Virus record (IMG/VR): IMGVR_UViG_3300031867_004305
Coordinates: 96,001-160,000 of that record
Direction: 5' to 3' (one strand)
DNA length: 64,000 nt
Origin: a virus
Lineage: Duplodnaviria; Caudoviricetes
In this document: one piece after another, positions 1-64,000 of the stretch
Position numbering within the stretch: position 1 is the first letter of the stretch
Layout of the letters: each line of letters starts with the position of its first letter
Notes under the pieces: generated by a model
What the model was told of the DNA's origin: nothing
Seen by the model: only the letters and a program-made list of their open reading frames with translations
Database searches by the model: none
Program-made: the position numbers and the translations under genes

Positions 1-123
1 ACATTTCCACACTGAGAAGAAAGGCAACTTTCTTCTTTTTTGTTATAAAAAAAACTAATTATTTGTTTATGTAAACACCTTTTATTGAGAAAATGTTTGG
101 AAACAAACAGGTGAGGTGAGAAA

Positions 124-3100
124 ATGGCATTTGAAAAGAAAACTTGGAAAAGCGGTGATGTTATTACTTATAATGCTATGAACCGCTTGGAGGAACAAGT
201 TGCGGATAATACAAATAAACTATCTAGTATTGATGATATGGATAGTTTGCGTGATCAAATCGCCGCTATGGTTACAACTGCGTTTGATCCTATTTCTGAG
301 CAAATATCAGCAACAGAAGAGAATCTTGACAATTTAGTAACTAAAACCAACATTTATGGTAGTAGTGGTGAAATTGATAATGGAAGCGAAGCCTCTCTAA
401 AGGATTGGATTTCCGCACAAATCGCAAATCTTGGGGATGATATCACCGCACTGGAAGGAACAGATGCTCGCATCAAAAATGCTCTTGGTTCAGTGTATGA
501 TATAACAGACCCCGAATGGACTCTTGGCGTGAACAAGAGTATTGACACTCGTCTTATTGAATTACATAATGCTATTTTTGGTGATAGTGAAGCTACTGGA
601 GAATCATTAACTGATAAAGTTGAAGATGCTTTAGGTCGCCCACTAGAACCAACCGCAGAAGAAATTGCGGGAAATAGTAATTATGGTTCTTCTTTACTTG
701 CGTTAATTGAAGCTATTCAAGCAACATTGGGAATGAATGGCGGAAGTGCTAGTGGTTCTTTAGTAGATACTATTGAAAACGCTCTAGGCCGTCCATTGTC
801 TCCAACAGAGCAAGAAAGAATACAAGACCCTAATTTAACAAAATCATTATACGAACTTATTCAAGAAATTCGTAGCACTTTAGGTATGGAAGGTGCTTCA
901 AGTAGTGCTTCTACTTCTACACTAATAAATGATGTAGATACTGCTTTAAATCTACTCTATGGCTATACTAAAACAGTAGAGAATAATGAAACAACTATTG
1001 AACGCAATACTGCCCCAGTTTTGGCTAATTTGAACATTATAAATAGCTATCCTACTTTATATAATGATTTTTATAATGGAGCAAATGGTGCAATTCCTAC
1101 TGTTCTTAGTAATTTACAAAGTACAGTTACAGAAGTTCAAACTAATGCACGAGAACTAAATACAAAAGTAAGCGGATATGATGATGTTATTACTGATTTA
1201 TCTTCTGCTTATCGTGCGGCCGATGTAAAGACCTATAATGATAAAAGCTACTTGATTCTAAAAAGTGATTTAGAAGAAGAAGATGCTACAACCGTTGATG
1301 ACATGACTAACAAAACCAATACCTATGTGGAATTACCACAAATGGGTGGAGGTGGTGGAGGAACAGCTTATGAATTAGATGCTTCATTTACTGCCAGAAC
1401 TCTACCTACTAGTAATGCTATTGCTATAGGTGATAATTATATTGTAGGTTTTACTTGGTCGGTATTAGAAGGTGAAAATCCTGTTGCTATTGACGGTACA
1501 TTGACTATTCGTTTGAACGGTACTATAGTTGATACTATAGCAATAATGTCTAATACATATGATACCTATAATTTAGGACGATATATCACAACTAGCGGCC
1601 GCAATGCTTTCACAATCACAGCGGTAAATGTGGCCACACCAACTCGAACTTTATATACTACTGTTATGGCGTATAATGCTGTATTAGAATCTAATTTTGA
1701 CGCTAGTGTAATACAGACTGGTTCTTCTATCAATTATTCTTATACAGCATCTATTGGTTCTAGCTCAATAGAAAAAGTATTGCATATTTCTCTTGATGGG
1801 ACAGAAATACAAACCTCTAGCAGTTTATCAGAAAGTTTACGTACTGTAGCATTCCCAACCCCTGCGGAAGGAGATCACTTATTAGAAACTTGGTTTACTG
1901 CTAATGTAGGTTCTACAACCGCACCAGTAACTATCACTTCTAATAAATTAGCTTATGGTATTATTTGCGGTCTGAGCAACTCGACTCGTATCGCAACTAA
2001 TTTCAATCAAACTTCAATAGAACAATATCAAACTCTAACAATTGATTATTTAGTCGTTACCCCTAATCAGGACACAACTGTTGTTAATTTCTATGTTGGA
2101 GGATCAGCTACTCCAATCGTAGAAGAAGTAAATACTACTTATCAGTCAATTTCTTTCCCTGTTACTCAAAATGGTGGTACTTTAACCATCCGTATCGTTG
2201 CTGGTAATGCGGAAAAAACTTTACAATTAGAAGTTATTAGTAATGAAACTTATGATTTCTCTATGGTGGATACCGGATTACAAGCACTATATACAGGCGG
2301 TCAAATGACAAATGCTAATCCCAATCGTACCATTTGGGAAAATAGTGCTGAAAGTGTAGGACAATTAGATTATTATAAGAATATTCAAGGTACACTAGAA
2401 AACTTCTTATATTATAATACAAATAATTTTGATGGATGGCTACGTGATAATAACGGCCAAACTTTCTTACGTTTACGTAACAGAGGAAAGGTAAAAATGC
2501 GGTTACCTATTTTCAATTTCAATGTAGATGCCAATGGAAAAATTACAGATGGTATGACTTTTGAAATAGATTTCAAAACCTCTGATGTAACAAATTATAA
2601 TACTGAAATTATTTCTTGTTATGAAGAAGGCCATAAAGAAGATAGAAACATTATTTTTACCGCACAAAACGTAACTCTAAATAACTCTAAAACTTTAGTA
2701 ACTCAATATAAAGAAGAAGAACGTTTGACTATTTCTTTCGTTGTAGAGAATAGTTCTAAGGGGCCATTATATCAGCTAATAAAAATCTATATAAACGGCA
2801 TTCTTTCTGGTGCGGTTCAATATGAATCAACTGCATTGAGTTATGAGGATATAAGTAAAGCTATTATTGAATTAGGTTCAGAAGAATGCACTCTCGATGT
2901 ATATTCTATCCGTTTCTATAATCGTCCTCTTACTTTTGCAGAAGTTATAAAGAACTGGATCTATGATACAGGCTCTTATACAGATAAAATTGCACGATAT
3001 AATAGAAATAATTATAAAGATTCTCAAGGCCGTATCGCATTTAATAGTTTCCGTAATGCTTCACCTGATACTCCTTATATGATTATCGCTGGTGAAGGTG

Positions 3101-6100
3101 ACTGGAATAATGAAGATGGTCTAAAGGCAATGCCTACTACTAAATCTGATGGTACATATAATACAACAGAAAAAGGCATCACAGTAGAATACACCAATCC
3201 ACTTAATCCAGCTTATAGCTTTACTAGTATTTGTGAAGATGGTGAAGTAGGTGTCGCAATACAAGGTACTTCTTCACAAGAGTATAAAAGAAAGAATTAT
3301 AAAATCAAATTATCCATTTTCTTACAAGACGGCAAGTACCATGTAAAATCTCCTGCTAAGGCCGCGAATAAGGATAATTATTATGTTGAAGAATACGATG
3401 GAGAAGGCAAACGCATTTATAATACTCTAAAATCTGAATATACAAAAACAGGTTATAAACTAAGCGAGACTTCTTTACCAACCTTTACTTTTTGCATCAA
3501 GGCCGACGTAGCTTCTTCTGAAAGTGCTAACAATGTTCTAATGGTAAGAATATATGATGATTTAGTACGCACTATTGCAGGACTTACTCCTCCCCAGGAA
3601 GAGAATAGCAGTATACGTCAAGGTGTAGAAGGCTATCCAATGATAGTATGGTATTTGAATAAGAAGACTAATGAATATACTTTCTTAGGCAAATATAACT
3701 TCAATAACGATAAAGGAACAAAAGAAGTCTATGGATTCCAAGATGGCGACGAAAGTTGGGAAGTCGGTAATAACGAACGCCCTCTTTGCTTCTTTGAAGA
3801 AGGAGATGGCTCAGAGTGGAATGAATGGCGCAGAGCTTTTGAAACACGTTATCCTGATGATGATAGTAGTATGACAAAAGAGGAAGACCCATACACTGAT
3901 GAACAAATAGCGGATCGTCTTGCTGGTTTGCGTGAAATGGTACATTGGGTTAGTAGTAGCGTAGATTGGACTGATGAAAATAAAGAAGATGTGGTATTTA
4001 CACAGTCTATTATAAATGCAGTTACACCAGAAGATACTGCTTTAGCTAATACTTTAGGAACTACTCCTGAAATTGAAGCTTATAAGAGAGAGTTCCAGAA
4101 TTATTTCCATTTGAACTTTATGGTGTTCTTCTTTGTTTATACTGAACTTTTCCTAATGGTAGATAACCGTGCGAAGAACATGTTTATGACTCGTTATAAG
4201 GTAACACCAGATCGTCCTTATAGCGGTACAGCTGTTACTTTACACTCTTCAGTCAATGAAACCGCCGAATATACTGGTTGGTTTAGTTTACCATATGATA
4301 TGGATACTGGTTTAGGTACAGATAACGTAGGCCGCTATAAGTTTGATTACCATTATGAATCAGGAGATTATCAACCTGATGGTTCAGTAGTGTTCAATGG
4401 CCAAAAGTCTAAATTATGGGTAACATTTAGAAAAGTTTTCCCAAGTAAAATAAGTGAAACTTTTAGGTCATTCTTTAGTAATATATCTGCACAAATTATT
4501 GATAATATGTATGAAAACCATCAAGGCGTATGGTCCGAAACCATTGTCAATGAAGATATGGAAGGAAAGTATATTGATTGGATTACTTACGACGAAAATG
4601 GTACAGCCGTTTCACGTGATACACGTGCTTTACCCATGTTGCTAGGCTTGAAAGTACAACAGCGTAAAGCCTGGTTATTCAATAGATTCCTCTACTTTAT
4701 TAGCAAAGAGGCACCAGATGCTAACGACTCTATTTCATTAGGTGTAAGAAAAGCAGAATTAAGTATTCCTGTTTCTGTTTATGCTGATTCTTATGTTACA
4801 TTCAAAGTCGGTGCACAAGATCCCGCACCAACTAGAATACGTGTAGGCATAGGAGAAACAAAAACTATTGTACGTGATACAAGTAATTCTTCTGGTACCG
4901 CGGGCGACCGCGTTGAGTCTAGTATGATTCCTGCTTCACGTATAAAGTCTATTGGAAATCTAGCTACTTTACAATTGAATAATGCTGATTTCTCTAAAGC
5001 GATTAGATTGCAATCATTACAAATCGGTAGTGCTAATCCTTCATTAGAAAACACTCGTTTAGACACTATTAACTTAACTGGTAATAGATTATTACGTAAC
5101 TTTGATTTACGTAATTGTTCTAATTATTCTGCAGATTTAAGCTTGCAGACTTGCCTGAGTCTAGAAAAAGCTTATTTAAGTGGTACTAAAATCAAGAAAG
5201 TTATGCTACCAAATGGCGGCGTCCTTCGTACAATTCAGTATCCTGAAACTATCACTGAAATCAAGATCGAAAATCAGCCATATCTAACTAACTTAATTAT
5301 TGGCTCTGATTTGCCGGCGGATGAAATCACAGAGGAAGATGCTCCATTTGTAAATGAGTTTGATATAGCTAATAATGATTACTCTAACATTACTTCAATC
5401 GTGCTAGACAATATCGGTGAAAGTATCAATGTGCCCAATATCGTAGTTCAGAGTGAAAACTTAGCCAGTTGTTCTTTAAATGCACTAGTATTTAGAATGA
5501 CTAGTTCTGCGTTCAAGACCTTCTTTGATAAGTTAGTTGATGTTGACGCAACAGTAACTAATTGTACTTTGTATCTAGAAGATGATTTATCAACTGTTGG
5601 TATGACAGTTAATGATATTACTGATAAGTTCGATATTAAAATCTTTGACAAAACTGGTGCAGAATACTTCAACGTGCGTTTCTATGACTTTGAAGGTAAT
5701 TGGTTAGCTACTCGTAGCGTAGCTAGTGGAACTCAAGTTCTAACTAATGATATTGATAATTACTTCACTCCTGAAGTAGAGTACGCTCATAATAATATCA
5801 CAGTTGATGATTTAGCTAATTATGAGACTATTCAAGGGTTTGGTGGATGGAATGTAAATCTACAAAATGTTACAACTGACTTAGAAGCACGTCCAGTAGA
5901 AGTAACTAAATACCGTATGGCTTATCATTATTTACAAGATTATACAACTCGTGCAGTTCAATATTTATATTTCGCAGAAAACGCAAGCATTACACGTATT
6001 GCTCCACCAGTGTTTATCTATGAATATAATCAGTATAATGCTTCTCGTTGGACCGCAGATAGTAACGAACCAGAGAATTATCCAGAAGAAGATGAGCGTA

Positions 6101-7068
6101 CTGCTGTAAGCCAGAATGCTTTGAAGCAGGCTTCTAGTGAAGATTGGTATTTGTGCTATACTACAAGTGCGGCTGTATATCAAATAAGAGTGTATAACAC
6201 TGACACAGAAGGAAATAAGACAGAACTGTTAGGTAGTTTTGAACGCACCGCTATTGGTTCAAATACTACTGTTACTTTTGCTAATTTGGAACAATACATG
6301 CCTGCGGAAGGTATTATCGCAATCAATAGCACAGAATTAAATGTTCCTGTTGAAGAACGTGAATATCAGTTCTTATGCTGGCAGCCAAAGATTACTTCTG
6401 ATTCTGATGGAGCAATGCAAGTTGTAGGTGATACAGATATTCTACTCCGTTATTACAAAACCGATGATGTTTATACCAATTACTTCCTAAATAAAATAAC
6501 TGAATTGGAACTAAGCGAAAATGTTACTCGTTTACCACCTGGTTCTTTCATAAATAACTCTAATTTGACTAAGTTAATAACTTACGCGGAAAATATAGGA
6601 GAAAATAGCTTCTCTGCTTATTTCAATGATGCTCCTGATAACAAAATACGTTACTTTGTATTCAAGGGCGATAATGTAACATTTGATGATAAATGTTTCT
6701 ATAATTTAGGAATAAACTCTTCTACTTCCTCTACTGATTATAAAACAGTAATTATATTTGAAGGTACTGGACAATTTACCGTGGCAGAGTCATGTTTCAA
6801 TGCTATAAAAAATTGTATTATAATTATTCGTAATAGTGATTATCCAATACGAGGAGTTGGCACAATTCAAAGTTTCGTTAGCTTCAATGGTAATAATAAT
6901 AGGATTTATGTTAGTGATGGTGCTAGGGAAGCATACGATACGGATAATGCCGTTCCTGCTGCGATAAAAGGTAATGCAGGTAGTGTTGTATTGAGAGTTT
7001 CTAATAACTGGACCGCCGGTATAAATATCAAGAGTATTTTAGAGGAGGTGGGAATAGATGTTGACTAA
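124..7068 (+). CDS. Giant virion-associated protein (2314 aa): Ig/LamG-like region, CotH-kinase-like domain, C-terminal leucine-rich repeats
   Basis: Long ORF with RBS (GGTGAGGTGAG). Motifs QGTSS..YKRKNYKI, GKYNFNNDKG, DNRAKNMF and PYDMDTGLG resemble CotH-like domains of large phage structural proteins. LRR-like segments near the C-terminus. Internal duplication ALGRPL..T...LGM at the N-terminus. Confidence 0.6.
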   Translation: MAFEKKTWKSGDVITYNAMNRLEEQVADNTNKLSSIDDMDSLRDQIAAMVTTAFDPISEQISATEENLDNLVTKTNIYGSSGEIDNGSEASLKDWISAQIANLGDDITALEGTDARIKNALGSVYDITDPEWTLGVNKSIDTRLIELHNAIFGDSEATGESLTDKVEDALGRPLEPTAEEIAGNSNYGSSLLALIEAIQATLGMNGGSASGSLVDTIENALGRPLSPTEQERIQDPNLTKSLYELIQEIRSTLGMEGASSSASTSTLINDVDTALNLLYGYTKTVENNETTIERNTAPVLANLNIINSYPTLYNDFYNGANGAIPTVLSNLQSTVTEVQTNARELNTKVSGYDDVITDLSSAYRAADVKTYNDKSYLILKSDLEEEDATTVDDMTNKTNTYVELPQMGGGGGGTAYELDASFTARTLPTSNAIAIGDNYIVGFTWSVLEGENPVAIDGTLTIRLNGTIVDTIAIMSNTYDTYNLGRYITTSGRNAFTITAVNVATPTRTLYTTVMAYNAVLESNFDASVIQTGSSINYSYTASIGSSSIEKVLHISLDGTEIQTSSSLSESLRTVAFPTPAEGDHLLETWFTANVGSTTAPVTITSNKLAYGIICGLSNSTRIATNFNQTSIEQYQTLTIDYLVVTPNQDTTVVNFYVGGSATPIVEEVNTTYQSISFPVTQNGGTLTIRIVAGNAEKTLQLEVISNETYDFSMVDTGLQALYTGGQMTNANPNRTIWENSAESVGQLDYYKNIQGTLENFLYYNTNNFDGWLRDNNGQTFLRLRNRGKVKMRLPIFNFNVDANGKITDGMTFEIDFKTSDVTNYNTEIISCYEEGHKEDRNIIFTAQNVTLNNSKTLVTQYKEEERLTISFVVENSSKGPLYQLIKIYINGILSGAVQYESTALSYEDISKAIIELGSEECTLDVYSIRFYNRPLTFAEVIKNWIYDTGSYTDKIARYNRNNYKDSQGRIAFNSFRNASPDTPYMIIAGEGDWNNEDGLKAMPTTKSDGTYNTTEKGITVEYTNPLNPAYSFTSICEDGEVGVAIQGTSSQEYKRKNYKIKLSIFLQDGKYHVKSPAKAANKDNYYVEEYDGEGKRIYNTLKSEYTKTGYKLSETSLPTFTFCIKADVASSESANNVLMVRIYDDLVRTIAGLTPPQEENSSIRQGVEGYPMIVWYLNKKTNEYTFLGKYNFNNDKGTKEVYGFQDGDESWEVGNNERPLCFFEEGDGSEWNEWRRAFETRYPDDDSSMTKEEDPYTDEQIADRLAGLREMVHWVSSSVDWTDENKEDVVFTQSIINAVTPEDTALANTLGTTPEIEAYKREFQNYFHLNFMVFFFVYTELFLMVDNRAKNMFMTRYKVTPDRPYSGTAVTLHSSVNETAEYTGWFSLPYDMDTGLGTDNVGRYKFDYHYESGDYQPDGSVVFNGQKSKLWVTFRKVFPSKISETFRSFFSNISAQIIDNMYENHQGVWSETIVNEDMEGKYIDWITYDENGTAVSRDTRALPMLLGLKVQQRKAWLFNRFLYFISKEAPDANDSISLGVRKAELSIPVSVYADSYVTFKVGAQDPAPTRIRVGIGETKTIVRDTSNSSGTAGDRVESSMIPASRIKSIGNLATLQLNNADFSKAIRLQSLQIGSANPSLENTRLDTINLTGNRLLRNFDLRNCSNYSADLSLQTCLSLEKAYLSGTKIKKVMLPNGGVLRTIQYPETITEIKIENQPYLTNLIIGSDLPADEITEEDAPFVNEFDIANNDYSNITSIVLDNIGESINVPNIVVQSENLASCSLNALVFRMTSSAFKTFFDKLVDVDATVTNCTLYLEDDLSTVGMTVNDITDKFDIKIFDKTGAEYFNVRFYDFEGNWLATRSVASGTQVLTNDIDNYFTPEVEYAHNNITVDDLANYETIQGFGGWNVNLQNVTTDLEARPVEVTKYRMAYHYLQDYTTRAVQYLYFAENASITRIAPPVFIYEYNQYNASRWTADSNEPENYPEEDERTAVSQNALKQASSEDWYLCYTTSAAVYQIRVYNTDTEGNKTELLGSFERTAIGSNTTVTFANLEQYMPAEGIIAINSTELNVPVEEREYQFLCWQPKITSDSDGAMQVVGDTDILLRYYKTDDVYTNYFLNKITELELSENVTRLPPGSFINNSNLTKLITYAENIGENSFSAYFNDAPDNKIRYFVFKGDNVTFDDKCFYNLGINSSTSSTDYKTVIIFEGTGQFTVAESCFNAIKNCIIIIRNSDYPIRGVGTIQSFVSFNGNNNRIYVSDGAREAYDTDNAVPAAIKGNAGSVVLRVSNNWTAGINIKSILEEVGIDVD

Positions 7069-8488
7069 TGCTATACAAAGTAAAGCTAAACTTGAAGAGT
7101 TCTTCCAGAACTCTTCAAGTAGCAAAATAATAGATATACCAGAATTGGTTTATATTGATAGTGCTATGGCACAAGCAAATGGATTATATTTATCAGACAA
7201 CAATATTACTGAAGTAATATTAGAAAATATGGAACAACAACCTTATAGATTGGGCGGTTCAAGTATAATTAAAGTCAATTTGAATCATTTGAAAAAAATT
7301 GATGGTGCTGGTCGTAATAGCGGAAATTATCCAGGAGGATACTTGCCTCATTTTCTATACAACACAAAATTAGAAAAATTGGAATTGCCTCATTTTTTAG
7401 GGCCTACTACTTTCTTTCCGGCCACCAATATCCAATCTGGTAATATTCAACCTCAACAATCTCCTAGTTTTGATAGAAATTATTGGTTGAAAGATGTAGG
7501 ATTAGGCCGCGACATAGCATCAATAGAGGATATAAAAGACTTCAATGGTTTATGGTTTAGAGATCATTATTTCTTATACGCCTTACGTTTATATTATCCT
7601 AAAGTAATAGAGCTAAATCGTACTCCTGAGTTCCTTATATATAGTACTCCAATAGGAACTGGTAATGGTTACATTTACGTGCCTGATAATCTCGTACAGG
7701 ATTATAAACAATCCACTTCTTGGACTGAGCTTAGTGCAAAAATTAAAGGGTTATCAGAGTATGAAACCGATAAGCTTGCATTCCAAGATACAATTACCAA
7801 ATCTTGGAGTGAAATAATCGCAGACTGTAATACACGTACAATGGATAATTCCTATCGTGTTGGTGCACGTAAAACACTTTATATAGATGGCATACCATAT
7901 CAAATGACGATACTAGGTCTAAATAGTGATATTCGTGCGGATGATGGCAGTTATGCAATGATTAGTTGGGGTTTAACCACAGCATACGACTTTACTCCAC
8001 TAGAAGCCATCAGTATGGATACTGCTATTGCGAGAAATTACAGCCAAGAAGGTTCTATTCATACCTATCTAAACAATTTACTACTAAACTTCCCCGCTGA
8101 ACTACAAGCAGAGAATGGAATAAAGGAAGTAGTGAAAAATAGTTATGGCTTCAACGAACAAGGAACCCCTAATTATTATCAATCTAGAGAAAAGTTATGG
8201 GCTTATTCTGATATAGAACTCGGAGTTTCTACCCGTGCTTCTGTATCAAATTTGAAGCCTTACGCCTATTTTGATACTACTCAAATATCTGGTTCTGCTC
8301 CAAACTTTACAAAGGGTGCAACATACAACGATAGCATCCGAAGCTCTATGTATATTCCACTTCGTGATTTTAGTAGTAATAGTAACAACTATCCAGATAG
8401 CCTCCAGTACAAGTCTGCTTCTAGGTCAATGGAAGTTGTATCCGGTGGCAGTACAGCACCTTATGTAGTCTTTGGTTTTTGTACCTAA
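7058..8488 (+). CDS. Structural/adhesin protein, LRR-like N-terminus and DUF6273/lectin-like C-terminus
   Basis: Overlaps the previous stop. IYVPD..V..YK....W motif, WSEII...YRVG..K segment and terminal VVFGFC. Confidence 0.45.
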   Translation: MLTNAIQSKAKLEEFFQNSSSSKIIDIPELVYIDSAMAQANGLYLSDNNITEVILENMEQQPYRLGGSSIIKVNLNHLKKIDGAGRNSGNYPGGYLPHFLYNTKLEKLELPHFLGPTTFFPATNIQSGNIQPQQSPSFDRNYWLKDVGLGRDIASIEDIKDFNGLWFRDHYFLYALRLYYPKVIELNRTPEFLIYSTPIGTGNGYIYVPDNLVQDYKQSTSWTELSAKIKGLSEYETDKLAFQDTITKSWSEIIADCNTRTMDNSYRVGARKTLYIDGIPYQMTILGLNSDIRADDGSYAMISWGLTTAYDFTPLEAISMDTAIARNYSQEGSIHTYLNNLLLNFPAELQAENGIKEVVKNSYGFNEQGTPNYYQSREKLWAYSDIELGVSTRASVSNLKPYAYFDTTQISGSAPNFTKGATYNDSIRSSMYIPLRDFSSNSNNYPDSLQYKSASRSMEVVSGGSTAPYVVFGFCT

Positions 8489-8499
8489 GGAGGGATTTT

Positions 8500-9111
8500 A
8501 TGTTAGTTTATGAAACTTACAAGACACCAGCTATGTTAGAACAAGGAACTCGTATTAGTTCTGATAATGGCTTTTATATTTCATATAATAATAATTTATA
8601 CACTGAAATTGTACTAACTCGTCAAGAAGAAATAGAAAAAGTAACTGAAACAGAAATCGCTTATGCTTCTCCCGCTATTACAGCAGAAACTTTTAAATCT
8701 ATCATTATGCCTGACTATGAAATTATTACTCGTGCCGAAGCTATCGCCGCACGCCAAGTAATAGAAAAAATGTTAGATGAATTAGATGAAAGTGAAGTAT
8801 ATGATGTCTTTTGCTTATTTAGTGCTTGGGAACCAGGCGTAAGATATGCCGCTGGACATCGCGTTGTTTTTGGTAATGATATTTACAATGTCGAAAACAC
8901 TCATGTTTCTAATCTTTCTCCTATCGAAGACAAGGCAAGTTATACTCTCATACTTAAGCCTACTAATCTTATTCCTAATTGGTCTGAACAAGACACTCCA
9001 TATGAATTAGGAGCAAAGATAAAAGTTGGCGAGCATGTTTATGAGAGTTTAGTAGAAAATAATCTATGGCAACCTGTAGATTTTCCTGCGGGCTGGCGTT
9101 TAATAAAGTAA
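8500..9111 (+). CDS. Protein with CBM5/12-like carbohydrate-binding modules
   Basis: WEPGVRYAAGHRVVFG..IY and YELGAKIKV..HVYESL..NNLW.P motifs; AGGAGG before ATG 8500. Confidence 0.55.
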   Translation: MLVYETYKTPAMLEQGTRISSDNGFYISYNNNLYTEIVLTRQEEIEKVTETEIAYASPAITAETFKSIIMPDYEIITRAEAIAARQVIEKMLDELDESEVYDVFCLFSAWEPGVRYAAGHRVVFGNDIYNVENTHVSNLSPIEDKASYTLILKPTNLIPNWSEQDTPYELGAKIKVGEHVYESLVENNLWQPVDFPAGWRLIK

Positions 9112-9116
9112 AAATG

Positions 9117-9148
9117 GGGAAGTCAAGTAATACTTGACTTCCCTTTTA
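9117..9148 (+). terminator. Intrinsic terminator whose 3' arm contains the -35 of a promoter
   Basis: GGGAAGTCAAGTA/TACTTGACTTCCC followed by TTTT. Confidence 0.7.
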
Positions 9149-9162
9149 TTTTTTGCTATAAT
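9134..9162 (+). promoter_or_regulatory. SigA/sigma70-type early promoter
   Basis: TTGACT-N17-TATAAT with TG extended -10. Confidence 0.8.
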
Positions 9163-9190
9163 AATTATAGAAAAAGAAAAGGAGAAAAGT

Positions 9191-9325
9191 ATGTTTATTT
9201 TAAAAATTCTATTATGTATGGGTGGTACAATTATTCTGGCAGCGGTGGTAACTAGTATTGAGACATGGCTTGAAAAACATCCAGTAAAAGAAGAAAAAAG
9301 TGTTCCACTTTATTTGGAGAGATAA
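9191..9325 (+). CDS. Small membrane protein
   Basis: AAGGAG RBS and hydrophobic N-terminus. The track start at 9134 is the promoter TTG. Confidence 0.5.
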   Translation: MFILKILLCMGGTIILAAVVTSIETWLEKHPVKEEKSVPLYLER

Positions 9326-9328
9326 TAA

Positions 9329-9547
9329 ATGAATAACCTTATTTGTCCTTATTGCGGGAAAAGCTATTATATGGAGCAATATTCTACTATGACCGCTATG
9401 TATTTCCCGCCCATCTATAAAGATGGAGTAAACATAAATCCTGATAGAAATATCACTACAAGTGTTTGCCGCTGCTTAAATTGTAATGGTATTTTCTCTT
9501 ACCGTACTTGTGGAGGCGAACTTATTGATGATTACGGGATTAGTTAA
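9329..9547 (+). CDS. Small Zn-ribbon protein
   Basis: CPYC...CLNC. Confidence 0.55.
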   Translation: MNNLICPYCGKSYYMEQYSTMTAMYFPPIYKDGVNINPDRNITTSVCRCLNCNGIFSYRTCGGELIDDYGIS

Positions 9548-9817
9548 TTTTTTTATAGCATTAATTATATTTTTATTTTGTATTTTATTATTGCCACTAT
9601 CATTGATTTATGCTATAATAAATATTATACTCGATTTATTTAGGAGAGATTAAATGGAAAAAACTGAATCTAAATGGCCCACTTGGAATAAATGGCTTCA
9701 TGAAATTTTTAAAAATTATGAGACTGGCAATAATCATAATTTTCTTGAGTGGCTTAACACTCCGATACCAGAAAATGAAGCTAAACGTTTTAATATTCCA
9801 TTAAAGAAGGAGTTACA

Positions 9818-10159
9818 ATGAATAGATTTATTGTAGACTATAATTATTATAATAATCAAAGATTTTCAAAAGAAGTAGAAGAAAAAATTAAAACTAAAGA
9901 AGTTCCAATGAACGGCCATTTAGGCAAGTACGCGGCAAAAATTCATAACGAGGAAGAACTGGAACTAATCAAAAATTATTGGGAAACTGCACTTGCTTCT
10001 TGTCAGGGAACTGTTATTATTGAAAATGGTGATTTCCGCGGGCCAGATTGGTATTTTATTTACATTATCAATGAATTCGGATATGAAACTGTTTGTACTT
10101 TAGAAACTCTTACAGAGCGTAAACAAGAATGGGAAAATTATATTAACCAATTTGATTGA
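9818..10159 (+). CDS. Hypothetical protein
   Basis: AAGGAGG RBS, ORF. Confidence 0.6.
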   Translation: MNRFIVDYNYYNNQRFSKEVEEKIKTKEVPMNGHLGKYAAKIHNEEELELIKNYWETALASCQGTVIIENGDFRGPDWYFIYIINEFGYETVCTLETLTERKQEWENYINQFD

Positions 10160-10184
10160 CTTTTATAAGAAATTATAGTATAAT
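10156..10184 (+). promoter_or_regulatory. SigA-type promoter
   Basis: TTGACT-N17-TATAAT. Confidence 0.75.
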
Positions 10185-10220
10185 ATAAGTAAAGAAAAAG
10201 AAAAGGAGAAAAATAAAACT

Positions 10221-10667
10221 ATGAAGATTAACATTACTAAGGATGACGCACGATTTATTGTAGACGAGAAGAAGGGTAAGGTAGTTTGTATTATTGATAA
10301 TACTCGTAACCTTTTTGTACTTTATGCAGAAGATAATCTCAGAATTAGGCCTGATTGTGATGGTGACGATTGGCTTTTAGAGTCTAAGCTATATCCTAAG
10401 CTACTTATGCCCAATCGTTATGTTGGTGTAGCGACTTGTAATCCAGAAGATACTTTCTCTGTTGAAACTGGCAAGCTAATTGCTTTTTCTAACGCAAAGG
10501 ATAAGATCCACAAGAGTTTCTTTAAGCGTGCGAATACCTATGTGAACACCATTGATAGTTGGCTAACTCAGGCCGTTGATAGCATCAATCGTTATGGTGA
10601 AAAGGTTGAATTCAATACCCAGCGTCGTCATGACAAGATTACTGAACTAGTAGGAGAGCCAAACTAA
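10221..10667 (+). CDS. Hypothetical phage protein
   Basis: RBS; G.ATCNPEDTFS.ETG..IA motif; codon bias to AAG/CTA/ATT. Confidence 0.65.
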   Translation: MKINITKDDARFIVDEKKGKVVCIIDNTRNLFVLYAEDNLRIRPDCDGDDWLLESKLYPKLLMPNRYVGVATCNPEDTFSVETGKLIAFSNAKDKIHKSFFKRANTYVNTIDSWLTQAVDSINRYGEKVEFNTQRRHDKITELVGEPN

Positions 10668-11230
10668 TGGGGAGTAGAATTATACTCCCCTATGGCGAAA
10701 CAGGAGAATATATTCAAAAAGCAATTCCAAAGGATGAATTATTACAAAACTTTAAATTTCCTTCTTTAGATGCTTACATGAACGACAAAAGCACTTTAGA
10801 AGAACCAATTTTCATTGATGAAGAACAAGAATTTATTTTACCTGTTTGGTCAGCTATAGAGCAACAATATAATGAGTGGTACAATTGGTATTCTGCACCA
10901 GAAGAAATTCGTAATTTTCTTGCTCCAATCGTAGGTTCATCATATAATGAATATCATTTACCTGTTCTCTATTTTCCGCGTTTTATGCCTATTATGGATG
11001 AAGTAATGGTAGATAGTTTAATAGAAAACGATGCTCTTATTGTCGCGGGAATGAGAATGGAACGATTTAATATAAAAGAAATTGATGTTATTCATTTCTT
11101 TCAAGATTTACGTAAAGTTTGTGATTATTTAGAATTAAATGAGGAAGATATTTATAATAATCCATCTAATATTGGATATAATCCTACTTTTGGTTTGCGA
11201 ATTATAGATTATGGACTATCTAATACTTGA
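10667..11230 (+). CDS. Hypothetical protein, possible degenerate kinase fold
   Basis: C-terminal DIYNNPSNIG...IIDYG resembles a kinase catalytic loop and DFG motif. Confidence 0.4.
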   Translation: MGSRIILPYGETGEYIQKAIPKDELLQNFKFPSLDAYMNDKSTLEEPIFIDEEQEFILPVWSAIEQQYNEWYNWYSAPEEIRNFLAPIVGSSYNEYHLPVLYFPRFMPIMDEVMVDSLIENDALIVAGMRMERFNIKEIDVIHFFQDLRKVCDYLELNEEDIYNNPSNIGYNPTFGLRIIDYGLSNT

Positions 11231-11255
11231 CTTTTTCTTGAATTTCTGCTATAAT
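11227..11255 (+). promoter_or_regulatory. SigA-type promoter
   Basis: TTGACT-N17-TATAAT with TG extension. Confidence 0.75.
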
Positions 11256-11286
11256 AATTATAGAACGAAAGGGAAAGGAAAAGAAA

Positions 11287-11532
11287 ATGATGAAGACTTT
11301 TACGCATTATGATGAAGTGGCTGATTGGACTATTATTGACCGCAAGACCATTTATGCTTATGATACGAATGAAACTCCCATTGAAATCGTAGAAGTTCAG
11401 ATTGGCAATCTGGAAGTAATTGAAATTGAAATCAATAATAAGTATAATGCTCACACGTTGCCTATTACTCGCTGGATTACTGCCCATGAGTTGGAACGTC
11501 TGACGGAGGATGCTGGTTATATCGTATGGTAA
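11287..11532 (+). CDS. Hypothetical protein
   Basis: ORF after promoter and RBS. Confidence 0.55.
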   Translation: MMKTFTHYDEVADWTIIDRKTIYAYDTNETPIEIVEVQIGNLEVIEIEINNKYNAHTLPITRWITAHELERLTEDAGYIVW

Positions 11533-11624
11533 GTTGGATTTGGATACCTATTTCTTTAGAAATAGGAGTAGTTTTAGGTATTATTATTATAGGTTTATTT
11601 TCGGCAAATAGATAAAGGAGAAAA

Positions 11625-11828
11625 ATGAAGTATTACAACGAGGAATCTTATAGGGCTTCACAAGAAACACAACCACAAGAAGTAGTAACTGAAGAAATTG
11701 GATGCGGTTTTTGTTGGGACAAAAAGCGAAAGAGAGATAAGGAACTATTTTTTCTAGACAACGCAAATAACATGCGAGTTTGTAATTTTTGTCCTTATTG
11801 CGGCCGCAAGTATAGTGAAGTAGAGTAA
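11625..11828 (+). CDS. Small Zn-binding protein
   Basis: CGFC...CPYCGR. Confidence 0.55.
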   Translation: MKYYNEESYRASQETQPQEVVTEEIGCGFCWDKKRKRDKELFFLDNANNMRVCNFCPYCGRKYSEVE

Positions 11829-11849
11829 GGTTTATCCTTACTCTTTTTT
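11822..11849 (+). terminator. Intrinsic terminator
   Basis: AGAGTAAGG-TTTAT-CCTTACTCT followed by a T run. Confidence 0.7.
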
Positions 11850-11963
11850 ACTTTATACAGAAGAAAACAAGGTAGCCCGTCAGTAATCATCATACACTTT
11901 TTATGAAAGATATTTATATCGCGGAGGCTACCTGAATGAATGGATTTATGAATATTAGAACAG

Positions 11964-12275
11964 ATGAATGAACGTGAAGCAGCACGTAAATTAGATCATC
12001 TAATTGAACATGTAGAAAAAGAAATAGAAGCTGCCGAAAATAAAATGATGAATCTTGAAAGCATAGGATATGATATGTCTTATATCCTACAGCAACAAGA
12101 TGAAATGAAGCGTCATTATGCGGACAAAATTCGCACTATGAATGACAAAAATGCTCAATTCCGTCGTCGTAGAGAAGGCAATTATGCTAATTATAATCTA
12201 GATGACGACGATGAATGTGATGAAGAAGAATTTGGGTATTATAACAGACATAATGATTATAGATATTATAGATAA
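11964..12275 (+). CDS. Hypothetical coiled-coil protein
   Basis: ORF; the start may lie further upstream. Confidence 0.5.
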   Translation: MNEREAARKLDHLIEHVEKEIEAAENKMMNLESIGYDMSYILQQQDEMKRHYADKIRTMNDKNAQFRRRREGNYANYNLDDDDECDEEEFGYYNRHNDYRYYR

Positions 12276-12292
12276 TAAGTAGGTGATGATAA

Positions 12293-12943
12293 ATGATTAG
12301 GCTGATTCAGCGTCATTTAATCATTCCTCGCGGCGATACCGGTTCATTTACTATTCCCGCATTGGTGACTCCTGATGTGAATGATATTGTTGTATTTTCA
12401 ATTTTTGATCCTCTAACACATAGAAAAATTTTTCAGAAACGTGTTACTGCGATAGGACAAGTTATTACTATTGTATTCGCACATAATGAAACAACTAATT
12501 TACAACCAGGTAAATATGTGTGGGATGTAAAATATTATAAAAATCCTACAATTGAAGATGATGAAATAGTAGATGCAGATGAGGTCAATTCTTATTATGC
12601 AGGATTTACACTTCCTATATGCGAAATTAGAGAAACTGCGGAGGATTGGCCTATATATGAATGGTTAGCTAAGTACGATTTAGGCGATATTGTAAAAAAT
12701 ATCGCCTCTATCGTATTAGAGGATGATTATTCTTTAATGATTTATTTTACTGATGGAACAACATATAAAACAAGTAGTATACGCGGCGAAAAAGGTGATG
12801 CCGGTACTTCTTTTATTCCTTATATAGATAATAATGGTATACTTTCTTGGTCTAATAATGGTGGGAAAGAAAATCCTCCTGATATAAATATAGTAGAAGC
12901 AGTTATCGCGGCCTTACCTTCTGCCATTGGGGTGGGTTTCTAA
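12293..12943 (+). CDS. Baseplate/tail protein (BppU-like N-terminus)
   Basis: IPRGDTGSF...T.NL.PGKYVWDV motif; RGEKGD collagen-like stub. Confidence 0.5.
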   Translation: MIRLIQRHLIIPRGDTGSFTIPALVTPDVNDIVVFSIFDPLTHRKIFQKRVTAIGQVITIVFAHNETTNLQPGKYVWDVKYYKNPTIEDDEIVDADEVNSYYAGFTLPICEIRETAEDWPIYEWLAKYDLGDIVKNIASIVLEDDYSLMIYFTDGTTYKTSSIRGEKGDAGTSFIPYIDNNGILSWSNNGGKENPPDINIVEAVIAALPSAIGVGF

Positions 12944-13245
12944 TGGGATTTTATGTAGTATCTGATACGGTGCTTACCTCTATAGCGGATGCTATTAGAG
13001 TAAGGTCAGGAGAAAATAAAGAATTAATTTTCCCTACAGATTTTATTGAAGAAATTGAAACCCTCGCACAAGATTATGAAATATGGAATGGAAATTATAT
13101 CGTTACTCCTACTATCGTGGCTCAAATTTTAGAAACACAAGGAAAAGTAATGAAGAATAATATGGTAATAAATGAAATTCCATATACAGAAGTTAGTAAT
13201 ACTTCTGGCGGTAATACGGTACGCATAGGGTTTTATGGAGAGTGA
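12943..13245 (+). CDS. Tail-associated protein
   Basis: LTSIADAIR motif; IPY.EVSN..GG.TV.IG C-terminus. Confidence 0.5.
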   Translation: MGFYVVSDTVLTSIADAIRVRSGENKELIFPTDFIEEIETLAQDYEIWNGNYIVTPTIVAQILETQGKVMKNNMVINEIPYTEVSNTSGGNTVRIGFYGE

Positions 13246-13250
13246 TATAA

Positions 13251-13856
13251 ATGCCAAATACTTATAGAAATAAAGTTATATTTGGTAATGAAACTTTAAT
13301 TGATTTAACAGGCGATGACGTAAGCCGTAGTGATGTATTAGCAGGGAAAAAATTTCATTTACCAACTGGTGAGCCTACTACTGGTACCTGTGATTATGAT
13401 GCTTACACTAGTGATGCTACGGCTACAGCGGCTGAAATTTTAGCTACTAAAACTGCATATAAAAATGGTAGTAAATTAGTTGGTACAATGGCCAACAATG
13501 GTGCAGTTACAGGTACAATTTCTACTAAAACTGGTCAATATACTGTACCGCAAGGCTATCATGATGGCTCTGGTAAAGTCGGTATTGATAGTGCAGAGCA
13601 AGCTAAAATAATAGCAGAAAACATTCGTTCCGGCATTACTATTTTAGGTGTTGAAGGTACTATGAGCGGTAGTGAAGCAGTAAAAGCAACTTCTGCGACT
13701 ATTACTCCATATACTACAGCACAAACTATTACACCTTCTGATTTAGGTGATTATAATGCCATTACACAAATAAATGTCGCGGCGATTACTTATACAGAAA
13801 CTGATAATGAATTCGGTGGTGTTACAGTACAAATTGGCGATGTCATCCCTACTTGA
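13251..13856 (+). CDS. Tail fibre-associated protein
   Basis: NKVIFG..TLIDLT, TVPQGYHDGSG and ENIRSG..ILGV.G motifs. Confidence 0.6.
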   Translation: MPNTYRNKVIFGNETLIDLTGDDVSRSDVLAGKKFHLPTGEPTTGTCDYDAYTSDATATAAEILATKTAYKNGSKLVGTMANNGAVTGTISTKTGQYTVPQGYHDGSGKVGIDSAEQAKIIAENIRSGITILGVEGTMSGSEAVKATSATITPYTTAQTITPSDLGDYNAITQINVAAITYTETDNEFGGVTVQIGDVIPT

Positions 13857-13866
13857 GGTGAGATAA

Positions 13867-14127
13867 ATGGCAGTAAATAAAGTACAATTTGGCAATACTA
13901 CCGTTATGGATATTACTGATACAACCGCAGATAGTAACAGTGTACTTGCTGGTCAAATTTTTTACGCAAGTAACGGCACTAGAAGTGTAGGGAGTTTAAA
14001 TGATGCTACAACTACGACTCATGGCCTTATGACAGCAGAGGATAAGATAGCAATAGAAACTTTTAAATCTTTACGATTAAGTGTAGACGCACAAGGGTAT
14101 ATATGTCAAACAGTGGAGGTGAGCTAA
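13867..14127 (+). CDS. Tail fibre-associated protein
   Basis: N-terminus paralogous to 13251; ATTTTHGLM.AEDK repeat. Confidence 0.5.
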   Translation: MAVNKVQFGNTTVMDITDTTADSNSVLAGQIFYASNGTRSVGSLNDATTTTHGLMTAEDKIAIETFKSLRLSVDAQGYICQTVEVS

Positions 14128-14128
14128 T

Positions 14129-15103
14129 ATGCCCGATTCAACTAAAAGAATACTTACAGATGAAACAGGACAAGGTATAGTTAGCGCCCTTCAACAATTA
14201 ATAGGTGTCGTGGATCCAAATGGAACAGCAGTTGCCGCCGCGGAAAAACTAAACGGTCTAACTGTAGAAATAAATGGTTTATCAGCAGGTGCTTCTCCTA
14301 CTGCCGCCTTAACAACTGTAAATAACCATTATCATCTTGCTTTGAATGTACCAATAGAATTGCCTACTGTTACTGCTTCAAATAATGGCCAAATAATAAA
14401 GGTAGAAAATGGAGTTTATACTGTAGCTGAACCGCCAAGTGGTTTACCCACTATTACCGCAGCAGATGATGGTAAAATTTTACAGGCAGATAATGGTGAA
14501 TGGGTCGCGGGTGAAAATTTACCAGCTGAAATGGTTGGTGCCACCGCACAAAGTGATGGAGAAACTGGATTAGTTCCCGCACCAACAAGTGGTGATGTAG
14601 ACAAATTCTTATCTGGAGATGGCACATACAAGAGTGGTGGTTTACCAATGGTTATTTTATCCTATGGTAATTCTACTTGGCAAGATTTTATTAATGCTTA
14701 TCGTAATAACGTTATTGTATACTGTCGTGCTTCTTCTAATAGTAACCCAGCTACTGGTACACAAACGCGAATGGGATTTATGGCTTATGTAAATAATCAG
14801 AATAATCCAACAGAAGTTGAATTTCAATATTATCGTTCTATGAATCCAACTAATAAATCAATTAATCAAATGAGTGACCAAGTATATGTTTATAAATTAA
14901 CTTCTGCTGGCACATGGACAGTTACTAGTCGTGAAGCAAGTATAAAAAAGATAGAAGTAGCTAGTACAAGTGCTGGAAGCGTTGCTTTTGACAAAAACAC
15001 CACTGTTTTAACTATTAACAGTGGATTGCCTAGCGTCACTTCTGAAGACGAAGGTAAAATTCTAAAAGTAGTCAATGGTGTATGGACAGCGGTTGACCCT
15101 TGA
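14129..15103 (+). CDS. Tail fibre protein
   Basis: Repeated LP.VT..D.GKIL.V.NG.W units and GLVPAP..GD..KFL.GDG. Confidence 0.55.
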   Translation: MPDSTKRILTDETGQGIVSALQQLIGVVDPNGTAVAAAEKLNGLTVEINGLSAGASPTAALTTVNNHYHLALNVPIELPTVTASNNGQIIKVENGVYTVAEPPSGLPTITAADDGKILQADNGEWVAGENLPAEMVGATAQSDGETGLVPAPTSGDVDKFLSGDGTYKSGGLPMVILSYGNSTWQDFINAYRNNVIVYCRASSNSNPATGTQTRMGFMAYVNNQNNPTEVEFQYYRSMNPTNKSINQMSDQVYVYKLTSAGTWTVTSREASIKKIEVASTSAGSVAFDKNTTVLTINSGLPSVTSEDEGKILKVVNGVWTAVDP

Positions 15104-15115
15104 TGAGGTGTTAAA

Positions 15116-15391
15116 ATGAAACGAGAAATCTATGAAGTATATGCCAAAATAGTAGATGCTAATGGTGCATATAATACTTTAAGCGGCTATCCAAAAACAT
15201 TTGATAGCAAAAATTATAATAATGATTTAGATAAAACTCTATTGCGAGCACGTGGTGAGTTCTATGAAACACTCGGTGCTATGTGTAAACGAGACGATAG
15301 GCAAAAACAATTTGTATTACTTATCCGTTCAGATGGATTAGCAATCGATTCACAAAGCATCGGAGAATTGGCTGATGTTGAGATAGAATAA
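15116..15391 (+). CDS. Hypothetical protein
   Basis: RBS and ORF. Confidence 0.55.
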   Translation: MKREIYEVYAKIVDANGAYNTLSGYPKTFDSKNYNNDLDKTLLRARGEFYETLGAMCKRDDRQKQFVLLIRSDGLAIDSQSIGELADVEIE

Positions 15392-15413
15392 AAATAATAT
15401 AAGGAGGTAACAT

Positions 15414-15812
15414 ATGATGATAAAAGATATAGCATATGAGCGTCGTCGTACTAGAGATTTACTTCTTGAATACGACATAAGTATTATGCCTCCTCATCCT
15501 CGTGCAGCAGGATTAAATATGATTTATCCTTGGGAAAATATGCCAACAAGTGTTTTAAGTCATCAATTATATATGGTGGCACAACAAAATGGATATAATG
15601 GATCAGAACAATTATTTTTAGATAATTTTGGCAATTTCGTTTCTGATAAAACAGTTCTTTATGCTAGATTTATTGACTTTCCAGAAATGGGAGAAACAAA
15701 TAAATTATATTTTGATTTAGATGAAAAAATACTATATTATTGGGATGGTAAATACATTCCAGTGAACGCGATGTTAATCGCTAATACTATTATAGATGGG
15801 GGTGAAGCCTAA
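15414..15812 (+). CDS. Hypothetical structural protein
   Basis: RBS; FP..GETNKLY motif. Confidence 0.5.
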   Translation: MMIKDIAYERRRTRDLLLEYDISIMPPHPRAAGLNMIYPWENMPTSVLSHQLYMVAQQNGYNGSEQLFLDNFGNFVSDKTVLYARFIDFPEMGETNKLYFDLDEKILYYWDGKYIPVNAMLIANTIIDGGEA

Positions 15813-16762
15813 TGGCGGAGCAAAATAGTTTACGCGCAACTCTTATCATAAGAAATGATACCGCGGCTACCTGGGCTTCTAAAAATCCTAAGTTGGCAAA
15901 AGGCGAGATGGGCGTAGAAATTGATACCGGTTTGATGAAAATTGGTGATGGCTTGCTAAATTATAACGCTCTTCCCTATTTGAATGATGGAAATCAAAGC
16001 CTTGATGGTGTTTTAGTAAAATTAAATAACAATAGTCAGATTTCATTAGCTAACTTTGGTGAAAAATACTGGAAATATGATACCAACACAGGTAACATAG
16101 TTGAAGTTAATGAAACTGATCTATCTAGATGGCCTGAAACAGTAGAGCTTGAAATTCATAATGGTACTCCCCGCTGGGTCGCACCACGAGCTACTTTTAA
16201 TAAATTAGAGGGTACAATTGATGGTGTGTTAGTTACTTTAAGTAATTTGGAACCAATATATGATGCTGAAGCCGCTTCAAAGTATTATGTTGATAATACT
16301 ATAGAACAAAAAATTGCTACAGCTGGTTTATTAAGTCGTCAAATTGTATCTACGTTGCCAGCAAATCCAAGAGAAAATGTTATTTATATGATAAAAGATA
16401 ATTCCGTTACTAGCGGTGACGCATATAAGGAATACTTAGTTATAAATAATACTCTTACTCAAATTGGTGATACCACAATTGATTTGAATGGCTACGCACA
16501 AATTACCGGCACTCTTGTTCCAGGTAATTTAATCCAAGTAGGAGAAAATGGAGTTTTAATTGATTCGGGTATCGACCCAAGTGATATAGGTGCTTTAACA
16601 GTAGCCACTACTTCTAGATTAGGTGGTGTACTATCAAGTAATGCGGCGAATAGCGTATCTGTTGGGGTCACTGGTATTATGTCCTTAAATCAAGTTTCTA
16701 CTAATCTATTATACGTGCCTGATGACGGTAGCGAACTTATTTTAAATGGCGGCACAGCGTAA
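15812..16762 (+). CDS. Tail protein with Mtd_N/hyaluronidase-type N-terminal domain
   Basis: RNDTAA.W...NP.L..GE.G.E.DT...KIGDG. Confidence 0.65.
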   Translation: MAEQNSLRATLIIRNDTAATWASKNPKLAKGEMGVEIDTGLMKIGDGLLNYNALPYLNDGNQSLDGVLVKLNNNSQISLANFGEKYWKYDTNTGNIVEVNETDLSRWPETVELEIHNGTPRWVAPRATFNKLEGTIDGVLVTLSNLEPIYDAEAASKYYVDNTIEQKIATAGLLSRQIVSTLPANPRENVIYMIKDNSVTSGDAYKEYLVINNTLTQIGDTTIDLNGYAQITGTLVPGNLIQVGENGVLIDSGIDPSDIGALTVATTSRLGGVLSSNAANSVSVGVTGIMSLNQVSTNLLYVPDDGSELILNGGTA

Positions 16763-16774
16763 GGAGGGGTATAA

Positions 16775-18049
16775 ATGGCTAGTAATACATTAAAAACTAG
16801 AATACAGCTAAAATATGATACATATGTTAGATGGATAACTAGTTCTTTTGTACCTCTACTAGGTGAAGTTTGTATCGCAGAAATACCTAGCAGTTCAGCC
16901 AATAGCGGGCTTACTCCTCCCGCTATTGGTATTAAAGTAGGTGATGGTGTCCATACTTTTGCACAATTAGCTTGGATACAAGGCGTAGCCGGCGATGTCT
17001 ATGCTTGGGCAAAAGCAAGTTCTATAATCAATGAAAATACCAGTACTGATTTATTAAATTTTGTTGAAGAACATTCAACTAGTTATCAAATAGTACAGGG
17101 TACAAATGCTGATGTAAACAAATATTTCTTACAATCTCGAAATGATAGCAACGATCCTTGGACTACAGTAAGTACAATTGATTTATCAGCTACTATTTCC
17201 CGTATTCAAACTTTAGAAAGTGCAATTGGAAACTTGGGCAATGCCGCGACACATGATGTAGATTCTACTATAGATGATCTAGATGCTGACACTAATCTGC
17301 CAACTTCTGCGGCAGTAAAGAGCTATGTAGAAAGAAAATTAGGTACTATTGGCGGAGCAATGAAATTCATTGGAACCGCAACGGTAGATATTACTGATAA
17401 TACCTTCCCTGCTATTGCTAATTACACTACTCCAGAAGCGGGCGATGTAGTGCTTCGTAGCCAAAAAGAATATGTATGGAATGGAACTGAATGGCAACTA
17501 TTTGGTGCAGAAGGCGATTACGCATTAAAAACCATTACTGTAACAGGCACTAATGGACTTAGAGGCGGCGGTGCTATCAGTAGTAATCAAACTATTGAAC
17601 ACTATGTTCCTACTTCCAACGATGGCACATCAACATTAGGTTCTGCATCTGATAACAATGGTCGTACATACGTTCAAACTATTGCCACAGATAATTACGG
17701 TCATATTACCAGTGTTACTGTCGCGGCAGAAACTGTAACTGATACTCGATATGAATTAGTACAGGACCAAACAAATACCAATCAATATACCTTCCGTGAA
17801 GTTGGTGCACAATCTGGTACTACATTTACTATTTCTGAAGAAGGTACAACATACACATTTGCGGAAGGAAGTACAAACGGTGCTTTTAATGTCACTCCTT
17901 CTGATGCACAAACAGCACAGTCTGTACCTGTTCACGGCCTGACCAATATTGCCTTCGGCGGGAACACTAACTATCTCACTCAAGGAAATGATGATTATTT
18001 AGTCTTTACTTGTGGTACCGCACAAACTTTAATTGATGATGGTACCTAA
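16775..18049 (+). CDS. Tail protein with Mtd_N-type N-terminal domain
   Basis: TRIQLKYDT...W....F.PL.GE...KVGDG. Confidence 0.6.
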   Translation: MASNTLKTRIQLKYDTYVRWITSSFVPLLGEVCIAEIPSSSANSGLTPPAIGIKVGDGVHTFAQLAWIQGVAGDVYAWAKASSIINENTSTDLLNFVEEHSTSYQIVQGTNADVNKYFLQSRNDSNDPWTTVSTIDLSATISRIQTLESAIGNLGNAATHDVDSTIDDLDADTNLPTSAAVKSYVERKLGTIGGAMKFIGTATVDITDNTFPAIANYTTPEAGDVVLRSQKEYVWNGTEWQLFGAEGDYALKTITVTGTNGLRGGGAISSNQTIEHYVPTSNDGTSTLGSASDNNGRTYVQTIATDNYGHITSVTVAAETVTDTRYELVQDQTNTNQYTFREVGAQSGTTFTISEEGTTYTFAEGSTNGAFNVTPSDAQTAQSVPVHGLTNIAFGGNTNYLTQGNDDYLVFTCGTAQTLIDDGT

Positions 18050-18194
18050 TATAAGGAGGGAGAAAAAATGAGTTTAAAAGATTTATTAGGAATTGACATT
18101 GCGACTGAACGCAATGATTTTATAAATAACCAATCAGAACAAGTTTATGAAAAAGATGAAAATGGAAATCTTGTATTAGTGGAAGGTGAGGAAG

Positions 18195-19124
18195 ATGACT
18201 AACCTAAAAAAAGGTAGCAAAGGTAATGAAGTACGTATGCTACAATTATATTTGGTTGTAGTTTCAGATGGTATCTTCGGCCCTAAGACGCAAGCCGCTG
18301 TAAAAGAGTTCCAAAAAAATAATAATTTGCCTGTTACTGGCGAAGTTTCTTCTGTAGAATGGACTGTAATTGCTAAAAAATTACCTACTATTAAATTAGG
18401 TTCTACTGGTGATAGCGTAAAAATTTGGCAATACTTTATGAATGTTGAGGCTAATGGTGTATTTAGCACTGATTTGCGTGCAAAGACACGTACCTATCAA
18501 AATGTTAGTGGCCTAACTGTTGATGGAGTAGTAGGGCCAAAGACTTGGGCTAAAGCACTTATTACTGAGGAAAAAACATCCAGTAAAACTGATACTTATA
18601 ATACCCCAGGCAAGAAAAACGTGAAGCCAAATGATTATAAGCAATACGATAGCCGTTGGGGTTCTGTAATTTATACACAGAACAATACCTACAATAAAAC
18701 TCAAACCATTCGTAATTCTGGTTGTGGCCCTTCTTCTATGTCTGATATAGTTTCCACTTGGTGGGATAAGTCAGTCACTCCAAGGACTTTAGCCGCACTT
18801 TCAGTAGCAAATGGCTACCGCACAAAGAGTAGCGGAACAGATTGGGGTTTCTTCAAGTTTTGTGCGAAAAAGTACGGAGCAAGTAAATTCGTTCAGACTA
18901 CTTCTTACGCTACTGCTGAAGAAGCAATTAAAAATGGTGCCTATGTTGTCAGCTCAATGAAGCCCGGCCTATGGACTAAAGGAGGCCACTTCATTTGCTG
19001 GTGGTGGGTTGATGACACTTATGTATATGTAAATGACCCAGCTTCTTCTGCTTCTGCTCGTGCGAAAGCAAAGAAAAAGTTAATGAAAGAACAATGTAAA
19101 CAATACTTTATTTTTTATAAGTAA
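18195..19124 (+). CDS. Endolysin-like protein: two peptidoglycan-binding domains plus C39-like peptidase
   Basis: DGIFGPKT.AAVK.FQ and DGVVGPKTW repeats; QYD.RW, SGCGP, GHF and VNDP motifs. Confidence 0.8.
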   Translation: MTNLKKGSKGNEVRMLQLYLVVVSDGIFGPKTQAAVKEFQKNNNLPVTGEVSSVEWTVIAKKLPTIKLGSTGDSVKIWQYFMNVEANGVFSTDLRAKTRTYQNVSGLTVDGVVGPKTWAKALITEEKTSSKTDTYNTPGKKNVKPNDYKQYDSRWGSVIYTQNNTYNKTQTIRNSGCGPSSMSDIVSTWWDKSVTPRTLAALSVANGYRTKSSGTDWGFFKFCAKKYGASKFVQTTSYATAEEAIKNGAYVVSSMKPGLWTKGGHFICWWWVDDTYVYVNDPASSASARAKAKKKLMKEQCKQYFIFYK

Positions 19125-19158
19125 GGTTGGCTGAAACGATGCCAAGGAAGTGATTTTT

Positions 19159-22100
19159 ATGGCACATAACACCATAAAAACGAGAATTCAGTTGAAAAAT
19201 GATACTGAAGCACATTGGAATTTAGCAACGAACTTTATTCCACGCGAGGGTGAGATCATCGTCTATTCAGCTGATGGATCTCACCCTTTTTCTCGTTTAA
19301 AAGTTGGTGATGGAAATACAAATGTTGTAAATCTTCCATTTATTGACGCGGGCACAATAAATGGAAGTATACCTACTTTTACAGATACTAACACCACTTA
19401 TACTTTTTCTTCTTTACCAAATGGTGATGGTATTCATATACTTTCTTCTGACGATCAAATTCAAATTGTAGAAAGTGAGCCTGATAGTAATGGAGGAATA
19501 GTTGTAACTATAGGAGAAAATGCGAATGAAGCTATTGTAAGAATGAATGCTGCGTCAGATGCTATGCGGTTTTTAGGTACAACTTCCACTTCTATTAGTG
19601 ATGGAAATACTACAGCTACTATTACTTTAGGCTCAACCTCTCACACAGCAACTACAGGTAATGTGGTGGTTAGTAATGGCGTAAAATATGTTTGGGATGG
19701 TACTGCATGGCGAACTCTTTCTTCAAATCTTGATACTTATTTTTCGCAAACAGGCGATATGATTTATAAGGACGCACAAGGTATAGCAACTCTAAGTATA
19801 GGGCAGAATGGAAACTTCTTAATGGTAAATAATGGAGTACCATATTGGGGTTCTTTATCTTTACCTACTGCGACTGATACCGTAAGTGGTATCACAAAAC
19901 TTGGTGCGACAGGCGGTGCCGCGACTTATTCCCATAGTCACGGAAATATAAATAGTGATGGTACTTGGAGCGGTGGTGCCGGCATTATAGTTGCGGATAG
20001 CAATGGTACGCTTTCAACCGCTACTATAAGCCCATCATCCAGTGAAAGTTCTACTTCTACTGATAAATATGTTTCTAATGTAACACAAGATTCGAGTGGC
20101 AGTATCGCTGTTACGAAGTCTCCACTCCCCGAAGCTTCTACTTCTACTAAAGGCATGGTATTCTTGGGTGCGAGTGGTGGTGCCGCGAGATATGAAGATA
20201 TAGTGACCGCCGCCGCGATAAAGCAAGATTTGGGTATAGTAACTGGCGATAATTCCTCTGCTTTTTTGAGAAAAGATGGCAGTTGGATTGTTCCTGATAA
20301 TACTACCTATACCGCTGCGACAAATGGTGGTTTGGCACTTAGCGGAACAGCCTTTAGTGTGGCAGAAGGAGGTATTACGAATGGTATGCTTGTGGGAAAT
20401 ATTAGTAGTGGAAAATTGGCAAATGATGCTACTATTACTATTGGCACCCAGAGTATAAAAGTTGGTAATAGCTTTGATTTGAGTACCATCGCCGCAGATT
20501 TAGGAATTACTGGCTCTATGACTTTCGTAGGTATTACCAGTACTAATCTAGAAGATGAAAGTACAACTTCCACTCTTGTTGAAGAAAGCACTGGCAGTCT
20601 TACCAAGAGAACTAACTTTATTGCTGGTGATGTAGTAATATCAGGGCATTATGAATTTATTTGGACTGGAAGTAAATGGGAAAAATTGGGCGGCGATAGC
20701 TCATATAAAGTTTTACAAGATACAGCCGTATCAAGTCCCGCAACAGTAGGCACAGATACTGCTTTTATCGCTACTATTAGTCAAAATGTAAATGGTGATA
20801 TTACCGCGACTAAAGCCGCGATACCCGAAGCCTCTACATCCCAAAGAGGTATTATACAAATTGCTACTCCTGACGCTAATGGAGTAGTAGGTAGTAGTGA
20901 TATTACGGCAAATGAAAAGGCAGCCGCAGGTAATCATACCCACTACTATGCGGGAAGTGCTACTGTAGGTGGTCCTGCCGCGGAAGTCGCACAAACTTTA
21001 AAATTAGAGTTTGGCCCTTCAAATAATACTTTTTCTGGTGTTGAAGACGCAAACCAATATACCTATAAAGGAGATACAGCTAAAACTGTTCGTGTAGTGC
21101 CAGGAACAGATTTGGAAATTACAGCCAGTAGCAATAGAGTAGTAATCAATCACGCCGCAGCCGCAGAAGCAAATGGCGATGCTCTTTCTACACCTAATAC
21201 AGCTCAAACCCCTGCTTTTGGAGCAACATTTAATATACCTGTTGTGAAAAAGAACGCACGCGGGCATATTACTGCTTTGGATACTACAACTGTTACTATA
21301 CCTGCGTTTCCAAGTTTAAGCGACACCGATGCTTATACTGGAGTATTGCCTATTACAAAAGGTGGTACTGGTACAGGTGTATTAAACGCGGGAGAAGCCG
21401 GTTCAGTTGTTGTGCGTGAGTTAAGTGGTGAAACACTTAGCACTCGTACTATAGTTAATAATACTACACCTACCGCCGCGGTAAGTAGCACTGGAATACC
21501 CACTATGGCTACATTGACAAATACCTTAACTAAAATTAATGGTCTTTCTCAAAGTGGAGACATAGGTACTAATAATAGCGGTATTTACGCTCCTACTAGT
21601 GCTGGTAGTTCTGGACAATTTTTAAAATCTAGTGGTACTGGTGCACCTACTTGGGAAACTGTAACTATTCCCGCCATTACACTAAATAATGCTGTGACTA
21701 ATTCACCTAATTTTTATGCTCCTACTACTTCCGGGGCTGCAGGAGATGTATTAGTTTCAAATGGTACTAGTCAAGCACCTAGTTGGAGTACATTTAAAAG
21801 TTTAGTTTTAGAAACAATTTATCCAGTTGGTAGTATTTATATTACTACGGATGCTACTAGTCCAGCCACTTTATTCGGCGGGACTTGGGATAGGTATGCT
21901 CAGGGCAGAGTTTTGCTTGGATATAGTAGTTCCAGTGTTAGTGATGGTACTAATAGTATGACATTTGATACTCTCGGAGCAACTGGTGGTAAATTCTATG
22001 TACCAGGTGTTGTAAACCATAATCATAGTATCACTGGTAGCGTTGGAGGTAGTGATGGAACTCATACACATGGAAGTAGTATGACCGGATTATCAATTAG

Positions 22101-22518
22101 TGGCGGTAACCATACACACTCCCACACTTTATCTGTTTCTTCACATAACCATAGTTTTACTGTACCAGATCATAGACATTATAATGGAGCAAGTAGTGGT
22201 TTAAAGGGTAGCGGTTCAGGTACTGCTAGCGATGTAAACTATGATAGTGCTAGTCAAAAAACAACTTTTCATACTGGTGGTATCAACTTTACAAAAACAC
22301 CTGCTACTGGAACAACTGGTTCAGCATCTCCTTCTCTTTCTGGCAGTATTAGTTCTAGTACCTCACATTCTCATACTATTAGTGGTTCTGTGACTGTAAA
22401 TTCTACCAATAGCGGCCATAGCCACTCATTTTCTCTAACGGCATCTTATAAGGGTGATAGCTCAGTTTCTAACTTACAGCCATATGTAGTAGTTTATATT
22501 TGGAAACGTACAAGATAA
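19159..22518 (+). CDS. Long tail fibre (Mtd_N start, collar-like YPVGSIY domain, HxH needle tip)
   Basis: N-terminal KVGDG domain; C-terminal YPVGSIY...NLQPYVVVYIWKR with repeated HxH motifs. Confidence 0.7.
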   Translation: MAHNTIKTRIQLKNDTEAHWNLATNFIPREGEIIVYSADGSHPFSRLKVGDGNTNVVNLPFIDAGTINGSIPTFTDTNTTYTFSSLPNGDGIHILSSDDQIQIVESEPDSNGGIVVTIGENANEAIVRMNAASDAMRFLGTTSTSISDGNTTATITLGSTSHTATTGNVVVSNGVKYVWDGTAWRTLSSNLDTYFSQTGDMIYKDAQGIATLSIGQNGNFLMVNNGVPYWGSLSLPTATDTVSGITKLGATGGAATYSHSHGNINSDGTWSGGAGIIVADSNGTLSTATISPSSSESSTSTDKYVSNVTQDSSGSIAVTKSPLPEASTSTKGMVFLGASGGAARYEDIVTAAAIKQDLGIVTGDNSSAFLRKDGSWIVPDNTTYTAATNGGLALSGTAFSVAEGGITNGMLVGNISSGKLANDATITIGTQSIKVGNSFDLSTIAADLGITGSMTFVGITSTNLEDESTTSTLVEESTGSLTKRTNFIAGDVVISGHYEFIWTGSKWEKLGGDSSYKVLQDTAVSSPATVGTDTAFIATISQNVNGDITATKAAIPEASTSQRGIIQIATPDANGVVGSSDITANEKAAAGNHTHYYAGSATVGGPAAEVAQTLKLEFGPSNNTFSGVEDANQYTYKGDTAKTVRVVPGTDLEITASSNRVVINHAAAAEANGDALSTPNTAQTPAFGATFNIPVVKKNARGHITALDTTTVTIPAFPSLSDTDAYTGVLPITKGGTGTGVLNAGEAGSVVVRELSGETLSTRTIVNNTTPTAAVSSTGIPTMATLTNTLTKINGLSQSGDIGTNNSGIYAPTSAGSSGQFLKSSGTGAPTWETVTIPAITLNNAVTNSPNFYAPTTSGAAGDVLVSNGTSQAPSWSTFKSLVLETIYPVGSIYITTDATSPATLFGGTWDRYAQGRVLLGYSSSSVSDGTNSMTFDTLGATGGKFYVPGVVNHNHSITGSVGGSDGTHTHGSSMTGLSISGGNHTHSHTLSVSSHNHSFTVPDHRHYNGASSGLKGSGSGTASDVNYDSASQKTTFHTGGINFTKTPATGTTGSASPSLSGSISSSTSHSHTISGSVTVNSTNSGHSHSFSLTASYKGDSSVSNLQPYVVVYIWKRTR

Positions 22519-22529
22519 GGAGGTACATT

Positions 22530-22997
22530 ATGTATTATTTTCAAACAAAATCAGAAGATGAAGGATATGTAACCTTAATGGTAATGTACGCTCCTTCACA
22601 AGAGTTTCTAGAACAAGAGCTTAAAAATTCAAACTGTTATTATAGCGACAGTATAGAAGACGCAATCAAGCATTTTAACATTCAAATAAAAGATGGCTCT
22701 TTTTACATCCCCAACAAAGATGAAGAAGCCCTTAAATCAATAGGAGTTGCCGCGAACGAATCAAAAAATTTCCGCACCACTCTTAATTCCCTTCTAGCCG
22801 AAATGCCCAACTCCGAAGCATTACAAAATGTAATCCTCTTTCCGGCTTGGGCACCTGATACGCATTATGTTGCGGGCGAACGCATACGTTATGATAACAC
22901 TCTCTATCGTGTAATTCAAACCCATATTTCCCAACCTGACTGGTTGCCAAATATCGTAACCAGTCTATTTACACCAATCATTTTAGAAGCCGAATAA
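22530..22997 (+). CDS. Protein with CBM5/12-like module
   Basis: FPAW....Y.AGERIRY...LYRV.Q.H.SQ..W.P. Confidence 0.6.
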   Translation: MYYFQTKSEDEGYVTLMVMYAPSQEFLEQELKNSNCYYSDSIEDAIKHFNIQIKDGSFYIPNKDEEALKSIGVAANESKNFRTTLNSLLAEMPNSEALQNVILFPAWAPDTHYVAGERIRYDNTLYRVIQTHISQPDWLPNIVTSLFTPIILEAE

Positions 22998-23050
22998 ATT
23001 ACTTTAAATAAGCCAAAGCAAACTCCACCTCACATAACGAGGTGAGATAA

Positions 23051-23524
23051 ATGAAAAAAATCCTCGTCGCTCTAATCGCGGCTTTGCTTCTTTGCCCTGC
23101 GGTAAAAGGCATCCCAATTACCGACGAAGCCTTGACTCATTTAGGTAAGCCTTATGTATATGCGACAGCCGGTCCAAATACATTTGACTGTTCTGGCTTC
23201 ACTTGTTACTGCTATAAAGTAGTAGAGGAAGTAGAACTAAAACGTTCCGCGAGAGACCAAGGGTATGACGACTCATATGAAAAGATTGAAAGTGCAGAAA
23301 GCTTGATACCAGGAGATCTCGTCTTTTTCAACACTAATCAATCGGACCTAGACAAAAGCGACCACGCGGGTATGTATCTCGGGAACGGAGAATTTATTCA
23401 TTGTTCCTCTAGTAAAGGGAAGGTAGTAATTTCTTCTCTGCTTGAAGGATTTTATAATGAACATTTTTCTTGGGGTAGAAGAGTTATTACACGAACTACT
23501 AAAACTTATCCACATCGAAGATGA
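23051..23524 (+). CDS. Secreted NlpC/P60 cell-wall peptidase
   Basis: Signal peptide; LGKPYV...GP..FDCSG, PGDLVFF, HAGMYLG...FIH. Confidence 0.9.
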   Translation: MKKILVALIAALLLCPAVKGIPITDEALTHLGKPYVYATAGPNTFDCSGFTCYCYKVVEEVELKRSARDQGYDDSYEKIESAESLIPGDLVFFNTNQSDLDKSDHAGMYLGNGEFIHCSSSKGKVVISSLLEGFYNEHFSWGRRVITRTTKTYPHRR

Positions 23525-23540
23525 AGGAGGAACGATACCT

Positions 23541-24101
23541 ATGGCATATCAAGCAAAAACTTGGGTTGGGCGCGAGCTAATTAGGGCTACCGCGCTCAAC
23601 CATATTGAAGAAGGTATTGAAACTAATAGTGAAAAAATTGAAGCGTTGGAAGAATCCAGCGTTAGTTATAAAGAGCAACAAATTCTTACTGAACAAGAAA
23701 AATTGTTGGCTAGGGAGAATATCGGGGCGGCAGGAGCAGGAGAAGCAGGAATGGCCCAAAATGGAGTTGCTGCCGGCGGTGCTAGCGGCCAGATGCTTGT
23801 AAAAACATCTTTAACTGATTATGTTACTGGTTGGACAGATGTACCGCATACCAATGTTTTAAATCTTACTGTGCTAGCTAATGCGTGGCAAAATTCTAGT
23901 GTAACACTTACTGCGAACGGCGTCACGGCAAGTAATGATATAGTTGTAAGTATGAGTGAGAATATGACAGAAGCACAATATAATGCTGTGCGAGGAGCCG
24001 GTATTATATGTACAGCACAAGGTACAAATAGTATTACTCTAACTGCCTATGATGAAGTACCATCAATAAATATTCCTATTACTGTATTTATTTTACCATA
24101 A
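23541..24101 (+). CDS. Tail fibre-associated protein
   Basis: W...ELI.A..LNHIEEGI N-terminus; ARENIGA. Confidence 0.5.
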   Translation: MAYQAKTWVGRELIRATALNHIEEGIETNSEKIEALEESSVSYKEQQILTEQEKLLARENIGAAGAGEAGMAQNGVAAGGASGQMLVKTSLTDYVTGWTDVPHTNVLNLTVLANAWQNSSVTLTANGVTASNDIVVSMSENMTEAQYNAVRGAGIICTAQGTNSITLTAYDEVPSINIPITVFILP

Positions 24102-24116
24102 TAGGAGGGGAGATAA

Positions 24117-25691
24117 ATGGCAATTACAAGCATTTTCCCTTCTGGTAATAGCGGCAAAAAAATTAACGATGCTGTTATTACTTTGGTATCGAATAATTTT
24201 GTTTATGATGGTATAAAAAAGACACAACAAGTTTCTTCAGTTGTATTAAATGGGACTACATTGACACAAAATGTTGATTATGTGGTTGTTGGCAACAGAG
24301 CCACAAACGCAGGTACATATATGCTTTCTGTTCTTGGTGCGGGACACTATACAGGCACAGCATCTAGTAGTTGGAATATAGCAAAAGCACAAGGAAGTAT
24401 TGAAGTCGATACAAATAGTATGACTATACAGGGAGAAGGAACAGAAGAAACTGCGGAGTTTTCTGTGGTTGGAGACGGAACTGTGACGGTTAGTAGTAGT
24501 GATAGTAGCGTTGCGGTTGCGAGGATTGAAGAAAATAGAGTATATGTTGAGTGTGTGGGAAGTGGAGAAGCGAATATTACAGTTGTGTTGGGAGAAGGAA
24601 ATAATTATTTGGGAGCAAGTTGTGAGATTGCGGTGAGTTGTAGTACAGTACATATTTATGGGGTGAGTTGGGATAAATCCTCATCCACTGTGCTAACCCG
24701 CACGGATGATGCGGCATTGTTTACAGATCCGAATCCAGCTATCAACAACGGCACAGGTTCCAGTCCATTTGATAACATATTACCCTGGAGTGGTATGGTT
24801 AAAGAAACTATTGATGGTAATACGATGGTCAAGATACCCAAATTCTGGTACAAATGGACTGACGAGAACGGCGCATTAAAGTTACAGATTGCCGATGGGC
24901 CGCTGGATGGCTTCCACGTCTCTCCCGCCCATGCGGATCGCGGCGACGGCAAGGGCGAGCGGGATTACGTGTATGTGGGCCGCTACCATTGCGCCAGCGA
25001 CTACAAGTCCAAGACCGGCGCGTCCCCGAAGGTCAGCATCACCCGCGCCACCGCCCGCTCCGGTATTCAGGCGCTCGGCACCGGCTATTACATGTTCGAC
25101 TACGCCATGTGGTGGACCATCAACATGCTGTACCTGGTGGAGTTCGCCGACTGGGACTGCCAGAAGGCTATCGGCTACGGCTGCGGCGGCGGCACCGTCC
25201 GGAACACCGGCAACAGCGATGGCATGACCTACCACACCGGCACGCGGCAGAGCAGCCGCACCACCTACGGCGTGGGCGTGCAGTACCGCTGGATCGAGGA
25301 TTTGTGGGCCAATGTGTTTGACTGGATGGACGGCATCCGCTTCAACAACCGCGCGGTGTACGCCTACATCAAGCCCTCTGAGTACGGCAACTGCGAATCC
25401 AGCGGCGGCACTCAGGTGTTCTCCACAAGCGCCGATCTGAGCGGCTGCATCTCCGACTACAAGGTCCCCACCGTCTCCGGGCTGGAATGGGCGCTGTTCC
25501 CGAGCAAGGTCACTGGTTCGGACTACACCGTTTACGTTGCGGACTACTGCTACCTGAGCAGCGACAGCGTGGTCGCCTTCGTCGGCGGTTACTTCAACCA
25601 GTTCCGCTACTACGGCCTGTTCCACGTCGGCCGCAGCAGCGCGTCGGCCTCGGACGGCAGCATCGGCGCTCGACTCCAATACCTCCCCTGA
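24117..25691 (+). CDS. Adhesin: Ig-like domains plus C-type-lectin-fold C-terminus (DGR-target-like)
   Basis: MVKIPKFW, YVGRY, YRWIEDLW.NV..W and terminal VGG.....GLF......S.S...IGARL. The C-terminal half is GC-rich. Confidence 0.7.
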   Translation: MAITSIFPSGNSGKKINDAVITLVSNNFVYDGIKKTQQVSSVVLNGTTLTQNVDYVVVGNRATNAGTYMLSVLGAGHYTGTASSSWNIAKAQGSIEVDTNSMTIQGEGTEETAEFSVVGDGTVTVSSSDSSVAVARIEENRVYVECVGSGEANITVVLGEGNNYLGASCEIAVSCSTVHIYGVSWDKSSSTVLTRTDDAALFTDPNPAINNGTGSSPFDNILPWSGMVKETIDGNTMVKIPKFWYKWTDENGALKLQIADGPLDGFHVSPAHADRGDGKGERDYVYVGRYHCASDYKSKTGASPKVSITRATARSGIQALGTGYYMFDYAMWWTINMLYLVEFADWDCQKAIGYGCGGGTVRNTGNSDGMTYHTGTRQSSRTTYGVGVQYRWIEDLWANVFDWMDGIRFNNRAVYAYIKPSEYGNCESSGGTQVFSTSADLSGCISDYKVPTVSGLEWALFPSKVTGSDYTVYVADYCYLSSDSVVAFVGGYFNQFRYYGLFHVGRSSASASDGSIGARLQYLP

Positions 25692-25720
25692 CCCATCCCA
25701 CCCAACAAAAGGAGGACAAA

Positions 25721-27316
25721 ATGGCAATTATAAGCAATTTTCCCGCCGGTGGTGGCGGCAGTAAATCATTAAATAACGCCGTCATTACATTAGCTACTTC
25801 TAGCTTCGTGTATGACGGTACAGAAAAAAATCAACAAATACAAAGTGTTGTACTAAATGGCACAACATTACACGAAGGTGCGGATTACCTAGTTACTGGC
25901 AATTTGGCTACTGAAGCAGGTACGCATACTATTTCTGTGCTAGGTATTATGGATTATGGTGGCATAGCAACTGCGACTTGGAATATTGCTAAGGCACAGG
26001 GAAGTGTTAGTGTAGAGCCTAGTAGTTTGAAAGTGATTGGCAAAGGTAGCATTATAACAGCGACTATTAATACTGTTAGTAATGGTATTATTTCTGCTAG
26101 TAGTAGTGATGAAAATATAGTAACGGCGAGTGTTAGTGGGAATGTTTTAAGTGTGGTTTGTGTGGGAAATGGAGACGTGATTGTTACTGTCTCGCTTGGA
26201 GAGGAAAATAATTACCTTGGAGCAAGTTGTGAAGTAAATGTGACGTCGAGTTTGGTACATGTCTATGGAGTTAGTTGGGACAAGAGTGATACAACAATAC
26301 TTACTCGCACAGATGATGCGGCATTATTCATTGACCCCACGCCCGCCGTCGGCACCGGCAGCGGCAGTAGCCCGTTCGACGACATTCTACCTTGGTCTGG
26401 TATGGTGAAGGAGACCGTCGATGGTAACGTCATGGTGAAGATACCCAAGTTCTGGTACAAGTGGACGGACGAGAACGGAGTGCTAAAATTACAGATTGTC
26501 GACGGGCCATTGAACGGCTTCCATGTTAGTCCCGCCCATATGGATAGAGGTGACGGCAAGGGCGAACGCGACTACGTGTATGTGGGTCGCTACCACTGCA
26601 ACAGCGGCTACAAGTCCCAAACTGGTATGTCCCCAAGGGTTGGCGACACCCGAGCCTCCGCTCGCTCTGGTATCCAGGCGCTCGGCTCTGGCTACTATAT
26701 GTTCGACTTCGCCATGTGGTGGACAATTAACATGTTGTATCTGGTGGAGTTCGCCGACTGGGATTGCCAGAAGACCATCGGCAAAGGTTGCGGTAACAGC
26801 TACAACACCATCAGAAACACCGGTACCAGTGATGATGTGGCTTATCACACCGGCACACATCAGCCAAACCGCAATACCTACTATGAGGGCGTACAGTACC
26901 GCTGGATCGAAGATCTGTGGGCTGGTGTTTTTGATTGGATAGATGGCATCCGCTTCAGTGGTCGCAATGTCTACGCTTATATCAATCCCTCCGAGTATGG
27001 TAACTGCGAATCCAGCGGCGGTACACAGGTGTTCTCCACAAACGCTGATATGAGCAGCTGCATTTCCGACTACAACGTCCCCACCATCTCCGGGCTGGAA
27101 TGGGCTCTGTTCCCAAGCAAGGTAACTGGTGCTGTGAATTATACCTCTTACGTTGCGGATAGTTGCTCTCTGGACAGCAGCTCCGTGGTCGCCTATACTG
27201 GCGGTGGCTACTACTCCCAAGGCAGCAGCTACGGCTTGTTCCGTATCGGCAGCGGAGCCGCCAGCACGATAAACCCCAACGGCTACATCGGTGTCCGACT
27301 CCAATACCTTCCCTAA
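25721..27316 (+). CDS. Paralogous adhesin with C-type-lectin-fold C-terminus
   Basis: Tandem paralogue of 24117-25691; AGGAGG before ATG 25721. Confidence 0.7.
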   Translation: MAIISNFPAGGGGSKSLNNAVITLATSSFVYDGTEKNQQIQSVVLNGTTLHEGADYLVTGNLATEAGTHTISVLGIMDYGGIATATWNIAKAQGSVSVEPSSLKVIGKGSIITATINTVSNGIISASSSDENIVTASVSGNVLSVVCVGNGDVIVTVSLGEENNYLGASCEVNVTSSLVHVYGVSWDKSDTTILTRTDDAALFIDPTPAVGTGSGSSPFDDILPWSGMVKETVDGNVMVKIPKFWYKWTDENGVLKLQIVDGPLNGFHVSPAHMDRGDGKGERDYVYVGRYHCNSGYKSQTGMSPRVGDTRASARSGIQALGSGYYMFDFAMWWTINMLYLVEFADWDCQKTIGKGCGNSYNTIRNTGTSDDVAYHTGTHQPNRNTYYEGVQYRWIEDLWAGVFDWIDGIRFSGRNVYAYINPSEYGNCESSGGTQVFSTNADMSSCISDYNVPTISGLEWALFPSKVTGAVNYTSYVADSCSLDSSSVVAYTGGGYYSQGSSYGLFRIGSGAASTINPNGYIGVRLQYLP

Positions 27317-27333
27317 CAAAGGAGGTCTAACCT

Positions 27334-27663
27334 ATGAATTACATATTCGGAAACAAGGGTGAAATTGAAGTGCTAAAAACCAAAGGCGACTCTCATACCA
27401 ACCTCACCGGCTATCACTCCATCGAACAAGTCTATCCCGACCAAACTATCACCGACAACTTCCACATTGTCCGCAAAATAGATAGCAAGGAAGACATCGA
27501 GGGTAACTGCTATGATTGGTATGAAATCGACCGCCATTATCGCACTCAAGATAAAGCCACCCCACTTATAGAAAAAATAAACGCAAACATAGACTACATA
27601 AGTATGATGGCAGACATAGAACTACCGGAGGTGGAACCAAATGGAACACAGCCCGAAGTTTAA
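27334..27663 (+). CDS. Hypothetical tail-module protein
   Basis: RBS; A.IDYISMM motif preceding an XkdX-like gene. Confidence 0.55.
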   Translation: MNYIFGNKGEIEVLKTKGDSHTNLTGYHSIEQVYPDQTITDNFHIVRKIDSKEDIEGNCYDWYEIDRHYRTQDKATPLIEKINANIDYISMMADIELPEVEPNGTQPEV

Positions 27664-27769
27664 TAAAGTAAAAGACTACTATGATCGTGGCCTTTGGAAT
27701 GAAACTATGGTACGTAATGCCATCAATAAATGGATTACCGCAGAAGAAGCGGAAGAAATTTTAAAATAA
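27641..27769 (+). CDS. XkdX-like small protein
   Basis: MEHSPKFNKVKDYYDRGLWNETMVRNAINKWITAEEAEEILK, read manually (below the track cutoff). Confidence 0.7.
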   Translation: MEHSPKFNKVKDYYDRGLWNETMVRNAINKWITAEEAEEILK

Positions 27770-27825
27770 TTATACCGTGGGCCTTTTTGGCACCACGGTA
27801 TTTTTCTATATGGAGGCAAAGGAGA

Positions 27826-28251
27826 ATGGAATATATCACTACACGACGAATTAAGCACAAGCGTGGTGCCTGCGGGCAAGAACTCAACATCCCTCGTGGT
27901 ACCAAATTTGAATCTAAAAATGATATGATACTAGATAATTCTGGTCGTCTAATTTGCTTCACAACAAGCCAAATCGGCCACGAATACTTCGCACGCAATA
28001 ACGATAACATGGGTTTGCGGCGTGGTGCCTTAACCTACGCAATTGCTTTTAGTTCGCGTGCAAGAATGAATAATGAAAAAACACGCAGACAGCGTTTTAC
28101 AGATAAAGAAATCGAAACACTAGAAACCAAATGGTCTAAGTTCCTAGTTCCAGATATAGATGTAATTCTCTTCAACCACAACTTCTTTGAAGCAGAAATT
28201 ATGGAACTAGAACACATGGCCACTGAAATAAACATCAAAGTAAAGGAGTGA
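27826..28251 (+). CDS. Hypothetical protein
   Basis: AAGGAG before ATG 27826. Confidence 0.6.
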   Translation: MEYITTRRIKHKRGACGQELNIPRGTKFESKNDMILDNSGRLICFTTSQIGHEYFARNNDNMGLRRGALTYAIAFSSRARMNNEKTRRQRFTDKEIETLETKWSKFLVPDIDVILFNHNFFEAEIMELEHMATEINIKVKE

Positions 28252-28257
28252 TACATT

Positions 28258-28578
28258 ATGTATGCCGTTATGCACGGAGACGAAATCCTTTCTATATGCG
28301 AAAAACCCACCTACATCAAAGTGAAGCCAAGTACTGGCATATATATCGAAGCCACTCCAGAAGAAGCCTACGGCATCGCTGTGGCGGGAAAAGTTTATAA
28401 TTTGGGTGATAGAGTAATACTGGAAGGAGCAGATAGCGTCTATGTATTAGAGGATAACACAGGAGAATGGATTTATAAGAACTACCAGTCTCTACTACAA
28501 ACAAAACAGGAACTAGAAGAAAAAAATCAAGAACTAGTTGATTGTATCCTCGAAATGAGTGAAACAGTTTATTCATAA
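28258..28578 (+). CDS. Hypothetical protein
   Basis: RBS and ORF. Confidence 0.6.
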   Translation: MYAVMHGDEILSICEKPTYIKVKPSTGIYIEATPEEAYGIAVAGKVYNLGDRVILEGADSVYVLEDNTGEWIYKNYQSLLQTKQELEEKNQELVDCILEMSETVYS

Positions 28579-28589
28579 GGGGTGATATT

Positions 28590-28817
28590 ATGGCTGTAAA
28601 GAAAGTAGTTTATGGCTCTAGAACCCTTATAGACCTAACTCAAGATAATGTTACTAGCGATAAAATGTTAAAGGGTACTTTCGCTCATGATGCTTCGGGT
28701 CAAATAATAGAAGGCTCCATTGAAATTGCTACTGACGCAGAAGTAAGTGCCTATTTTGCAAATATAATTGAAATTGCTGGTGATACAGAAGTGAATACCT
28801 ATTTTGGTATTGGGTAA
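28590..28817 (+). CDS. Tail-associated protein
   Basis: KVVYG..TLIDLT.D, paralogous to 13251. Confidence 0.55.
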   Translation: MAVKKVVYGSRTLIDLTQDNVTSDKMLKGTFAHDASGQIIEGSIEIATDAEVSAYFANIIEIAGDTEVNTYFGIG

Positions 28818-28831
28818 GGAGGGATAAAAGC

Positions 28832-30550
28832 ATGGCAACTGATAATAAACTTATGACAGCTAGTCAAATAAAGGCTGTTACTGATACTAAACTCAATGCT
28901 AATAAAGTATATGATGGATTAGATAAAACTGAGGCTGGTTATGTTTTAGATGCAAGACAAGGCAAGATACTAAAGGAAATGGCGGAAAATAGCGTATCAA
29001 ATGTCACCATAAATGGGGATTACCTACAAGTAGGCAGTACCAATTTGACCATTCCCTACGCGACAAAAGCACAGAAGGATGCTAGCGGTAACACCATCAC
29101 AGAAACCTACGCTCCCATAGCTTCTCCTAACCTAACTGGCACTCCTACCGCTCCAACCGCAAATGCAGGCACAAATAGCACCCAAATTGCTACTACCGCG
29201 TTCGTTGCTAATGCGATAAGTGGTATGGCAGCCGCAGCCGAAGTGATGGCATTCAAAGGTACGATTAGCTCTGCGGCAGGCTTACCCGCAACCCACAAAC
29301 AAGGTTGGACTTATAAAGTTACTACCGCCGGCCAGTACGTTGGAGTACAGTGTGAAATTGGGGATATGATTATATGTATTGCAGACGGTACAGCCGCGAG
29401 CGATAGCGACTGGACTGTGGTTCAGGCAAACATAGATGGAGCAGTTATTGGCCCCGCAAGTGCGGTTGACAGCCGTATCGCAGTATTTGATGGAGCAACA
29501 GGCAAAGTAATAAAGGACAGTGGCTTTACCATAGGGACTTCCGTTCCTGCCAACGCAGTTTTTACCGATACCAATACCGACACACATCGTCCCATTCAAG
29601 TAAATGGAACCCAAGTGCTTGGAGATAATACAACTCCCTTAAATCTTGCGGCGGGTAGTAATGTTGGACTTGTAGAGAGTGAAGGAACCGTTACTATAAG
29701 TGCCACTGACACAACCTACGAAAGTAAGGCAGCAGCCGCGAATGGAACTGAAGTTTCGTTGGTTACTACTGGCGAGAAAGCGATATGGAACGCCAAAACC
29801 TCCAATGAAGGTACTGTTACTTCTGTTGCGACAGGAGTAGGTTTAGCGGGCGGAAGTATTACTACTAATGGTACTATAAAAGCAAAACTAAAAAGTGAAA
29901 CTGCTTTGACAAACAATGCGGTCGCCGCGACTGAAACCGCAGGTAGAGTGTATCCAGTTGCAGTGGATAGTAGCGGAGATTTAGCGGTGAATGTGCCATG
30001 GACGGATACTGATACTGATACTACTTATACTGCAGGTACTGGTATTGATATAACAAATGAGGTTGTTACTAATACAGGAGTACGAAGTGTTGCTTCTGGT
30101 ACTACAAATGGCACTATAAGTGTAAATACAAATGGAACTGATGCAGAAGTAGCGGTTGCGGGATTGGGGAATAGTGCTTATGCTAGTATTGCTAATAATT
30201 TGACTACTACCGTTGCTGGTTCGGTACTGGATGCTAGTCAAGGTAAGGAATTGAAAGACAGCGTTGATTTGAAATGCCGTAGATATGTATTCAGTGCTAC
30301 TTTGCCCACTACTGGATGGACTGAAGGAACTGACTTATATAGTATTAGTGTGACTGTAAATGGTATTTTAGCTAGTGATGAAGGTGGCGGTATCGGCACA
30401 GTACAAAGTGGCGTAGAGGAAACTGACGCTGAAATTAGAAGTTCATGGGCTAATGTTACTAGGGTTATTACAGCAAATGATAGTATTACTGTCTATGCGT
30501 TGGATGTGCCTACGGTAGCGGTTCCATTGAAGATAGAGGTGTTTAGATAA
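28832..30550 (+). CDS. Tail fibre protein
   Basis: SP.LTGTPTAPTA..GTNSTQIATTAFV motif; two LDA.QGK.LK repeats. Confidence 0.7.
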   Translation: MATDNKLMTASQIKAVTDTKLNANKVYDGLDKTEAGYVLDARQGKILKEMAENSVSNVTINGDYLQVGSTNLTIPYATKAQKDASGNTITETYAPIASPNLTGTPTAPTANAGTNSTQIATTAFVANAISGMAAAAEVMAFKGTISSAAGLPATHKQGWTYKVTTAGQYVGVQCEIGDMIICIADGTAASDSDWTVVQANIDGAVIGPASAVDSRIAVFDGATGKVIKDSGFTIGTSVPANAVFTDTNTDTHRPIQVNGTQVLGDNTTPLNLAAGSNVGLVESEGTVTISATDTTYESKAAAANGTEVSLVTTGEKAIWNAKTSNEGTVTSVATGVGLAGGSITTNGTIKAKLKSETALTNNAVAATETAGRVYPVAVDSSGDLAVNVPWTDTDTDTTYTAGTGIDITNEVVTNTGVRSVASGTTNGTISVNTNGTDAEVAVAGLGNSAYASIANNLTTTVAGSVLDASQGKELKDSVDLKCRRYVFSATLPTTGWTEGTDLYSISVTVNGILASDEGGGIGTVQSGVEETDAEIRSSWANVTRVITANDSITVYALDVPTVAVPLKIEVFR

Positions 30551-31956
30551 TGAGTGAGTTATTTATTACAGATCAATCAGGTGGCAAAAGTAATATTATT
30601 TCTCTTCAAGAAGCAACGATCACATTAGCAAATAATGAAAACTATGTTTATGATGGAACTGAAAAAACTAGAAGTATTGCTAGTATAGTTATCGACGGGC
30701 AGACGCTAGTTGAAGGAAGAGATTATATTGTAGTAGGAAATAAGGGTACTAATGCGGGAACTTATATTATAAGTGCTTTTGGTATTATGAATTATAATGA
30801 TGTAATCTCTGCTGAATGGACTATCGCAAAAGCACAAAGTTCTATTACTGCCACTCCTTCTGCTATGGAAATCCGTAGTATTGGTAACTCCGATACTTCA
30901 ACTATTACATATATTGGCGATGGTGAATTAAGTGTAAGTAGCAGTAACGAAGGTATTGCTACCGCTTCACTTGATGAAAATATAGTAACTGTTGAAGATG
31001 TTGGAGCAGGTAGTGCTACTATTACTATTACTATTTCAGAAGGCAGAAATTATTTAGGTACTACGGCTACTATTGATGTTACAACATTAGCGGTTTCTAA
31101 TATTTTAGAAGAAAATACCTGGGATAGTATTTCAAGAGTATCTAAAGCAGGTGAAGGAGCATTATATTGGAATGTAGGTGATTCCAAGGCTATTATTGTA
31201 AATGGAAAAATCGGTGATTATCTCACACTGAATAATCAAACTATGTATGTATTTATTCTAGGCTTCAATCACATAGATGGTGGCGTAGAAGATAATAATA
31301 TCATGTGGGGATGTTTTAAAAACGGTTCAAAAAATATAGGGTTACGTAGTGAAGGATATGGTAACTCTTATACTGATAGAGTAGATATGAATATGAATCA
31401 TTGGGGAAATTATAATTATGGAGGATGGAAAGGATGTGATTTACGCTATGACATTTTAGGTGCTACAGAAAAACGTCCTACTGACTATGGCACTCAAGTA
31501 TCACAATATTCTCGCCTCGGTTATAATGCTACGAATATTGTTTTTACTAATCCTAAAGCTAATACGCTTATGGCTGCTCTTCCTAATGATTTACGCAGTA
31601 TTATGCGATTACGCACCCATTATTGTGATAATCATGGAAGCGGTAATGATGGTTCATATTTTATAACTTCTGTTATAGACGGTATATCATTAATGATGGA
31701 ATTTGAAGTATTTGGAAGTCGTACTTCTGCTAATTCTTATGAAAAAGATAAGCAAACACAATTTACTTATTTTAAAAATGGTAATTCTAAAATTTGTTAT
31801 AGACATGATAATACTGGTAATACTATTACTTGTTGTCTTGGTTCTTCATATTCTGGTTATTCTGATAGATTTATAAGTATGGGAGATAGTTCTACATCTC
31901 CAAGTAATGGATATGCTAATATTGTGAGGGGAATCTTTTCAGTTTTTAAAACCTAA
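30550..31956 (+). CDS. Adhesin: shared Ig-like N-terminus plus DUF6273-like C-terminus
   Basis: N-terminus homologous to 24117/25721; NTW..I...S..G....YW.VGD.K. Confidence 0.55.
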   Translation: MSELFITDQSGGKSNIISLQEATITLANNENYVYDGTEKTRSIASIVIDGQTLVEGRDYIVVGNKGTNAGTYIISAFGIMNYNDVISAEWTIAKAQSSITATPSAMEIRSIGNSDTSTITYIGDGELSVSSSNEGIATASLDENIVTVEDVGAGSATITITISEGRNYLGTTATIDVTTLAVSNILEENTWDSISRVSKAGEGALYWNVGDSKAIIVNGKIGDYLTLNNQTMYVFILGFNHIDGGVEDNNIMWGCFKNGSKNIGLRSEGYGNSYTDRVDMNMNHWGNYNYGGWKGCDLRYDILGATEKRPTDYGTQVSQYSRLGYNATNIVFTNPKANTLMAALPNDLRSIMRLRTHYCDNHGSGNDGSYFITSVIDGISLMMEFEVFGSRTSANSYEKDKQTQFTYFKNGNSKICYRHDNTGNTITCCLGSSYSGYSDRFISMGDSSTSPSNGYANIVRGIFSVFKT

Positions 31957-32006
31957 TTTATAATTATTTCTATAAATAAAATATAGAGTAAAAGGAGGAA
32001 AATAAA

Positions 32007-33629
32007 ATGGGAGTACTAAATATTAAGTCTCAACAACTGCGGTCTTCCGTTTCACCTAAAACTTCAATTGCTCCAGCGATAATTAATCTAACTCCCGGTA
32101 CAATTACTTATGATGGCACAGAGAAAACCCAGGGAGTAGATAACATAATTTTTATGCTTACTGAAGGTACAGATTATATGCTTGCTGGTACAACCGCAAT
32201 AAATGCAGGTACGCATACTATCACAGCAATAGGTACTAATAATTACAAAGATACTGCTTCAATAGAATGGACTATACAAAAAGCAAATAGTTCTATTACA
32301 CCAAGTGTCTCTTCCCTAAAAATCCAAGAGCCAGAAGATATTGGTACATTTACAATTATAACTACTGGTGATGGAACTATAAGTGTTTCAAGTAGTAACT
32401 CGGCAGTTGCTACAGCAACTCTAAATAATAATACTATAACCGTTACACCGATAGGAGAAGGAACTGCTACAATCATTGTTACTATTAGTGAAAGTAATAA
32501 TTATAATGAAGCAAAAGCAAATGTAGAAGTAAATGTAGATTTTACAAAAGTATTTGGTGTAGTTTGGAATTATAATAGTTCTTCTCCTGTACTTACACGT
32601 CTTACACCAGCTAGTGATCCATTTGAATTTGTTAATACTATAGTTTTAGCTGATCCAATTCCAGCAATTGGAACAGGCCGTGGAAGCAGTCAGTTTGATA
32701 ATTATATGCCATGGAAAGGAATGGAAGAATATAATGTAATAAATAATGAAATTGTATATAAAAAAGGAGATAGCAATTTTAGTCGAGAAAATGATACTGT
32801 AATATATATACCAGAATTTTATTATAGAATAATATTAGATAGTGTAAATAGTAAACTCTATTTCTATATATCAAATCATCCATTTCAAGATTTCGAAAAG
32901 CATCCTGGCTCAGGAGCTTATATCGGAAAATATCACCTTGGTAGCGGATATGTCTGTAGAACAGGAATGGATCCACAAGTTAATATGACAAGAGCTACTG
33001 CTAGAACAAATATAACAAGTAATTTAGGTAGTAAGTGGTCTCAATGGGGCCTACATCATTGGAATGCTATCCAGTTACTATATATAATTGAATTTGCTCA
33101 TTGGAATAGTCAATCTAAAATTGGCCTAGGACTTGTAAAGAATAGTACACGTGAAAAAAGTGGAAAAACTGATACAATGACATATCATACTGGCATTGCT
33201 TCAGATTCTAATCTTTATGAGGCTGTTCAGTACAGAGGTATAGAGAACTTGTGGGGTAATGTAAACCAGTGGATTGATGGCGTAAATATGAATAGTAGTA
33301 CAATTTACTGTTGTACTGATCCTTCTAAATATTATGATAGTACAACTTCTAATTATATTAATTGTGGCTCTGTAACTACTAGTAGTGGTTATATTAGTAG
33401 TTTAAATATTAGCTCAAATGCAAATTGGGTAATATTACCTAATGGTGCTAGCGGTACCAGTTCTACTTATATACCTGATTATTATGGATATTATAATAGT
33501 ACTTGGTGGGTAATATTCGTAGGTGGTGGCCATGACTCAGATAAACAAGCTGGTTTATTTTATACTTCAGGTGTTTATACATCCTATACAGGCTCATATA
33601 TCACTTCCCGCCCAGTATTCATCCCCTAA
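32007..33629 (+). CDS. Adhesin: Ig-like domains plus C-type-lectin-fold C-terminus
   Basis: YRGIENLWGNV.QW; terminal VGG.....AGLF....SRPVF. Confidence 0.65.
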   Translation: MGVLNIKSQQLRSSVSPKTSIAPAIINLTPGTITYDGTEKTQGVDNIIFMLTEGTDYMLAGTTAINAGTHTITAIGTNNYKDTASIEWTIQKANSSITPSVSSLKIQEPEDIGTFTIITTGDGTISVSSSNSAVATATLNNNTITVTPIGEGTATIIVTISESNNYNEAKANVEVNVDFTKVFGVVWNYNSSSPVLTRLTPASDPFEFVNTIVLADPIPAIGTGRGSSQFDNYMPWKGMEEYNVINNEIVYKKGDSNFSRENDTVIYIPEFYYRIILDSVNSKLYFYISNHPFQDFEKHPGSGAYIGKYHLGSGYVCRTGMDPQVNMTRATARTNITSNLGSKWSQWGLHHWNAIQLLYIIEFAHWNSQSKIGLGLVKNSTREKSGKTDTMTYHTGIASDSNLYEAVQYRGIENLWGNVNQWIDGVNMNSSTIYCCTDPSKYYDSTTSNYINCGSVTTSSGYISSLNISSNANWVILPNGASGTSSTYIPDYYGYYNSTWWVIFVGGGHDSDKQAGLFYTSGVYTSYTGSYITSRPVFIP

Positions 33630-33692
33630 TCCCAAAACAAACAAACCCAAACCCATTCCCATTCTCACCACAATATATAAGGAGGAAACAAC

Positions 33693-33845
33693 ATGCTAGC
33701 AAAACTATGGGCCGATCAAATTATTGACGGCAACAAAAAGTTCAGCGAAGTTCCTCGCCTTTTAAAGGAACAAGTCCGAGCGATTCTTATTGAGAAGGAA
33801 CGTGAAGATTTATTAGAAGAGCAGGAGGTAACACAAAATGAGTAA
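33693..33845 (+). CDS. Small CD1375-like protein
   Basis: MLAKLWADQIIDGNKKFSEVPRLLKEQV..., read manually. Confidence 0.6.
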   Translation: MLAKLWADQIIDGNKKFSEVPRLLKEQVRAILIEKEREDLLEEQEVTQNE

Positions 33846-35289
33846 CATAATGACAAAACGTGGTTCACAAGATAACGTAGTGACTTACGAACATTATTGT
33901 GATACCACAGCAGATTTGACTAATATACCTAAAAACCAAATTACACTTGGGTCTATCGCGGTGGTACTACAAGATGAAGATGGCGGATTAGGTATTTATA
34001 TCGCGAGCTCAAATAAAGAATGGATCGCAGTTTCAACCTCTAGTGGAGGAGCTGGTGGAGGTATTCCTTTTGTTGGCAAACTGCCTATCCATTTGTGCGG
34101 TGAAGGTGAATATGACGCTGAAACCGGCAAGCCGACAGTGGAAAGCCCGGAGGAAGATATTTTCTACCTTGTTCCTACAGGTGATTCGTTGGGTGATGAC
34201 CAGTTTAAGGCTTGGGTGTATTCCGAAGGCCGCTGGGAAAGCTGGGAAAGCATGAGTGTTGAAATCCCGCAAAGCGACTGGAATCAGAGTGACCCTACGG
34301 CGACGGATTATATCAAGAATAAGCCCGCGATTAAAGCAGGAACAGGCACAAGCTCTATCTTGGAGGCCAGTGCGGCTGTGGCAAGCGGGCCACAGTCCCA
34401 TGCCGAGGGTGCTGGCACAAAAGCAAGCGGGCCACAGTCCCATGCCGAGGGTGGTGGCACAGAAGCAAGCGGGATACAGTCCCATGCCGAGGGTAGTGGC
34501 ACAAAAGCAAGCGGGGCACAGTCCCATGCCGAGGGTGCTGGCACAAAAGCAAGCGGGGTACAGTCCCATGCCGAAGGTAGTAGCACAGAAGCAAGCGGGC
34601 CACAGTCCCATGCCGAGGGTAATGGCACAAAGGCATTGGGGCAGACTGACCATAGCGAAGGATACCAGTGTGTAGCGGGCGCTGCAACCGGTGGTCAACC
34701 AGGCAATCATGCCGAAGGTTACGGAACAAAAGCAACGGGTGGCGCGTCCCATGCCGAAGGTTACGGAACAACAGCAAGCGGGGAACAGTCCCATGCCGAG
34801 GGTAATGGCACAACAGCAAGCGGGCAACAGTCCCATGCCGAAGGTGGTGGCACAAAAGCAAGCGAGGCATATTCCCATGCCGAAGGTGGTGGCACAAAAG
34901 CAACGGGTGTCGCGTCCCATGCCGAAGGTGGTGGCACAGAAGCAAGCGGGCCACAGTCCCATGCCGAGGGTGGTGGCACAAAAGCAAGCGGGCCACAGTC
35001 CCATGCCGAGGGTAGTGGCACAACAGCAAATCATGCAAGCCAACATGTATTTGGCGAATACAATATTGCAGATAGTTCTGCAGAAGCAGAAACAAAACGA
35101 GGCGACTATGTTGAAATCGTTGGTAACGGTACAAAGAATGACGCTCGTTCCAACGCACGTACCCTTGACTGGTCTGGCAATGAATGGCTGGCCGGGAACT
35201 TGACGGCGGCTGGCGGCAGTATCACAATAGGTGCTACGACTATTACCGAAGCGCAGTTGCAGGCGTTACTTGCACTGCTGAATGCTTAA
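33838..35289 (+). CDS. Adhesin with YadA/Hep_Hag-like 14-aa SHAEG repeats
   Basis: Tandem ASG.QSHAEG..T repeats; RSNARTLDW.GN.W motif. Confidence 0.7.
   Translation: MSNIMTKRGSQDNVVTYEHYCDTTADLTNIPKNQITLGSIAVVLQDEDGGLGIYIASSNKEWIAVSTSSGGAGGGIPFVGKLPIHLCGEGEYDAETGKPTVESPEEDIFYLVPTGDSLGDDQFKAWVYSEGRWESWESMSVEIPQSDWNQSDPTATDYIKNKPAIKAGTGTSSILEASAAVASGPQSHAEGAGTKASGPQSHAEGGGTEASGIQSHAEGSGTKASGAQSHAEGAGTKASGVQSHAEGSSTEASGPQSHAEGNGTKALGQTDHSEGYQCVAGAATGGQPGNHAEGYGTKATGGASHAEGYGTTASGEQSHAEGNGTTASGQQSHAEGGGTKASEAYSHAEGGGTKATGVASHAEGGGTEASGPQSHAEGGGTKASGPQSHAEGSGTTANHASQHVFGEYNIADSSAEAETKRGDYVEIVGNGTKNDARSNARTLDWSGNEWLAGNLTAAGGSITIGATTITEAQLQALLALLNA
34381..35030 (+). repeat. 42-bp coding tandem repeat, about 15 units
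   Basis: Unit approximately GCAAGCGGGCCACAGTCCCATGCCGAGGGTGGTGGCACAAAA. Confidence 0.9.
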
Positions 35290-35450
35290 CGTCCAATGTA
35301 GTCCACGATTCCCGGAACTATGAAATCATGGGTGAAATGGACACATTAAGCAATTCTGGAAAATACTGGTATTTCTGATAAATACCAAAAGGAAGAAGGG
35401 CTACTCAGTAGCCCTTATAATAAAAACTAAATTAAAATTGAAATAATAAT

Positions 35451-35500
35451 ATTTAACTCCATTTTAATCTCCATAAAACAATATTAAAATGGAGTTAAAT
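35451..35500. repeat. Perfect 18-bp inverted repeat, intergenic
   Basis: ATTTAACTCCATTTTAAT ... ATTAAAATGGAGTTAAAT. Confidence 0.85.
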
Positions 35501-35529
35501 TAATATAAAATAAAATGGTGGTGAGCCAA

Positions 35530-35721
35530 ATGAATATAATGACAAAACGCGGCTCGGAAGATAACATCGTAACTTACGAGCATTATTGTGATACCGCCAC
35601 TGATATGCAAAACATAGACCCAAAATACATCACTCTTGGTTCCATCTGTATTGTAGTAAAGGGAGCAACTGGCTTAGAGGTATATATCGCAGGTAGTGAT
35701 AAACAGTGGGCTATCGTATAA
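35530..35721 (+). CDS. Stand-alone copy of the N-terminal domain of 33838
   Basis: Shared NIMTKRGS.DN.VTYEHYCDT. Confidence 0.7.
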   Translation: MNIMTKRGSEDNIVTYEHYCDTATDMQNIDPKYITLGSICIVVKGATGLEVYIAGSDKQWAIV

Positions 35722-35733
35722 GGAGGTAATACA

Positions 35734-37560
35734 ATGGACATAATTGATATCATCCTAGCCAAAAAACAAGCACAAGGTACTGGTGCGGCCTTAGCAGCGG
35801 CCGCACAACAGGCCATTGTAGACGCAAATAACGCGACTTCCACAGTAAATGGTTTATTGGACGACGCCCAATCCGCTACCGAAGCAGCGAATGCCGCGAA
35901 CGCACAAGCACAGGCCGCCGCGGCAATCTATGATGGTCTACTTGCCATAACCGACGAAGCTTTTGTAGCGGAACTAGAACCACAACTAACTGAAATCGTT
36001 TCTGACTACGCAGTAGAAAATGTAACAGTAGAAGAAGAAACCGAACCTGCTGTCAAAACCAAAAAACTCAAAGTCCGCAAAAAGAACATCGACAATGCCT
36101 ACACCCTAATGAAGTCCTACACTACCACAGGCAACAACGAAGATGGCACTATGACCCAAAAGGCCATAACTGATGCTATCGCGGCGATACCTACTGGTGG
36201 CGGTAATAGCGGTTCCATCTCTATCGATGCCGACCCAGGACACCTTGTTGTAGTAGGACAAGATGGCGAATTAACAGCAACTGACCTAACCGAAGATGAC
36301 CTAATTCGTACAGCGGTTGCTATGGGAACCTATCAACCCAAGGACGCACTAGGACTAGAAATTGACTACGAAAATAAAACTTTTACCCGCCTATACAGCA
36401 ACACAACATCCACCAACTTCGATGCCTTCGATATGTTTGGCGGCCGCAAGCGTTGTATCGTATCTGACGCGGGCGAAATCGTAGCTTTCCATGGCCAAAA
36501 TAATTACGTTGAAGATGGCTCACTAGGCCAAGTTATGGTCTATCAGCCCAAATTTTACTACCTAATCCAACCTACCAAACTGGACGGTAATAAAATCCTA
36601 AAAGAAATTGTAGCAATTTCTTCAACCAAACAATCAGGCTTAGCTCTATTCCCGCTATTCTACGACGCCAATGGCAATGAACTAGAATATGCTCTACTTC
36701 CAGCCTATGAAGGATGTGCCTATCGCACAAATTCAAGCACTTACGTACTAGACGACGCACAAACAGTCAATCTAACAAACGATAAGCTCTCATCTATCGC
36801 TGGAGCCAAGCCTATTTCAGGTGAAACTCAAGCCTTTACTGTTTCCGCCGCGACCAAAATGGCTTCCAATCGTGGAAACGGCTGGCAAATTACTAATCTA
36901 CCTTTTGAAGCACTAAATCAAATCTTAATGTCAATTGAATTTGGTACCTTAAACGTCCAAAGTGCTTTCTATCGTGGTATAGTAGACCTACAAAATCAAA
37001 CTACAAATGCCAGTTGTATTACTGGTGCTACCGCAACATTAGGTTCTCAGAGTGGTATGGCGGAAACTACAACTCAAACCTACGGTCTCACAACCGAAAC
37101 TCTTACTGGTAACGGCAAAAGTTCCATTTCCTATCGTGGTATGGAAAATCCATATGGTAATATTTGGCGTTTTGTTGGCGGCGTAAAAGTAAGTAGTGGT
37201 AAATTCAGTTACAACACTCACCAGTTATCATTTGCCCTACCAACCAATACAAGTTGGATTTCCGCTTTTGGATATGACCGCGAAATGCCTTGGGCTTTCT
37301 TACCAATTGAATGTACTGGTGCGAATAGTTCCTTACCTGTGGGTGACCAATTCTTCCCCATCGCAGGTAATGATGATGAATACTGTTGTGTTGCCGGAGG
37401 TAAAAATTCTTCAGCAAACAGTGCTGGACCATTCTACTATGGTGTAGACCATAAATATAATATTTTCGCCTACTCCTATAGTGCACGCATAATGTATATT
37501 CCCACCGCTACGAACTCTTACTATCAATCTAACCTAACAAAATGGAGGGGAGTAAGATGA
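35734..37560 (+). CDS. Tail/adhesin protein with C-type-lectin-like C-terminus
   Basis: VMVYQPKFYY, SYRGMENPYGNIW, GG......AGPF. Confidence 0.6.
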   Translation: MDIIDIILAKKQAQGTGAALAAAAQQAIVDANNATSTVNGLLDDAQSATEAANAANAQAQAAAAIYDGLLAITDEAFVAELEPQLTEIVSDYAVENVTVEEETEPAVKTKKLKVRKKNIDNAYTLMKSYTTTGNNEDGTMTQKAITDAIAAIPTGGGNSGSISIDADPGHLVVVGQDGELTATDLTEDDLIRTAVAMGTYQPKDALGLEIDYENKTFTRLYSNTTSTNFDAFDMFGGRKRCIVSDAGEIVAFHGQNNYVEDGSLGQVMVYQPKFYYLIQPTKLDGNKILKEIVAISSTKQSGLALFPLFYDANGNELEYALLPAYEGCAYRTNSSTYVLDDAQTVNLTNDKLSSIAGAKPISGETQAFTVSAATKMASNRGNGWQITNLPFEALNQILMSIEFGTLNVQSAFYRGIVDLQNQTTNASCITGATATLGSQSGMAETTTQTYGLTTETLTGNGKSSISYRGMENPYGNIWRFVGGVKVSSGKFSYNTHQLSFALPTNTSWISAFGYDREMPWAFLPIECTGANSSLPVGDQFFPIAGNDDEYCCVAGGKNSSANSAGPFYYGVDHKYNIFAYSYSARIMYIPTATNSYYQSNLTKWRGVR

Positions 37561-37835
37561 TTAAACATGGAACAACCTATTCATCAATTCGTCCCCAAGG
37601 GATAGAAATAAACGAGTCAAAAGTTTTTGTCGCTACAAACATCGTAGAGACTACAGGAGAAAATGACCACGGTGATTTTCTTACTTACTATTCCTACGAT
37701 TTAGATGAATATGATAAAAATGAGTATATGGGAATGCTTGCGGAAAAAAATATCCAATTAGAGCAAGAATTACTAAATACTCAAATGGCTCTTTGCGACC
37801 TATATGAAGCAATGGAAAAAGGGGGTAGTTTATAA
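37557..37835 (+). CDS. Hypothetical tail-module protein
   Basis: EYDKNEY...TQMALCDLYE motif. Confidence 0.6.
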   Translation: MIKHGTTYSSIRPQGIEINESKVFVATNIVETTGENDHGDFLTYYSYDLDEYDKNEYMGMLAEKNIQLEQELLNTQMALCDLYEAMEKGGSL

Positions 37836-37945
37836 TGGCAAAGATTTATGCTAACCTCATTATACACGGCCTCAAAACATTAGATGATGTTCCGCAACAT
37901 TTGCGGCTTGCTGTAGAAACATTACTTATGAAAGAAAATGTTTGA
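37835..37945 (+). CDS. Small CD1375-like protein
   Basis: MAKIYANLIIHGLKTLDDVP..., paralogue of 33693. Confidence 0.6.
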   Translation: MAKIYANLIIHGLKTLDDVPQHLRLAVETLLMKENV

Positions 37946-37970
37946 CTTTTTTTGAAAATTGGGTTATAAT
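37942..37970 (+). promoter_or_regulatory. SigA-type promoter opening the tRNA region
   Basis: TTGACT-N17-TATAAT, followed by a long inverted repeat to about 38021. Confidence 0.75.
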
Positions 37971-38035
37971 TATTACATCAGGAGGAGGAAAGGAACTCTT
38001 TCCTGATGTAATAAATTATAAGGAGAGGAACTTAT

Positions 38036-38338
38036 ATGAAGTATTATTCAGAGGTACTAAACAAGTATTATGACAATGCTAATGATTGTCTAACTGCTGA
38101 GCGTGAATATAAGGCAAAGCAGGAAAAGGAAGAGTATGAAAAGAAGCGTGTTGCGGCCGAACGCAAGGCAGCCGCAGATAAGGTTGAAGCCGCACGCAAG
38201 GTTATGACTGAGGCTCAGTCAAACTACAAGAAGGAACTAGAAGCCTTCTGTGCTAAGTATGGTAGTTATCACTACTCTACTAAGGACGTAAGTGATATTC
38301 CTACCCTATTTAGTGATATTTTCAATATCTTTTCCTAA
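38036..38338 (+). CDS. Hypothetical coiled-coil protein
   Basis: RBS; strong AAG/CTA codon bias. Confidence 0.65.
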   Translation: MKYYSEVLNKYYDNANDCLTAEREYKAKQEKEEYEKKRVAAERKAAADKVEAARKVMTEAQSNYKKELEAFCAKYGSYHYSTKDVSDIPTLFSDIFNIFS

Positions 38339-38363
38339 CAAACGCCCGTGAAAACGGGCATAT

Positions 38364-38456
38364 GCCCGCGTACTCAAGTTTGGCTGAAGAGGTCGGTCTT
38401 GAAAACCGAGAGGTCAGGAAACTGGCGCAGGGGTTCAAATCCTCTCGCGGGCGCCA
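38364..38456 (+). tRNA. tRNA-Ser(UGA)
   Basis: Cloverleaf; TCGGT-CTTGAAA-ACCGA; long variable arm; CCA. Confidence 0.9.
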
Positions 38457-38471
38457 TGTCCCATTAGCGGT

Positions 38472-38568
38472 TAGGCACACACAGCAATTTTTATTTATTA
38501 TAAGAATTGTATTATTTGTTTGTTTTCGTGCCGCGGCTGATAGTACAAAAATAATTTTGATGTGCCTA
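38472..38568 (+). ncRNA. CAGCAA stem RNA copy A
   Basis: TAGGCACA-CA-CAGCAA ... TGTGCCTA. Confidence 0.65.
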
Positions 38569-38617
38569 GAAAATACAATCTGAAATTATTAGTAGTGCTA
38601 TTGGTCGCGAGAATTAT

Positions 38618-38694
38618 GCCGGTGTAGTTCAGATGTATAGAACAACAGTCCTCTAAATTGTAAGTCGTGGGTTAGAGCCCCACCGCCGGTGCCA
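38618..38694 (+). tRNA. tRNA-Arg(UCU), atypical
   Basis: ACAGT-CCTCTAA-ATTGT (C33); T-loop TTAGAGC; CCA. Confidence 0.7.
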
Positions 38695-38710
38695 TTTAAA
38701 AGAGGTAAAA

Positions 38711-39685
38711 ATGAAACTACAATTCCTAATTCCTCAATACAGAGAAACAGAGGAAATGATTTGGCCTTTACTTACTTCAATTGCTCTTCAGCGTAGATTA
38801 GACTTTTCTGAGATAGGTGCTATCATTTGTAATGATGGTAGTGATACGATATTATCAGAAAGCTTTTTAGCACAATTTCCATATAGGATAGAATATATTC
38901 GTGCACCGCACGGCGGAGTATCTGCCGCGCGCAATATTTGTTTGCGACAAGCTACCGCAGATTATGTTATGTTTTGTGATGCGGATGATATGTTTTGTTC
39001 TACACATGAGTTGTGGCAGGCTTTGGATTCGCTTTATAAAGACCCGTGTGATGTTTTGGTCTGTGATTATATAGAAGAATGGGCTACTTCGAAACAAAAA
39101 TATACTTATAAAACTGTTACTGAACCAGACCATACTATTCACGGGAAGATTTTTTCCCGTGTTTTTCTAATGGAAAAACAAATTTTTTGGAATGAAAAAT
39201 TAACAAATATAGAAGATAATTATTTTTGTTTTTTAGTTTATAGCGAAAATCCAAAATTAGGGCAATACCATTATTCTACATATATGTATTGTAATTCAGA
39301 AGGCTCAATCACGCATAAGTTAGATTATAATTATTTTTCTACATTGGACGTTATTAAATGTTTTGTAGCGTTAATAGAAGAACTGCTGCGACGAGGTAAT
39401 TATAATTGGGCACAAGATATGCTATTGAGTGTTTATTATAAAATTTTCTTTACTACAAATCTAGAAGAATGGCAAACAGAAGAAAGAAGGGATTTAAAAA
39501 CTAAAGTTGAACAAAGTTTTAAAAAAGAACTCCTTCCTTATTGGGATTTATATCTACAAACCAATGAGGAACAACGAGTTCAATTGTATAAGGAAACTAA
39601 AGTAGCTATAGAATATATTTGGCATCCATTTATTGAAACTATTAGTTTCAAAGATTGGATAGAATATATAAGGGGGTTAACATGA
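38711..39685 (+). CDS. Glycosyltransferase family 2
   Basis: [26 protein letters not shown] motifs. Confidence 0.9.
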
Positions 39686-41586
39686 AAAAACTAATTACAG
39701 CAATTTTACTCCTCTTCTTCATTCCCCACATTCTTCTCGCAGAAGAAATTACTTCTATCCAAGACATTCTTCCATCAGAAGAAACTTTGTCTATTGAGGA
39801 TACCGAAGTAATCATATCAGCGGAAGAAGAATTAACTCCAGAAGAATACACATTCAATCTTGAGCCGGAAGTTGAATTTATTGCTTCTAATGAAACAGAA
39901 GAAGAAGAAACAACCGAAGAAGAAACAACCGAAGGAGAAGAGGAAGAAGAAGAAACAACCGATGAAGAAACAGTAGTCTTTAAAGGAGAAGTTGAACTAA
40001 CCGAAACACTCGGTATAGTAGATATTTCTCAAACCGTAAGCGTTTATAACTACTTCTACGACCGTGTAGCCAAGAAGTATTCAGTTCCTATGCAGACTGA
40101 AGTAAAACAACTAGGGCTTGACGCATACGTGCGTGTGCACCTAAATGCTTATCGCACGGTCAAGGCAACAGACGAAGAAGAAGAAATAGACTGGGATTTT
40201 CTTGAATGTGGCGTTTTAGACGCAGACGGAAATCTTCTTGAAGAAGGAACTCCCGACTATGTACTTATTGGTGATACAGTATACTACACCAAAATACTAC
40301 CAAAGGGATATACTTTTTACGTAGCTTATTACGGACGTTTTAATGACTATCAGCATTTAGCAACTAGTTCTCGCGTTAGCACTCGTCCTAGTGCCGACGC
40401 AGTTCAAAGTCAAAATTTTTATCCTGACTTTAGTAGCGACGACCCTTGGAATAACATAAATATTCAAGAAAAAGAAAAAGACGAAGTAGAACAAGTAGCT
40501 TCTTTGACTTTTGAAGTCATAGAAGGCGAAGATTACGGAGAACTTGAAGCGACAGTAGATGAAGAACAACTAAAAAATTATGCGATGCCAGGCGATAATA
40601 TAGAGATGGAAGTCCAATTAGATGTAACTGGCGAAGAAGGCTATATTTATGAAGTATTTCATAATATCAAAGCAATAACTTCTATGTCAGAACTAACCGA
40701 TTCTATCATAGAAAATCTAAAAGTTTGGTTATCTGTAGACAATGAAGAAAGAAATGAAATATATAATTCTGAAATACCTGAAGAAAAACAGTCATTAGGC
40801 CAATATATCAAAGGCCAAATACTAAATCTATGGTATTCTTTTACACTCGCACCCGAATTAGATAATGATTTTGAAAGTGAACAACTCACTATCAAAACAG
40901 AATACGAATACGCAATCGCGGCGACCCCTACACCTTCACCTACACCGACGCCAACTCCATCTCCAACCCCAACACCTACTCCATCGCCATCTCCTACACC
41001 TACACCAAGTCCTACTCCTACACCAACACCTAGCCCTACTCCCACTCCAACTCCCAGTCCTACCCCAACAATAACACCTTCTCCTAGTCCAACTCCAACA
41101 CCAACTCCAACGCCTACACCCACACCTACCCCAACTCCAACACCAACACCTACTCCTAAACCTACACATACGCACAAACCAACTTCAACACCAAAACCGA
41201 CTCGTACTCCTAAACCTACAGAGGAAGTAGTTATAATAGTAACTCCTACACCCACACCTACGCCCACTCCTACTTCTTCTCCTACTCCCACTCCTATTCC
41301 TACTCCAACCCCAACACCCACTCCAAAACCAACGATGTCACCACGCGAGAAGGAACGTATTAGAAATTACATTATCAAAAATCGCGATACTGACCCAAGA
41401 CTAAGCCAATACAAAGACATGACTGTAGAAGAATTAGAAGAGTTAATTGACCTTCTAGATTATGAAACTCCTTTGTATGGCGAGTTACTCAAAACAGGAG
41501 ACGAAATCCCTATTTATCCATTTATTTTTGCGGGTGCGGGTATATTAATTCTTTTATTTGCGATTTTCCGCAAACGTATTATTTGA
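39682..41586 (+). CDS. Secreted acidic surface protein with Pro-Thr repeats and sortase-type C-terminus
   Basis: Signal peptide; (PT/PS)n tract; LKTGDE, then a hydrophobic helix and RKR tail. Confidence 0.7.
40921..41330 (+). repeat. Pro-Thr/Pro-Ser coding repeat
   Basis: Degenerate ACNCCN repeats. Confidence 0.9.
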
Positions 41587-41611
41587 CTTTACATAAAAAT
41601 TCTGCTATAAT
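41583..41611 (+). promoter_or_regulatory. SigA-type promoter
   Basis: TTGACT-N17-TATAAT with TG extension. Confidence 0.8.
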
Positions 41612-41678
41612 TATATTGTAAGGTTGAGAAAGGGCTACACTTCCTCCCTAGTCATAATGACTTAAAGAAGTGTTTTAT

Positions 41679-41752
41679 GGGGTATTAGTTCAATAGTAGA
41701 ACACGACCCTTGCAAGGTTGAAACAGCGGAGCGTTACCGCTATACTCCACCA
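41679..41752 (+). tRNA. tRNA-Ala(UGC)
   Basis: G3:U70; CGACC-CTTGCAA-GGTTG; atypical T-loop AGCGTTA; CCA. Confidence 0.85.
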
Positions 41753-41857
41753 GGAGGTACGAAAGCACGGTGCCAAGCCCCAAGCAGCGTCATGAACTGT
41801 ACAGTGCCTTGTGTGTTTCCTATTTCCACAAGTAAAGCTAAAAAAAATAGGACGCGT

Positions 41858-41932
41858 GTACCATTCGTTCAGTGGATAGGACACCTGACTACGGATCAGG
41901 AAACAGGAGTTCAAATCTTCTATGGTACGCCA
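41858..41932 (+). tRNA. tRNA-Arg(ACG)
   Basis: CCTGA-CTACGGA-TCAGG; CCA. Confidence 0.9.
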
Positions 41933-41935
41933 CAA

Positions 41936-42003
41936 CTAGACACGTACAGCAATCTTTTCTATACTACCTGCGCCATTTTTGCTGGAAATTAGAATGTGTC
42001 TAG
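41936..42003 (+). ncRNA. CAGCAA stem RNA copy B
   Basis: CTAGACACG-TA-CAGCAA ... TGTGTCTAG, between two tRNAs. Confidence 0.65.
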
Positions 42004-42007
42004 ATTT

Positions 42008-42081
42008 AGGAGTTTAGTGTAATGGTAGCATACCGGTCTCCAACACCGTTGGTGAGGGTTCAAATCCTTCAACTCCTGCCA
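42008..42081 (+). tRNA. tRNA-Trp(CCA)
   Basis: CCGGT-CTCCAAC-ACCGT; CCA. Confidence 0.9.
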
Positions 42082-42512
42082 TTAGGTTCCTCCTGTAAAA
42101 ATCCTTCTGTTCGCGACAGTGAAAAGGGGTGGTTGGGGCTAGTAATATAAGCAAAGTAGAACTTATATTGCGTGTTCGCCATTAAAGAACGCTGGGAGTT
42201 CTCTTACCCCATAAGGTAGTCCGGAATACTCACAAGATTCGCTCGGTAACTAATTTTATCGTAACTTGAAATTAGCGGTAGTCAACCTCGTAAGTGTTGG
42301 ACGTGTTGGCCTACGAATAGAAGCTACCAGTCTTCAGGTAAATGGAGAATGAGGTGCCCGGGTGGGCGTGCCAACCAAGAGTAGAAAGAGGCACAATGGA
42401 GTATACACAACGCGAGTGTTTATTCCTACTGTTACTCGCGGCAGGTAGGATGATAGAACTGATGGATTGAGGCCCGGAGGTATTGATTCTGAACTTGCTG
42501 CGAGATTTATAC

Positions 42513-42661
42513 CGATCCCTAGCTCAGTAGGTCTAGAGCAGCGGCCTTCACGAAGTACAATCAAGTAGATGGTCTGAAATTACTCAGGCGGGTGACAGGT
42601 TCAAATCCTTCCTTCGTGACCAATAAGCCGTGTGTCCTGGGTTCGAGTCCCAGGGGATCGA
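42513..42661 (+). tRNA. tRNA-Ile(UAU) interrupted in the anticodon by a 74-nt tRNA-like insert (42549-42622)
   Basis: Exons 42513-42548 and 42623-42661 give a complete cloverleaf with GCGGC-CTT|ATAA-GCCGT. No encoded CCA. Confidence 0.85.
42549..42622 (+). ncRNA. tRNA-mimic insert 1
   Basis: CACGAAG/CTTCGTG acceptor stem plus ACCA; AGG-TTCAAAT-CCT T-arm; central hairpin with a 6-nt loop. Confidence 0.75.
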
Positions 42662-42716
42662 GAGATACATAAACTCAGCCTTCACGTGGCGTATCTTGTT
42701 TTCACTAATGGGTTTA
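42662..42716 (+). ncRNA. Theta (minimal HDV-like) self-cleaving ribozyme at a tRNA 3' end
   Basis: P1 GAGATAC/GTATCTT (G1-U wobble), P2 TAAACTCA/TGGGTTTA, P3 GCC/GGC, L3 TTCACGT, J4/2 CTAA. G1 directly follows the discriminator base. Confidence 0.85.
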
Positions 42717-42741
42717 CTTTATAAAAAGGAGGTATTTAATT

Positions 42742-43380
42742 ATGCCATACATTTATAAAATTGTAAATGATATTAATAATAAAATATATGTTGGGAAAAC
42801 ATTGAAAACAGTTCAAGAAAGATGGAAGCAGCATTTATATGATTATGATAAAAAAAGAAATGAAAAACGACCTTTATATGATGCTATGTTAAAATATGGT
42901 CCTAATCATTTTCATATAGAAGAATTAGAAAATGTTTTAGACGCGACTTTATTAAATGAACGCGAAAAATATTGGATTGAATTTTTACATTCTTTTCAAG
43001 ATGGGTATAACGCCACATGCGGCGGAGATGGGACCCCATATGCTGATTATGCATTAATCTATGAATTATATACAATTCATAACTTAACATTTGAAAAAAT
43101 TCAAAATATAACTAATTATGATATGCGTACTATACGTGCTGCTATTATGAGTTGTGGTATTTCAAAAGAAAATATTGAAAAAATCCGCTTACAAAGATTA
43201 AGAAAGCCTGTAATGCAGTTAGATATAAAAACAGAAGAAATTTTAAAAATTTTTCCTAGTTGTACTGCTGCACAGCGTGAAGTTAGTAATAATCCAAATG
43301 ATTATTCTGGTACTCATATTTCTGCTGTATGCCGTGGCAAAAGACGTACTGCCTATGGTTATAAATGGAAATACTTGTAA
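42742..43380 (+). CDS. GIY-YIG homing endonuclease with NUMOD1-type C-terminus
   Basis: YIYKI.N..N.K.YVGKT, GYN, ISAVCRGKR.TAYGYKW. Confidence 0.9.
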   Translation: MPYIYKIVNDINNKIYVGKTLKTVQERWKQHLYDYDKKRNEKRPLYDAMLKYGPNHFHIEELENVLDATLLNEREKYWIEFLHSFQDGYNATCGGDGTPYADYALIYELYTIHNLTFEKIQNITNYDMRTIRAAIMSCGISKENIEKIRLQRLRKPVMQLDIKTEEILKIFPSCTAAQREVSNNPNDYSGTHISAVCRGKRRTAYGYKWKYL

Positions 43381-43451
43381 GCACTAGTGGGAGAATGGTT
43401 ATCCGGAAGTCTGCAAAACTTCATAAGCCAGTTCAATTCTGGCCTAGTGCT
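43381..43451 (+). tRNA. tRNA-Cys(GCA)
   Basis: GAAGT-CTGCAAA-ACTTC; U73; followed by CTA rather than CCA. Confidence 0.85.
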
Positions 43452-43471
43452 CTAAAAAGGAGAAAGATTTT

Positions 43472-43666
43472 ATGGCAATAAGAGTTATTAAACACGGACT
43501 TGATTTTTTAAATGCAGAGTGCCCGAAATGTAAATGTTTATTTGAATTTACAATTGAAGATATGGAAACCTACTCTACTGGTATAGACAAAATTGAACAA
43601 ATTAGATGCCCTGATTGCAATTATCCAATGAAATGGTGGTATGGAGAAAAATCAGGACGAACATAA
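43472..43666 (+). CDS. Small Zn-ribbon protein
   Basis: CPKC...CPDC; paralogue of 52544. Confidence 0.6.
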   Translation: MAIRVIKHGLDFLNAECPKCKCLFEFTIEDMETYSTGIDKIEQIRCPDCNYPMKWWYGEKSGRT

Positions 43667-43701
43667 ATTATTATATTTCAAAATTAAAATTACCACTTAC
43701 A

Positions 43702-43728
43702 AAACGCACGGGAAACCGTGCGTTTTTT
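43702..43728 (+). terminator. Intrinsic terminator
   Basis: AACGCACGG-GAAA-CCGTGCGTT followed by a T run. Confidence 0.8.
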
Positions 43729-43732
43729 CTAT

Positions 43733-43761
43733 TTGACTTCTAGTAGAAATTATAGTATAAT
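43733..43761 (+). promoter_or_regulatory. SigA-type promoter
   Basis: TTGACT-N17-TATAAT. Confidence 0.75.
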
Positions 43762-43955
43762 TATTATATAAAAGAAAAGGAGCATTTTTATGAACGTTAT
43801 TTTTATTTCCCCTGACAATAATCGAGAAACTTTTAAAAATATTCATAATTTTGAAGAGAAGAAAGAAGGAGTATCTTTCTATAATAATATAAATGACTAT
43901 TGGTTCATAAGATATAGTGCTTTCAAGGCTTTTATCCTTTCGGAGGTAAAGAACA

Positions 43956-44417
43956 ATGACACTTGACGAATGTAGAGTGGAAACTCAAAAGCACATTGAA
44001 AAGGTGCGTAAGTATATCCGCTTTTTTACTGATAAGTTAACTACTCGTGGCGAAAATCATGATGCTAGCAAATTAGATACTCCAGAAATTGAACTATTTG
44101 CCGAGCATACTGAACGTCTAAATGAAATTGAATATGGCTCTGATGAATATAAGGCGGAATTAGAAGCTTTGAAGCCCGCTTTGGATCATCATTACGCTGT
44201 CAATTCTCACCATCCAGAGCACTGGCCAAATGGTGTGAATGATATGTCATTATGGGATATTTGTGAAATGTTTTGCGACTGGAAAGCATCTGCTGAACGA
44301 GTACGTGCGGGTAATATTTTAAAATCTATTGAAACAAACGCAGAGCGTTTTAAAATTGATAATCAATTAAAGCAGATTTTAATAAATACCGCTCGTTTGA
44401 TGGAGGAACATGAATAA
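43956..44417 (+). CDS. HD-like (DUF5662-type) protein
   Basis: H...V, HDASK, HHY..NSHHPEH, EM.CDW. Confidence 0.7.
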   Translation: MTLDECRVETQKHIEKVRKYIRFFTDKLTTRGENHDASKLDTPEIELFAEHTERLNEIEYGSDEYKAELEALKPALDHHYAVNSHHPEHWPNGVNDMSLWDICEMFCDWKASAERVRAGNILKSIETNAERFKIDNQLKQILINTARLMEEHE

Positions 44418-44551
44418 AGAACTCACTCATGATTTTATAAAATTTGTGATGGAAAATTATGGAATACGACTAACAATGACTGAATCAGATGGTGAAAAGT
44501 TTGAAGAACTTTTTCCTGATTTAGCCACGGTATTAGAAAAGGAGAAAGAAA

Positions 44552-45100
44552 ATGATAACTCATAATGATGGTTCTATTGAAATTGAAATACCCGATTTAC
44601 ATATACCAGAATCAGAAGTAGATAGTATTACTCGCAATTTTCTTCATTCACGCGATGTAAAGACTATTGAAACTAAAATTGAAGATTTAAGGCAAACACT
44701 TCTGTCATTGGAAAATAATAATAATCGTCTTCAAAAGCGTTTCAATGAAATCTATGATGAAAAGTGGAAAGACAATGAACTTATGGAAATGAAGCTAAAA
44801 ATGGAGCGTGCAATTCGTGAACGAAGCTATGGCTTCCCGCTAACTGAAGAGCAACGAAATCGCTCCTATGATTGGCAACGTAAACATGATACAGAAGTTC
44901 ATTCTAATCCAGAAGGCTATCATGGAGCATCTGGCGGCGGCTTCTCATACACTTTCTATCCTACCGGCTTAGGTACAACTTGTGATTGCTTTTGTAATCA
45001 ATGTAAGGCAAAGGCAATTCGTGAGGCCGGTGCAAAATGGTATGACAGATGCAAGGAACTTGGCGGTGTTTGTGAAGTCGTTGGATGGGAGGCTTTCTAA
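44552..45100 (+). CDS. Hypothetical protein
   Basis: GASGG.FSY.F.PTGLG motif. Confidence 0.6.
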   Translation: MITHNDGSIEIEIPDLHIPESEVDSITRNFLHSRDVKTIETKIEDLRQTLLSLENNNNRLQKRFNEIYDEKWKDNELMEMKLKMERAIRERSYGFPLTEEQRNRSYDWQRKHDTEVHSNPEGYHGASGGGFSYTFYPTGLGTTCDCFCNQCKAKAIREAGAKWYDRCKELGGVCEVVGWEAF

Positions 45101-45281
45101 TTGATTTGGGATGATAATTTATATGACGCGATGAAAGATGTATATGACTATGCCTATCGCGTTTTTTTTGGAAAAGCACCCATAGATGTTACTTATCGTG
45201 TGAATTATGGCAGTAGAGGAGCAGAACAAAAAGTTTTACAGTATATTTGGAACACTTATATTGAACCGAAGGGAGAAAATA

Positions 45282-45863
45282 ATGAGTAATATTTATTTCA
45301 GTAGTGACTTGCATTTTTGTCATAACCGCGGTTTTCTTTATGAGCCACGCGGTTTTTCATCTATCGAAGAACATGACTCTGCCATTATTGAAAACTGGAA
45401 TAAAATAGTTAAAAATAATGATGTTGTTTTTCTACTTGGTGATTTAATGCTTAATGATAATGTAAATGGTATTAAAAAATTAAATAAATTAAATGGCACG
45501 ATATATTACATACGAGGAAACCATTGCTCAAATGCGCGTTGCGTCCTATACGAAGAACAAACTAATATGATTCCGCTATGTAATAATTTCTTTAGTAGTT
45601 GGGCTTCATTAGAAAAAATCAAAGGATATAATTTGTATTTATCTCATTATCCAACTATAATTGGCTCATTAAAAGATATGACGCCATTAAACAAGAGATT
45701 AATAAATCTTCATGGTCATCTTCATAGTAAAAATAAATTCTATCAAGATATTCCTTTTATGTATAATGTAGCACTTGACGCACATAATAACGCGCCCGTA
45801 TCATTTGATGAAATTATTTCAGATATTGAAGCAAAAGCAAATGAATGTATTGCTATGCTATAA
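45282..45863 (+). CDS. Calcineurin-like metallophosphoesterase
   Basis: SDLH, LGD, RGNH, SH.P, HGHLH. Confidence 0.9.
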   Translation: MSNIYFSSDLHFCHNRGFLYEPRGFSSIEEHDSAIIENWNKIVKNNDVVFLLGDLMLNDNVNGIKKLNKLNGTIYYIRGNHCSNARCVLYEEQTNMIPLCNNFFSSWASLEKIKGYNLYLSHYPTIIGSLKDMTPLNKRLINLHGHLHSKNKFYQDIPFMYNVALDAHNNAPVSFDEIISDIEAKANECIAML

Positions 45864-46171
45864 GGAGATAATATGATTTACGAGGGGCCTTATGTACTTA
45901 TTTTAATTATCCTATTAGGGATAGGCGCTAGTTTATTATTGACTGGTTTTATGAATAGTTAATCAAGGAGGAAATATGGGATTACCATTTATTTTTGGGA
46001 AAAAGAAAACAGAAGAAACCCCTGATATTACTAATGAAGAATTAGAGAAAATATTAAAATCTGCTCCTGTAATATCTTCAAATACAATAAAACCAGAAGT
46101 TATAAGTTTAACTACTTCACGTGAATTAAAGTATTTAAAGAAACGAATATGGAAATTCTATCATAAATAAT

Positions 46172-46200
46172 TTGACTTTTACTAAAAAATCTGCTATAAT
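46172..46200 (+). promoter_or_regulatory. SigA-type promoter
   Basis: TTGACT-N17-TATAAT with TG extension. Confidence 0.8.
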
Positions 46201-46264
46201 AATATTGTAAGAAAGAAACGAGCCCTAGTCCAGGGCTGACCAAATGAAAAGGAGAAAATAAATT

Positions 46265-47800
46265 ATGAATCGTCTTTACAATGCTATGGCTTCTCAGAAC
46301 ACCTACAAGACTACCGAGAATGGTGCTATCGCACGCACCACGACCAGCTCTAAGCTATATGACCTCTTCTCTTTCGGCGCGGCTTACCGTCAGCGTACCG
46401 AGAGTGATTGCGTGCTACTATTTAAGGAGGCATATAAGGAAAGTCCTATGTATGCCCTAAAGTGCCTGTTCTATATCCGCGATATTCGCGGCGGACAGGG
46501 TGAGCGTCGTTTCTTCCGCACTTGCCTGCATTGGCTTGCGGATTATGACCGCAATGCCGTACTACGCAATCTTGACCAGATTGCTGAGTATGGCCGCTGG
46601 GATGACCTATATGCCCTAGTGGGGACTTCTTGTGAACATGATGCTCTTTATGCTCTTGGCAAGCAGCTTGCCCTTGATTACAAGACCAAGGGTGCTATTT
46701 CCCTTGCCGGTAAGTGGGCAGCTTCAGAGAACGCTTCTTCTGCCAAGACTAAGCGTTATGGTCGTCTAACTGCTCATACTATGGGTCTAACTTCTCGTCA
46801 ATATCGCAAGGTGCTTTCTACCCTTCGTGAGCGTATTCGTGTTCTGGAGCGACTTATGTCCGCAAATCGTTGGAATGAGATTGAATTTGACAAGATTCCT
46901 TCTCGTGCTGGCCTAATCTACAAGAACGCTTTTGCACGCCGTGATATCATCAAGGCGAAGTATGAGTCTTTTGCAAAGGATAAGACTACCAAGGTTAACG
47001 CGGCAGCCCTCTATCCTTACGATGTCGTAGCTAAGGCAATTAAGCTGATGGGCTCTGACAGCTGGTATGGCCGTGGTAATCATGTTGCTCTTGACAATAC
47101 CGATCGTCTAATGATTAACAAGTATTGGGAGAATCTTGTTGATTATCTGACTGGTGCTCCACTAAATGCGGTGGTAGTGGCTGATACAAGCGGAAGTATG
47201 TGTTCAGGTGCTAATAGTGTGGCTCCAATTGATGTTGCTGTTTCTTTGGCTCTATACGCGGCCGAACGTATGCGTGGTCCTTTTGCCAATCATTATATTT
47301 CTTTTAGCCGTAAGGCTCGTTTAATCGAGACTACTGGCGTGGATTTTTGTGATAAGGTAGATAGGATTGTAAGGACGAATCTATGTGAAAATACGAATTT
47401 AGCTTCCGTATTTGACCTTATCCTAAGTACTGCTTGTCACTATAATCTATCTCAAAAGGATATGCCAGAAAGCATTATTATTGTAACAGATATGGAAGTA
47501 GATTCCGCACAGGGTTATTCTTCTTGGGGACGAGCACCTGAATATGGACACGGCGGTAAGGGAATTCAAACCTTTATGGATAAGATGCGTAGTCGTTGGA
47601 CTGACGCAGGATATAAAATGCCAAAAATTGTATTTTGGAACGTAAACGCACGAAATAATACAATTTTGGATGATGGCCCTGATGTTACTAATGTCAGCGG
47701 TTGCTCACCGGTTCTATTTGAATCTATCCTATCTGGAAAAAGTTCTTATGATCTTATGATGGATAAGCTAAATAGTAATCGTTATAAGCCAATTCATTAA
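46265..47800 (+). CDS. DUF2828-type Ro/TROVE-like helical domain plus vWA domain protein
   Basis: TENGA, RDIRGG.GER, YGRWDDL, KW, LYPYD, DTSGSM (MIDAS), TDM, VFWN, VSG.S. Confidence 0.8.
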   Translation: MNRLYNAMASQNTYKTTENGAIARTTTSSKLYDLFSFGAAYRQRTESDCVLLFKEAYKESPMYALKCLFYIRDIRGGQGERRFFRTCLHWLADYDRNAVLRNLDQIAEYGRWDDLYALVGTSCEHDALYALGKQLALDYKTKGAISLAGKWAASENASSAKTKRYGRLTAHTMGLTSRQYRKVLSTLRERIRVLERLMSANRWNEIEFDKIPSRAGLIYKNAFARRDIIKAKYESFAKDKTTKVNAAALYPYDVVAKAIKLMGSDSWYGRGNHVALDNTDRLMINKYWENLVDYLTGAPLNAVVVADTSGSMCSGANSVAPIDVAVSLALYAAERMRGPFANHYISFSRKARLIETTGVDFCDKVDRIVRTNLCENTNLASVFDLILSTACHYNLSQKDMPESIIIVTDMEVDSAQGYSSWGRAPEYGHGGKGIQTFMDKMRSRWTDAGYKMPKIVFWNVNARNNTILDDGPDVTNVSGCSPVLFESILSGKSSYDLMMDKLNSNRYKPIH

Positions 47801-47827
47801 AAGACGGATTATTCCGTCTTTTTATTT
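47800..47827 (+). terminator. Intrinsic terminator
   Basis: AAGACGGA-TTAT-TCCGTCTT followed by a T run. Confidence 0.75.
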
Positions 47828-47840
47828 AGGATGTGATTCT

Positions 47841-48584
47841 ATGGGAAGGCCCGCTAAAGATTTAACAAATCAAAGATTTCAACGATTATTAGTAATTAAG
47901 CGTGATGGTTCTACAGCTGATGGTCATGCTAAATGGTTATGTTTATGTAACTGCGGTAATTATATAAGTGTATCATCCAATAGTTTAAAACGCGGTGATA
48001 CTAAATCTTGTGGATGCTTAAATAAAGATGTAGCAAGAGAAAAAGGTAGACAATCTTATAAAGATCTCACTAATAAACGTTTTAATAAACTAATTGCTAA
48101 AGAATATTTAGGAAGTAATAATAAAGGAAGTGGTTTATGGAGATGCGAATGTGATTGTGGAAATAATAATTTTATTACAACGTCGCACCATTTAATTAGC
48201 AGCAATACGCAAAGCTGTGGTTGCTTAAAATCAAAAGGAGAAGCAAATATAAAACAACTACTTATAAATAATAATATTAATTTTATTTCACAATATTACT
48301 TTAAAGATTTATATTATGAAAGTAATATACCTGTTCGATTTGATTTTTATTTACCCGATTATAACCGATTAATTGAATTTGATGGTATTCAACATTATAC
48401 TTCTGGCGGTGGATGGAACACCGCTGAATTATTTAAACGCAATAAAAAACACGACGAAATTAGAAACCAATATGCCCTTTCCCACAACATTCCTCTCGTT
48501 CGCATACCATATTGGGAACGTGATAATATTACTCTTGAAATGTTATTTAGTGATGAATATTTAGTGAAAGAAGAAGATGAATGA
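47841..48584 (+). CDS. Homing-type endonuclease (Cys-rich repeats plus PD-(D/E)XK/Vsr-like domain)
   Basis: Two W.C.C.CG...SCGC repeats; FDFY, IEFDGIQH, LVRIPYW. Confidence 0.75.
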   Translation: MGRPAKDLTNQRFQRLLVIKRDGSTADGHAKWLCLCNCGNYISVSSNSLKRGDTKSCGCLNKDVAREKGRQSYKDLTNKRFNKLIAKEYLGSNNKGSGLWRCECDCGNNNFITTSHHLISSNTQSCGCLKSKGEANIKQLLINNNINFISQYYFKDLYYESNIPVRFDFYLPDYNRLIEFDGIQHYTSGGGWNTAELFKRNKKHDEIRNQYALSHNIPLVRIPYWERDNITLEMLFSDEYLVKEEDE

Positions 48585-48603
48585 AAATTCATCTTCTTTT
48601 TTA

Positions 48604-48632
48604 TTGACTAAATATAAAAATTATAGTATAAT
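48604..48632 (+). promoter_or_regulatory. SigA-type promoter
   Basis: TTGACT-N17-TATAAT. Confidence 0.7.
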
Positions 48633-48654
48633 AATTATAGAAAGGATGAGGAAT

Positions 48655-49011
48655 ATGAATTATTATATCTATCTTGATGATGTACGCGAAGATGATACTT
48701 GGTTTCGGCAACATTTAAATACAGAGCATTGGATTCCTTGCGTTGTTCGTTCCTATGATGAAGTAATTCATGTTCTCAATCATATGCGAGATTATATGAA
48801 TGAGAATGAAGTGCTTATTCTTGACCTCGACCACGACCTTGGCGAAACTGAAGAAGGCTATAATGAACTCGCGCGCACAGGATATGACGTTTGTAAGTGG
48901 ATTGTTGAAAACGATTTTCAAAATCTTTACTTTCATATACATAGTATGAACCCCGTTGGGTCTGCAAATATGCGGCAACTTCTTACTCATTATGGATATA
49001 AGGAGATTTAG
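48655..49011 (+). CDS. Cyclic-phosphate-processing receiver (REC-like) domain protein
   Basis: YLDD.R, LDHDLG, TGYD..KW, IHSMNPVG. Confidence 0.75.
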   Translation: MNYYIYLDDVREDDTWFRQHLNTEHWIPCVVRSYDEVIHVLNHMRDYMNENEVLILDLDHDLGETEEGYNELARTGYDVCKWIVENDFQNLYFHIHSMNPVGSANMRQLLTHYGYKEI

Positions 49012-49012
49012 T

Positions 49013-49231
49013 ATGAAAAATCCTTGGGAAGATTGTACTCATTATGATGGCTGGAATGGGTTTGAAGGAGCGGTAGTAAAACATGACCGTGGTATTTGGT
49101 CTGATGAAGTGTTTGATAATTGGTTAAGTGAATATTGTGAACGTTGCCCATTCTTTGCGAGTGGAGAGGCTTGTGTATATGGAGACAAAGATGTTATGAA
49201 AATGATGAAAAACAAATATGAGGAAATTTAA
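49013..49231 (+). CDS. Small Cys-containing protein
   Basis: AGGAG RBS, ORF. Confidence 0.5.
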   Translation: MKNPWEDCTHYDGWNGFEGAVVKHDRGIWSDEVFDNWLSEYCERCPFFASGEACVYGDKDVMKMMKNKYEEI

Positions 49232-49232
49232 T

Positions 49233-49436
49233 ATGTGGAAAAAAGTAAAGGATTGCGAAACTCTTTCAATACAAGCCCTTGCAGCTATGGCACTCGTAGA
49301 AAAGAAAAATAATCGTTTAATTACTTGGTCTACTAGTGACGGATTAATTCATTTATGCTCTTTTGAAACTTTAGCACAAATCAAAGAAACTGAAATAGAA
49401 TCCAATACAAAATTTACTCTATGGGAGAAAAAATAA
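49233..49436 (+). CDS. Hypothetical protein
   Basis: GAGG RBS, ORF. Confidence 0.5.
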   Translation: MWKKVKDCETLSIQALAAMALVEKKNNRLITWSTSDGLIHLCSFETLAQIKETEIESNTKFTLWEKK

Positions 49437-49439
49437 AGT

Positions 49440-50090
49440 ATGAGAAAGTATGAAAAGATTGATACTCTCTATCAAAGAGACACAACCGGAACTAAAAAGT
49501 TGCTTCCGGGAGTATTTCGTGATCCTACCGTAGAATATCTCAGCGACAATAATTGGATTTGGACTGAAAAGGTTGATGGCACTAATATCCGTGTATGTTG
49601 GGATGGCCATACTGTAACCTTTGGCGGCCGCACCGATAATGCTGCTATTCCCGCAGAACTTGTTACTCGTTTGAATGAGTTGTTCGGTGGAGAAACAAAT
49701 GCTCAAATTTTTGAACAGGTTTTCGGCGATAAGGAAGTCATTCTTTTCGGTGAAGGCTATGGTCGCAAGATTCAAAAGGGCGGTGGAAAGTATATTCCCG
49801 ACGGCGTAGATTTTATTCTTTTTGATGTGCTTATTGGCGACAATTATCAAGAACGAGAATGGGTAGAAGAAACTGCCACAATGTTTGGAATTAAAGCTGT
49901 TCCTATTGTTGGCACTGGTAGTCTATATGCCGCAGGAGAGTATGTAAAAACCCATCCTAATTCTGTAATTGCAGAAGAGCCGCGTGAAATGGAAGGAGTA
50001 GTATGTCGTCCTGCAATTGAACTACGCAATCGTCGCGGCGAGCGTATAATCGTAAAAATCAAATGGGAAGATATGAAGGAGCTAGTATAA
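49440..50090 (+). CDS. ATP-dependent RNA ligase (Rnl2-like nucleotidyltransferase domain)
   Basis: Motif I EKVDGTN, motif III FGE..G, IIIa FDV, IV EGVV, V KIK. Confidence 0.85.
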   Translation: MRKYEKIDTLYQRDTTGTKKLLPGVFRDPTVEYLSDNNWIWTEKVDGTNIRVCWDGHTVTFGGRTDNAAIPAELVTRLNELFGGETNAQIFEQVFGDKEVILFGEGYGRKIQKGGGKYIPDGVDFILFDVLIGDNYQEREWVEETATMFGIKAVPIVGTGSLYAAGEYVKTHPNSVIAEEPREMEGVVCRPAIELRNRRGERIIVKIKWEDMKELV

Positions 50091-50092
50091 TT

Positions 50093-50302
50093 ATGCTAAT
50101 ACGTTATGAAGTAGAGTTTTGGGATGAAATGGATCATCAAATACGAGCAGAGAAGGGTTTAACAGCAAGCGTCTCTACTCTAGGAGAAGGCGTAGATAAA
50201 ATTGCTGAATATTATGGTAAAAGTAATATCAGTTTTATTAAAGTATATGAATGTGAAGATTGTATTTGTGATGAAGAACTAAAAGATTTACTAGAAGATT
50301 AG
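50093..50302 (+). CDS. Hypothetical protein
   Basis: RBS and ORF. Confidence 0.5.
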   Translation: MLIRYEVEFWDEMDHQIRAEKGLTASVSTLGEGVDKIAEYYGKSNISFIKVYECEDCICDEELKDLLED

Positions 50303-50305
50303 TAT

Positions 50306-50334
50306 TTGACTTTTATTAAAAATTCTGATATAAT
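50306..50334 (+). promoter_or_regulatory. SigA-type promoter
   Basis: TTGACT-N17-TATAAT with TG extension. Confidence 0.8.
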
Positions 50335-50370
50335 TATTATACAAGGTGAGGGAAAGAGCCCTCACAACGA

Positions 50371-50448
50371 TGCGGGATCGCCAAGTTGGTTAAGGCACGA
50401 GCCTCATAAACTCGTTACGCGTGGGTCCGAGTCCCACTCCCGCAACCA
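50371..50448 (+). tRNA. tRNA with CAU anticodon (Met; Ile2 not excluded)
   Basis: CGAGC-CTCATAA-ACTCG; CCA. Confidence 0.85.
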
Positions 50449-50454
50449 CCAACG

Positions 50455-51340
50455 AACAGGCGTTGTAAAATATCCTGTGTCCGCAAGAGTGATTGATACT
50501 AGTCTAAGTGGTCTCAACGGCGGAATATAAATAGGCAAAACCAAATTAGTATTGTATTAAATGAGCGGTGTTTAATGGGAACTGGAAATTACACACGGAA
50601 GCCCTGAGCGGGAGTACTACCGCAAGTTCTGCTATATGGGAGCAGACGCTCATTTAAAGCAACCGGTTGATTTACGTAATTAAGTCGTTAGGAGCGACAT
50701 GAGCAGCAATGCGGTAATACCGGTGCACCGGTAGCAAAGTTACCCTGGCTCCCCAGATGGCGCACTGGGTTATCAAAGGGCCGCTTGGCACCCTATCCCG
50801 AGCGTCTTCGTCGCGGTGCTAGAAACTCGCCCCATTAGCTGAGGGTCGAGGCAAAGAGGGAACGTTGTTGGTGGTAACGGTGAAGATTCGCCCGGTATTC
50901 TAGGCTTGCCGTAAAAGTGGTGGGTATACACACCACAGTCTAAACCCCAGTATATGTTGCGAACGACCTGGGTAAACAAAGTCGTTAGTTGGCGTCTTAT
51001 CCCAAGCCTTTACGCGGCGACGCTATAAGTACCAAGAAGCATTTTTAATGCTGGGCGTGAAACAAAGAGGGAACTAGGAGGCTGTGACCAAGGGTGATGT
51101 GGTCTGACAGTCCGAGTAATGACCGTTGAAGTCATTCGGTCGGTAGCAGGGCTCGGCCGTTACAACAGTGGATGCATACGCTTGTTAGCCCTTTTTATTG
51201 ATTCGGGAGGAAGTGTCCGTAGATGAACTTCTCGGAGTAATCGCCAAAATCGAATCGTGGTATACCATTGTACGAAACTTCTGTCATCCTTAGTTTCTTG
51301 CAGTTTCAAGGATGAGGGTCGCGGCCACCAGAGCGCCGCA
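50455..51340 (+). ncRNA. Unassigned structured non-coding region (about 890 nt)
   Basis: GC-elevated, no credible ORF, successive long-range stems between two tRNAs. Confidence 0.55.
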
Positions 51341-51344
51341 ATAT

Positions 51345-51415
51345 GCTGCGTTAGTCCAGTGGTAAGACACGAGGCTTTCAATCTCGGCAGAGGGGTTCAA
51401 TTCCCCTACGCAGTA
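51345..51415 (+). tRNA. tRNA-Glu(UUC)
   Basis: CGAGG-CTTTCAA-TCTCG; no encoded CCA. Confidence 0.85.
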
Positions 51416-51469
51416 CTCCTCCTTTTGGAGATATTTCCTAACCTTACAAGAAAAAGTCAAGTTGAAAAC

Positions 51470-51497
51470 TTGACTTTTTTCAATTTTATGTTATAAT
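51470..51497 (+). promoter_or_regulatory. SigA-type promoter overlapping a terminator-like hairpin
   Basis: AAAAAGTCAAGTT-GA-AAACTTGACTTTTT hairpin; TTGACT...TGTTATAAT. Confidence 0.7.
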
Positions 51498-51548
51498 TAT
51501 ACATAAAGGTAGGCCCAGGCCTATTTAAATAAAGCGAGGTGTATAATT

Positions 51549-52493
51549 ATGGCAGAAAATAAATTTACAGCCACAGATTTAAAAGAAATGCAAAACTGGT
51601 CGTTAGAGCATAAGATTGGAGTAACTCAAACGCGTATTTGCGAATTTGGATTACATTATGATAATCAAGTATTCGTAGCCTTTAGTGGCGGAAAAGATAG
51701 TACAGTATTATTAGATTTAGCTAGACGTTGTATTCCAGATGTACCAGCAGTTTTTATTGATACTGGACTTGAATATCCAGAAGTAAAGCAATTCGTTAAA
51801 TCTCATGAAAATGTAGAAATTATTCGGCCTAAAAAAACTTTTAGACAAGTTATTGAAGAATTTGGATACCCTATTGTAAGCAAGAAAATTGCCGGTTATG
51901 TAGCAACAGCAAAACGTAATCCAGATTCTGCTCGTGCAAAATTCCTTAGTGGAGAGTATGATAGTAAAATTTTTGGGTTTGGAGATGGAAAATGGAATTT
52001 TCTTGTAGATGCTCCTTTTAAGGTAAGTGACTATTGTTGCGATGTAATGAAAAAACAACCTAATCATCACTATTCAAAAGAAACGGGTCGTTATCCTATT
52101 TTAGGAACTTTAGCTTGTGAATCTATCGCTCGTCGTAATGAATGGATGCGTAGCGGATGTAATTTATTTGATAGTAAGAAACCCACTTGTAAACCTTTAT
52201 CTTTCTGGACTGATAATGACATTTTTGAATATATCAAACGCTTTGATGTACCTTATTGTTCTTTGTATGGAGATATCGTGAAAGATAAAAAGGGAAATTG
52301 GACTACTACAGGAATTAATAGAACAGGTTGTATTTTCTGTGGCTTCGGCTGTCATCGTGAGAAGTGCCCAAATAGATTCCAACAATTAAAAGAAACTCAT
52401 CCAAAAATTTGGGAATACTGTATGCGACCTTGGGATGAAGGTGGACTTGGATTGCGTGAAGTTTTAGAATATATAAATGTACCAGTTGAATAA
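51549..52493 (+). CDS. PAPS-reductase-family (PP-loop) protein
   Basis: FSGGKDS, DTGLEYPE, CC..MKK, RTGC.FC. Confidence 0.85.
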   Translation: MAENKFTATDLKEMQNWSLEHKIGVTQTRICEFGLHYDNQVFVAFSGGKDSTVLLDLARRCIPDVPAVFIDTGLEYPEVKQFVKSHENVEIIRPKKTFRQVIEEFGYPIVSKKIAGYVATAKRNPDSARAKFLSGEYDSKIFGFGDGKWNFLVDAPFKVSDYCCDVMKKQPNHHYSKETGRYPILGTLACESIARRNEWMRSGCNLFDSKKPTCKPLSFWTDNDIFEYIKRFDVPYCSLYGDIVKDKKGNWTTTGINRTGCIFCGFGCHREKCPNRFQQLKETHPKIWEYCMRPWDEGGLGLREVLEYINVPVE

Positions 52494-52543
52494 TTGACTT
52501 CTTCTAAAAATTATATTATAATACATATAGAAAGGAGATAATT

Positions 52544-52747
52544 ATGATTAAAATTATCAAGCATGGTCATGCACAATATAAAGCCACTTGTGAATATTGC
52601 GAATGTGTCTTCTCATTTGAAGATGAAGATATTCAAAATAGTGGATGCCAATGGGACTGGTATGAATGGGTTACTTGTCCAGAATGCCATCGAAAAAATG
52701 AATTATCCAGTCGTAGTGCTTTTAAATTCCACCAATTTCAGGATTGA
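52544..52747 (+). CDS. Small Zn-ribbon protein
   Basis: CEYC...CPEC; own promoter at 52494-52522. Confidence 0.6.
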   Translation: MIKIIKHGHAQYKATCEYCECVFSFEDEDIQNSGCQWDWYEWVTCPECHRKNELSSRSAFKFHQFQD

Positions 52748-52914
52748 CTTTCTATAAAAATTATAGTATAATTATTATAGTAAGAGGAAAGGAGCAAATC
52801 ATTTATGGATTATCTTGATGATTTTGTTTGCGAATATCAATCTGATGAATTTGAAGAAGATTCGTTCTGGTTTTGGATTGATGAATATGATTTAGGAATG
52901 GGGATAGAAAATTA

Positions 52915-53259
52915 ATGTATAGTAGAGATTATCTTGATGATTATGACCCATCATCAACCTATTCGGACGCCTTTTCTACAACTGGTAGAACTGCGGCGGA
53001 ACGTCGTAAGAATGATTGGAAGTATGCTAAACGTAATCAAGCGATAGTTAATGCGATTGGCGGCGTTGATAAGCCTCTTCATTATTATGTTAAAACCGCA
53101 CCAGAATATTATTATCAAAGATGTAATAAAACTAATAATAAAGGCAAACATCGCACCGCTTATGGTAATTATAATGATTCTAAAAATTGGAGTCCAAACG
53201 ATAAACGTAAATTAAACGATTATCAAAATCAAATTGAAGAATTATTTGACGAAGAATAA
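52915..53259 (+). CDS. Hypothetical protein
   Basis: ORF downstream of promoter 52744-52772. Confidence 0.55.
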   Translation: MYSRDYLDDYDPSSTYSDAFSTTGRTAAERRKNDWKYAKRNQAIVNAIGGVDKPLHYYVKTAPEYYYQRCNKTNNKGKHRTAYGNYNDSKNWSPNDKRKLNDYQNQIEELFDEE

Positions 53260-53586
53260 AAATTGTGATATAATATTTATAGAAACAAGGAAAGGATGAT
53301 AATTGTGCGTAAGACTTCTCGTACTGTGTTTTCTTCTTCTTGGACTCGCCGCGAGCAGGCTGAAAAGCTTGATGAGTGGCAGAATTAGCCGGTATAAGCA
53401 GACAAATTGCGGCCAATAGAATGCCGGTACCGTAAATGTTCTTCTAACGCCTCTCGAAGAAGCGCACCACTAGAAGACTTATTACCTAGGTAGTTGCGGC
53501 GAACAACGATAAAAATCGCTAGTTGCCCAGATACTTACTTGAAGGGTTTCTGCCGCGTTAATCTTGGTATCGGATTGCGGTTGTAT

Positions 53587-53721
53587 CCACGCGTGGTGCA
53601 AATGGCGAGACACAGCGGACTTACGTAGGCCCAGTGGCTTGTTGGAGAGCAACACTCCTTCCTACGACCAAAATCCGCGACGCAAGATACATTGCTGGTT
53701 CAAATCCAGTCGCGTGGACCA
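53587..53721 (+). tRNA. tRNA-Leu(UAA) interrupted in the anticodon by a 47-nt minihelix insert (53624-53670)
   Basis: Exons give GCGGA-CTTA|AAA-TCCGC, long variable region, CCACGCG/CGCGTGG acceptor stem, ACCA. Confidence 0.85.
53624..53670 (+). ncRNA. tRNA-mimic insert 2 (acceptor stem plus T-arm)
   Basis: CGTAGG/CCTACG plus ACCA; GGAG-AGCAACA-CTCC hairpin with a 7-nt loop. Confidence 0.7.
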
Positions 53722-53724
53722 TAT

Positions 53725-53801
53725 GTTCCATTACCCCAATTGGTAGAGGGAATCGGCTCAAACCCGATGTAGTTTCAGTTCGAATCTGAAATGGAACACC
53801 A
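53725..53801 (+). tRNA. tRNA-Leu(CAA) with short variable loop
   Basis: ATCGG-CTCAAAC-CCGAT; 5-nt variable loop; ACCA. Confidence 0.85.
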
Positions 53802-53879
53802 GAAAATTTTATTTCGAGTTCAAATTGAAATAATTTGAACTTCGAATAGCCACTTTCTAGTAGAAGGAGGTGGTAAGTA

Positions 53880-54836
53880 ATGGAAACTTACACAAATATT
53901 TGGTTAGATATTTCAGAAGAACAATGGAGAAAAATTATTTCTACTAGTCTAACTCGTGCAGAGGTCGCACGCAAAGTTAATCGTTGTCCCAATTCAAGTT
54001 TTAATGAGCGTTTAAAAAAATATTGTGATGAACATAATATCTCTATTGAACATTTTACAATTAATGAAAATGGCAATAAAGAGAAATATCAACTTGAAGA
54101 AATTCTAGTAGAAAACTCTCCTGCTTCGAGAAAAACATTAAGAGACTATTTAGCAAAATATAACATTCTAGAATATAAATGTGCTATTTGCGGGAATGTT
54201 GGAGAATGGAATGGAGTTTCTTTAACTTTACAAATAGACCATATTAATGGAATAAATAATGATAATAGAAAAGAAAATCTTCGTTGGTTATGTCCAAATT
54301 GTCATTCTCAAACTGACACGTTTACTGGGAAAAATAAAACTAAAAAAGAAGTTGTTAATTTCACAGTAGAAGAAGCGATTAAAGCATTAAGACAAACTGA
54401 AAATGTAAATCAAGCAACTAAATTAATCGGTTGTGCGCAAGGTGGAGCAAATTGGATTAGAGTAAATGATATTAAGAAAGAATATGGAATTGTTCAATCT
54501 GGAGATTTAAAAAAAGAAGAAAAATATAAGTTTGAAGAAAATCATATTAATGTAAAACCAATGAACTTTATTAAATTATGTAAAAAGTGCGGTCGTCCAT
54601 TATCGACAAAAGATGCTGAGTATTGTCAAACTTGTATTCACGAATTTCAACGAAAATGTGAATGGCCTTCCCGCGAAGAACTTAAAAAATTAATCCGTTC
54701 CACACCTTTTTTACAAATAGGTAAAAAATATAATGTAAGTGATAACGCTGTAAGAAAATGGTGTTTAAATTACGGTTTACCATCTAAAAAAAAGGAAATC
54801 AAAGCAATTTCAGATGAAGAGTGGGCTACCATTTGA
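53880..54836 (+). CDS. HNH endonuclease
   Basis: C..CG...LQIDHING...DNR.ENLR.LCPNCH. Confidence 0.9.
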   Translation: METYTNIWLDISEEQWRKIISTSLTRAEVARKVNRCPNSSFNERLKKYCDEHNISIEHFTINENGNKEKYQLEEILVENSPASRKTLRDYLAKYNILEYKCAICGNVGEWNGVSLTLQIDHINGINNDNRKENLRWLCPNCHSQTDTFTGKNKTKKEVVNFTVEEAIKALRQTENVNQATKLIGCAQGGANWIRVNDIKKEYGIVQSGDLKKEEKYKFEENHINVKPMNFIKLCKKCGRPLSTKDAEYCQTCIHEFQRKCEWPSREELKKLIRSTPFLQIGKKYNVSDNAVRKWCLNYGLPSKKKEIKAISDEEWATI

Positions 54837-54890
54837 CTTTCTTCTAAAATTATAGTATAATAATTATAACAAAAGGAAAGGATGATATAA

Positions 54891-55109
54891 ATGGAAAATA
54901 TCATTCATGAAGAAGCCGAAAAAATTAAACAGAATATCATTAATGAATTTGGAAAGAATAATATTTTAGATTTACACGTAGAATTAAATGAAGATTGGCG
55001 TGGAGACTATCTCGCTTGGTGGATTATTTTAAAAAATAATCGCAGAATAGAATGTATTAGATACTATAACAGCGATGGAACAATCAAAAAGAATTTGACT
55101 TTCTTCTAA
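54891..55109 (+). CDS. Hypothetical protein between near-identical promoter copies
   Basis: Promoters at 54833-54861 and 55095-55123. Confidence 0.55.
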   Translation: MENIIHEEAEKIKQNIINEFGKNNILDLHVELNEDWRGDYLAWWIILKNNRRIECIRYYNSDGTIKKNLTFF

Positions 55110-55155
55110 AATTATAATATAATAATTATAGTAAAGGGAAAGGAATTAAGATGTA

Positions 55156-55219
55156 AGGCGGAAACAGCAACATTCTTTTAAGTAGCAATCTGTTAAATTG
55201 TAAGACTTATTAACCGCCT
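55156..55219 (+). ncRNA. CAGCAA stem RNA copy C
   Basis: AGGCGG-AAA-CAGCAA ... CCGCCT-AGA. Confidence 0.6.
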
Positions 55220-55228
55220 AGAATTTAT

Positions 55229-55306
55229 GTGCCCGTGGCGCAACTTGGCAGACGCGCTACACTTAGGATGTAGATTTTCAGAGTTCAAATCTCTGCGGGC
55301 GCACCA
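55229..55306 (+). tRNA. tRNA-Leu(UAG) with short variable loop
   Basis: CTACA-CTTAGGA-TGTAG; 5-nt variable loop; ACCA. Confidence 0.85.
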
Positions 55307-55511
55307 GTCACTTCCCACAAATAGTGACAAGTCGCGTTAACATTCGTTTGTTAGCTACGCTGGGAAAACGCGACTTTAAAATATAAGGAAGCCAGGCCAA
55401 CGGCACTAACCGTATGTAGTGACCGCCGTAACTATCACATTCTAGGAGCCTTGATACCGGTATTAGGCTTAATACTCCCCGAAAGTGCACGAACAAATCC
55501 TAGGATGTTAT

Positions 55512-55564
55512 GGCATCAAGTAAAGAGCCTTCTCGTGGCGATGCTGATTTCGACTAATCTTTAC
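55512..55564 (+). ncRNA. Second theta/minimal HDV-like ribozyme
   Basis: P1 GGCATC/GATGCT, P2 GTAAAGA/TCTTTAC, P3 GCC/GGC, L3 TTCTCGT, J4/2 CTAA. Confidence 0.8.
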
Positions 55565-55593
55565 AAAGTATTAAAGGCAGAGCACTTTAATAT

Positions 55594-55622
55594 TTGACTT
55601 TTTCTGAAAATTCTGGTATAAT
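55594..55622 (+). promoter_or_regulatory. SigA-type promoter for the large RNA
   Basis: TTGACT-N17-TATAAT with TG extension. Confidence 0.8.
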
Positions 55623-55649
55623 TATTACAGAAACAAGGAAAGGAAGTAG

Positions 55650-56235
55650 ATACCCTATTTAATAAAATGGTTGAACCAAGTGAAGAAGAGCTAACCACTC
55701 TGCTTGGACTATCCGAAAAACAGCCCCAAACTTGATGGGATACTTTCAAGCCAAGGCCGCGAAATCAGTAATGATTAGCGATATGGAGAAACTCCTAATG
55801 TTAAGGGTAGGTGCTTGGTTATCCGCTAACAAAAACTTGGCTCCTCGCGGCGTCGTAATAGAAGGTGGGCGTTAAAAGCGTGACCTGAATCCAAGTTAGG
55901 CGTAGGATGGCTGCCACCGCAAACCTTGGAAATGCCAACAAGACGCTTGGTGTCGTTGAAACCTAGAAATAGGATATAAGCGAGGTTCACAGAAAAAGTA
56001 GCCCAAAACGACAATGATTCTAATAGATATTTGTAAATATTACTTGGAATTATTGTGCTGAACGGTTCGGGTGAAATTTGAGAGTAAGCAATCTCTCCGT
56101 TGCTCACCGAAAGGTAGGGTGAAGAAGTCCGGAATTGCTACCCGTGGCTCAGCCTTCATCTTCAACGTGGTTGAATATGTTAGAAGGATAATACAAGTAC
56201 GACGAAGGTCGCAACGGTTTTATTAAATAGGGTAT
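55650..56235 (+). ncRNA. ROOL-like large RNA (about 586 nt)
   Basis: Terminal stem ATACCCTATTTAATAAAA/TTTTATTAAATAGGGTAT. Size and ordered motifs (AATCCAAGTTAGG, AAGTAGC, GCTGAACGGTTCGGGTGAAA, GCTCAGCC, GTTGAATA) match ROOL as I recall it. tRNA-cluster context. Confidence 0.7.
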
Positions 56236-56336
56236 TTGCCCTAAACTTTAAGGTAGCATTGGAGTAATTAACCAATGAGATGAAGATGCTCCTACATCAG
56301 CTTAAAGTTTAAAATATAATCATAGGAGTGATTAAT

Positions 56337-56897
56337 ATGCCAAAGAAAATTGATTTAACAGGAAAAATTTTTGGAATCGTACAGGTAGACTCACCAGCAC
56401 CAAGTCAATCTGGTAAAACATATTGGAATTGTCATTGTACTATTTGTAATACTAAAAAAGTAATTCAAGGCTGTGCTTTAAAAAATGGTTCTATTAAAAC
56501 TTGCGGTTGTGGTTGTTCTTTTCATAAACAAAACACTTCAAAAATTTGCGAAATTTGCGGAAAAGAATTTATTCCAATAAAATTTGGCGGTGCTAGAAAA
56601 TATTGTTATGAATGTTCTCCGCAAGAAGGCTCAGAAACAGATAAACGCACAGTTATAAGACGAGCTTTGAAAAAGATGCTAGTTGATTATAAAGGTGGAA
56701 AATGTGAGCTATGTGGATATAATAAATGTTTACGAGCATTAGAATTTCATCATTTAAATCCATCTGAAAAAGATTTTGGAATTTCTGGATGTATAACTAA
56801 AAATGTAGAAGAATTAAAAAATGAAGTTAATAAATGTATTTTAGTTTGTTCTAATTGTCATGCGGAAATCCATGAAGAGCTAGACGAGGCCCGTTAG
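56337..56897 (+). CDS. HNH endonuclease
   Basis: KGGKCE.CGY....ALEFHH.NP.EK...CILVCSNCH.E.H. Confidence 0.85.
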   Translation: MPKKIDLTGKIFGIVQVDSPAPSQSGKTYWNCHCTICNTKKVIQGCALKNGSIKTCGCGCSFHKQNTSKICEICGKEFIPIKFGGARKYCYECSPQEGSETDKRTVIRRALKKMLVDYKGGKCELCGYNKCLRALEFHHLNPSEKDFGISGCITKNVEELKNEVNKCILVCSNCHAEIHEELDEAR

Positions 56898-56964
56898 TCC
56901 AGTTGGCAGAACGATAGACTGTTAATCTATGTCAGCGCTGGTTCGAGTCCAGCACGGGCCGCCA
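56888..56964 (+). tRNA. tRNA-Asn(GUU)
   Basis: ATAGA-CTGTTAA-TCTAT; CCA; overlaps the HNH stop codon. Confidence 0.9.
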
Positions 56965-57041
56965 TCACGATAGCAAATAAGTGAATAAACGGATGTGCGG
57001 TTAGCTGACCTTAAAGCCATTTCATAAAAGGAGTAATAAAT

Positions 57042-57458
57042 ATGGGATTAGATAATGGTATAATTGTCCGTTCAAATCGTCGTAAGATTACGCGTGATAT
57101 GCTACCAGAAGGAATGGTATATCCTTGGGATGAAAAATTTGACAGTCCAGAAGGAGGGGTAGAGATTCTTTACTGGCGAAAGAATTGGGGTTTAAGAGAT
57201 ATAGTAGTAGATACTTTTCCAGTTTATGAAGATACTGGTTATGACTACCTTATCGAAACTCCGCAACAAGTATTTGAACTAATCCGAATTATTGTTCCTT
57301 TTATGAGTAAGGAAAAGTGGGAAGAAGACGGTGATTCTATTTGGGATTACGATGAAATACTTCCTATTTTACAACAAAATATCATAAATTTGGCATTAAT
57401 TGCTTCATTTATGAAAAATAACCCTGATGTTTATTTATTATTCTACGACTCATATTAA
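57042..57458 (+). CDS. Hypothetical phage protein
   Basis: MGLD...YWRK...FYDSY motif. Confidence 0.65.
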   Translation: MGLDNGIIVRSNRRKITRDMLPEGMVYPWDEKFDSPEGGVEILYWRKNWGLRDIVVDTFPVYEDTGYDYLIETPQQVFELIRIIVPFMSKEKWEEDGDSIWDYDEILPILQQNIINLALIASFMKNNPDVYLLFYDSY

Positions 57459-57470
57459 GGAGAAAATTAC

Positions 57471-58010
57471 ATGAACGAAGTAAGACTAAAGATTCTACCT
57501 CCTTGGACTATTGTAATTCGTAAGTTCGAGGCCCTATTTGATGGTGACCCACAAATTGCTTGTAATTGTAACTTTAATGGTGCTAATCCTTCTATCGTTC
57601 TTGCTTGTAATAACGGAGATAAGGTCGCCGCACTCCTGAAGATTCTACCTTCCGAAGTTGATTTTGGTAATATTAAGCTAAAGGTTGTGGTCGATGGCAT
57701 TCCTTCTAATAAGGCATTTACTAGTAAGGTTGAGCTATTTGACACCGCTTTTAAGGGTAATCCCGCATATGCATATTCCATATGTCCTGCTGAAGAAGGT
57801 TATATGTGGATTGGAACTACTTATGTAGTGTTCAAGAATTTCGTCGTACAGTTTGCTGCTGATAATCTAAACGATTGTCACGGCATTATTAGCACTCTAT
57901 ATCAAGATATTGCAGAAGAGCTTCTACGTGGAGAAGCTACTGAAGGTGTTTTTTACAATACTGATGTAGAACGTGCGAATCTCGGTAAGCCCCTAGGTGA
58001 GTGGCCATAA
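57471..58010 (+). CDS. Hypothetical phage protein
   Basis: RBS; PPW...VVQF.ADNL.D..G motif. Confidence 0.65.
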   Translation: MNEVRLKILPPWTIVIRKFEALFDGDPQIACNCNFNGANPSIVLACNNGDKVAALLKILPSEVDFGNIKLKVVVDGIPSNKAFTSKVELFDTAFKGNPAYAYSICPAEEGYMWIGTTYVVFKNFVVQFAADNLNDCHGIISTLYQDIAEELLRGEATEGVFYNTDVERANLGKPLGEWP

Positions 58011-58023
58011 GCCACTCTAATCT

Positions 58024-58099
58024 GGGCCTATAGTTCAGCGGCTAGAATGTCCGGTTGTCTCCCGGAAGATCGCAGGTTCGAATCCTGTTAGGCTCGCCA
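58024..58099 (+). tRNA. tRNA-Asp(GUC)
   Basis: TCCGG-TTGTCTC-CCGGA; CCA. Confidence 0.9.
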
Positions 58100-58216
58100 T
58101 AGACTCATCCAGCAATTTCTTTTGCGCTGTAGGAGCCGGTAATATTGGTTCAAATCCAATTCTCCTCACCATATGAGGAGATAGTGTAATAGGTAGCACG
58201 CCGTAAAATGAGTCTA
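58100..58216 (+). ncRNA. CAGCAA stem RNA copy D with circularly permuted tRNA domain (Y-RNA-like)
   Basis: TAGACTCAT/ATGAGTCTA enclosing T-arm 58144-60, TCTCCTC-ACCA-TAT-GAGGAGA, and D-arm 58182-99. Confidence 0.75.
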
Positions 58217-58225
58217 GTATATTAT

Positions 58226-58302
58226 AGGGGTGTGGGCTAAAGGTGAGCCGCCTCATTTGGGGTGAGGACATCAAGTGAGTTCGATTCTCACCACTCCTAC
58301 CA
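58226..58302 (+). tRNA. tRNA-Pro(UGG)
   Basis: CCTCA-TTTGGGG-TGAGG; ACCA. Confidence 0.85.
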
Positions 58303-58400
58303 ATTAAGAAAAAGAGAAGCGTAAGAGTAATTAACTTATGAGATAACAATACCTCAATATTGAGTCTTTTTCTTATATAAATATTATTGAGGCGATATTT

Positions 58401-58949
58401 ATGCCTAAAAGAATGACACAAGAAGATTTTAATGCTAGAATAAAAGATTACACTAATGATTCTATAATAGTTATTGGAGAATATAAAAATAAAAAAACTC
58501 CTGTTTTAATACAATGTAAAAAATGTAATTACAAATGGTATTATTCTCCAGCATCATTAATGCCTAGTTCTACAAAAAATTATCATTTTAAAGGTTGCCC
58601 TAATTGTAAAAAAGTAACTCTTTTTTGCTTAGAATGTGGAAAAGAATTTACTCGGTTAAAAACTGAAATAAATGACAATAATTTTTGTTGTAAAACTTGT
58701 GCAAATCGTTATAAAAATAAACAAAAAATCAATAAAATTGATAGTTTAGCATACAGACGCAATGCTTTTGAATATTATCCGCACAAATGCGATATTTGTG
58801 GTTGGAATAAAGATGAAAGAGTATTAGAAGTTCATCATTTAGACGAAGATAGAACTAATAATCATATTGATAATTTACGAATTTTGTGTCCAAATTGTCA
58901 TAAATTTTTAACATTGCATCTTTATTCTTATGAAGAAATGAAACAGTAA
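58401..58949 (+). CDS. HNH endonuclease
   Basis: CDICG....LEVHH.D.DR.NN...NL.ILCPNCH. Confidence 0.9.
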   Translation: MPKRMTQEDFNARIKDYTNDSIIVIGEYKNKKTPVLIQCKKCNYKWYYSPASLMPSSTKNYHFKGCPNCKKVTLFCLECGKEFTRLKTEINDNNFCCKTCANRYKNKQKINKIDSLAYRRNAFEYYPHKCDICGWNKDERVLEVHHLDEDRTNNHIDNLRILCPNCHKFLTLHLYSYEEMKQ

Positions 58950-59052
58950 TCAACTGGGTTTGGAGATTATCCCAACCGTAAAATCTCCTCCTTTCTGGTT
59001 TGACTTTTCTTAAAAATTTTGATATAATAAATATATCAAAGGAAAGGAAATA

Positions 59053-59286
59053 ATGAGTATGAAAAAGGAAGTTTTAGGTGTCAATCAAACTAAGGCAGAA
59101 TTTGTCAAGTCTATTCATGATTGGCTGATGCGTACACTTAAATCTTTAGATCGTGAAGAATATCAAAAATGTTTTAAAATTGAAGGATCTAGTATCATGT
59201 GTGAACTTCCAGATAATTTTTTTGATAATTATGAAATTCCTTCTGGCACACGCATTGAAATGAAATTTATTACAAAGAAATCTTAA
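59053..59286 (+). CDS. Hypothetical protein
   Basis: Follows promoter at about 59000-59028 and an RBS. Confidence 0.55.
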   Translation: MSMKKEVLGVNQTKAEFVKSIHDWLMRTLKSLDREEYQKCFKIEGSSIMCELPDNFFDNYEIPSGTRIEMKFITKKS

Positions 59287-59290
59287 AATT

Positions 59291-59393
59291 TTAAGCCGTC
59301 ACAGCAATCTTTTTAAGTGGTTAAATTATTTTGATTGAGAAGCAAAATGAGAGACGGTTCAAACCCATCACAATTAAACAATTAACGGCTTAA
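59291..59393 (+). ncRNA. CAGCAA stem RNA copy E (internal decayed tRNA-like arms)
   Basis: TTAAGCCGT-CA-CAGCAA ... ACGGCTTAA; internal AGTGGTTAAA and GG-TTCAAAC-CC. Confidence 0.65.
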
Positions 59394-59409
59394 TATTAAT
59401 ACAGTGAAT

Positions 59410-59488
59410 AAGGCACACACAGCAATTACTTTTATAATTACAAGATATAGATATTGGGCAGTATATTAAAGTAAATTATTAGTGCCTT
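59410..59488 (+). ncRNA. CAGCAA stem RNA copy F
   Basis: AAGGCAC-ACA-CAGCAA ... GTGCCTT. Confidence 0.65.
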
Positions 59489-59496
59489 GAATTTAT

Positions 59497-59571
59497 GCCG
59501 GCGTAGCCCAATGGTAAGGCAGCTCACTTGTAATGAGCAGATTGGGGTTTCGACTACCTCCGCCGGCTCCA
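59497..59571 (+). tRNA. tRNA-Thr(UGU)
   Basis: GCTCA-CTTGTAA-TGAGC; CCA. Confidence 0.9.
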
Positions 59572-59591
59572 TTATTTAAAAGGAGTTTATT

Positions 59592-60008
59592 ATGGGATTT
59601 TTCACTAAAAAGAAACCAGTTACAGAACCGCTTAACCCCATTGAGAAAAAGTGCGAACATAAGTTTCAAGATTTTCCTTGGTTTTTAACTTGGGATTTAC
59701 AATATAATAAATATATTATAAAAGTAATTGAACCTTATGTTTGTATCTTTTGCGGCGAAAGGAAAAATAAAATCCTCGCTTCTTATACTGGTACTAATTA
59801 TAAGGAAGGCGAAAAACTTTTAAATGAACTCCATAATCGCTTTGATAATCATATTAAATATCAAGAAGAAGTAGAAGATATGATAAATGATATGATTTTA
59901 GTAGATCCAGAATACTTAAAATGGTATCATTTACTACGCGAACAACAAGATCCATCTACTTCTCGGCCGCAAACCGAATTTAATAAGAAACCAGAATTAA
60001 AATTATGA
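59592..60008 (+). CDS. Hypothetical protein
   Basis: RBS; C.H...C..CG. Confidence 0.55.
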   Translation: MGFFTKKKPVTEPLNPIEKKCEHKFQDFPWFLTWDLQYNKYIIKVIEPYVCIFCGERKNKILASYTGTNYKEGEKLLNELHNRFDNHIKYQEEVEDMINDMILVDPEYLKWYHLLREQQDPSTSRPQTEFNKKPELKL

Positions 60009-60012
60009 TAAA

Positions 60013-60128
60013 TAGGCACATGCAGCAACTTACATAGATAATCTATGAGTCATCGGTTCGATTCCGATTATGCAATCCAAAGCTTTGCGTATCGCCCAGA
60101 TGGTAGGGCAATAGAAACAAGGTGCCTA
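60013..60128 (+). ncRNA. CAGCAA stem RNA copy G with circularly permuted tRNA domain (Y-RNA-like)
   Basis: TAGGCAC/GTGCCTA enclosing T-arm 60052-68, TATGCAA-TCCA..-TTGCGTA, and D-arm 60092-109. Confidence 0.75.
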
Positions 60129-60142
60129 GATGAAAGGTTTTT

Positions 60143-60580
60143 ATGAAGATTTATATTTCTTATTTTGCTCAAATTCGCAATTTTCCGCCTAACCTTGTTG
60201 GGCTTTCTACTGCCGTTTGGAACCCAAAATGGCTTCAGAAGGGAAGAAGTCAAAATGGAATTATTTGGTTAGATATTCCGCCTCTAAAACCCGGTAAGAG
60301 GTGTAATGGGCTATGTAATGGCAAATGTTCTCCTAAGCATCCAAATGATTGTAGTTTCTTACGTGAATATAAAAATCAACTAGATAAAATAGATTTCAAT
60401 ATGATAATGGAGCATCTTCAAGTATTAAGTGAGGCTATAAAAGTTGAAGAACAATTTGATGATGTAGATTTTGCGTTATTAGTCTATGAAAAATATGATA
60501 ATATTTGTTCTGAACGATGGCCTCTTATTCAATGGTTTAAAGAGCATAGTGTTATATTAGAAGAATGGGAACTAACATAA
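60143..60580 (+). CDS. DUF488-like protein
   Basis: IY.SYF, ALLVYEK....CSER motifs. Confidence 0.5.
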   Translation: MKIYISYFAQIRNFPPNLVGLSTAVWNPKWLQKGRSQNGIIWLDIPPLKPGKRCNGLCNGKCSPKHPNDCSFLREYKNQLDKIDFNMIMEHLQVLSEAIKVEEQFDDVDFALLVYEKYDNICSERWPLIQWFKEHSVILEEWELT

Positions 60581-60639
60581 TAGTAGTGTATTCGGCTCTG
60601 ACCCGAAGTGTGATAGTTCAATTCTATCGTTCCCAGCCA
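60566..60639 (+). tRNA. tRNA-Gln(CUG)
   Basis: TTCGG-CTCTGAC-CCGAA; CCA; overlaps the upstream CDS end. Confidence 0.8.
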
Positions 60640-60642
60640 TAT

Positions 60643-60717
60643 GGGTGTGTAACCAAGAGGTAAGGTAACGGACTTTTAATCCGTGATTCGTGGGTTCGAT
60701 CCCCGCCACACCCACCA
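60643..60717 (+). tRNA. tRNA-Lys(UUU)
   Basis: ACGGA-CTTTTAA-TCCGT; CCA. Confidence 0.9.
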
Positions 60718-60727
60718 ATTATAATAC

Positions 60728-60817
60728 GCGGTATTAGCGTAGAGGCCGAACGCGGGAGTTTGCTAAACTCTGTCGATCTTCAGTGATCCGAAGGTTCGAA
60801 TCCTTCATACCGCGCCA
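60728..60817 (+). tRNA. tRNA-Ser(GCU)
   Basis: GGAGT-TTGCTAA-ACTCT; long variable arm; CCA. Confidence 0.85.
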
Positions 60818-60818
60818 A

Positions 60819-60977
60819 ATGTGGACAGTAGGCTTGGAAGCAGCCATCTGATAATGAGTCTTTAATTTCTCCATCTGTGCGAAATGTATTATAGGCTACA
60901 TTTGTTATAATGTCCTATGAGTATGATGTGCGGATGGGCAATAGAAATATGAAGTTTGGCGTAATAGCACACCACAT
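60819..60977 (+). ncRNA. 23S rRNA H43/H44 (L11-binding, GTPase-associated centre) mimic
   Basis: GTAGGCTTGGAAGCAGCCATC...TAATGAG and GCGTAATAGCACAC, closed by ATGTGG/CCACAT. Confidence 0.7.
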
Positions 60978-61105
60978 AGCTCATCTGCCATGTGTAGAAG
61001 GAGCGGAGAAATCGTTCTGCGATTTCGTTAATAGACTTGCCCACGCCTCTGATTCAAGCGTACCTTGGGGAGCACGCGGCCACAGCGGTTAAAGTGGCAC
61101 TATGC

Positions 61106-61180
61106 GCGGGTGTAGTTCAACGGCTCGAATACCTGGCTTCCACCCAGGAGATGAGGTTTCGACTACCTCTACTCGCACCA
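61106..61180 (+). tRNA. tRNA-Gly(UCC)
   Basis: CCTGG-CTTCCAC-CCAGG; ACCA. Confidence 0.85.
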
Positions 61181-61184
61181 ATAT

Positions 61185-61260
61185 AGGCGTGTAGCCAAGT
61201 GGTTAAGGCACATGGCTTTGACCCATGCATTCGCTGGTTCAAATCCAGCCACGCCTGCCA
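61185..61260 (+). tRNA. tRNA-Gln(UUG)
   Basis: CATGG-CTTTGAC-CCATG; CCA. Confidence 0.9.
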
Positions 61261-61264
61261 ATTT

Positions 61265-61327
61265 TAGACGCCATTGTGCCACAACAACAGCAATTATTTT
61301 GTAGCTCCATTTTTTATAAGGCGTCTA
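61265..61327 (+). ncRNA. CAGCAA stem RNA copy H
   Basis: TAGACGCC ... CAGCAA ... GGCGTCTA-G, with a longer spacer before CAGCAA. Confidence 0.55.
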
Positions 61328-61351
61328 GCAAAGTTCAAGGAGGTATTCGGG

Positions 61352-61660
61352 GTGAACAAAGAAATTTTAGATTTTATGAAGCGTCGTTTTCCAATAGATA
61401 AGGATTGCGATTGGATGGAAGGAAATTGTTACTATTTCGCACGCATTCTCAAAATGCGTTTTAAGGGAGAAATTTGGTATGACCTTGTAGATGGACATTT
61501 TCTTTTCCGTAATTTTGATGATTTTTATGATTGGAGTGGTTTACGAAATGAATATGATTTAAGTAAGCCTGAAACTGTAGAAAATCTAGTAAAGTGGTCA
61601 GATTATAAGCAAATTGATCCTATACATTATAATAGAATTGTACGTGACGTAATTGAATAA
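61352..61660 (+). CDS. Hypothetical protein
   Basis: AGGAGG before GTG; GNCYYFA.IL...F...HF...YD motif. Confidence 0.6.
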   Translation: MNKEILDFMKRRFPIDKDCDWMEGNCYYFARILKMRFKGEIWYDLVDGHFLFRNFDDFYDWSGLRNEYDLSKPETVENLVKWSDYKQIDPIHYNRIVRDVIE

Positions 61661-61672
61661 AGGAGAAAAAAT

Positions 61673-61912
61673 ATGAGTAAATTTTTAAAGAATATCAATG
61701 ATCTAGAAGCATTTAAAGCAGCCGTAAGAAAGTGTACTGGTGATGTTTATCTACTAAAGGATGATAAGTCAGAACAGTTTAATTTAAAGAGTACCTTGTC
61801 AGAGTATCTTGGTTTAGCGAGACTAGCAGATGCTCATGGCGATGAATATGAGATCTTTTGCCAGTTCCCTGCCGATGAAAGTAATCTGTTGAAGTATTTC
61901 TTTGAAAGATAA
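61673..61912 (+). CDS. Small HPr-like protein
   Basis: F..AV.KC.GDVYL...NLKS.LS pattern. Confidence 0.45.
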   Translation: MSKFLKNINDLEAFKAAVRKCTGDVYLLKDDKSEQFNLKSTLSEYLGLARLADAHGDEYEIFCQFPADESNLLKYFFER

Positions 61913-61956
61913 TAGAATAGTTTTGGTATTGTAAGAATACCTAATAGATAGAGGAA

Positions 61957-61982
61957 CGCCCGCATTTGCGGGCGAATTTTTT
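61957..61982 (+). terminator. Intrinsic terminator
   Basis: CGCCCGCA-TT-TGCGGGCG followed by AA and a T run. Confidence 0.7.
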
Positions 61983-61999
61983 GTATATGGGGTGAGAAA

Positions 62000-64000
62000 A
62001 TGAGCAAAACTTCTAGAACACCACCAGATTATAGTATATATTTTAAAGATAATTATCCATTTAATGTTGGTCAAAGATATATTTATTTTTCTTCTTTAGC
62101 TAAAACACGTTCTAAAATAGGACAATATACATATAAACAGGCTTCTGAGCTTATAAATAAAGGAATGGGACAAATTACATATAATCCTAAAAAAGAAAAT
62201 AAAATGTGGCAAGCTTTACAACGATTACAACAAGCAGCAAATATCGAAAGAGAAAAAGAAATAAGAGTAATAGAAGAATTTTTAAATAGATTTCCAGAAA
62301 AGGTACCAGAATCTTTACGCACAATAAAAAAAGATGATTATCTATCAATAATACAGCAAATTAATTTTTTAATAAAAGGTATTAAACCATTTCAAGAACA
62401 ACTAAAATTAGAACAAAAAAGAGAAAATGAACAAAGAATTTTAGAAAATGATCAATTACAAAATAAAGAACAAAAATATCCAAAATTAAAATCATTATTT
62501 AAAGGAGAGCTAAGCGGGAAAAAATCACTTAATAATAAAACAACAGATCAAATGCTTAATGGTATTTTTGATGAAGATACTAATATAAGTATGTATCAAA
62601 AAATTATTATTGAAAAATATGGAGCTAAATTATTTGAATTTAAGCAAACTTTAATATTAAACGAAGGTCAAATGAATGCTCTATTGCGAATTTTAGGGGT
62701 AAAAGCTAATGAATTGTTTATGCGAAAAGTCTCTGATTATTTTACTTATGGTATTAATAAAAATAAAGAAGAATTTTTAAAACAAATAGAAAATGCAATA
62801 ACTACCGATACTGAATTAGATGATTTTTTTAATAATTTAATGAATTCGCCCAATTTAAATGAATCTTTATTATCAATTGCTAAACAATATGGTTTAGATA
62901 ATACATCAGGACAAATAGAAAACATTGAAAAAAAAATACAAATATTTAAAAATCGTTTATTTGAATCATATAAAAAAGAACATAAAAACGCTTCAATAAA
63001 AGATTTTGATGAATGGAGAAAAATAATCGGAGCAGATGATGACACTATTTCAAAAATGTATACTAGTGTTAATAACGTATCAGCACAAGGGTATTATCAA
63101 TCAGAAAATATAGCAATAGCAGAATTAATTACCGCTGGCATTTCAGCAACATTAGGAGGAAATACTAATCCAACAGATGATTTTCTAGCTGGAAAATTAT
63201 TTTTTGAATTTACGACTAATTCAGATTTTAATAATAAATTAATTCAAGCTGAAAAAGAAATTAATCAAAAAAGAATAGAAACTTATAATAAAATATTAAC
63301 CACCACTAATAAAGAAAGTTATAAAACCAATATAAAAGCTCTAAAAGATTTAAGGACAGAGCAAGAGCAATATATTAAAACTTTACAAGAAGAAGCGAAA
63401 CAGGTAGAAAAAAATTTAGAACTTTTTTTAAGCCAAGTAAATATACATGGTACAATTAAAGGATATGAGTCTTCAGGTAAAAGATATAGAGAAGAAATAG
63501 GTTTCCAAGGCGCCAGCTTTGGATCAAATATTTTTGAACAACTATCAATAATACAAGAAACTATGGGAGATATTATATCAATACAAGATATACAATGGTT
63601 ACAATTTGCTATGATTAACGCGGCAACACAAGCTATTGGGGCAAATAATAAAACAAGTTTAGAAGACTATTTTTCTTCAATGATAGGATATTTAATGTTC
63701 AACGATGGACAAATGCTAGTAGAGGATGCGGCGAATCAGCGAGGCTATATCGCAAATGGAAGTAATGATATCCATTTATATATGATTAATTCAATTTATT
63801 TACCTAATTCATACATATTACAAAAAACTTATGAAGCCTTAACACAAATTGCGGGTGATATCGAATCTAAAAATAACGGCATAAAAGCACGACTATATGT
63901 TTATACAGGAGAGCCAATTAATTATACTCGTAATTTAACTTTAGAAGAATGGGACGCTTCTTATGATGTCGCCTATAATGCCACATATTTAGATATGCAT
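62000..64000 (+). CDS. Large hypothetical protein, truncated by the window end
   Basis: GGGGTGAG RBS and ATG at 62000. Open in the portion read manually; absent from the track, consistent with no stop in the window. Confidence 0.6.
   Translation, partial: MSKTSRTPPDYSIYFKDNYPFNVGQRYIYFSSLAKTRSKIGQYTYKQASELINKGMGQITYNPKKENKMWQALQRLQQAANIEREKEIRVIEEFLNRFPEKVPESLRTIKKDDYLSIIQQINFLIKGIKPFQEQLKLEQKRENEQRILENDQLQNKEQKYPKLKSLFKGELSGKKSLNNKTTDQMLNGIFDEDTNISMYQKIIIEKYGAKLFEFKQTLILNEGQMNALLRILGVKANELFMRKVSDYFTYGINKNKEEFLKQIENAITTDTELDDFFNNLMNSPNLNESLLSIAKQYGLDNTSGQIENIEKKIQIFKNRLFESYKKEHKNASIKDFDEWRKIIGADDDTISKMYTSVNNVSAQGYYQSENIAIAELITAGISATLGGNTNPTDDFLAGKLFFEFTTNSDFNNKLIQAEKEINQKRIETYNKILTTTNKESYKTNIKALKDLRTEQEQYIKTLQEEAKQVEKNLELFLSQVNIHGTIKGYESSGKRYREEIGFQGASFGSNIFEQLSIIQETMGDIISIQDIQWLQFAMINAATQAIGANNKTSLEDYFSSMIGYLMFNDGQMLVEDAANQRGYIANGSNDIHLYMINSIYLPNSYILQKTYEALTQIAGDIESKNNGIKARLYVYTGEPINYTRNLTLEEWDASYDVAYNATYLDMH

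Follow-up and report, generated by a model that had tools for sequence, protein, structure and literature searches.

To our knowledge, self-splicing is regarded as the only way in which tRNA introns are removed in bacteria and their viruses, and the protein-dependent splicing of tRNA as a trait of archaea and eukaryotes. A group I intron is a ribozyme that splices itself; it spans some 200 nt or more, has a conserved core and ends in G. The bulge-helix-bulge (BHB) motif presents two 3-nt bulges on opposite strands, with a 4-bp helix between them, at the splice sites. In the tRNA punctuation of mitochondrial transcripts and in the release of mascRNA from MALAT1, RNase P and RNase Z cut a tRNA-shaped element out of a longer RNA. 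In phage T4, the tRNA-Lys cleaved by PrrC is healed by Pnkp and sealed by Rnl1, and the Trl1 ligase is related to RNA repair enzymes of the T4 type. The tRNA genes of Lak megaphages contain conserved 'enigmatic' introns, one of which, located in a putative tRNA-Thr, 'itself may encode a tRNA' (Devoto et al. 2019, PMC6784885). No mechanism was offered for these introns in that report (PMC6784885). A full-text literature search returned no descriptions of tRNA-shaped introns beyond Devoto et al. 2019, and a 2026 review of jumbo phages adds nothing to them.

The locus considered here lies in a 64,000-nt stretch of phage DNA, referred to as the window, and consists of a tRNA-Ile(UAU) gene at positions 42513-42661 of the plus strand, in which a 74-nt insert separates U34 from A35. 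As in the Lak introns, this insert and its counterparts in related phages are found inside tRNA genes, are near-identical across genomes and are present or absent among close relatives. We consider it somewhat likelier than even (a probability of about 0.55) that the locus is a functional tRNA-Ile(UAU) gene with a tRNA-shaped intervening sequence, which would be removed by enzymes of tRNA end processing followed by ligation of the exons.

The split tRNA-Ile(UAU) gene and its alleles

The source record is a single-contig virus genome of 181,042 bp (G000), of which the window covers G000:C1:96001-160000. The genome has a GC content of 36.6% and uses the standard code, and its RNA genes include a ROOL RNA and a long array of tRNAs. 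The split Ile locus is skipped by ARAGORN under default settings, which admit no introns, and by Rfam at the gathering score; with introns allowed, ARAGORN places a tRNA at exactly 42513-42661 with an intron of 74 nt. The call is not due to chance: when the 181-kb genome was dinucleotide-shuffled ten times, the intron mode reported no tRNA of any kind. The anticodon call varies with the boundary of the insert and can be TCT, TCA or TAT, the intron mode of ARAGORN offering TCT and TCA, and the excision of exactly 42549-42622 produces tRNA-Ile(TAT) in ARAGORN. The anticodons UCU (Arg) and UCA were rejected on the evidence of intact alleles, of synteny and of a separate tRNA-Arg(UCU). The order Trp ... 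Ile ... Cys is shared with intact tRNA-Ile(TAT) genes in the relatives L007 and L008, and this synteny supports the boundary that reads Ile(UAU), the anticodon favoured over UCU and UCA in the initial annotation of the locus. The second exon ends at the discriminator A, and its CCA is not encoded (Table 1).

Table 1. Positions of the features of the window, and interrupted and intact tRNA genes of related phages
Feature	Position or source	Strand	Description
tRNA-Ile(UAU) exon 1	42513..42548	+	36 nt: acceptor 5' strand, D arm, 5' anticodon stem, C32 U33 U34
Ile insert, degenerate 'type A'	42549..42622	+	74 nt, tRNA-shaped
tRNA-Ile(UAU) exon 2	42623..42661	+	39 nt: A35 U36 A37 A38, 3' anticodon stem, variable loop, T arm, acceptor 3' strand
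GIY-YIG/NUMOD1 free-standing homing endonuclease	42742..43380	+	Pfam; 81 nt downstream of the split Ile tRNA
Metallophosphoesterase, candidate RNA end-healing enzyme	45207..45863	+	phrog_547, E 6e-47
DUF2828/DUF7788 protein	46265..47800	+	PHROG label: RNA-binding protein
cRec (cyclic-phosphate-processing receiver) domain protein	48577..49011	+	PF20274, 71.8 bits
RNA ligase, PF09414 (Rnl2-like nucleotidyltransferase) superfamily	49440..50090	+	216 aa; 58.5 bits, cut-off 27
tRNA-Leu(UAA) exon 1	53587..53623	+	Class II
Leu insert	53624..53670	+	47-nt minihelix: 6-bp stem, internal hairpin with 7-nt loop, ACCA
tRNA-Leu(UAA) exon 2	53671..53721	+	CCA encoded
HNH endonuclease	53880..54836	+	PF01844, 24 bits; closely follows the Leu(UAA)/Leu(CAA) pair
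Ile alleles, intact	L028/L039, L029/L038, L034, L041		4 alleles; CTT directly followed by ATAA
Ile alleles, degenerate insert	window; L021 = L033 = L035; L040		3 alleles; insert of about 74 nt
Ile alleles, 76-77-nt insert	L022 = L030; L031 = L032 = L036; L037		3 alleles
tRNA-Lys(UUU)	L016		105-nt insert
tRNA-Lys(UUU)	G002		70-nt insert, unrelated to the 105-nt insert
tRNA-Glu(UUC)	L017 and L008		44-nt insert
tRNA-Asn(GUU)	L008		50-nt insert

The 74-nt insert comprises a 7-bp acceptor stem, a reduced D arm and a T arm with a bulged stem and the loop TTCAAAT, followed by a discriminator A and CCA; its minimum-energy fold includes the terminal stem and a free ACCA. The Rfam tRNA model covers the whole insert with a score of 22.1 bits, against a threshold of 29, and places a 6-nt loop at the site of the anticodon loop; the D loop is without GG. 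ARAGORN makes no tRNA call on the insert alone, and the combination of a sub-threshold Rfam score with the absence of a 7-nt anticodon loop sets it apart from bona fide tRNAs. The sequence thus agrees with the initial annotation, which had described a split tRNA at 42513-42661 with a 74-nt insert that ends in ACCA, has a 7-bp stem of its own and offers no usable anticodon loop. Rfam intron families gave no match at the gathering score in the window, and none at E up to 10 in the region 42400-42760. A group I intron is rejected on the grounds of the 74-nt length, the terminal ACCA and the absence of an Intron_gpI match, and a BHB intron on the grounds of geometry: the two junctions flank a single 7-bp helix, the 5' site coinciding with the base of the helix and the 3' site following its 3' strand at a distance of 4 nt. 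Both intron types had been dismissed in the initial annotation as well.

The split Ile gene is the only Ile-called tRNA in the genome, where ATA makes up 27% of Ile codons, and the only Leu(UAA) tRNA, which is likewise split, serves a genome where TTA makes up 41% of Leu codons. Both genes are missed by standard tRNA finders; as such finders overlook split genes, the tRNA repertoires of phages are under-counted.

We searched for relatives with the whole Ile locus and then with an exon 2 probe in IMG/VR and metagenomes, which produced 10 distinct alleles in three states (Table 1). The whole-locus search located the Ile gene in two genomes, G004 at 94% identity and G002 at 75%. The split locus recurs in independent contigs from IMG/VR and from JGI and other metagenomes, and an assembly artefact, listed in the initial annotation among the ways in which the locus could mislead, is therefore rejected. 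That annotation had also predicted the junction CTT/ATAA and suggested a search for intron-less alleles and for other NCCA-ending inserts. Both were found, and the predicted junction is the sequence of the natural intact alleles. That the insert is a true intervening sequence, lodged in a live tRNA-Ile(UAU) gene, is thereby well supported. A single identical exon background occurs intact, with a 74-nt insert and with a 77-nt insert. Position 26 is G in every intact Ile allele of the sampled DNA and A in all interrupted ones except L040.

Inserts of 76-77 nt, which we call type B, are complete tRNAs with the anticodon CUA, scoring 47.8-49.4 bits with the Rfam tRNA model. Their D stem has 4 bp and a loop containing GG, their 5-bp T stem is perfect, and CUA lies in a loop of 7 nt; ARAGORN reports tRNA(cta) across insert positions 1-77. 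With the inserts left in, the outer tRNA genes score 42.8-50.8 bits in the Rfam model. In the alignment of the Ile alleles, 100% of the cells of the proposed structure are paired. Exon 1 is identical or covarying across the 10 alleles, and compensatory changes affect five of the seven outer acceptor pairs, two of the seven inner acceptor pairs (pair 1, C-G to G-C, and pair 3, C-G to U-A) and one pair of the inner T stem. A further pair of the inner T stem, read by hand, is A-U, G-C or U-A among the alleles. The covariation score was reached by none of 500 shuffles, and sliding the register lowers the proportion of paired cells to 31-49%. Decayed exons or an absence of covariation in the insert would, according to the initial annotation, have spoken against splicing; the exons are intact, and exons and insert both covary. 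The loop that replaces the anticodon loop in the degenerate inserts differs in all three alleles, and the stems hold. These patterns are best explained by the descent of the 74-nt insert from a complete nested tRNA(CUA), which some relatives still carry. In the same best explanation, the insert has kept only what is read by tRNA end-processing enzymes, namely an acceptor stem beginning right at the junction, the T arm stacked on it, a purine discriminator and CCA.

The acceptor variant of the window appears to be unique so far, exact probes for the outer T arm and acceptor and for the 3' end of the insert having found no matches. A search for relatives through the 643-aa protein encoded upstream found nothing, the annotated phage collection contains no relative of the phage, and the matches to a D-arm probe were discarded as off-target, coming only from unrelated phages with tRNA-Ile(GAU).

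The complete nested tRNAs of type B, which score above the Rfam threshold, could be taken as the payload of a device for co-expression or regulation, in which the release of an inner RNA (a suppressor tRNA(CUA), a decoy or a protein-binding RNA) is coupled to the maturation of the outer tRNA. The nested tRNA is the only CUA tRNA in G002, and the inserts of the Leu and Asn genes described below bear hairpin loops of the AGCAA/GCAAG type, which recall a dispersed stem-loop family. However, both G002 and the genome of the window use the standard code, which leaves the need for an amber suppressor without an obvious reason; the recoding of TAG, considered as the cause of the nested tRNA(CUA), was rejected, as both genomes behave as standard-code genomes. 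The insert of the window, moreover, has no usable anticodon loop, that loop varies freely, and the intact alleles indicate that the outer tRNA works without an insert. As the explanation of the locus we find a payload very unlikely, and it is compatible with splicing of the outer tRNA rather than exclusive of it.

Insert families across the phage family

The tRNA-Leu(UAA) gene provides the second case within the window. The excision of exactly 53624-53670 restores tRNA-Leu(TAA), and the intact Leu(UAA) allele at L011:14533-14620 reads the predicted junction. The 47-nt insert was found in 11 copies on at least six exon backgrounds. In the alignment of these genes, 97.4% of the cells are paired, with compensatory changes at six of the seven outer acceptor pairs and also in the D, variable and T stems; the stem of the insert contributes one compensatory pair, A-U to G-C. 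None of 500 shuffles reached the covariation score, and slid registers drop to 34-50% paired. The insert itself is nearly invariant, and the adjoining anticodon stem of the outer tRNA is without any variation.

The phage family has genomes of about 165-190 kb with syntenic tRNA arrays, and its members were drawn from the neighbourhoods of the ligase and from IMG/VR contigs matching a probe of the 47-nt insert. Five tRNAs harbour six insert families of 44-105 nt: Lys has two, and Ile, Leu, Glu and Asn have one each. The Glu, Asn and Lys genes are uninterrupted in the window. Inserts of all six families have a terminal stem of 6-8 bp beginning with the first base, as seen in unconstrained folds and, for the Lys insert of G002, in a fold made by hand. 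ACCA directly abuts exon 2 in every family, and the base preceding the 5' cut is U in four of the six. When exactly the segment that opens with the inner stem and closes with the A of the CCA was taken out, all 14 tests, which spanned the six families, returned a tRNA that ARAGORN accepts and whose loop has 7 nt; the junction lies at 34/35 or 35/36. A tRNA-shaped insert design is general in this phage family. Free-standing copies of the inserts were absent from the DNA examined, which comprised the genome of the window and the retrieved relatives.

The behaviour of the inserts at the level of DNA resembles that of a mobile element. Inserts are nearly invariant while as many as a quarter or so of exon positions differ, the same insert variants turn up with different exon backgrounds, the outer anticodon stem beside the insert is invariant, as co-conversion predicts, and an identical exon background exists in three states. 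The sequence evidence points to the insert as an element that is gained and lost and probably recombines among related phages. At eight of the 16 interrupted sites, a homing endonuclease gene of the HNH or GIY-YIG type, in some cases a weak match, lies about 0.1-0.8 kb downstream; the region is rich in such genes anyway, and their link to the inserts is circumstantial. The GIY-YIG gene of the window displays DNA similarity to T4 segB-type genes and is the only part of the window with a match in the annotated phage collection. As the rule for the Ile locus, a homing endonuclease driver is rejected, since the gene is present only in the window; the other interrupted Ile alleles have the same 324-aa neighbour as the intact ones.

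These observations also accommodate an explanation without splicing, in which a mobile tRNA-like DNA element inactivates dispensable phage tRNAs, the products are the inner RNA and two halves, and the insertions are recent. Indeed, with inserts that recombine and are more conserved than the exons around them, the integrity of the exons could in part reflect recent insertion rather than selection. Nevertheless, no exon helix is broken in any of the 20 distinct interrupted alleles, which represent six insert families, and, since it was the insert or the ligase and never the exons that led to the Leu copies, the Leu sample is unbiased with respect to the state of the exons. The interrupted genes are the sole decoders of abundant codons. 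No mechanism at the level of DNA accounts for inserts that match the span of a mature tRNA from its 5' end to the CCA, or for degenerate inserts that keep the acceptor and T stems by compensation, together with the CCA, while the anticodon-like loop drifts. Nor does the endonuclease gene at the Ile locus track the insert. We judge the inactivation of tRNA genes by such an element to be distinctly unlikely.

Putative excision and ligation

The ligase of the window is located between the two split tRNAs, Ile and Leu, within an RNA-repair cassette. It had been called an Rnl2-type ligase in the initial annotation, and this assignment holds for the PF09414 domain and fails for the rest of the protein. 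The match to TIGR02307 scores 25.3 bits, against a cut-off of 197, and the structures of T4 Rnl2 (1s68, 2hvq) are matched at E 0.0065 over the N-terminal domain only. At 216 aa, compared with about 330 aa in Rnl2, the protein lacks both equivalog-level similarity to Rnl2 and the Rnl2 C-terminal domain. It is a distant, single-domain relative of Rnl2 and a candidate for the enzyme that seals the exons. Its homologues number in the thousands, many with 70-92% identity, on metagenomic contigs of 90-190 kb. Each of the six insert-bearing genomes that were checked encodes a PF09414 ligase, five of these genomes having been retrieved by way of the insert and not of the ligase; the ligase is, however, widespread in the family even where no inserts are nearby (L011), and its co-occurrence with the inserts therefore weighs little. 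A search for T4 Rnl1 in the phage genome, run without a positive control, gave no match.

The cassette further includes a DUF2828/DUF7788 protein with a possible Ro/TROVE-like link, a metallophosphoesterase and a cRec domain protein. The cRec domain has a predicted role in the processing of cyclic phosphates and is often linked to RNA ligases, including those of phages (PMC7824862). RNase Z, a CCA-adding enzyme and RtcB were not found in the 181-kb genome, RtcB being absent from G001 too, and the splicing endonuclease EndA (PF01974) scores only 11.9 bits in it, against a cut-off of 27.

We infer every enzymatic step of the proposed route from features that are themselves observed: the anatomy, the allelic states, the covariation and the co-occurring genes. 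The whole nested unit would be transcribed, and host RNase P would then cleave where the inner acceptor stem begins, so that exon 1 would end in a 3'-OH. A 3' tRNase would cut right behind the inner CCA and leave a 5'-phosphate on exon 2; an RNase Z cutting after CCA would be the best candidate for this step, with cleavage of the RNase E type as the alternative. The halves would be held together by the outer acceptor and anticodon stems and sealed by the phage PF09414 ligase into the loop CUUAUAA. A cut of the RNase Z type leaves a 5'-phosphate downstream. A 3'-OH and a 5'-phosphate are the ends joined by ATP-dependent ligases of the PF09414 family.

The argument for RNase P and a 3' tRNase is that unrelated inserts share exactly the features that tRNA end-processing enzymes read. 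The substrate of bacterial RNase P consists of stacked acceptor and T stems with a 3' RCCA and, preferably, a U at position -1 (PMC9433436). At the level of sequence and fold, the 74-nt insert fits this description with its 7-bp stem, T arm, ACCA and the T at 42548. The RNase Z enzymes of Thermotoga maritima and of archaea (methanogens) cut immediately after an encoded CCA, and such cutting requires a mature 5' end and an acceptor stem (PMC7479834). The RNase Z of Bacillus subtilis cuts after an encoded CCA less efficiently, and CCA is strongly inhibitory under Mg2+ (PMC7479834). The inhibition of some RNase Z enzymes by CCA counts against the proposed route, as does the hairpin loop of the Leu insert, which differs from a canonical T loop. 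The adjacent cRec and phosphoesterase genes hint at cyclic-phosphate ends, and these are not made by RNase P or RNase Z, which is a further point against the route.

The last of these points leads to a different machinery, in which an endonuclease of the phage or the host leaves a 2',3'-cyclic phosphate and a 5'-OH, to be healed by the phosphoesterase and the cRec protein and then ligated, or in which the insert cleaves itself. The grouping of the metallophosphoesterase, the cRec protein and the ligase between two split tRNAs would suit such a machinery, as would the inhibitory effect of CCA on some bacterial RNase Z enzymes (PMC7479834). On the other hand, the annotated neighbours include no polynucleotide kinase domain, the genome encodes no RtcB and its match to a splicing endonuclease falls below the cut-off, the geometry is not that of a bulge-helix-bulge, and no ribozyme family is matched even at E up to 10. 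A different machinery would also leave it unexplained why six unrelated insert families conserve the determinants of tRNA ends. For these reasons we hold it to be rather unlikely, and we retain excision by RNase P and a 3' tRNase as the preferred route.

In its general form, the proposal is that of a third tRNA-splicing route, beside group I self-splicing and the endonuclease pathway of archaea and eukaryotes, operating in phages of bacteria, in which the intron is a tRNA or the top half of a tRNA, is excised by RNase P and a tRNase that cuts after the CCA, and leaves an anticodon to be religated by an RNA-repair ligase; in some phages, the excised intron would be a working amber suppressor, one gene giving two tRNAs. 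We put the chances of this general form a little short of even. If true, it would mean that a new splicing pathway has been assembled from housekeeping enzymes and an RNA-repair ligase, and that the RNA ligases of phages have a constitutive job beyond the repair of damage. The 'enigmatic' introns of Lak phages would also be explained. The allelic series, in which identical exons occur intact, with a complete nested tRNA and with a degenerate minihelix, makes the question of splicing directly testable.

Comparison with known systems

The inserts share with group I introns, such as those of cyanobacterial and plastid tRNA-Leu(UAA), the interruption of the anticodon loop, the polymorphism of presence and absence, and the frequent proximity of homing endonucleases. 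With the protein-spliced introns of archaea and eukaryotes they share a short length, the absence of catalytic activity and a location in or near the anticodon loop; removal in those systems is carried out by an endonuclease and a ligase. Unlike in the systems of EndA or TSEN with RtcB or Trl1, recognition here would target the tRNA shape of the intron itself and not a helix at the exon-intron junction.

The excision of an embedded tRNA shape is the point of contact with mitochondrial tRNA punctuation and with mascRNA. In both, the flanks are not rejoined, whereas the flanks of the inserts are tRNA halves that need to be ligated within the anticodon. The repair of tRNA in phage T4 resembles the proposed route in employing a phage ligase at a break in the anticodon loop, and in the setting of a tRNA and RNA-repair region rich in free-standing homing endonucleases (segB). 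T4 repairs damage inflicted by the host, and does so with Rnl1; the break proposed here would be a programmed step of maturation, sealed by a PF09414 ligase.

The initial annotation had suggested a possible new class of introns, which calls for qualification, as the 'enigmatic' introns of Lak phages had already been described (PMC6784885). The tRNA-shaped phage intron has its closest published precedent in Lak; the searchable literature contains neither the rule of architecture nor the series of alleles, and neither the covariation nor the proposed pathway. Like the Lak intron, the inserts of the Ile gene can be read as tRNAs, at 47.8-49.4 bits for type B and, below the threshold, at 22.1 bits for the insert of the window. 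Lak phages have genomes of about 540 kb, Prevotella hosts and an alternative code, and the phages considered here have genomes of about 181 kb and the standard code. The Lak introns come with no architecture rule or covariation analysis, whereas the phages described here, compared with Lak by description only, present six insert families, one rule of architecture and an allelic series of three states.

Endonuclease genes and structured RNAs

In the related phage locus L007 (6531-9160, + strand), a GIY-YIG/NUMOD3 endonuclease gene appears to split the Ro-like DUF2828/DUF7788 gene, lying between an 81-aa DUF2828 fragment and the 439-aa remainder, and the divided gene may represent an intron or a split gene. 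A homing-endonuclease-like gene intervenes between the Ro-like and cRec genes of the RNA-repair cassette in the window, and is absent from this position in L007 and another related locus, L011. The tRNA array harbors a ROOL RNA (307-324 bits in the window and the related loci L016 and L017), flanked by the Leu(UAG) and Asn(GUU) tRNA genes, a placement kept across relatives. A 'drum' RNA is found at L017, within the tRNA region of the close relative G003.

Coordinates of genes and RNAs in the window and related phage loci
Feature	Location	Strand	Remarks
Homing-endonuclease-like gene	window 47841-48584	+	phrog_559/374/9084
Nested insert, complete tRNA(CUA)	L022 1533-1609 (G002:C1, inside 91253-91404)	- (L022)	
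ROOL RNA, full-length	window 55652-56230	+	within tRNA array
ROOL RNA, full-length	L016 5801-6394	-	within tRNA array
ROOL RNA, full-length	L017 9002-9570	+	within tRNA array
'drum' RNA	L017 3980-4091	+	RF02958, 70.8 bits
tRNA-Ile(UAU), intact	L008 7009-7098	+	

Variants of tRNA-Ile(UAU) and tRNA-Leu(UAA)

The outer tRNA-Ile of the window does not encode CCA, its discriminator being directly followed by GAG (42659-42664), unlike the tRNA-Ile allele of related locus L021 and most array tRNAs; the inner element always encodes CCA. The intact tRNA-Ile(UAU) of L008 bears an unusual extra arm of approximately 19 nt with the hairpin CCT-AGCA-AGG. AGCAA/GCAAG loops in the Leu and Asn inserts resemble this hairpin, and are reminiscent of the dispersed 'CAGCAA stem' family of the initial annotation (38472-61327). 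In the window-type tRNA-Leu(UAA), no obvious stem forms in the variable arm (53679-53693). This arm is shared by L008, L017 and the uninterrupted copy in L011, whereas the variable arm in other tRNA-Leu(UAA) backgrounds pairs and covaries.

Codons and break sites of the interrupted tRNAs

The nested tRNA(CUA) is the sole amber-reading tRNA of the complete 169-kb genome G002, which otherwise behaves as a standard-code genome with TAG as its rarest stop codon (15/137). Its loop contains G32 and C38, which could pair. Every interrupted tRNA in the window, L008, L016, L017 and G002 reads A/U-rich codons (AUA, UUA, AAA, GAA or AAY) and is broken at 34|35 or 35|36. The same two bonds are cut by several anticodon nucleases, a correspondence that may hint at how the inserts arose.

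Follow-up and report, generated by a model that had tools for sequence, protein, structure and literature searches.

The tRNA-Leu(UAA) gene of a phage with a complete 181-kb record is interrupted within its anticodon by a 47-nt insert that is built like the top half of a tRNA and ends in ACCA. As far as sequence can tell, this tRNA-like shape suggests that the insert is excised by the ordinary tRNA-trimming enzymes and that the tRNA is rejoined by an RNA ligase. The tRNA introns known from bacteria and their viruses are of the self-splicing kind only; the splicing of tRNAs by proteins is characteristic of archaea and eukaryotes. Positions refer to the window, by which we denote the whole 64,000-nt stretch of DNA that was analysed (bases 96001-160000 of the record), unless they carry the name of another contig or genome.

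A tRNA-shaped insert splits the tRNA-Leu(UAA) gene

With introns allowed, ARAGORN recognizes 53587-53721 as a 135-nt type-II tRNA with a 47-nt insert in the anticodon loop; without introns, the program overlooks the gene. The split gene has a 7-bp acceptor stem, a D arm, the anticodon stem GCGGA/TCCGC, a long variable arm, a T arm and an encoded ACCA. Once the exons are joined without 53624-53670, the anticodon arm reads GCGGA-CTTAAAA-TCCGC with a 7-nt loop, and the tRNA is Leu-UAA. An earlier inspection of the letters alone, referred to here as the sequence-only reading, had claimed that excision of these bases restores GCGGA-CTTA/AAA-TCCGC (a slash within a loop marks the junction), and the uninterrupted orthologues in relatives bear this out by reading CTTAAAA (L009:15194-15280, L013:10897-10982 and L021:14621-14708). 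It had also described the junction as ambiguous by one A, rightly so, as CTTA/AAA and CTT/AAAA are both possible. We favour CTTA/AAA because the rule of a 7-position stem followed by ACCA holds in all five insert families described below. The Leu-CAA call of ARAGORN, which cuts two bases leftward, is an artefact of the ambiguity of one A and the CCA.

The insert has the geometry of a tRNA top half, in which 7 and 5 stacked positions form a 12-position minihelix (Table 1). Its acceptor stem, its T-arm-like hairpin with a 7-nt loop and its ACCA had been proposed before and are confirmed from the sequence, the stem now extending to seven positions. The T-loop differs from the canonical TTCRANN. 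Each stem of the window's copy holds one mismatch; the copies in L044, L008 and L033 close these by U-A or G·U, the U·U of the T-like stem being replaced by U-A in L044 and by G·U in L008 and L033. When the 135-nt RNA is folded at minimum energy, the acceptor and anticodon stems of the tRNA and the terminal stem of the insert all form, and the junctions sit in a predicted 4 x 7 internal loop; the fold energies are unremarkable by themselves (z about -1 to -2). The uninterrupted tRNA-Leu(CAA) gene that follows after 3 nt probably shares a precursor with the split gene.

Table 1. Coordinates of the split tRNA genes, their inserts and neighbouring features
Feature	Location	Strand	Details
tRNA-Leu(UAA) 5' exon	53587..53623	+	acceptor 5' strand, D arm, anticodon stem 5' strand, loop CTTA; tRNA positions 1-35
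47-nt tRNA-top-half insert, candidate intron	53624..53670	+	from stem pairing, relatives' alignment and fold
Leu insert, acceptor-like stem	53624-53630 with 53660-53666	+	7 positions: 6 Watson-Crick pairs and C·U at position 7
Leu insert, linker	53631-53642	+	12 nt; from sequence anatomy
Leu insert, T-like stem	53643-53647 with 53655-53659	+	5 positions: four pairs and U·U
Leu insert, 7-nt loop	53648-53654	+	
Leu insert, 3' ACCA	53667-53670	+	directly after acceptor-like 3' strand
tRNA-Leu(UAA) 3' exon	53671..53721	+	loop AAA, anticodon stem 3' strand, long variable arm, T arm, acceptor 3' strand, encoded ACCA
tRNA-Leu(CAA), uninterrupted	53725..53801	+	
tRNA-Ile(UAU) companion, split	42513..42661	+	74-nt tRNA-like insert 42549-42622 between U34 and A35, CTT/ATAA
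Ile-UAU inserts	this window, L007, L005		CTT/ATAA, 74-77 nt
Glu-UUC split genes	L022:15642-15761 (= L004:4523-4642), L009:12535-12654, L012 around 3365-3480		35/36, CTTT/CAA, insert 44 nt
Asn-GUU split genes	L009:17871-17993, L013:12402-12525		34/35, CTG/TTAA, insert 49-50 nt
Lys-UUU split genes	L025 c6464-6607, L031 c2226-2406		34/35, CTT/TTAA, inserts 70 and 105 nt
ATP-dependent RNA ligase, 216 aa	49440..50090	+	Rnl2-type nucleotidyltransferase domain; PF09414 E 1.2e-15; PHROG 548 RNA ligase
T4 Rnl1-type ligases	G001:C1:66751-67335; G002:C1:131229-131813; G004:C1:43520-44104		
Metallophosphoesterase	45207..45863	+	PHROG 547 phosphoesterase, E 6e-47
Ro/TROVE-like RNA-binding protein gene	46265-47800		in tRNA island, near ligase gene
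Homing-endonuclease genes (one GIY-YIG, four HNH-type)	42742-43380, 47841-48584, 53880-54836, 56328-56897, 58401-58949		between tRNA genes
Full-length ROOL RNA	55652-56230	+	307.6 bits against gathering score 99.1
Dispersed repeat copies	around 41579-41622, 46167-46214, 50304-50358, 52745-52795, 54834-54888, 55096-55145		
CUA-anticodon tRNAs	L029:9929-10016; L033:5292-5380; L035 c2031-2120; also L039, L042, L046, L048		88-90 nt

The insert is conserved and its stems covary

Relatives were gathered through neighbouring proteins and DNA patterns, and they form a clade of rumen-type viral and metagenome contigs. A pattern scan located the Leu insert on about 20 contigs of viral or metagenome origin, which between them hold eight distinct versions. 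In the alignment of these eight inserts 91.9% of cells are paired, and 8 of the 17 pairs change on both sides; none of 500 shuffles reached the observed pairing, and slid controls dropped to 34-53% paired. Four of the five pairs of the T-like stem change on both sides (GGAG/CTCC, GAAG/CTTC, CGGG/CCCG and CAAG/CTTG). About 15 of the 47 bases were dictated by the DNA search pattern, which makes the invariance of most acceptor-like pairs uninformative; one pair of that stem does change on both sides, from A-U to G-C. A rival minimum-energy hairpin of the Leu insert was rejected, being broken in the second subfamily and leaving a G-C to A-U change unexplained. Judged from this alignment, the Leu insert is a conserved structured unit, beyond what chance would produce.

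The sequence-only reading had taken the occurrence of inserts in two tRNAs as an argument for function rather than accident. This view is strengthened by the compensatory changes that maintain both stems and by the design being present in five tRNA species, where that reading knew of two. Homologues with compensatory changes, whose absence would by that reading have refuted it, have been found, with both stems covarying across the eight Leu versions.

Uninterrupted tRNA-Leu(UAA) genes occupy the equivalent place in L009, L011, L013 and L021. A covariance model of the Leu insert, run against 493 kb of collected loci, returned no further diverged or free-standing copies, its single weak match of note being the empty site in L013. 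With blastn against a phage collection, nothing similar to 53300-54000 was seen in cultured phages. The single pattern match in reference bacterial genomes (L052, a Bryobacteraceae MAG) and the metagenome-scan matches L050 and L051 have another spacing and no interrupted tRNA, and were discarded as false positives. Where other relatives have a long-arm tRNA-Leu, two contigs (L008:7237-7360 and L011:10115-10191) carry a UAA anticodon on a type-I body with a short variable loop, measuring 77 nt after insert removal.

One insert design interrupts five tRNA species

The top-half or tRNA-like design interrupts Leu-UAA, Ile-UAU, Glu-UUC, Asn-GUU and Lys-UUU tRNAs in the phage clade, always between positions 34 and 35 or between 35 and 36. 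In all 18 distinct inserts of the five families, the first base of the insert is the first base of a 7-position acceptor-like stem, and a T-like stem of 5 positions, whose 7-nt loop has C at position 3 and A at position 4, abuts the acceptor 3' strand. A terminal ACCA closes 17 of the 18; the L008 Leu insert ends in ACAA, so the CCA is not absolutely invariant. Only the middle of the insert varies, from 9 to 70 nt. As read from these sequences, the insert boundaries coincide with tRNA processing sites in all 18 cases.

Empty sites support the placement of these boundaries. The Ile empty site L009:1048-1124 equals the exons of the interrupted L007:2699-2849 save one base, and the Glu empty site L013:9638-9713 agrees at 97% with L022:15642-15761 once the exons of the latter are joined; the boundaries are fixed because empty-site alleles match joined exons. 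In view of the empty-site alleles, the gene order and the rule of seven positions plus ACCA, we rejected the anticodons that ARAGORN gives for split genes (Leu-CAA, Arg-UCU, Val-CAC, Val-UAC, Thr-GGU and Phe-AAA) and adopted the five named above in their place. Two loose scans, one for a stem plus NCCA inside any 5-bp stem and one for a top half plus NCCA genome-wide, each gave about as many matches as shuffled sequence, and their sole addition to the ARAGORN cases was the Glu copy in L012.

The likeness that had been claimed between the 3' ends of the window's two inserts holds in part. The 17-mer quoted for the first insert lies at 42606-42622, in the Ile insert; the likeness is literal in this window and extends to the shared architecture, but it is not kept in relatives, where the ends have diverged (CTATC-CTTCATG-ACCA in the L005 Ile insert, CCCGT-GCCTACG-ACAA in the L008 Leu insert). 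Because of this loss, the Leu and Ile inserts can be said to share a design, with no demonstrable sequence ancestry. In the window, the tRNA-Glu gene at the equivalent place (51345-51416) is a different gene and uninterrupted, and the Asn (56888-56964) and Lys (60643-60717) tRNA genes are intact.

The split tRNAs bear the marks of functional genes

ARAGORN finds 19 tRNAs in the window by default, the two split genes in addition with introns allowed (42513-42661 and 53587-53721), and no further tRNA in the rest of this phage genome. In four complete genomes (G000, G001, G002 and G004), each interrupted gene is the only one for its anticodon. The codons concerned are in heavy use: UUA makes up 43% of the phage's Leu codons and is the commonest of them, and AUA makes up 28% of Ile codons. 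The exons of insert-bearing alleles are 63-76% identical, and every arm (acceptor, D, variable and T) is still paired through compensatory changes. Because the arms stay paired, the genes are the sole ones for their anticodons and UUA and AUA are heavily used, these data argue against a pseudogene and for removal of the insert from the RNA.

Between alleles that differ to this degree in their exons, the insert is 94-100% identical, a value inflated by the roughly 15 of 47 bases that the search pattern fixed. Identity reaches 100% for the inserts of the window and L035, whose exons agree at 71%, and for those of L029 and L045, with exons at 68%; the presence or absence of the insert varies among close relatives. 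Because it is more conserved than the tRNA hosting it, the insert behaves like a mobile element. It is a conserved, structured element and, on these comparisons, probably a mobile one. At least five homing-endonuclease genes lie between the tRNA genes of the window; in relatives, the GIY-YIG and HNH homologues sit at different tRNAs, adjoining both interrupted and intact ones. A link between these genes and the insert was rejected, as interrupted and uninterrupted tRNAs are both flanked and no specific association emerges.

Such mobility could also mean that the insert is purely selfish, or that its payload is the released CCA-ended mini-tRNA, which could for instance lure host enzymes or toxins whose targets are tRNA ends or anticodons. 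In that case the halves of tRNA-Leu would never be rejoined and the tRNA gene would be a processing scaffold. Besides the identity contrast and the variable presence, this explanation draws on an island that is rich in tRNA-like RNAs and has a Ro/TROVE-like RNA-binding protein, and on the homing-endonuclease genes that adjoin many of these tRNAs. We nevertheless consider it unlikely: even in very diverged alleles, the exons without the insert pair throughout the cloverleaf and close a perfect loop of 7 nt, a split gene is in every case the only one for a heavily used codon, a scaffold needs no intact D arm, variable arm or encoded CCA, and the identity figures overstate the conservation of the insert for the reason given.

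The tRNA island and its RNA ligase

In the window, tRNA genes, small RNAs, homing endonucleases and RNA-repair genes are gathered in an island of 23 kb. A full-length ROOL RNA lies there as well, 2 kb beyond the split tRNA-Leu on its 3' side. Copies of a dispersed repeat of about 50 nt are scattered over the tRNA islands of this phage and G001, as seen from many cross-matching blastn pieces, and its motif AAGGACTAC is also found 3' of several tRNAs in relatives. Contigs with the Leu insert also carry long CUA-anticodon tRNAs, candidate amber suppressors; the window's genome has none.

The ligase of the island scores 58.5 bits against PF09414 (cut-off 27) and weakly matches T4 Rnl2 1s68. It consists of the nucleotidyltransferase domain only, its 216 aa being the length of the N-terminal domain alone; T4 Rnl2 needs its C-terminal domain for nick sealing. 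By its domain content the protein is a candidate sealing enzyme, a part that a host ligase could take instead. A PF09414 ligase is encoded in all five complete genomes with inserts, none of which has RtcB. The family is not restricted to insert-bearing genomes, being present also in L010, L011 and L021, whose retrieved stretches hold no insert. Three of the five complete insert-bearing genomes encode a further ligase, of the T4 Rnl1 type, which this phage lacks. The ordinary role of such a phage RNA ligase is the repair of anticodon-nuclease damage (PMC7824862).

UUA and AUA are nearly absent from the ligase gene (0 of 13 and 1 of 17, respectively) and from the Ro-like gene (2 of 45 and 0 of 26). 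Together the two codons amount to 0.4 per 100 codons in the Ro/TROVE-like gene and 0.5 in the ligase, as against about 5.3 genome-wide. The idea that the ligase avoids codons needing split tRNAs was set aside as doubtful, since avoidance also occurs in L010 and L011 (no insert in the stretch retrieved) and in likely highly expressed structural genes; the L009 ligase uses GAA freely although Glu-UUC is split there. Avoidance of UUA and AUA in the ligase and Ro-like genes may reflect expression level or origin.

By its family, the metallophosphoesterase is a possible RNA end-healing enzyme, and its membership of the insert system is uncertain. This phage has no gene for the splicing endonuclease EndA (PF01974 absent from G000), for an RNase Z-like metallo-beta-lactamase or for a CCA-adding enzyme, and Rfam gave no match to a ribozyme, group I or intron family, even at E up to 10. 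Because these are missing, the cuts must come from host enzymes or unknown proteins.

Proposed route of removal

We propose that the 47-nt insert is a tRNA-shaped intron that would be removed by a 5' cut of RNase P, a cut after the CCA by an RNase Z/BN-like enzyme and sealing by a ligase; in our judgement the chance that this full route is correct is about even. RNase P and the tRNA 3'-end enzymes recognise the acceptor stem, the T arm and RCCA, also on minihelix substrates. The upstream product of RNase P ends in a 3'-OH and the downstream product of RNase Z-type enzymes begins with a 5'-phosphate; ATP-dependent RNA ligases join such ends without healing. The features of a bacterial RNase P substrate are present in the insert, namely a 7-position acceptor-like stem on a 5-position T stem with a 7-nt loop, and a 3' RCCA after the stem, which is ACCA in 17 of the 18 distinct inserts. 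We favour this route because the conserved parts of the insert are the recognition features of these enzymes and the expected ends are ligatable.

In this scheme the 135-nt pre-tRNA would be transcribed, and the cloverleaf and the 12-position acceptor/T-like minihelix of the insert would both fold. Host RNase P would take the insert for a tRNA 5' end and cut between A53623 and C53624, giving a 3'-OH on the 5' exon. An RNase Z/BN-type 3'-end endonuclease that tolerates the encoded CCA would cut after A53670, giving a 5'-phosphate on the 3' exon. The tRNA halves would be held together by the acceptor, D and anticodon stems until an ATP-dependent RNA ligase, that of the phage (49440-50090) or one of the host, seals the nick inside the anticodon. 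The products would be tRNA-Leu(UAA) and a free 47-nt mini-RNA ending in CCA. We infer every enzymatic step; the 3' cut is the weakest, as it depends on the RNase Z type of the host. CCA inhibits the RNase Z of many bacteria; for a cut after CCA, Thermotoga RNase Z and RNase BN of E. coli offer precedents.

The difficulty of a precise cut after CCA gives some room to a different route of removal, which we regard as improbable. Another endonuclease, of host or phage, could leave cyclic-phosphate and 5'-OH ends, to be healed by the phosphoesterase and a kinase and then sealed, or a trans-acting RNA of the island could be involved, for instance ROOL or the large structured RNA after tRNA-Met. The metallophosphoesterase and Ro-like genes near the ligase gene fit such a scheme, as does the position of ROOL downstream of the split Leu gene. 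However, the five insert families have only their tRNA shape in common, RtcB is absent, a non-systematic search turned up no kinase, and Rfam gave no ribozyme family match.

Far less probable is a degenerate remnant of a classical intron, of the group I or the archaeal bulge-helix-bulge type. The insert does share its tRNA, and nearly its site, with the cyanobacterial tRNA-Leu(UAA) group I intron at U34/A35. Group I introns have a conserved catalytic core (P3-P9), are usually longer than 200 nt and end in a terminal G. At 47 nt the insert falls far below such a core, it ends in A, and it matches no Rfam intron family; its junctions lie in the 4 x 7 internal loop rather than in two 3-nt bulges flanking a 4-bp helix, the search for a splicing endonuclease gene was negative, and the design also occurs in four other tRNAs. 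That the gene is a dead pseudogene or an assembly artefact is barely credible, for nothing speaks for it except that standard tRNA finders skip the gene, and it is contradicted by the occurrence of the interrupted gene on about 20 independent contigs from different samples and by compensatory evolution in exons and insert alike.

Discussion

Together with the route of removal by RNase P, a tRNA 3'-end endonuclease and a ligase, we tentatively consider, at somewhat less than an even chance, that these inserts are a distinct kind of intron of the bacterial world, defined by tRNA shape alone, spliced in a protein- or RNP-dependent manner, spreading between tRNA genes and sited in anticodons with a modified wobble base. 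The five tRNAs concerned (Leu-UAA, Ile-UAU, Glu-UUC, Lys-UUU and Asn-GUU) are ones that we take to have modified wobble bases. As part of this reading, the insert may keep a pool of precursors from anticodon nucleases, or may shield the gene from the homing endonucleases of the island.

If RNase P, a 3'-end endonuclease and a ligase do remove these inserts, phages would have built a splicing pathway from housekeeping tRNA-trimming enzymes, phage RNA ligases would gain a role beyond damage repair, and the 'enigmatic' introns of megaphages would be explained. The 44-50-nt forms would represent a minimal portable excision signal, usable for releasing RNAs from precursors. Split genes escape standard tRNA finders, so that the tRNA complements of phages are under-counted; in this phage the tRNAs reading AUA and the commonest Leu codon go unnoticed.

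Several known systems share single features with the insert. The group I intron of cyanobacterial and plastid tRNA-Leu(UAA) lies in the same tRNA, at a site within one base (U34/A35), but is a self-splicing ribozyme of more than 200 nt, whereas the insert has neither a core nor an Rfam match. Archaeal and eukaryal introns (bulge-helix-bulge; EndA with RtcB or Trl1) are likewise short introns of the anticodon loop that proteins remove before the halves are ligated. They differ in lying at 37/38 and in giving cyclic-phosphate and 5'-OH ends, whereas the inserts here lie at 34/35 or 35/36, with no bulge-helix-bulge motif, no EndA and expected 3'-OH and 5'-phosphate ends. In minihelix-type substrates of RNase P and RNase Z (MALAT1 mascRNA, mitochondrial tRNA punctuation), an acceptor stem, a T arm and a 3' NCCA suffice, and the flanking RNA is released with a 3'-OH and a 5'-phosphate; these cases only cut RNAs apart, while here the flanks would have to rejoin. 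Such rejoining has a likeness in the T4 tRNA restriction-repair system (PrrC, Pnkp, Rnl1) and in the RNA-repair sets of jumbo phages (PMC7824862), where a ligase seals a break in the anticodon loop; as in the jumbo-phage sets, ligase, phosphoesterase and Ro/TROVE-like genes stand among the tRNA genes. T4-type repair, however, answers damage by a host nuclease with cyclic-phosphate and 5'-OH ends, whereas the break proposed here would be programmed by the gene and need no healing.

The closest relatives of the insert in design are other phage tRNA introns. Devoto et al. 2019 described 'enigmatic' tRNA introns in Lak megaphages, one of which 'may encode a tRNA'; their sequences do not vary between cohorts, and some genomes lack them (PMC6784885). 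A 2026 survey stated that tRNA introns of jumbo phages 'could encode another tRNA' (PMC13037316). Neither paper proposes a mechanism of removal, and none was found elsewhere in the literature searched. The insert belongs to a barely described class, similar phage tRNA introns having been noted already without a mechanism. As in Lak, the inserts here interrupt phage anticodon loops, have a tRNA-like fold with the 3' junction at its 3' end, and occur in some close relatives and not in others, in near-identical copies. The Lak introns (Table S6 of PMC6784885) measure 79-114 nt, have a 5' hairpin and an A/T-rich linker before the tRNA-like part and lack a CCA, their 3' junction following the discriminator base of that part by our own reading of the same table. 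The phages also differ, those analysed here having genomes of about 180 kb, ordinary open reading frames and the standard code. In contrast to the Lak introns, the insert here is the tRNA mimic alone, running from the first acceptor base to the ACCA with no 5' hairpin or linker, and the Leu, Glu and Asn families retain no more than a top half of 44-50 nt.

What the first reader, a model, noticed from the sequence alone, without database searches (positions are those of the whole stretch)
58100..58216. Circularly permuted tRNA domain with internal ACCA inside CAGCAA copy D
Seen: the order is T-arm (ATTGG-TTCAAAT-CCAT-type hairpin at 58144-60), acceptor 3' strand TCTCCTC plus ACCA, a TAT linker, acceptor 5' strand GAGGAGA, then the D-arm. 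The CAGCAA stem replaces the anticodon arm. Known: T-acceptor-D order is the architecture of bacterial YrlA Y RNAs. Inference: it derives from the 3' and 5' halves of tandem tRNA genes. The retained CCA means processing could give a two-piece, chargeable, anticodon-less tRNA mimic or decoy.
Basis: partly seen in the sequence, partly recalled or inferred. Interest (0 to 1): 0.8.

Follow-up and report, generated by a model that had tools for sequence, protein, structure and literature searches.

The report
Phage tRNA-shaped Y-like RNA
This 117-base stretch between two phage tRNA genes encodes a small RNA shaped like a tRNA with its ends moved and no anticodon, carrying a conserved "handle" that marks it as the likely partner of a phage protein folded like the RNA-surveillance protein Ro60, a branch of the Ro60/Y-RNA system I could not find in the literature.

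Summary
Window 58100-58216 folds into a 9-bp terminal stem, an unpaired CAGCAA, a canonical T arm, a 7-bp acceptor helix closed by ACCA-UAU, U8-A9, a canonical D arm and a 3-4 bp remnant of the anticodon stem. There is no anticodon loop.

It is not a chance tRNA junction. The same architecture recurs in dozens of distant phages with compensatory changes in all five helices. It is nearly always framed by the same handle: stem, CAGCAA, and a G after the 3' strand.

Handle-bearing RNAs cluster on the same strand within 500 nt of a DUF2828/DUF7788 gene (here 46265-47800). That protein's predicted fold matches Ro60 (TROVE ring plus vWA) over its full length. One complete phage with such RNAs has a canonical TROVE gene instead.

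Best reading (about 0.7): a YrlA-like Y RNA, released by processing of the flanking tRNAs and probably cut at its internal tRNA-type junction into two pieces with a CCA end. It fails the Rfam YrlA model and lacks the YrlA motif, so it is a new variant, not a member. Binding, cleavage and charging are untested.

This scan reached the same reading for copy G of this genome, and its notes report the system in at least 129 other genomes.

The parts
58100..58108 (+). 5' strand of the terminal stem (UAGACUCAU). It starts one base after the CCA of tRNA-Asp.
   Evidence: Helix 1 covaries in the family, with double changes in 7 of 8 pairs.
58110..58115 (+). Unpaired CAGCAA, the conserved handle motif and proposed docking site of the Ro60-like protein.
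   Evidence: Conserved in 30-32 of 32 aligned family members. The position next to the 5' strand of the end stem is the same as the GNCGAA/CGAA motif of YrlA and of the phiLo Yrl RNAs.
58116..58136 (+). U-rich stretch and two small predicted hairpins (GCAA/UUGC and GCU-GUAGG-AGC). This part varies across the family.
   Evidence: MFE only. Weakly conserved AGGRA-type loop in D-type relatives.
58137..58143 (+). 3' strand of the anticodon-stem remnant (CGGU) plus a short variable loop (AAU).
   Evidence: Pairs with 58200-58203. Helix 2 is 81% paired, with double changes in 4 of 4 pairs.
58144..58160 (+). T arm: AUUGG, UUCAAAU, CCAAU.
   Evidence: The helix is 100% paired in the family and the loop positions UUC.A.U are invariant.
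58161..58167 (+). Acceptor 3' strand UCUCCUC.
   Evidence: Pairs with 58175-58181. Helix 4 has double changes in 7 of 7 pairs and is 94-97% paired.
58168..58174 (+). Discriminator A, CCA, and UAU linker. The predicted RNase P cut lies between 58174 and 58175, and the predicted mature 3' end is at 58171.
   Evidence: Same form as the natural tRNA-Gln/tRNA-Lys junction GCCA-TAT-G. NCCA is present in 21 of 62 family members. Cleavage is inferred, not shown.
58175..58183 (+). Acceptor 5' strand GAGGAGA plus U8-A9.
   Evidence: U8 is invariant, 32 of 32.
58184..58199 (+). D arm: GUGU, AAUAGGUA, GCAC.
   Evidence: A14, G18 and A21 are invariant or nearly so.
58200..58207 (+). 5' strand of the anticodon-stem remnant (GCCG) plus spacer UAAA.
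58208..58217 (+). 3' strand of the terminal stem (AUGAGUCUA) plus the conserved following G. tRNA-Pro starts 9 nt further on.
   Evidence: The G after the stem is present in 31 of 32 members.
58024..58099 (+). tRNA-Asp(GUC). Its 3' maturation would set the 5' end of the RNA.
58226..58302 (+). tRNA-Pro(UGG). RNase P cleavage at its 5' end would set the 3' end of the RNA.
   Evidence: There is no promoter or terminator on the + strand between them.
46265..47800 (+). Gene for a 511-aa Ro60-like protein (Pfam DUF2828 + DUF7788, PHROG 850 'RNA-binding protein'), the proposed protein partner.
   Evidence: AlphaFold2 model pLDDT 85.6. The top 12 PDB matches are all Ro60/TROVE, E 3e-8 to 3e-6, TM 0.37-0.57 by query length. 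The MIDAS residues D307, S309 and S311 are invariant.
45207..45863 (+). Phosphoesterase gene, part of the RNA-repair-type cluster around the Ro60-like gene.
   Evidence: PHROG 547, E 6e-47.
48577..49011 (+). cREC (cyclic-phosphate processing receiver) domain gene.
   Evidence: Pfam PF20274, E 7.5e-20. Context in PMC7824862.
49440..50090 (+). RNA ligase gene.
   Evidence: Pfam PF09414, E 1.2e-15. PHROG 548.
60013..60128 (+). Copy G: a second handle RNA with a permuted tRNA-like domain of unrelated sequence (UCCA after the acceptor 3' strand).
   Evidence: R1 score 103.7 bits.

Best explanation
The stretch encodes a Y RNA-like small RNA of the YrlA type. It belongs to a large family of phage RNAs that share a handle: a 7-9 bp stem joining the two ends, an unpaired CAGCAA just after the 5' strand, and a G after the 3' strand.

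Proposed mechanism:
- The RNA is transcribed within the tRNA array.
- It is released when tRNA-Asp is matured at its 3' end and RNase P cuts in front of tRNA-Pro.
- The handle docks onto the phage's Ro60-like ring protein (DUF2828/DUF7788, 46265-47800).
- The cargo is a tRNA elbow with acceptor helix but no anticodon. It presents a tRNA-shaped surface to tRNA-handling enzymes, either to recruit them to the Ro60-like particle (RNA ligase, cREC and phosphoesterase are encoded next to the protein gene) or to divert host factors.
- The closed acceptor loop is built like a natural tRNA-tRNA junction (ACCA-UAU-G). RNase P probably cuts before 58175 and exonucleases trim back to CCA. This gives a stable two-piece RNA with a free CCA end, as reported for M. 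smegmatis YrlA.

Shown here: the fold, its conservation and covariation, the handle, the genomic linkage to the protein gene, and the protein's predicted Ro60 fold.

Inferred: protein binding, release from the precursor, internal cleavage, and the downstream function.
For: - Structure: the cloverleaf lacking an anticodon arm is the minimum-free-energy fold, z = -4.37, with all tRNA tertiary signature bases present.
- Family size: a regex for T arm + acceptor 3' strand + linker + acceptor 5' strand + D arm found 20 modules in 15 loci fetched with the DUF2828 protein. None overlaps an ARAGORN tRNA call, and nearly all are framed by the stem-CAGCAA handle.
- Covariance model R1: 32 hits at E < 1e-8 in those loci. 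All 102 hits of the broader search at E <= 0.01 are on the protein gene's strand. A further 59 hits at E < 1e-6 came from 40 independent loci found by an RNA pattern alone.
- Covariation: 93% of cells are paired against 33-43% when partners are slid. 27 of 28 pairs have double changes. The score is 0.79-0.82 against 0.11-0.16.
- Invariant positions: CAGCAA, U8, A14, G18 and the T-loop bases.
- Linkage: 167 handle elements lie on the gene's strand against 6 on the other. Density is 9.3 per 10 kb within 500 nt upstream and 5.0 per 10 kb within 500 nt downstream of the DUF2828 gene, against 0.2-0.5 per 10 kb beyond 500 nt on the downstream side and in the farthest upstream bin.
- Reverse direction: 30 of 38 R1-positive records hold PF11443. 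One more matches the protein profile, and one complete phage has a canonical Pfam TROVE gene with three such RNAs 200-800 nt upstream on the same strand. Of the records at least 90% complete, 17 of 18 carry a Ro60-like gene.
- Protein: AlphaFold2 pLDDT 85.6; the top 12 PDB matches are all Ro60/TROVE over the full length; the profile search of PDB gave weak Ro60 matches at the vWA MIDAS motif.
- Processing: 15 of 18 tRNA genes here encode CCA, and the natural junction GCCA-TAT-G has the same form. NCCA is present in 21 of 62 family members. The two-piece cofold energy is -39.1 kcal/mol, against -12.3 and -4.1 for the pieces alone.
Against: - There is no experimental or expression evidence of any kind, and binding of the RNA to the protein is inferred from genomic linkage alone.
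- In this phage copy D lies 10.3 kb from the protein gene, outside the 4-kb rule used to define YrlA loci. The tight linkage is seen in other phages.
- Rfam YrlA gives no hit at E <= 10, and the handle motif differs from GNCGAAN0-1G.
- The protein does not match Pfam TROVE. The fold match has TM of only about 0.55 and rests on a predicted model.
- The seed RNAs were picked by rules that require pairing, and the model-fitted alignment leans towards the structure, so the percentage paired is partly by construction.
- The base rate of DUF2828 genes among large tRNA-rich phages was not measured. Handle RNAs, tRNAs and this gene could therefore co-occur because all sit in tRNA arrays.
- 41 of 62 relatives lack CCA, so a CCA end cannot be essential to the family's function.
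Confidence: 0.7

Rival explanations
1. A free-standing tRNA decoy. The RNA works without the Ro60-like protein as an anticodon-less tRNA mimic. It soaks up host factors that attack or modify the acceptor end or elbow of tRNAs, such as toxins acting on the CCA end or tRNA nucleases. The CAGCAA stem would then be only a stabilising or processing element.
For: The tRNA tertiary signature is intact and CCA is retained. The RNA sits in a tRNA array with RNA-repair genes. Other handle RNAs display anticodon-loop look-alikes, such as copy C with a CUGUUAA loop, or whole cloverleaves. That pattern fits a collection of tRNA-part decoys.
Against: It does not explain why the handle is invariant while the cargo varies freely. 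It also does not explain why handle RNAs pile up within 500 nt of the Ro60-like gene on its strand, even in loci with no tRNAs. The two readings are not exclusive, since a Ro60-bound decoy is possible.
Confidence: 0.13
2. A cis-acting spacer of the tRNA precursor. The folded element only organises or times the processing of tRNA-Asp and tRNA-Pro, with the internal tRNA-like junction as an extra RNase P entry site. It has no function once released.
For: It abuts tRNA-Asp directly and ends 9 nt before tRNA-Pro. It has no promoter or terminator of its own. Several copies sit 4-9 nt upstream of a tRNA.
Against: Many family members lie beside the Ro60-like gene in loci without any tRNA. Invariance of the unpaired CAGCAA and of the tertiary-contact bases goes beyond what a spacer needs. 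Orthologues keep the fold while the flanking tRNAs differ: Asp-Pro in the window and L009, Asp-Gly in L026.
Confidence: 0.08
3. A circularly permuted tRNA gene that is matured into a working tRNA by joining the ends and opening the acceptor loop, as in the red alga Cyanidioschyzon merolae (recalled from memory). It could use the phage RNA ligase.
For: The 3' half precedes the 5' half, with CCA and a processable junction between them. An RNA ligase gene lies nearby. According to earlier notes of this scan, the phage has tRNA genes split by tRNA-shaped inserts.
Against: No 7-nt anticodon loop can be formed. Between the stem-remnant strands lie the conserved CAGCAA, two hairpins and a 9-bp stem. 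The same handle frames RNAs with no tRNA parts at all. The handle, not an anticodon, is the conserved feature.
Confidence: 0.04
4. A decayed remnant of two tandem tRNA genes with no function.
For: The internal junction has the same form as a live tRNA-tRNA junction of this phage.
Against: The two acceptor strands pair with each other perfectly and covary across phages. No donor tRNA resembles the domain. The element is conserved in phages whose Ro60-like proteins are only 30-55% identical.
Confidence: 0.02

Closest known systems
YrlA Y RNAs of bacteria and TROVE-encoding phages (Rfam RF02553; Chen et al. 2014, PMC4201824)
   Same: The two ends are joined in a stem, with a short conserved unpaired motif next to the 5' strand. 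The order is T arm, closed acceptor-like stem, D arm, with no anticodon. The genes lie on the same strand as, and near, a Ro60-type gene, and there are often several per locus. M. smegmatis YrlA has a 7-bp acceptor, is cut by RNase P and receives CCA.
   Different: The motif is CAGCAA, not GNCGAAN0-1G. The Rfam model gives no hit on copy D. The partner is a DUF2828/DUF7788 protein that Pfam TROVE does not recognise. CCA is encoded in the gene. The RNA is embedded in a tRNA array and would be released by tRNA processing. The same handle carries many other cargoes.
Thermus phage phiLo Ro60 with Yrl1 and Yrl2 (PMC12135203; PDB 9KOP, 9L5Y)
   Same: A phage-encoded Ro60 ring with Y-like RNAs encoded just upstream. 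The RNAs have a 5'-3' stem flanking a bulge with a short conserved motif. The phiLo protein structures are among the best fold matches of the window's protein.
   Different: The phiLo motif is CGAA. As read, the paper text has only two occurrences of 'tRNA' and none of 'YrlA', and the passages shown describe no tRNA-like domain. The phiLo protein was identified there as a Ro60 homologue through UniProt.
Class I RNAs of dictyostelid social amoebae (Rfam RF01414; Kjellin et al. 2021, PMC7919456)
   Same: A short stem joins the ends, an 11-nt conserved unpaired motif lies next to the 5' strand, and the rest is variable. The paper's near-invariant positions (T3, C6, C9, A10, A11) fit a motif ending in CAGCAA. 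The full motif is recalled from memory.
   Different: These are eukaryotic RNAs of 42-65 nt with no tRNA-like cargo. The Rfam model gives only a non-significant 11.8 bits on copy F and nothing on copy D. No Ro60-type partner is reported in that paper.
Circularly permuted tRNA genes of Cyanidioschyzon merolae (recalled from memory, not checked here)
   Same: The 3' half of a tRNA lies upstream of the 5' half, joined by a short linker that must be opened by tRNA end-processing enzymes.
   Different: Those genes keep a complete anticodon arm and yield working tRNAs. This one has no anticodon loop and instead has a conserved protein-handle.

Membership tests
YrlA (Rfam RF02553) | Match to the covariance model at or above 69 bits | tested here: not met
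   There is no YrlA hit at E <= 10 on 57950-58350. The whole-genome search gave only 9.9 bits, on the T arm of tRNA-Asn. By contrast, RNAs beside a canonical TROVE gene in another phage score 27-37 bits.
YrlA (Rfam RF02553) | GNCGAAN0-1G motif near the 5' end (proposed Ro60 contact) | tested here: not met
   The sequence has CAGCAA at the equivalent place. Motif definition from PMC4201824.
YrlA (Rfam RF02553) | tRNA-like domain in the order T arm, acceptor-like stem, D arm | tested here: met
   Covariation.
YrlA (Rfam RF02553) | Encoded within about 4 kb of a Ro60 orthologue, on the same strand | tested here: inconclusive
   Copy D is on the same strand but 10.3 kb from the Ro60-like gene. Family-wide, the handle RNAs peak within 500 nt of the gene. 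The protein is Ro60-like by predicted fold only.
Y RNA (functional class) | Physical association with a Ro60 protein | not testable with these tools
   This needs co-purification or a gel-shift assay.
Ro60 / TROVE protein family (the proposed partner, 46265-47800) | Pfam TROVE (PF05731) match | tested here: not met
   only DUF2828 and DUF7788 match.
Ro60 / TROVE protein family (the proposed partner, 46265-47800) | HEAT-repeat ring followed by a vWA domain with a MIDAS motif | tested here: met
   In the predicted model, the top 12 PDB matches are all Ro60/TROVE over about 570 columns. D307, S309, S311, T377 and D409 are invariant. A canonical TROVE ORF in another phage also matches the DUF2828 profile at E 6e-6.
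tRNA / permuted tRNA gene | Anticodon stem with a 7-nt loop | tested here: not met
   ARAGORN and Rfam call no tRNA here. The fold shows a junction with CAGCAA and a 9-bp stem in its place.
Dictyostelid Class I RNA (Rfam RF01414) | Match to the covariance model at or above 41.5 bits | tested here: not met
   The best relevant hit is 11.8 bits on copy F (E about 4), with none on copy D.

The most novel reading that the evidence does not exclude
The RNA is cut at its internal tRNA-type junction into two base-paired pieces with a free, genome-encoded CCA end. In this form it is held on the Ro60-like ring as an anticodon-less tRNA surrogate. It would act as a bait or substrate that is aminoacylated, or that captures host enzymes or toxins acting on tRNA acceptor ends. 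It would thereby couple a Ro60-type particle to the phage's tRNA repair genes. That would give the enigmatic tRNA-like domain of Y RNAs a concrete job.
Probability: 0.2. Interest if true: 0.85.

Novelty: new variant of a known kind. Interest (0 to 1): 0.62.

Why it matters
Ro60 and its Y RNAs are conserved from bacteria to humans, yet what the tRNA-like domain of bacterial Y RNAs does is still unknown. This finding has four consequences.
- It extends the pairing to a large, unstudied protein family (DUF2828/DUF7788). That family has thousands of homologues, many on large phage contigs, and Pfam does not link it to TROVE.
- It identifies a different RNA handle.
- It places the system inside phage tRNA arrays, next to an RNA ligase, a cyclic-phosphate-processing domain and a phosphoesterase. 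That points to tRNA damage and repair during infection as the arena.
- Copy D is a clean test case. It has a textbook tRNA elbow, a 7-bp acceptor and an encoded CCA at a junction identical in form to a natural tRNA junction. Binding, RNase P cleavage and charging can therefore each be tested with simple in vitro assays.

Tried and rejected
- Rfam at gathering and at E <= 10 gave nothing on the element. RF02553 searched over the whole genome gave nothing relevant. RF01414 was not significant.
- BLAST of the element and of 7 kb around it against GenBank phages found no relative.
- Pfam TROVE is absent from the genome. A sequence search of the protein against PDB gave nothing, and the profile search gave only weak Ro60 hits at E 0.5-1.2. 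The link to Ro60 therefore rests on the predicted fold.
- Donor tRNA: comparing the domain's halves with every tRNA called in the window and in 80 related loci gave no close match. The best was tRNA-Trp, and weak. A recent origin from a tandem duplication in this phage is rejected.
- No promoter or terminator belongs to the element on the + strand.
- The literature searches for DUF2828, for phage Ro60 with Y RNA and tRNA, and for TROVE with cREC returned no paper linking this RNA-protein pairing. Only the listed titles and abstracts and two of the papers were read.
- I looked for an aminoacylation identity set that works without an anticodon (G3:U70, long variable arm, G-1). None is present, so 'chargeable' stays unsupported.

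Full report
**Setting**

The window is bases 96001-160000 of a 181-kb IMG/VR virus record. All 19 tRNA genes lie on the + strand between 38.3 and 61.3 kb. A ROOL RNA lies at 55652-56230. The finding sits between tRNA-Asp (58024-58099) and tRNA-Pro (58226-58302).

**Observation**

- Terminal stem: 58100-58108 pairs with 58208-58216.
- CAGCAA: 58110-58115.
- T arm: 58144-58160.
- Acceptor 3' strand: 58161-58167, followed by ACCA 58168-58171 and UAU 58172-58174.
- Acceptor 5' strand: 58175-58181, followed by U8-A9.
- D arm: 58184-58199.

The minimum-free-energy fold reproduces this arrangement, plus a 3-4 bp remnant of the anticodon stem (58137-58140 with 58200-58203). Its energy is -38.0 kcal/mol, z = -4.37, and none of 200 shuffles folds as well.

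The bases that make the tRNA elbow are all in place: U8, A14, G18-G19, A21, T-loop UUCAAAU, and A15 with U48. No tRNA is called here by ARAGORN or Rfam, because there is no anticodon arm.

**It is one of a family**

At least eight elements in the window share the frame '(U/A)AGNCNNN, 1-3 nt, CAGCAA ... NNNGNCU(A/U)G'. They start at about 38471, 41936, 55150, 58100, 59291, 59409, 60013 and 61265. All lie on the + strand inside the tRNA array. Copy G (60013-60128) also carries a T arm, a closed acceptor with UCCA and a D arm, of unrelated sequence.

**The partner gene**

ORF 46265-47800 (511 aa) matches Pfam DUF2828 + DUF7788 and PHROG 850 'RNA-binding protein'. Around it lie a phosphoesterase (45207-45863), a cREC domain protein (48577-49011) and an RNA ligase (49440-50090). 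Burroughs, Aravind and colleagues describe this kind of set as RNA repair (PMC7824862).

Pfam TROVE does not match anywhere in the genome. An AlphaFold2 model built on 27 homologues has pLDDT 85.6 and pTM 0.84. Its 12 best PDB matches are all Ro60/TROVE proteins, aligned over about 570 columns. They include Xenopus, human and Deinococcus Ro60 and Thermus phage phiLo Ro60. E-values are 3e-8 to 3e-6, and TM by query length is 0.48-0.56 for eleven of them and 0.37 for Deinococcus Rsr. The MIDAS residues of the vWA domain are invariant. So the phage encodes a Ro60-shaped protein that sequence models do not connect to Ro60.

**Comparative evidence, protein to RNA**

The protein retrieved 80 viral loci at 29-97% identity, most of them inside tRNA arrays.
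- A rule-based scan for T arm + acceptor 3' strand + linker + complementary acceptor 5' strand + D arm found 20 modules in 15 of these loci. None overlaps a called tRNA, and nearly all are preceded by stem-CAGCAA and followed by the complementary stem.
- A stricter scan for the handle alone found 167 elements on the gene's strand and 6 on the other.
- Handle density is 9.3 per 10 kb in the 500 nt upstream and 5.0 per 10 kb in the 500 nt downstream of the gene. It is 0.2-0.5 per 10 kb beyond 500 nt on the downstream side and in the farthest upstream bin, and 1-4 per 10 kb across the upstream tRNA arrays.
- This includes loci with no tRNAs at all.

**Covariance model**

Model R1 was built from 21 sequences and has 127 positions and 28 pairs. 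It found 102 hits in these loci, all on the gene's strand, of which 32 have E < 1e-8.
- On those 32, 93.1% of pair cells are standard pairs, against 33-43% when partners are slid.
- 27 of 28 pairs show double changes.
- The covariation score is 0.82 against 0.11-0.16.
- The unfitted MAFFT seed alignment gives the same picture: 93.2% paired and a score of 0.79.

One caveat applies. The seeds were chosen by rules that require pairing, and the larger alignment is fitted to the model.

The closed acceptor helix has double changes at all seven pairs. Its two strands therefore belong to one another and are not the ends of two different tRNAs. CAGCAA, U8, A14, G18, the T-loop bases and a G after the 3' stem are invariant or nearly so.

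**Comparative evidence, RNA to protein**

An RNA-only pattern (ACAGCAA, 15-45 nt, GGTTCRANTCC) retrieved further viral contigs. Forty of the 80 loci held R1 hits at E < 1e-6.
- Of the 38 parent records that could be searched, 30 contain PF11443.
- One more contains a divergent homologue detected with the protein profile.
- One complete 167-kb phage instead has a canonical Pfam TROVE gene (73 bits). That ORF also matches the DUF2828 profile at E 6e-6.
- In that phage three R1-type RNAs lie 200-800 nt upstream of the TROVE gene on its strand. They hit Rfam YrlA below threshold, at 37, 36 and 27 bits.
- Among R1-positive records at least 90% complete, 17 of 18 carry a Ro60-like gene.

The base rate of this gene in comparable phages was not measured.

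**Processing**

- Fifteen of 18 tRNA genes in the window encode CCA.
- The natural junction between tRNA-Gln and tRNA-Lys reads GCCA-TAT-G, the same form as ACCA-TAT-G inside copy D.
- The acceptor and T helices stack to the 12 bp that bacterial RNase P recognises (established knowledge). A cut before 58175 and trimming to CCA are therefore expected, though not shown.
- The two pieces would stay together, with a cofold energy of -39.1 kcal/mol against -12.3 and -4.1 alone.
- Across 62 distinct family members, 21 have NCCA directly after the acceptor 3' strand, where about one is expected by chance. The rest close the helix with 2-6 nt loops.
- This mirrors known YrlA diversity. M. smegmatis YrlA is cut by RNase P and gains CCA, whereas cleavage of the Salmonella RNA was not detected (PMC4201824).
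- No promoter or terminator flanks the element on the + strand, so its outer ends are most simply set by maturation of the two flanking tRNAs.

**Origin**

However, no tRNA in the window or in the related loci resembles the domain closely. Orthologues of copy D keep the fold with compensatory acceptor changes after tRNA-Asp in two other phages. Any such origin is therefore old.

**Comparison with known systems**

The build is that of YrlA and of the phiLo Yrl RNAs: an end stem flanking a bulge with a CGAA motif, encoded upstream of the phage Ro60 gene. Membership in YrlA fails on the covariance model and on the motif. The protein fails Pfam TROVE.

The paper describes an end stem plus an 11-nt motif beside the 5' strand, with near-invariant T3, C6, C9, A10 and A11. 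That fits a motif ending in CAGCAA, but the Rfam model gives only 11.8 bits on copy F. This remains a resemblance, not a membership.

None of the papers returned by six literature searches links DUF2828 to Ro60 or describes CAGCAA-handle RNAs, as far as I read them.

**What the scan already had**

I reached the Ro60-like reading. The scan's notes were opened afterwards. They show the same reading for copy G of this genome, and 157 notes in at least 129 genomes on CAGCAA RNAs with DUF2828. My tests agree with them.

**Verdict**

The main addition is the Ro60-like partner and the family-wide handle. I rate this a new variant of a known kind.

Noticed in passing
window 55148-55228 (copy C): This handle RNA carries as cargo a hairpin CAAU-CUGUUAA-AUUG, which has the loop of an Asn(GUU) anticodon arm. 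Similar anticodon-loop look-alikes (CUUUUAA, CUGCUAA, CUUCAAA) occur in short handle RNAs of other phages.
   Followed up: partly
L021:2157-2268, L025:6938-7051, L017:141-253, L055:4245-4350: In some relatives the CAGCAA handle frames a whole, non-permuted, AU-rich cloverleaf that ARAGORN calls as a tRNA (anticodons UCA, UCU, GCG, or a 4-base one). The handle therefore carries tRNA parts in several topologies.
   Followed up: partly
L009:2927-3051: This handle RNA sits just upstream of tRNA-Phe(GAA). It holds a CUGGA-CUGAAAA-UCCCG hairpin (a Phe-type anticodon loop) ahead of its T arm, closed acceptor and D arm. It is therefore a complete tRNA permuted between the D and anticodon arms.
   Followed up: no
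L112:4300-4780 (- strand); record G028 102027-104008: A complete 167-kb phage with a canonical Pfam TROVE gene has three tRNA-like RNAs directly upstream. They score 27-37 bits with Rfam YrlA, below the 69-bit threshold. Only one contains CAGCAA, so this locus may bridge YrlA and the CAGCAA family.
   Followed up: partly
window 55652-56230: A full-length ROOL RNA (Rfam RF03087, 307.6 bits) lies inside the tRNA array.
   Followed up: no
window 42742-43380, 47841-48584, 53880-54836, 56328-56897, 58401-58949: Five GIY-YIG or HNH homing-endonuclease-type genes are scattered through the tRNA and RNA-repair region. One sits between the Ro60-like gene and the cREC gene.
   Followed up: no
window 50690-50720: A CAGCAA preceded by GGAGCGACAUGAG lies inside the long structured RNA that follows tRNA-Met. 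I did not check whether it is a handle.
   Followed up: no
window 60636-60643 and 61178-61185: Natural tRNA-tRNA junctions in this phage have only 3-4 nt between the encoded CCA and the next tRNA (GCCA-TAT-G and ACCA-ATAT-A).
   Followed up: yes

What the first reader, a model, noticed from the sequence alone, without database searches (positions are those of the whole stretch)
60819..60977. Stand-alone mimic of the 23S rRNA L11-binding GTPase centre
Seen: directly after tRNA-Ser lie GTAGGCTTGGAAGCAGCCATCTGATAATGAG and, about 95 nt later, GCGTAATAGCACAC, closed by ATGTGG/CCACAT. The intervening part forms its own stem (CCATCTGT/GCGGATGG). Known: bacterial 23S nt ~1055-1105 reads approximately GAUGUUGGCUUAGAAGCAGCCAUCAUUUAAAGAAAGCGUAAUAGCUCAC (H43/H44). 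It binds uL11 and thiostrepton, and uL11 is needed for RelA activation. No other rRNA sequence is nearby. Inference: a phage RNA that titrates uL11/uL10, or decoys factors or toxins aimed at this site, possibly damping the stringent response.
Basis: partly seen in the sequence, partly recalled or inferred. Interest (0 to 1): 0.85.

Follow-up and report, generated by a model that had tools for sequence, protein, structure and literature searches.

The report
Phage RNA copying ribosome's uL11-binding centre
Inside its tRNA gene cluster, this 181-kb uncultured phage encodes a 159-nt non-coding RNA whose two ends fold into a self-closed copy of the 23S rRNA domain that binds protein uL11 and meets the translation GTPases. 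It belongs to a large phage RNA family I could not find described, and it probably imitates that site off the ribosome.

Summary
Window 60819-60977 (+) begins 1 nt after tRNA-Ser and lines up base for base with E. coli 23S nt 1050-1109 (top of H42, H43, H44). It is interrupted only by a 95-nt hairpin plus a UUUG linker between positions 1090 and 1091.

A covariance model built from 24 relatives, leaving out this element and its close kin, scores it at 100 bits (E 4e-30). That is the only hit in the window. The same model picks E. coli 23S 1050-1109 as its only hit in that 23S locus.

I collected 108 distinct members from viral contigs. Every helix covaries, including the 1082-1086 pair that closes the junction triloop. 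The nucleotides that staple the tertiary fold are nearly invariant.

Members sit in tRNA arrays on the tRNA strand. No uL11 gene and no recurrent neighbouring protein was found.

This is not an rRNA remnant, an r-protein leader or a Y RNA. The family is absent from Rfam 15 and from the searchable literature, although this scan has already met it on many other phage genomes.

Most likely mechanism (inferred, untested): an autonomous fold bound by host uL11 that acts as an off-ribosome decoy. The uL10 site is absent, and any effect on the stringent response is untested.

The parts
60728..60817 (+). tRNA-Ser(GCU) with encoded CCA. It is the upstream neighbour, and its 3' processing would set the 5' end of the mimic.
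   Evidence: ARAGORN and Rfam tRNA at 54.5 bits. The element starts 1 nt after it.
60819..60977 (+). The whole GTPase-associated-centre mimic RNA (159 nt).
   Evidence: Leave-out covariance model R2: 100.2 bits, E 4e-30, model positions 1-161, the only hit in 64 kb. Single copy in the 181-kb genome. No ORF above 60 aa overlaps it.
60819..60824 (+). 5' strand of the closing stem, equivalent to the top of H42 (nt 1050-1055).
   Evidence: Pairs with 60972-60977. Across the family all six pairs covary and five of them show all four Watson-Crick types.
60826..60850 (+). H43 equivalent (nt 1057-1081), including the 1067 loop. Position 1067 is G here (60836).
   Evidence: The base pairs 1057-1081 and 1058-1080 changed on both sides relative to E. 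coli.
60851..60855 (+). Junction triloop closed by the 1082-1086 pair (A-U here).
   Evidence: In the family this pair is U-A 39, C-G 35, A-U 7 of 95. The triloop forms when the three-way junction collapses in the folded GAC (PMC6239185).
60856..60859 (+). nt 1087-1090 (GAGU): G1087 pairs with C1102, A1088 is the tertiary partner of U1060 (recalled), and U1090 pairs with A1101.
   Evidence: G-C 91/95, U1060/A1088 95/95, U1090-A1101 89/95 with two C-G exchanges.
60860..60954 (+). 95-nt inserted hairpin between 1090 and 1091. It has conserved internal loops (5' side around 60877-60889, 3' side around 60921-60933).
   Evidence: MFE fold. In the subfamily alignment A1, 21 of 43 predicted pairs keep pairing through changes on both sides. 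The four closing pairs of the insert covary family-wide.
60955..60958 (+). UUUG linker, a signature of the family that is absent from rRNA.
   Evidence: UUUG in 79 of 95 colinear members. The model deletes it when aligned to E. coli 23S.
60959..60971 (+). H44 tip (nt 1091-1100, loop 1093-1098) followed by A1101, C1102, A1103.
   Evidence: G1091-C1100 and C1092-G1099 are nearly invariant. A1095 is kept in 67/70 and A1098 in 70/70, while 1096 and 1097 vary, in the set found through the 5' block only.
60972..60977 (+). 3' strand of the closing stem (nt 1104-1109).

Best explanation
This is a real, expressed-as-RNA gene: a member of a large family of phage non-coding RNAs that rebuild the GTPase-associated centre (GAC) of 23S rRNA as a small closed molecule. 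It is most likely transcribed with the tRNA-Gln/Lys/Ser genes just upstream and cut free by the enzymes that trim tRNAs (inferred). It would then fold on its own into the compact Mg-dependent GAC tertiary structure, with the 95-nt hairpin projecting from H44 as a fourth arm (inferred from the pattern of conservation). Because free GAC RNA is the natural high-affinity site of ribosomal protein uL11, and the phage encodes no uL11, the RNA most probably binds host uL11. It would then act off the ribosome as an imitation of the stalk base: a decoy that draws uL11, and whatever else recognises this site, away from ribosomes during infection. Lowered RelA activation is one possible consequence. Shown here: the fold-level copy, its conservation, and its genomic setting. 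Inferred: expression, processing, uL11 binding and the physiological effect.
For: The element is colinear with 23S nt 1050-1109 with no indel apart from the insert. The family has 108 distinct members, and 95.8% of cells are paired against 69.3% in shuffles. Sixteen of 21 pairs change on both sides, and 0 of 500 shuffles reach the observed values for cells paired, cells or pairs changed on both sides, or the covariation score. Nucleotides that I recall as holding the tertiary fold are nearly invariant: U1060/A1088 95/95, G1071 77/78, C1072 78/78, A1077 77/78, G1091-C1100 93/95 and C1092-G1099 94/95, and the 1082-1086 pair covaries. L11 binding requires the GAC tertiary fold, and the GAC is a small autonomous folding unit (PMC6239185). 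A1070 (72/78) and A1095 (67/70) are also kept; in rRNA these are invariant but make no tertiary contacts, and A1095 contacts cofactors, so more than the fold is preserved. The stem is self-closed, so the RNA cannot pair into a 23S rRNA. No uL11 gene was found in 49 carrier records, 15 of them at least 90% complete. No neighbouring protein recurs in more than 7 of 135 loci, which points to a host partner. In 89 of 136 members a tRNA lies within 1.5 kb, always on the same strand; 30 abut an upstream tRNA and 33 a downstream one. A relative carries two diverged copies with compensated stems.
Against: No binding, expression or phenotype data exist. To matter as a sponge the RNA would have to reach numbers comparable to the free uL11 pool. 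uL11 already built into ribosomes would be affected only if it exchanges. Some members carry a second insert at 1077/1078 in H43, close to where uL11 is said to bind, and I could not check this against a 3D structure. Related members carry a sarcin-ricin-loop copy in the insert, which points to partners other than uL11. The conserved internal loops of the insert are unexplained.
Confidence: 0.5

Rival explanations
1. Decoy or pseudo-substrate for enzymes that attack the GAC. These could be host defence or competitor toxins (ADP-ribosyltransferases, nucleases, methyltransferases) aimed at H43/H44, which the phage would soak up to keep ribosomes working, much as phage tRNA arrays are thought to replace attacked tRNAs.
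For: A bacterial toxin aimed at exactly this site exists: Tre23 ADP-ribosylates H44 at nt 1095-1098 and blocks EF-G GTPase activity (PMC8661411). The family keeps A1095 (67/70) and A1098 (70/70). Members lie in tRNA arrays. Relatives also copy the sarcin-ricin loop, another classical toxin target.
Against: By the heading of its results section, Tre23 acts on actively translating ribosomes, so a naked RNA may not be recognised. I know of no anti-phage system that targets the GAC. Positions 1096 and 1097 inside the Tre23 target window vary freely.
Confidence: 0.2
2. Mimic of the factor-docking site. The RNA, with or without uL11, would bind translational GTPases (EF-G, IF2, RF3) or the elbow of A-site tRNA/RelA complexes, and so trap or tune them.
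For: Free rRNA oligonucleotides bind these factors: the SRL binds EF-G with Kd 4-7 uM and IF2 with Kd 0.67 uM, and a cited 1997 paper is titled as showing EF-G binding to a thiostrepton-domain mimic (PMC3496166). Three long-insert relatives (L040, L046, L081) carry a sarcin-ricin-type hairpin with different compensated flanking stems. The cofactor-contacting A1095 is conserved.
Against: This element has no SRL hairpin, and neither does the window (one mismatch allowed) or the rest of the 181-kb genome (exact pattern). A1067, the base that stacks on the tRNA elbow and faces the factors, is the least conserved loop base (64/78) and is G here. Micromolar affinities are weak beside those of ribosomes.
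Confidence: 0.15
3. Structural chassis. The active part would be the variable insert, and the GAC fold (perhaps coated by uL11) would only give a compact, nuclease-resistant frame and defined ends.
For: Inserts range from about 38 to over 360 nt and fall into several unrelated types. The insert of this subfamily has strongly conserved internal loops.
Against: Two GAC-like hits have almost no insert (L013 and L084; both score weakly, 33.8 and 27.7 bits), and complete members go down to 100 nt overall, so the core probably carries the common function. A chassis would not need A1070 and A1095, which make no tertiary contacts.
Confidence: 0.1
4. A decaying fragment of captured host 23S rRNA with no function.
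For: High local identity to rRNA.
Against: Family-wide compensatory changes, a precise self-closure, family-specific signatures (UUUG linker, A1101) and conservation in over 100 diverse phages. In two cultured carriers the mimic differs from the host's own GAC sequence. No other rRNA sequence is present.
Confidence: 0.02

Closest known systems
GTPase-associated centre of bacterial 23S rRNA (top of H42, H43, H44; E. coli nt 1051-1108; the 58-60-nt uL11- and thiostrepton-binding domain)
   Same: Same helices in the same order, with the same junction triloop and the same tertiary-contact nucleotides. A model of the phage family finds E. coli 23S 1050-1109 at 58 bits as its only 23S hit.
   Different: It stands alone and is closed by its own 6-bp stem rather than sitting inside a 2.9-kb rRNA. 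It carries a 95-nt hairpin plus a UUUG linker between 1090 and 1091. Position 1101 is A, which makes a Watson-Crick pair with U1090. Position 1067 is G. It is encoded by a phage among tRNA genes.
Ribosomal-protein mRNA leaders that imitate rRNA binding sites (for example the L10 leader, Rfam RF00557)
   Same: An RNA outside the ribosome that copies an rRNA protein-binding site.
   Different: Leaders lie in cis upstream of the r-protein gene they control and share shape rather than sequence. Here there is no r-protein gene, no Rfam leader hit, near-identity to the rRNA, and a trans-acting gene in a tRNA array.
Decoy and mimic non-coding RNAs (6S RNA; tRNA-like YrlA Y RNAs with Ro60)
   Same: Small stable RNAs that imitate another nucleic-acid ligand. 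The same phage carries YrlA-like RNAs (earlier notes).
   Different: A different object is imitated. This element lacks the CAGCAA-type handle of those RNAs. TROVE genes occur in only 5 of 49 carrier records, 3 of them above the Pfam cut-off.
Fragmented mitochondrial rRNAs of apicomplexans (small RNAs that include GAC pieces; PMC10948144, seen only as a search hit)
   Same: A GAC-like sequence encoded as a separate small RNA.
   Different: Those pieces are reported to assemble into ribosomes (from the paper's title). The phage RNA closes on itself and leaves no strand free to pair with the rest of a 23S rRNA.

Membership tests
Phage GAC-mimic RNA family (undescribed; defined here by models R1/R2) | 5' block colinear with 23S nt 1050-1090 and 3' block colinear with nt 1091-1109, closed by a complementary stem. 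| tested here: met
   Model R2, built without this element or its subfamily: 100.2 bits, E 4e-30, full length.
Phage GAC-mimic RNA family (undescribed; defined here by models R1/R2) | Insert between 1090 and 1091 closed by its own stem, followed by a UUUG linker, with A at 1101. | tested here: met
   Insert at 60860-60954, UUUG at 60955-60958, A1101 at 60969. Family frequencies: UUUG 79/95, U1090-A1101 89/95.
Phage GAC-mimic RNA family (undescribed; defined here by models R1/R2) | Lies in a virus genome, typically in a tRNA array and on the tRNA strand. | tested here: met
   Virus record of 181 kb. Flanked by tRNA-Gln, Lys and Ser upstream and tRNA-Gly and Gln downstream, all on the + strand. 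Family statistics.
23S rRNA gene or gene fragment (Rfam RF02541) | Flanking 23S sequence, or a match to the LSU model. | tested here: not met
   No LSU match in the window or the whole genome, while the control genomes ring. The flanks are tRNA genes.
uL11-binding RNA (functional class) | Keeps the nucleotides and pairs needed for the GAC tertiary fold that uL11 requires. | tested here: met
   All fold-defining pairs and bases I recall are present. The requirement is stated in PMC6239185.
uL11-binding RNA (functional class) | Actually binds uL11. | not testable with these tools
   No RNA-protein prediction or assay was available.
uL10-(bL12) stalk-binding RNA | Conserved core of helix 42 (most of H42; minimal fragment about 95 nt). 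| tested here: not met
   Only 6 bp of H42 are present, and these covary freely in the family. The requirement is from PMC1635324.
Ribosomal-protein leader (for example L10 leader RF00557) | Lies upstream of an r-protein gene and matches an Rfam model. | tested here: not met
   No Rfam hit even at E up to 10. No uL11 gene in the genome. The next genes are tRNAs.
Y RNA / YrlA-type Ro60 partner | Ro-binding handle (in this phage, a stem carrying a CAGCAA motif). | tested here: not met
   The motif is present at 58100-58217 and 60013-60129 but absent from this element. PF05731 does not hit this genome.

The most novel reading that the evidence does not exclude
The family may be a phage-made, free-floating replica of the ribosome's factor-docking and toxin-target surface (the GAC alone here; the GAC plus a sarcin-ricin loop in relatives). 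Loaded with host uL11, it would intercept something that normally reads this surface: a GAC-directed immune or competitor toxin, RelA-type alarmone signalling, or a translational GTPase. That would be a new class of viral counter-measure, based on imitating rRNA.
Probability: 0.3. Interest if true: 0.92.

Novelty: categorically new. Interest (0 to 1): 0.8.

Why it matters
RNAs that imitate rRNA sites are known only as cis-acting leaders of ribosomal-protein operons. A stand-alone, near-exact copy of one of the most conserved functional centres of the ribosome, kept by well over a hundred diverse large phages next to their tRNA genes, implies an unrecognised way for viruses to interfere with or protect translation. 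The 58-nt GAC is among the best-studied RNA-protein and RNA-antibiotic model systems, so the hypothesis can be tested directly with existing reagents. Two cultured bacteria carry members (Flintibacter muris DSM 110149 and a Clostridiaceae isolate), so there is cultured material in which to look for the RNA.

Tried and rejected
- **Rfam 15:** nothing for the element at gathering thresholds or at E up to 10.
- **GenBank phages:** blastn against 50,697 records found no match.
- **Insert as a copy of lower H42 / kink-turn 42 (a possible uL10 site):** short-word blastn of all inserts against E. coli 23S gave only scattered chance-level hits. By hand, the conserved internal loops fit neither a kink-turn nor a sarcin-ricin motif. 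Idea dropped.
- **SRL copy in this phage:** none in the window with one mismatch allowed, nor in the whole genome for the exact pattern.
- **Phage-encoded uL11:** none in 49 carrier records.
- **Link to Ro60/TROVE:** 5 of 49 records, not this one by Pfam, and there was no control set, so this is not evidence either way.
- **Conserved neighbouring protein:** none.
- **Recent capture from the host:** the mimic and the host GAC differ in two cultured carriers.
- **Genome-collection scan with the 3' signature:** 79 of 107 matches lack the 5' block, close to the roughly 140 chance matches I estimated for a 17-mer in 596 Gb (my own estimate). Only 28 are real.
- **Downstream 128 nt (60978-61105):** the fold is no better than shuffles (z = 0.03). 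It is not similar to the theta-like ribozyme noted at 55512.
- **3D check of the insert sites:** I could not compare them with the uL11-RNA crystal structures because no coordinates were available.
- **Not used:** Complex prediction and the protein-fold tools, because the object is an RNA.

Full report
**Observation.** The window is part of a 181,042-bp IMG/VR virus record. It carries 19 tRNA genes and a ROOL RNA. tRNA-Ser(GCU) ends with its CCA at 60817. The element runs from 60819 to 60977 on the + strand, and tRNA-Gly starts 128 nt further on. No ORF longer than 60 aa overlaps it. There is no rRNA gene in the window or in the rest of the genome.

**Map on 23S rRNA.** I fetched E. coli rrlH and compared it with the element. 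The element is colinear with nt 1050-1109 and has no indel other than the insert.

| 23S nt (E. coli numbering) | Window coordinates |
|---|---|
| 1050-1055 (H42 5' strand) | 60819-60824 |
| 1056 | 60825 |
| 1057-1081 (H43) | 60826-60850 |
| 1082-1086 (junction triloop) | 60851-60855 |
| 1087-1090 | 60856-60859 |
| insert (95-nt hairpin) | 60860-60954 |
| UUUG linker | 60955-60958 |
| 1091-1100 (H44 tip) | 60959-60968 |
| 1101-1103 | 60969-60971 |
| 1104-1109 (H42 3' strand) | 60972-60977 |

Over the core (1056-1103), 36 of 48 positions are identical to E. coli. Eight of the 12 differences sit in four pairs that changed on both sides and remain paired: 1057/1081, 1058/1080, 1082/1086 and 1090/1101. 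The others are at 1056, 1061, 1067 and 1089. Position 1061 is not conserved among rRNAs, and A there stabilises the fold in Mg (PMC6239185). In three 23S copies of two Clostridia genomes, 1087-1090 reads the same four letters as here.

**A large family.**
A scan with a 17-nt signature of the 3' block stopped at 120.
- None of the hits is a true 23S. In true rRNA the two blocks are 13 nt apart; here they are separated by 38 to more than 360 nt.
- I extracted 108 distinct members, 100-423 nt long with a median of 191.
- All six pairs of the closing stem covary, and five of them show all four Watson-Crick types.
- 1057-1081 alternates A-U and C-G, and 1058-1080 shows all four types.
- The pair that closes the junction triloop, 1082-1086, is U-A 39, C-G 35 and A-U 7 (the last as in this element).
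- U1090-A1101 holds in 89 of 95, with two C-G exchanges.
- On a 32-sequence alignment, the 21 pairs I specified are 95.8% paired against 69.3% in shuffles, and 16 pairs change on both sides. The covariation score is 0.686 against 0.159. Sliding the partners by one to three columns destroys the signal.

**Non-circular membership test.** A covariance model built from 24 members, leaving out this element and its ten closest relatives, scores 60819-60977 at 100.2 bits (E 4e-30). That is the only hit in the 64-kb window. In the E. coli 23S locus the same model finds exactly nt 1050-1109 (58.1 bits), deleting the insert and the UUUG. The phage genome has a single copy. The same model hits over 90 of the first 100 loci from the first scan, so the family is much larger than what I sampled.

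**What is conserved.**
- In the set found through the 3' block only (78 members, so unbiased for H43), U1060, G1063, C1072 and C1075 are invariant, and G1059, G1071, A1073 and A1077 are 77/78. A1067 is only 64/78 (G in 11, as here), and 1061 is U, A or G.
- In the set found through the 5' block only, G1093 and A1098 are 70/70 and A1095 is 67/70, while 1096 and 1097 vary freely.
- From memory of the crystal structures (Conn 1999, Wimberly 1999), these are the bases that staple H43 to H44: the U1060-A1088 pair, and the triples of G1071 and C1072 with the two H44 pairs. I mark that as recalled, not tested.
- PMC6239185 states that L11 binding requires the tertiary fold and that the GAC is a small autonomous folding unit. 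It also states that A1067, A1069 and A1061 neither are conserved nor contribute to the fold, and that A1070 and A1095 are invariant without making tertiary contacts (A1095 contacts cofactors).
- The family keeps A1070 (72/78) and A1095 (67/70). So it preserves more than a bare fold, while the base that faces tRNA elbows and thiostrepton (A1067; PMC5829649) is the most relaxed.

**The insert.** It leaves H44 between the 1090-1101 and 1091-1100 pairs, turning the three-way junction into a four-armed one. In this element it is a long hairpin. Ten relatives share it: one at 87% identity in G030, two diverged copies at 84% in the complete 169-kb genome G014, and others. In that alignment 21 of 43 predicted pairs keep pairing through changes on both sides, and two internal loops are almost invariant. 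I could not assign these loops to a known motif.

Other members carry unrelated inserts.
- Three long ones (L040, L046, L081) contain a hairpin with the sarcin-ricin loop signature, a GNRA tetraloop and different compensated flanking stems.
- Some contain a second H44-like loop.
- About six have an extra hairpin at 1077/1078.
- This phage has no sarcin-ricin-type hairpin.

**Setting.**
- Of 136 members, 89 have a tRNA within 1.5 kb, always on the same strand. Thirty abut an upstream tRNA (11 nt or less) and 33 abut a downstream one (20 nt or less). Release by tRNA-processing enzymes is therefore the natural inference, though it is not shown.
- No + strand promoter-like site lies between the upstream ORF and the element. 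A weak terminator-like hairpin lies at 61003-61020.
- No neighbouring protein family recurs in more than 7 of 135 loci.
- No uL11 gene occurs in 49 carrier records.
- TROVE occurs in 5 of 49 records, 3 of them above the Pfam cut-off.
- Among one genome for each of 185,579 prokaryote species, the 3' signature found only 28 complete members. Most are on MAG contigs, but two are in cultured Clostridia. In those two, the host's own GAC sequence differs from the mimic, so the mimic is an independent lineage and not a recent copy of the host rRNA.

**Mechanism.** The structure-level copy is shown. What it binds is inferred.
- The partner with by far the highest known affinity for free GAC RNA is uL11, and the fold it needs is preserved, so I take uL11 binding as most likely.
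- The uL10 site needs most of H42 (PMC1635324) and is absent.
- With G at 1067, thiostrepton binding is unlikely for this member.
- Two further readings stay open: a decoy for GAC-directed toxins, and a mimic of the factor-docking site. A toxin that ADP-ribosylates H44 at 1095-1098 exists, although it was reported to act on translating ribosomes (PMC8661411). Free SRL oligonucleotides bind EF-G and IF2 at micromolar affinity (PMC3496166), and some relatives add an SRL.
- A dead rRNA remnant, an r-protein leader and a Y RNA are excluded by the tests listed under membership.

**Novelty.** Rfam 15 has no family for this element. Full-text searches for phage RNAs that mimic the GAC, uL11 site or thiostrepton loop found nothing. 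The 224-motif survey that described ROOL does not mention it in its main text. The scan's own notes show the same family noted about 120 times in at least 90 other genomes, including forms with an SRL. I verified the family independently here.

**Limits.** All functional statements are inferences from sequence. The 3' end of the RNA in this phage is undefined. The tertiary contacts are recalled from the literature rather than checked against coordinates.

Noticed in passing
window 60979-61050: A conserved module of about 30 nt starts 1 nt after the mimic. It is a small hairpin within a 4-bp stem, ending in GG, and is followed by a variable hairpin. The 18-nt core occurs in 15 viral loci. In several, the variable hairpin is a terminator followed by a promoter. 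The module also directly follows a mimic in L324, but elsewhere it follows other sequence. Its function is unknown. It is not similar to the theta-like ribozyme noted at 55512.
   Followed up: partly
L040, L046, L081 (inserts of family members): Long-insert relatives carry a hairpin with the sarcin-ricin-loop signature (bulged-G motif plus GNRA tetraloop) with different, compensated flanking stems. In these members one RNA copies both halves of the factor-binding site.
   Followed up: partly
L048, L069, L052, L086, L105, L112, L130, L149: A second, smaller insertion site in the family: an extra hairpin between A1077 and U1078/C1079 of H43.
   Followed up: no
L122:1500-1659 and L023:416-567 (both in the complete 169-kb relative G014): The closest complete relative carries two diverged copies of the mimic about 3 kb apart, each among tRNA genes and with different compensated closing stems. 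This phage has only one copy.
   Followed up: partly
L015, L111, L091, L055, L028 (inserts); L178, L198, L152 (inserts): Some inserts contain a second H44-like hairpin loop. Another 8-11 members share a 19-nt insert motif beginning CACCCCGUAAC. Neither is explained.
   Followed up: no
L330:1501-1680 (Flintibacter muris DSM 110149) and L332 (Clostridiaceae bacterium strain 9): Two cultured Clostridia carry complete family members, presumably on prophages. Their own 23S GAC sequences differ from the mimic.
   Followed up: partly
L121:1208-1296 and L124:1832-1918: The relatives G030 and G014 encode a tRNA with anticodon CUA (ARAGORN calls it tRNA-Pyl), that is an amber suppressor. This hints at TAG recoding in these phages. 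No such tRNA was called in this window.
   Followed up: no
window 55652-56230: A full-length ROOL RNA (Rfam RF03087, 307.6 bits) lies in the same tRNA and ncRNA cluster.
   Followed up: no
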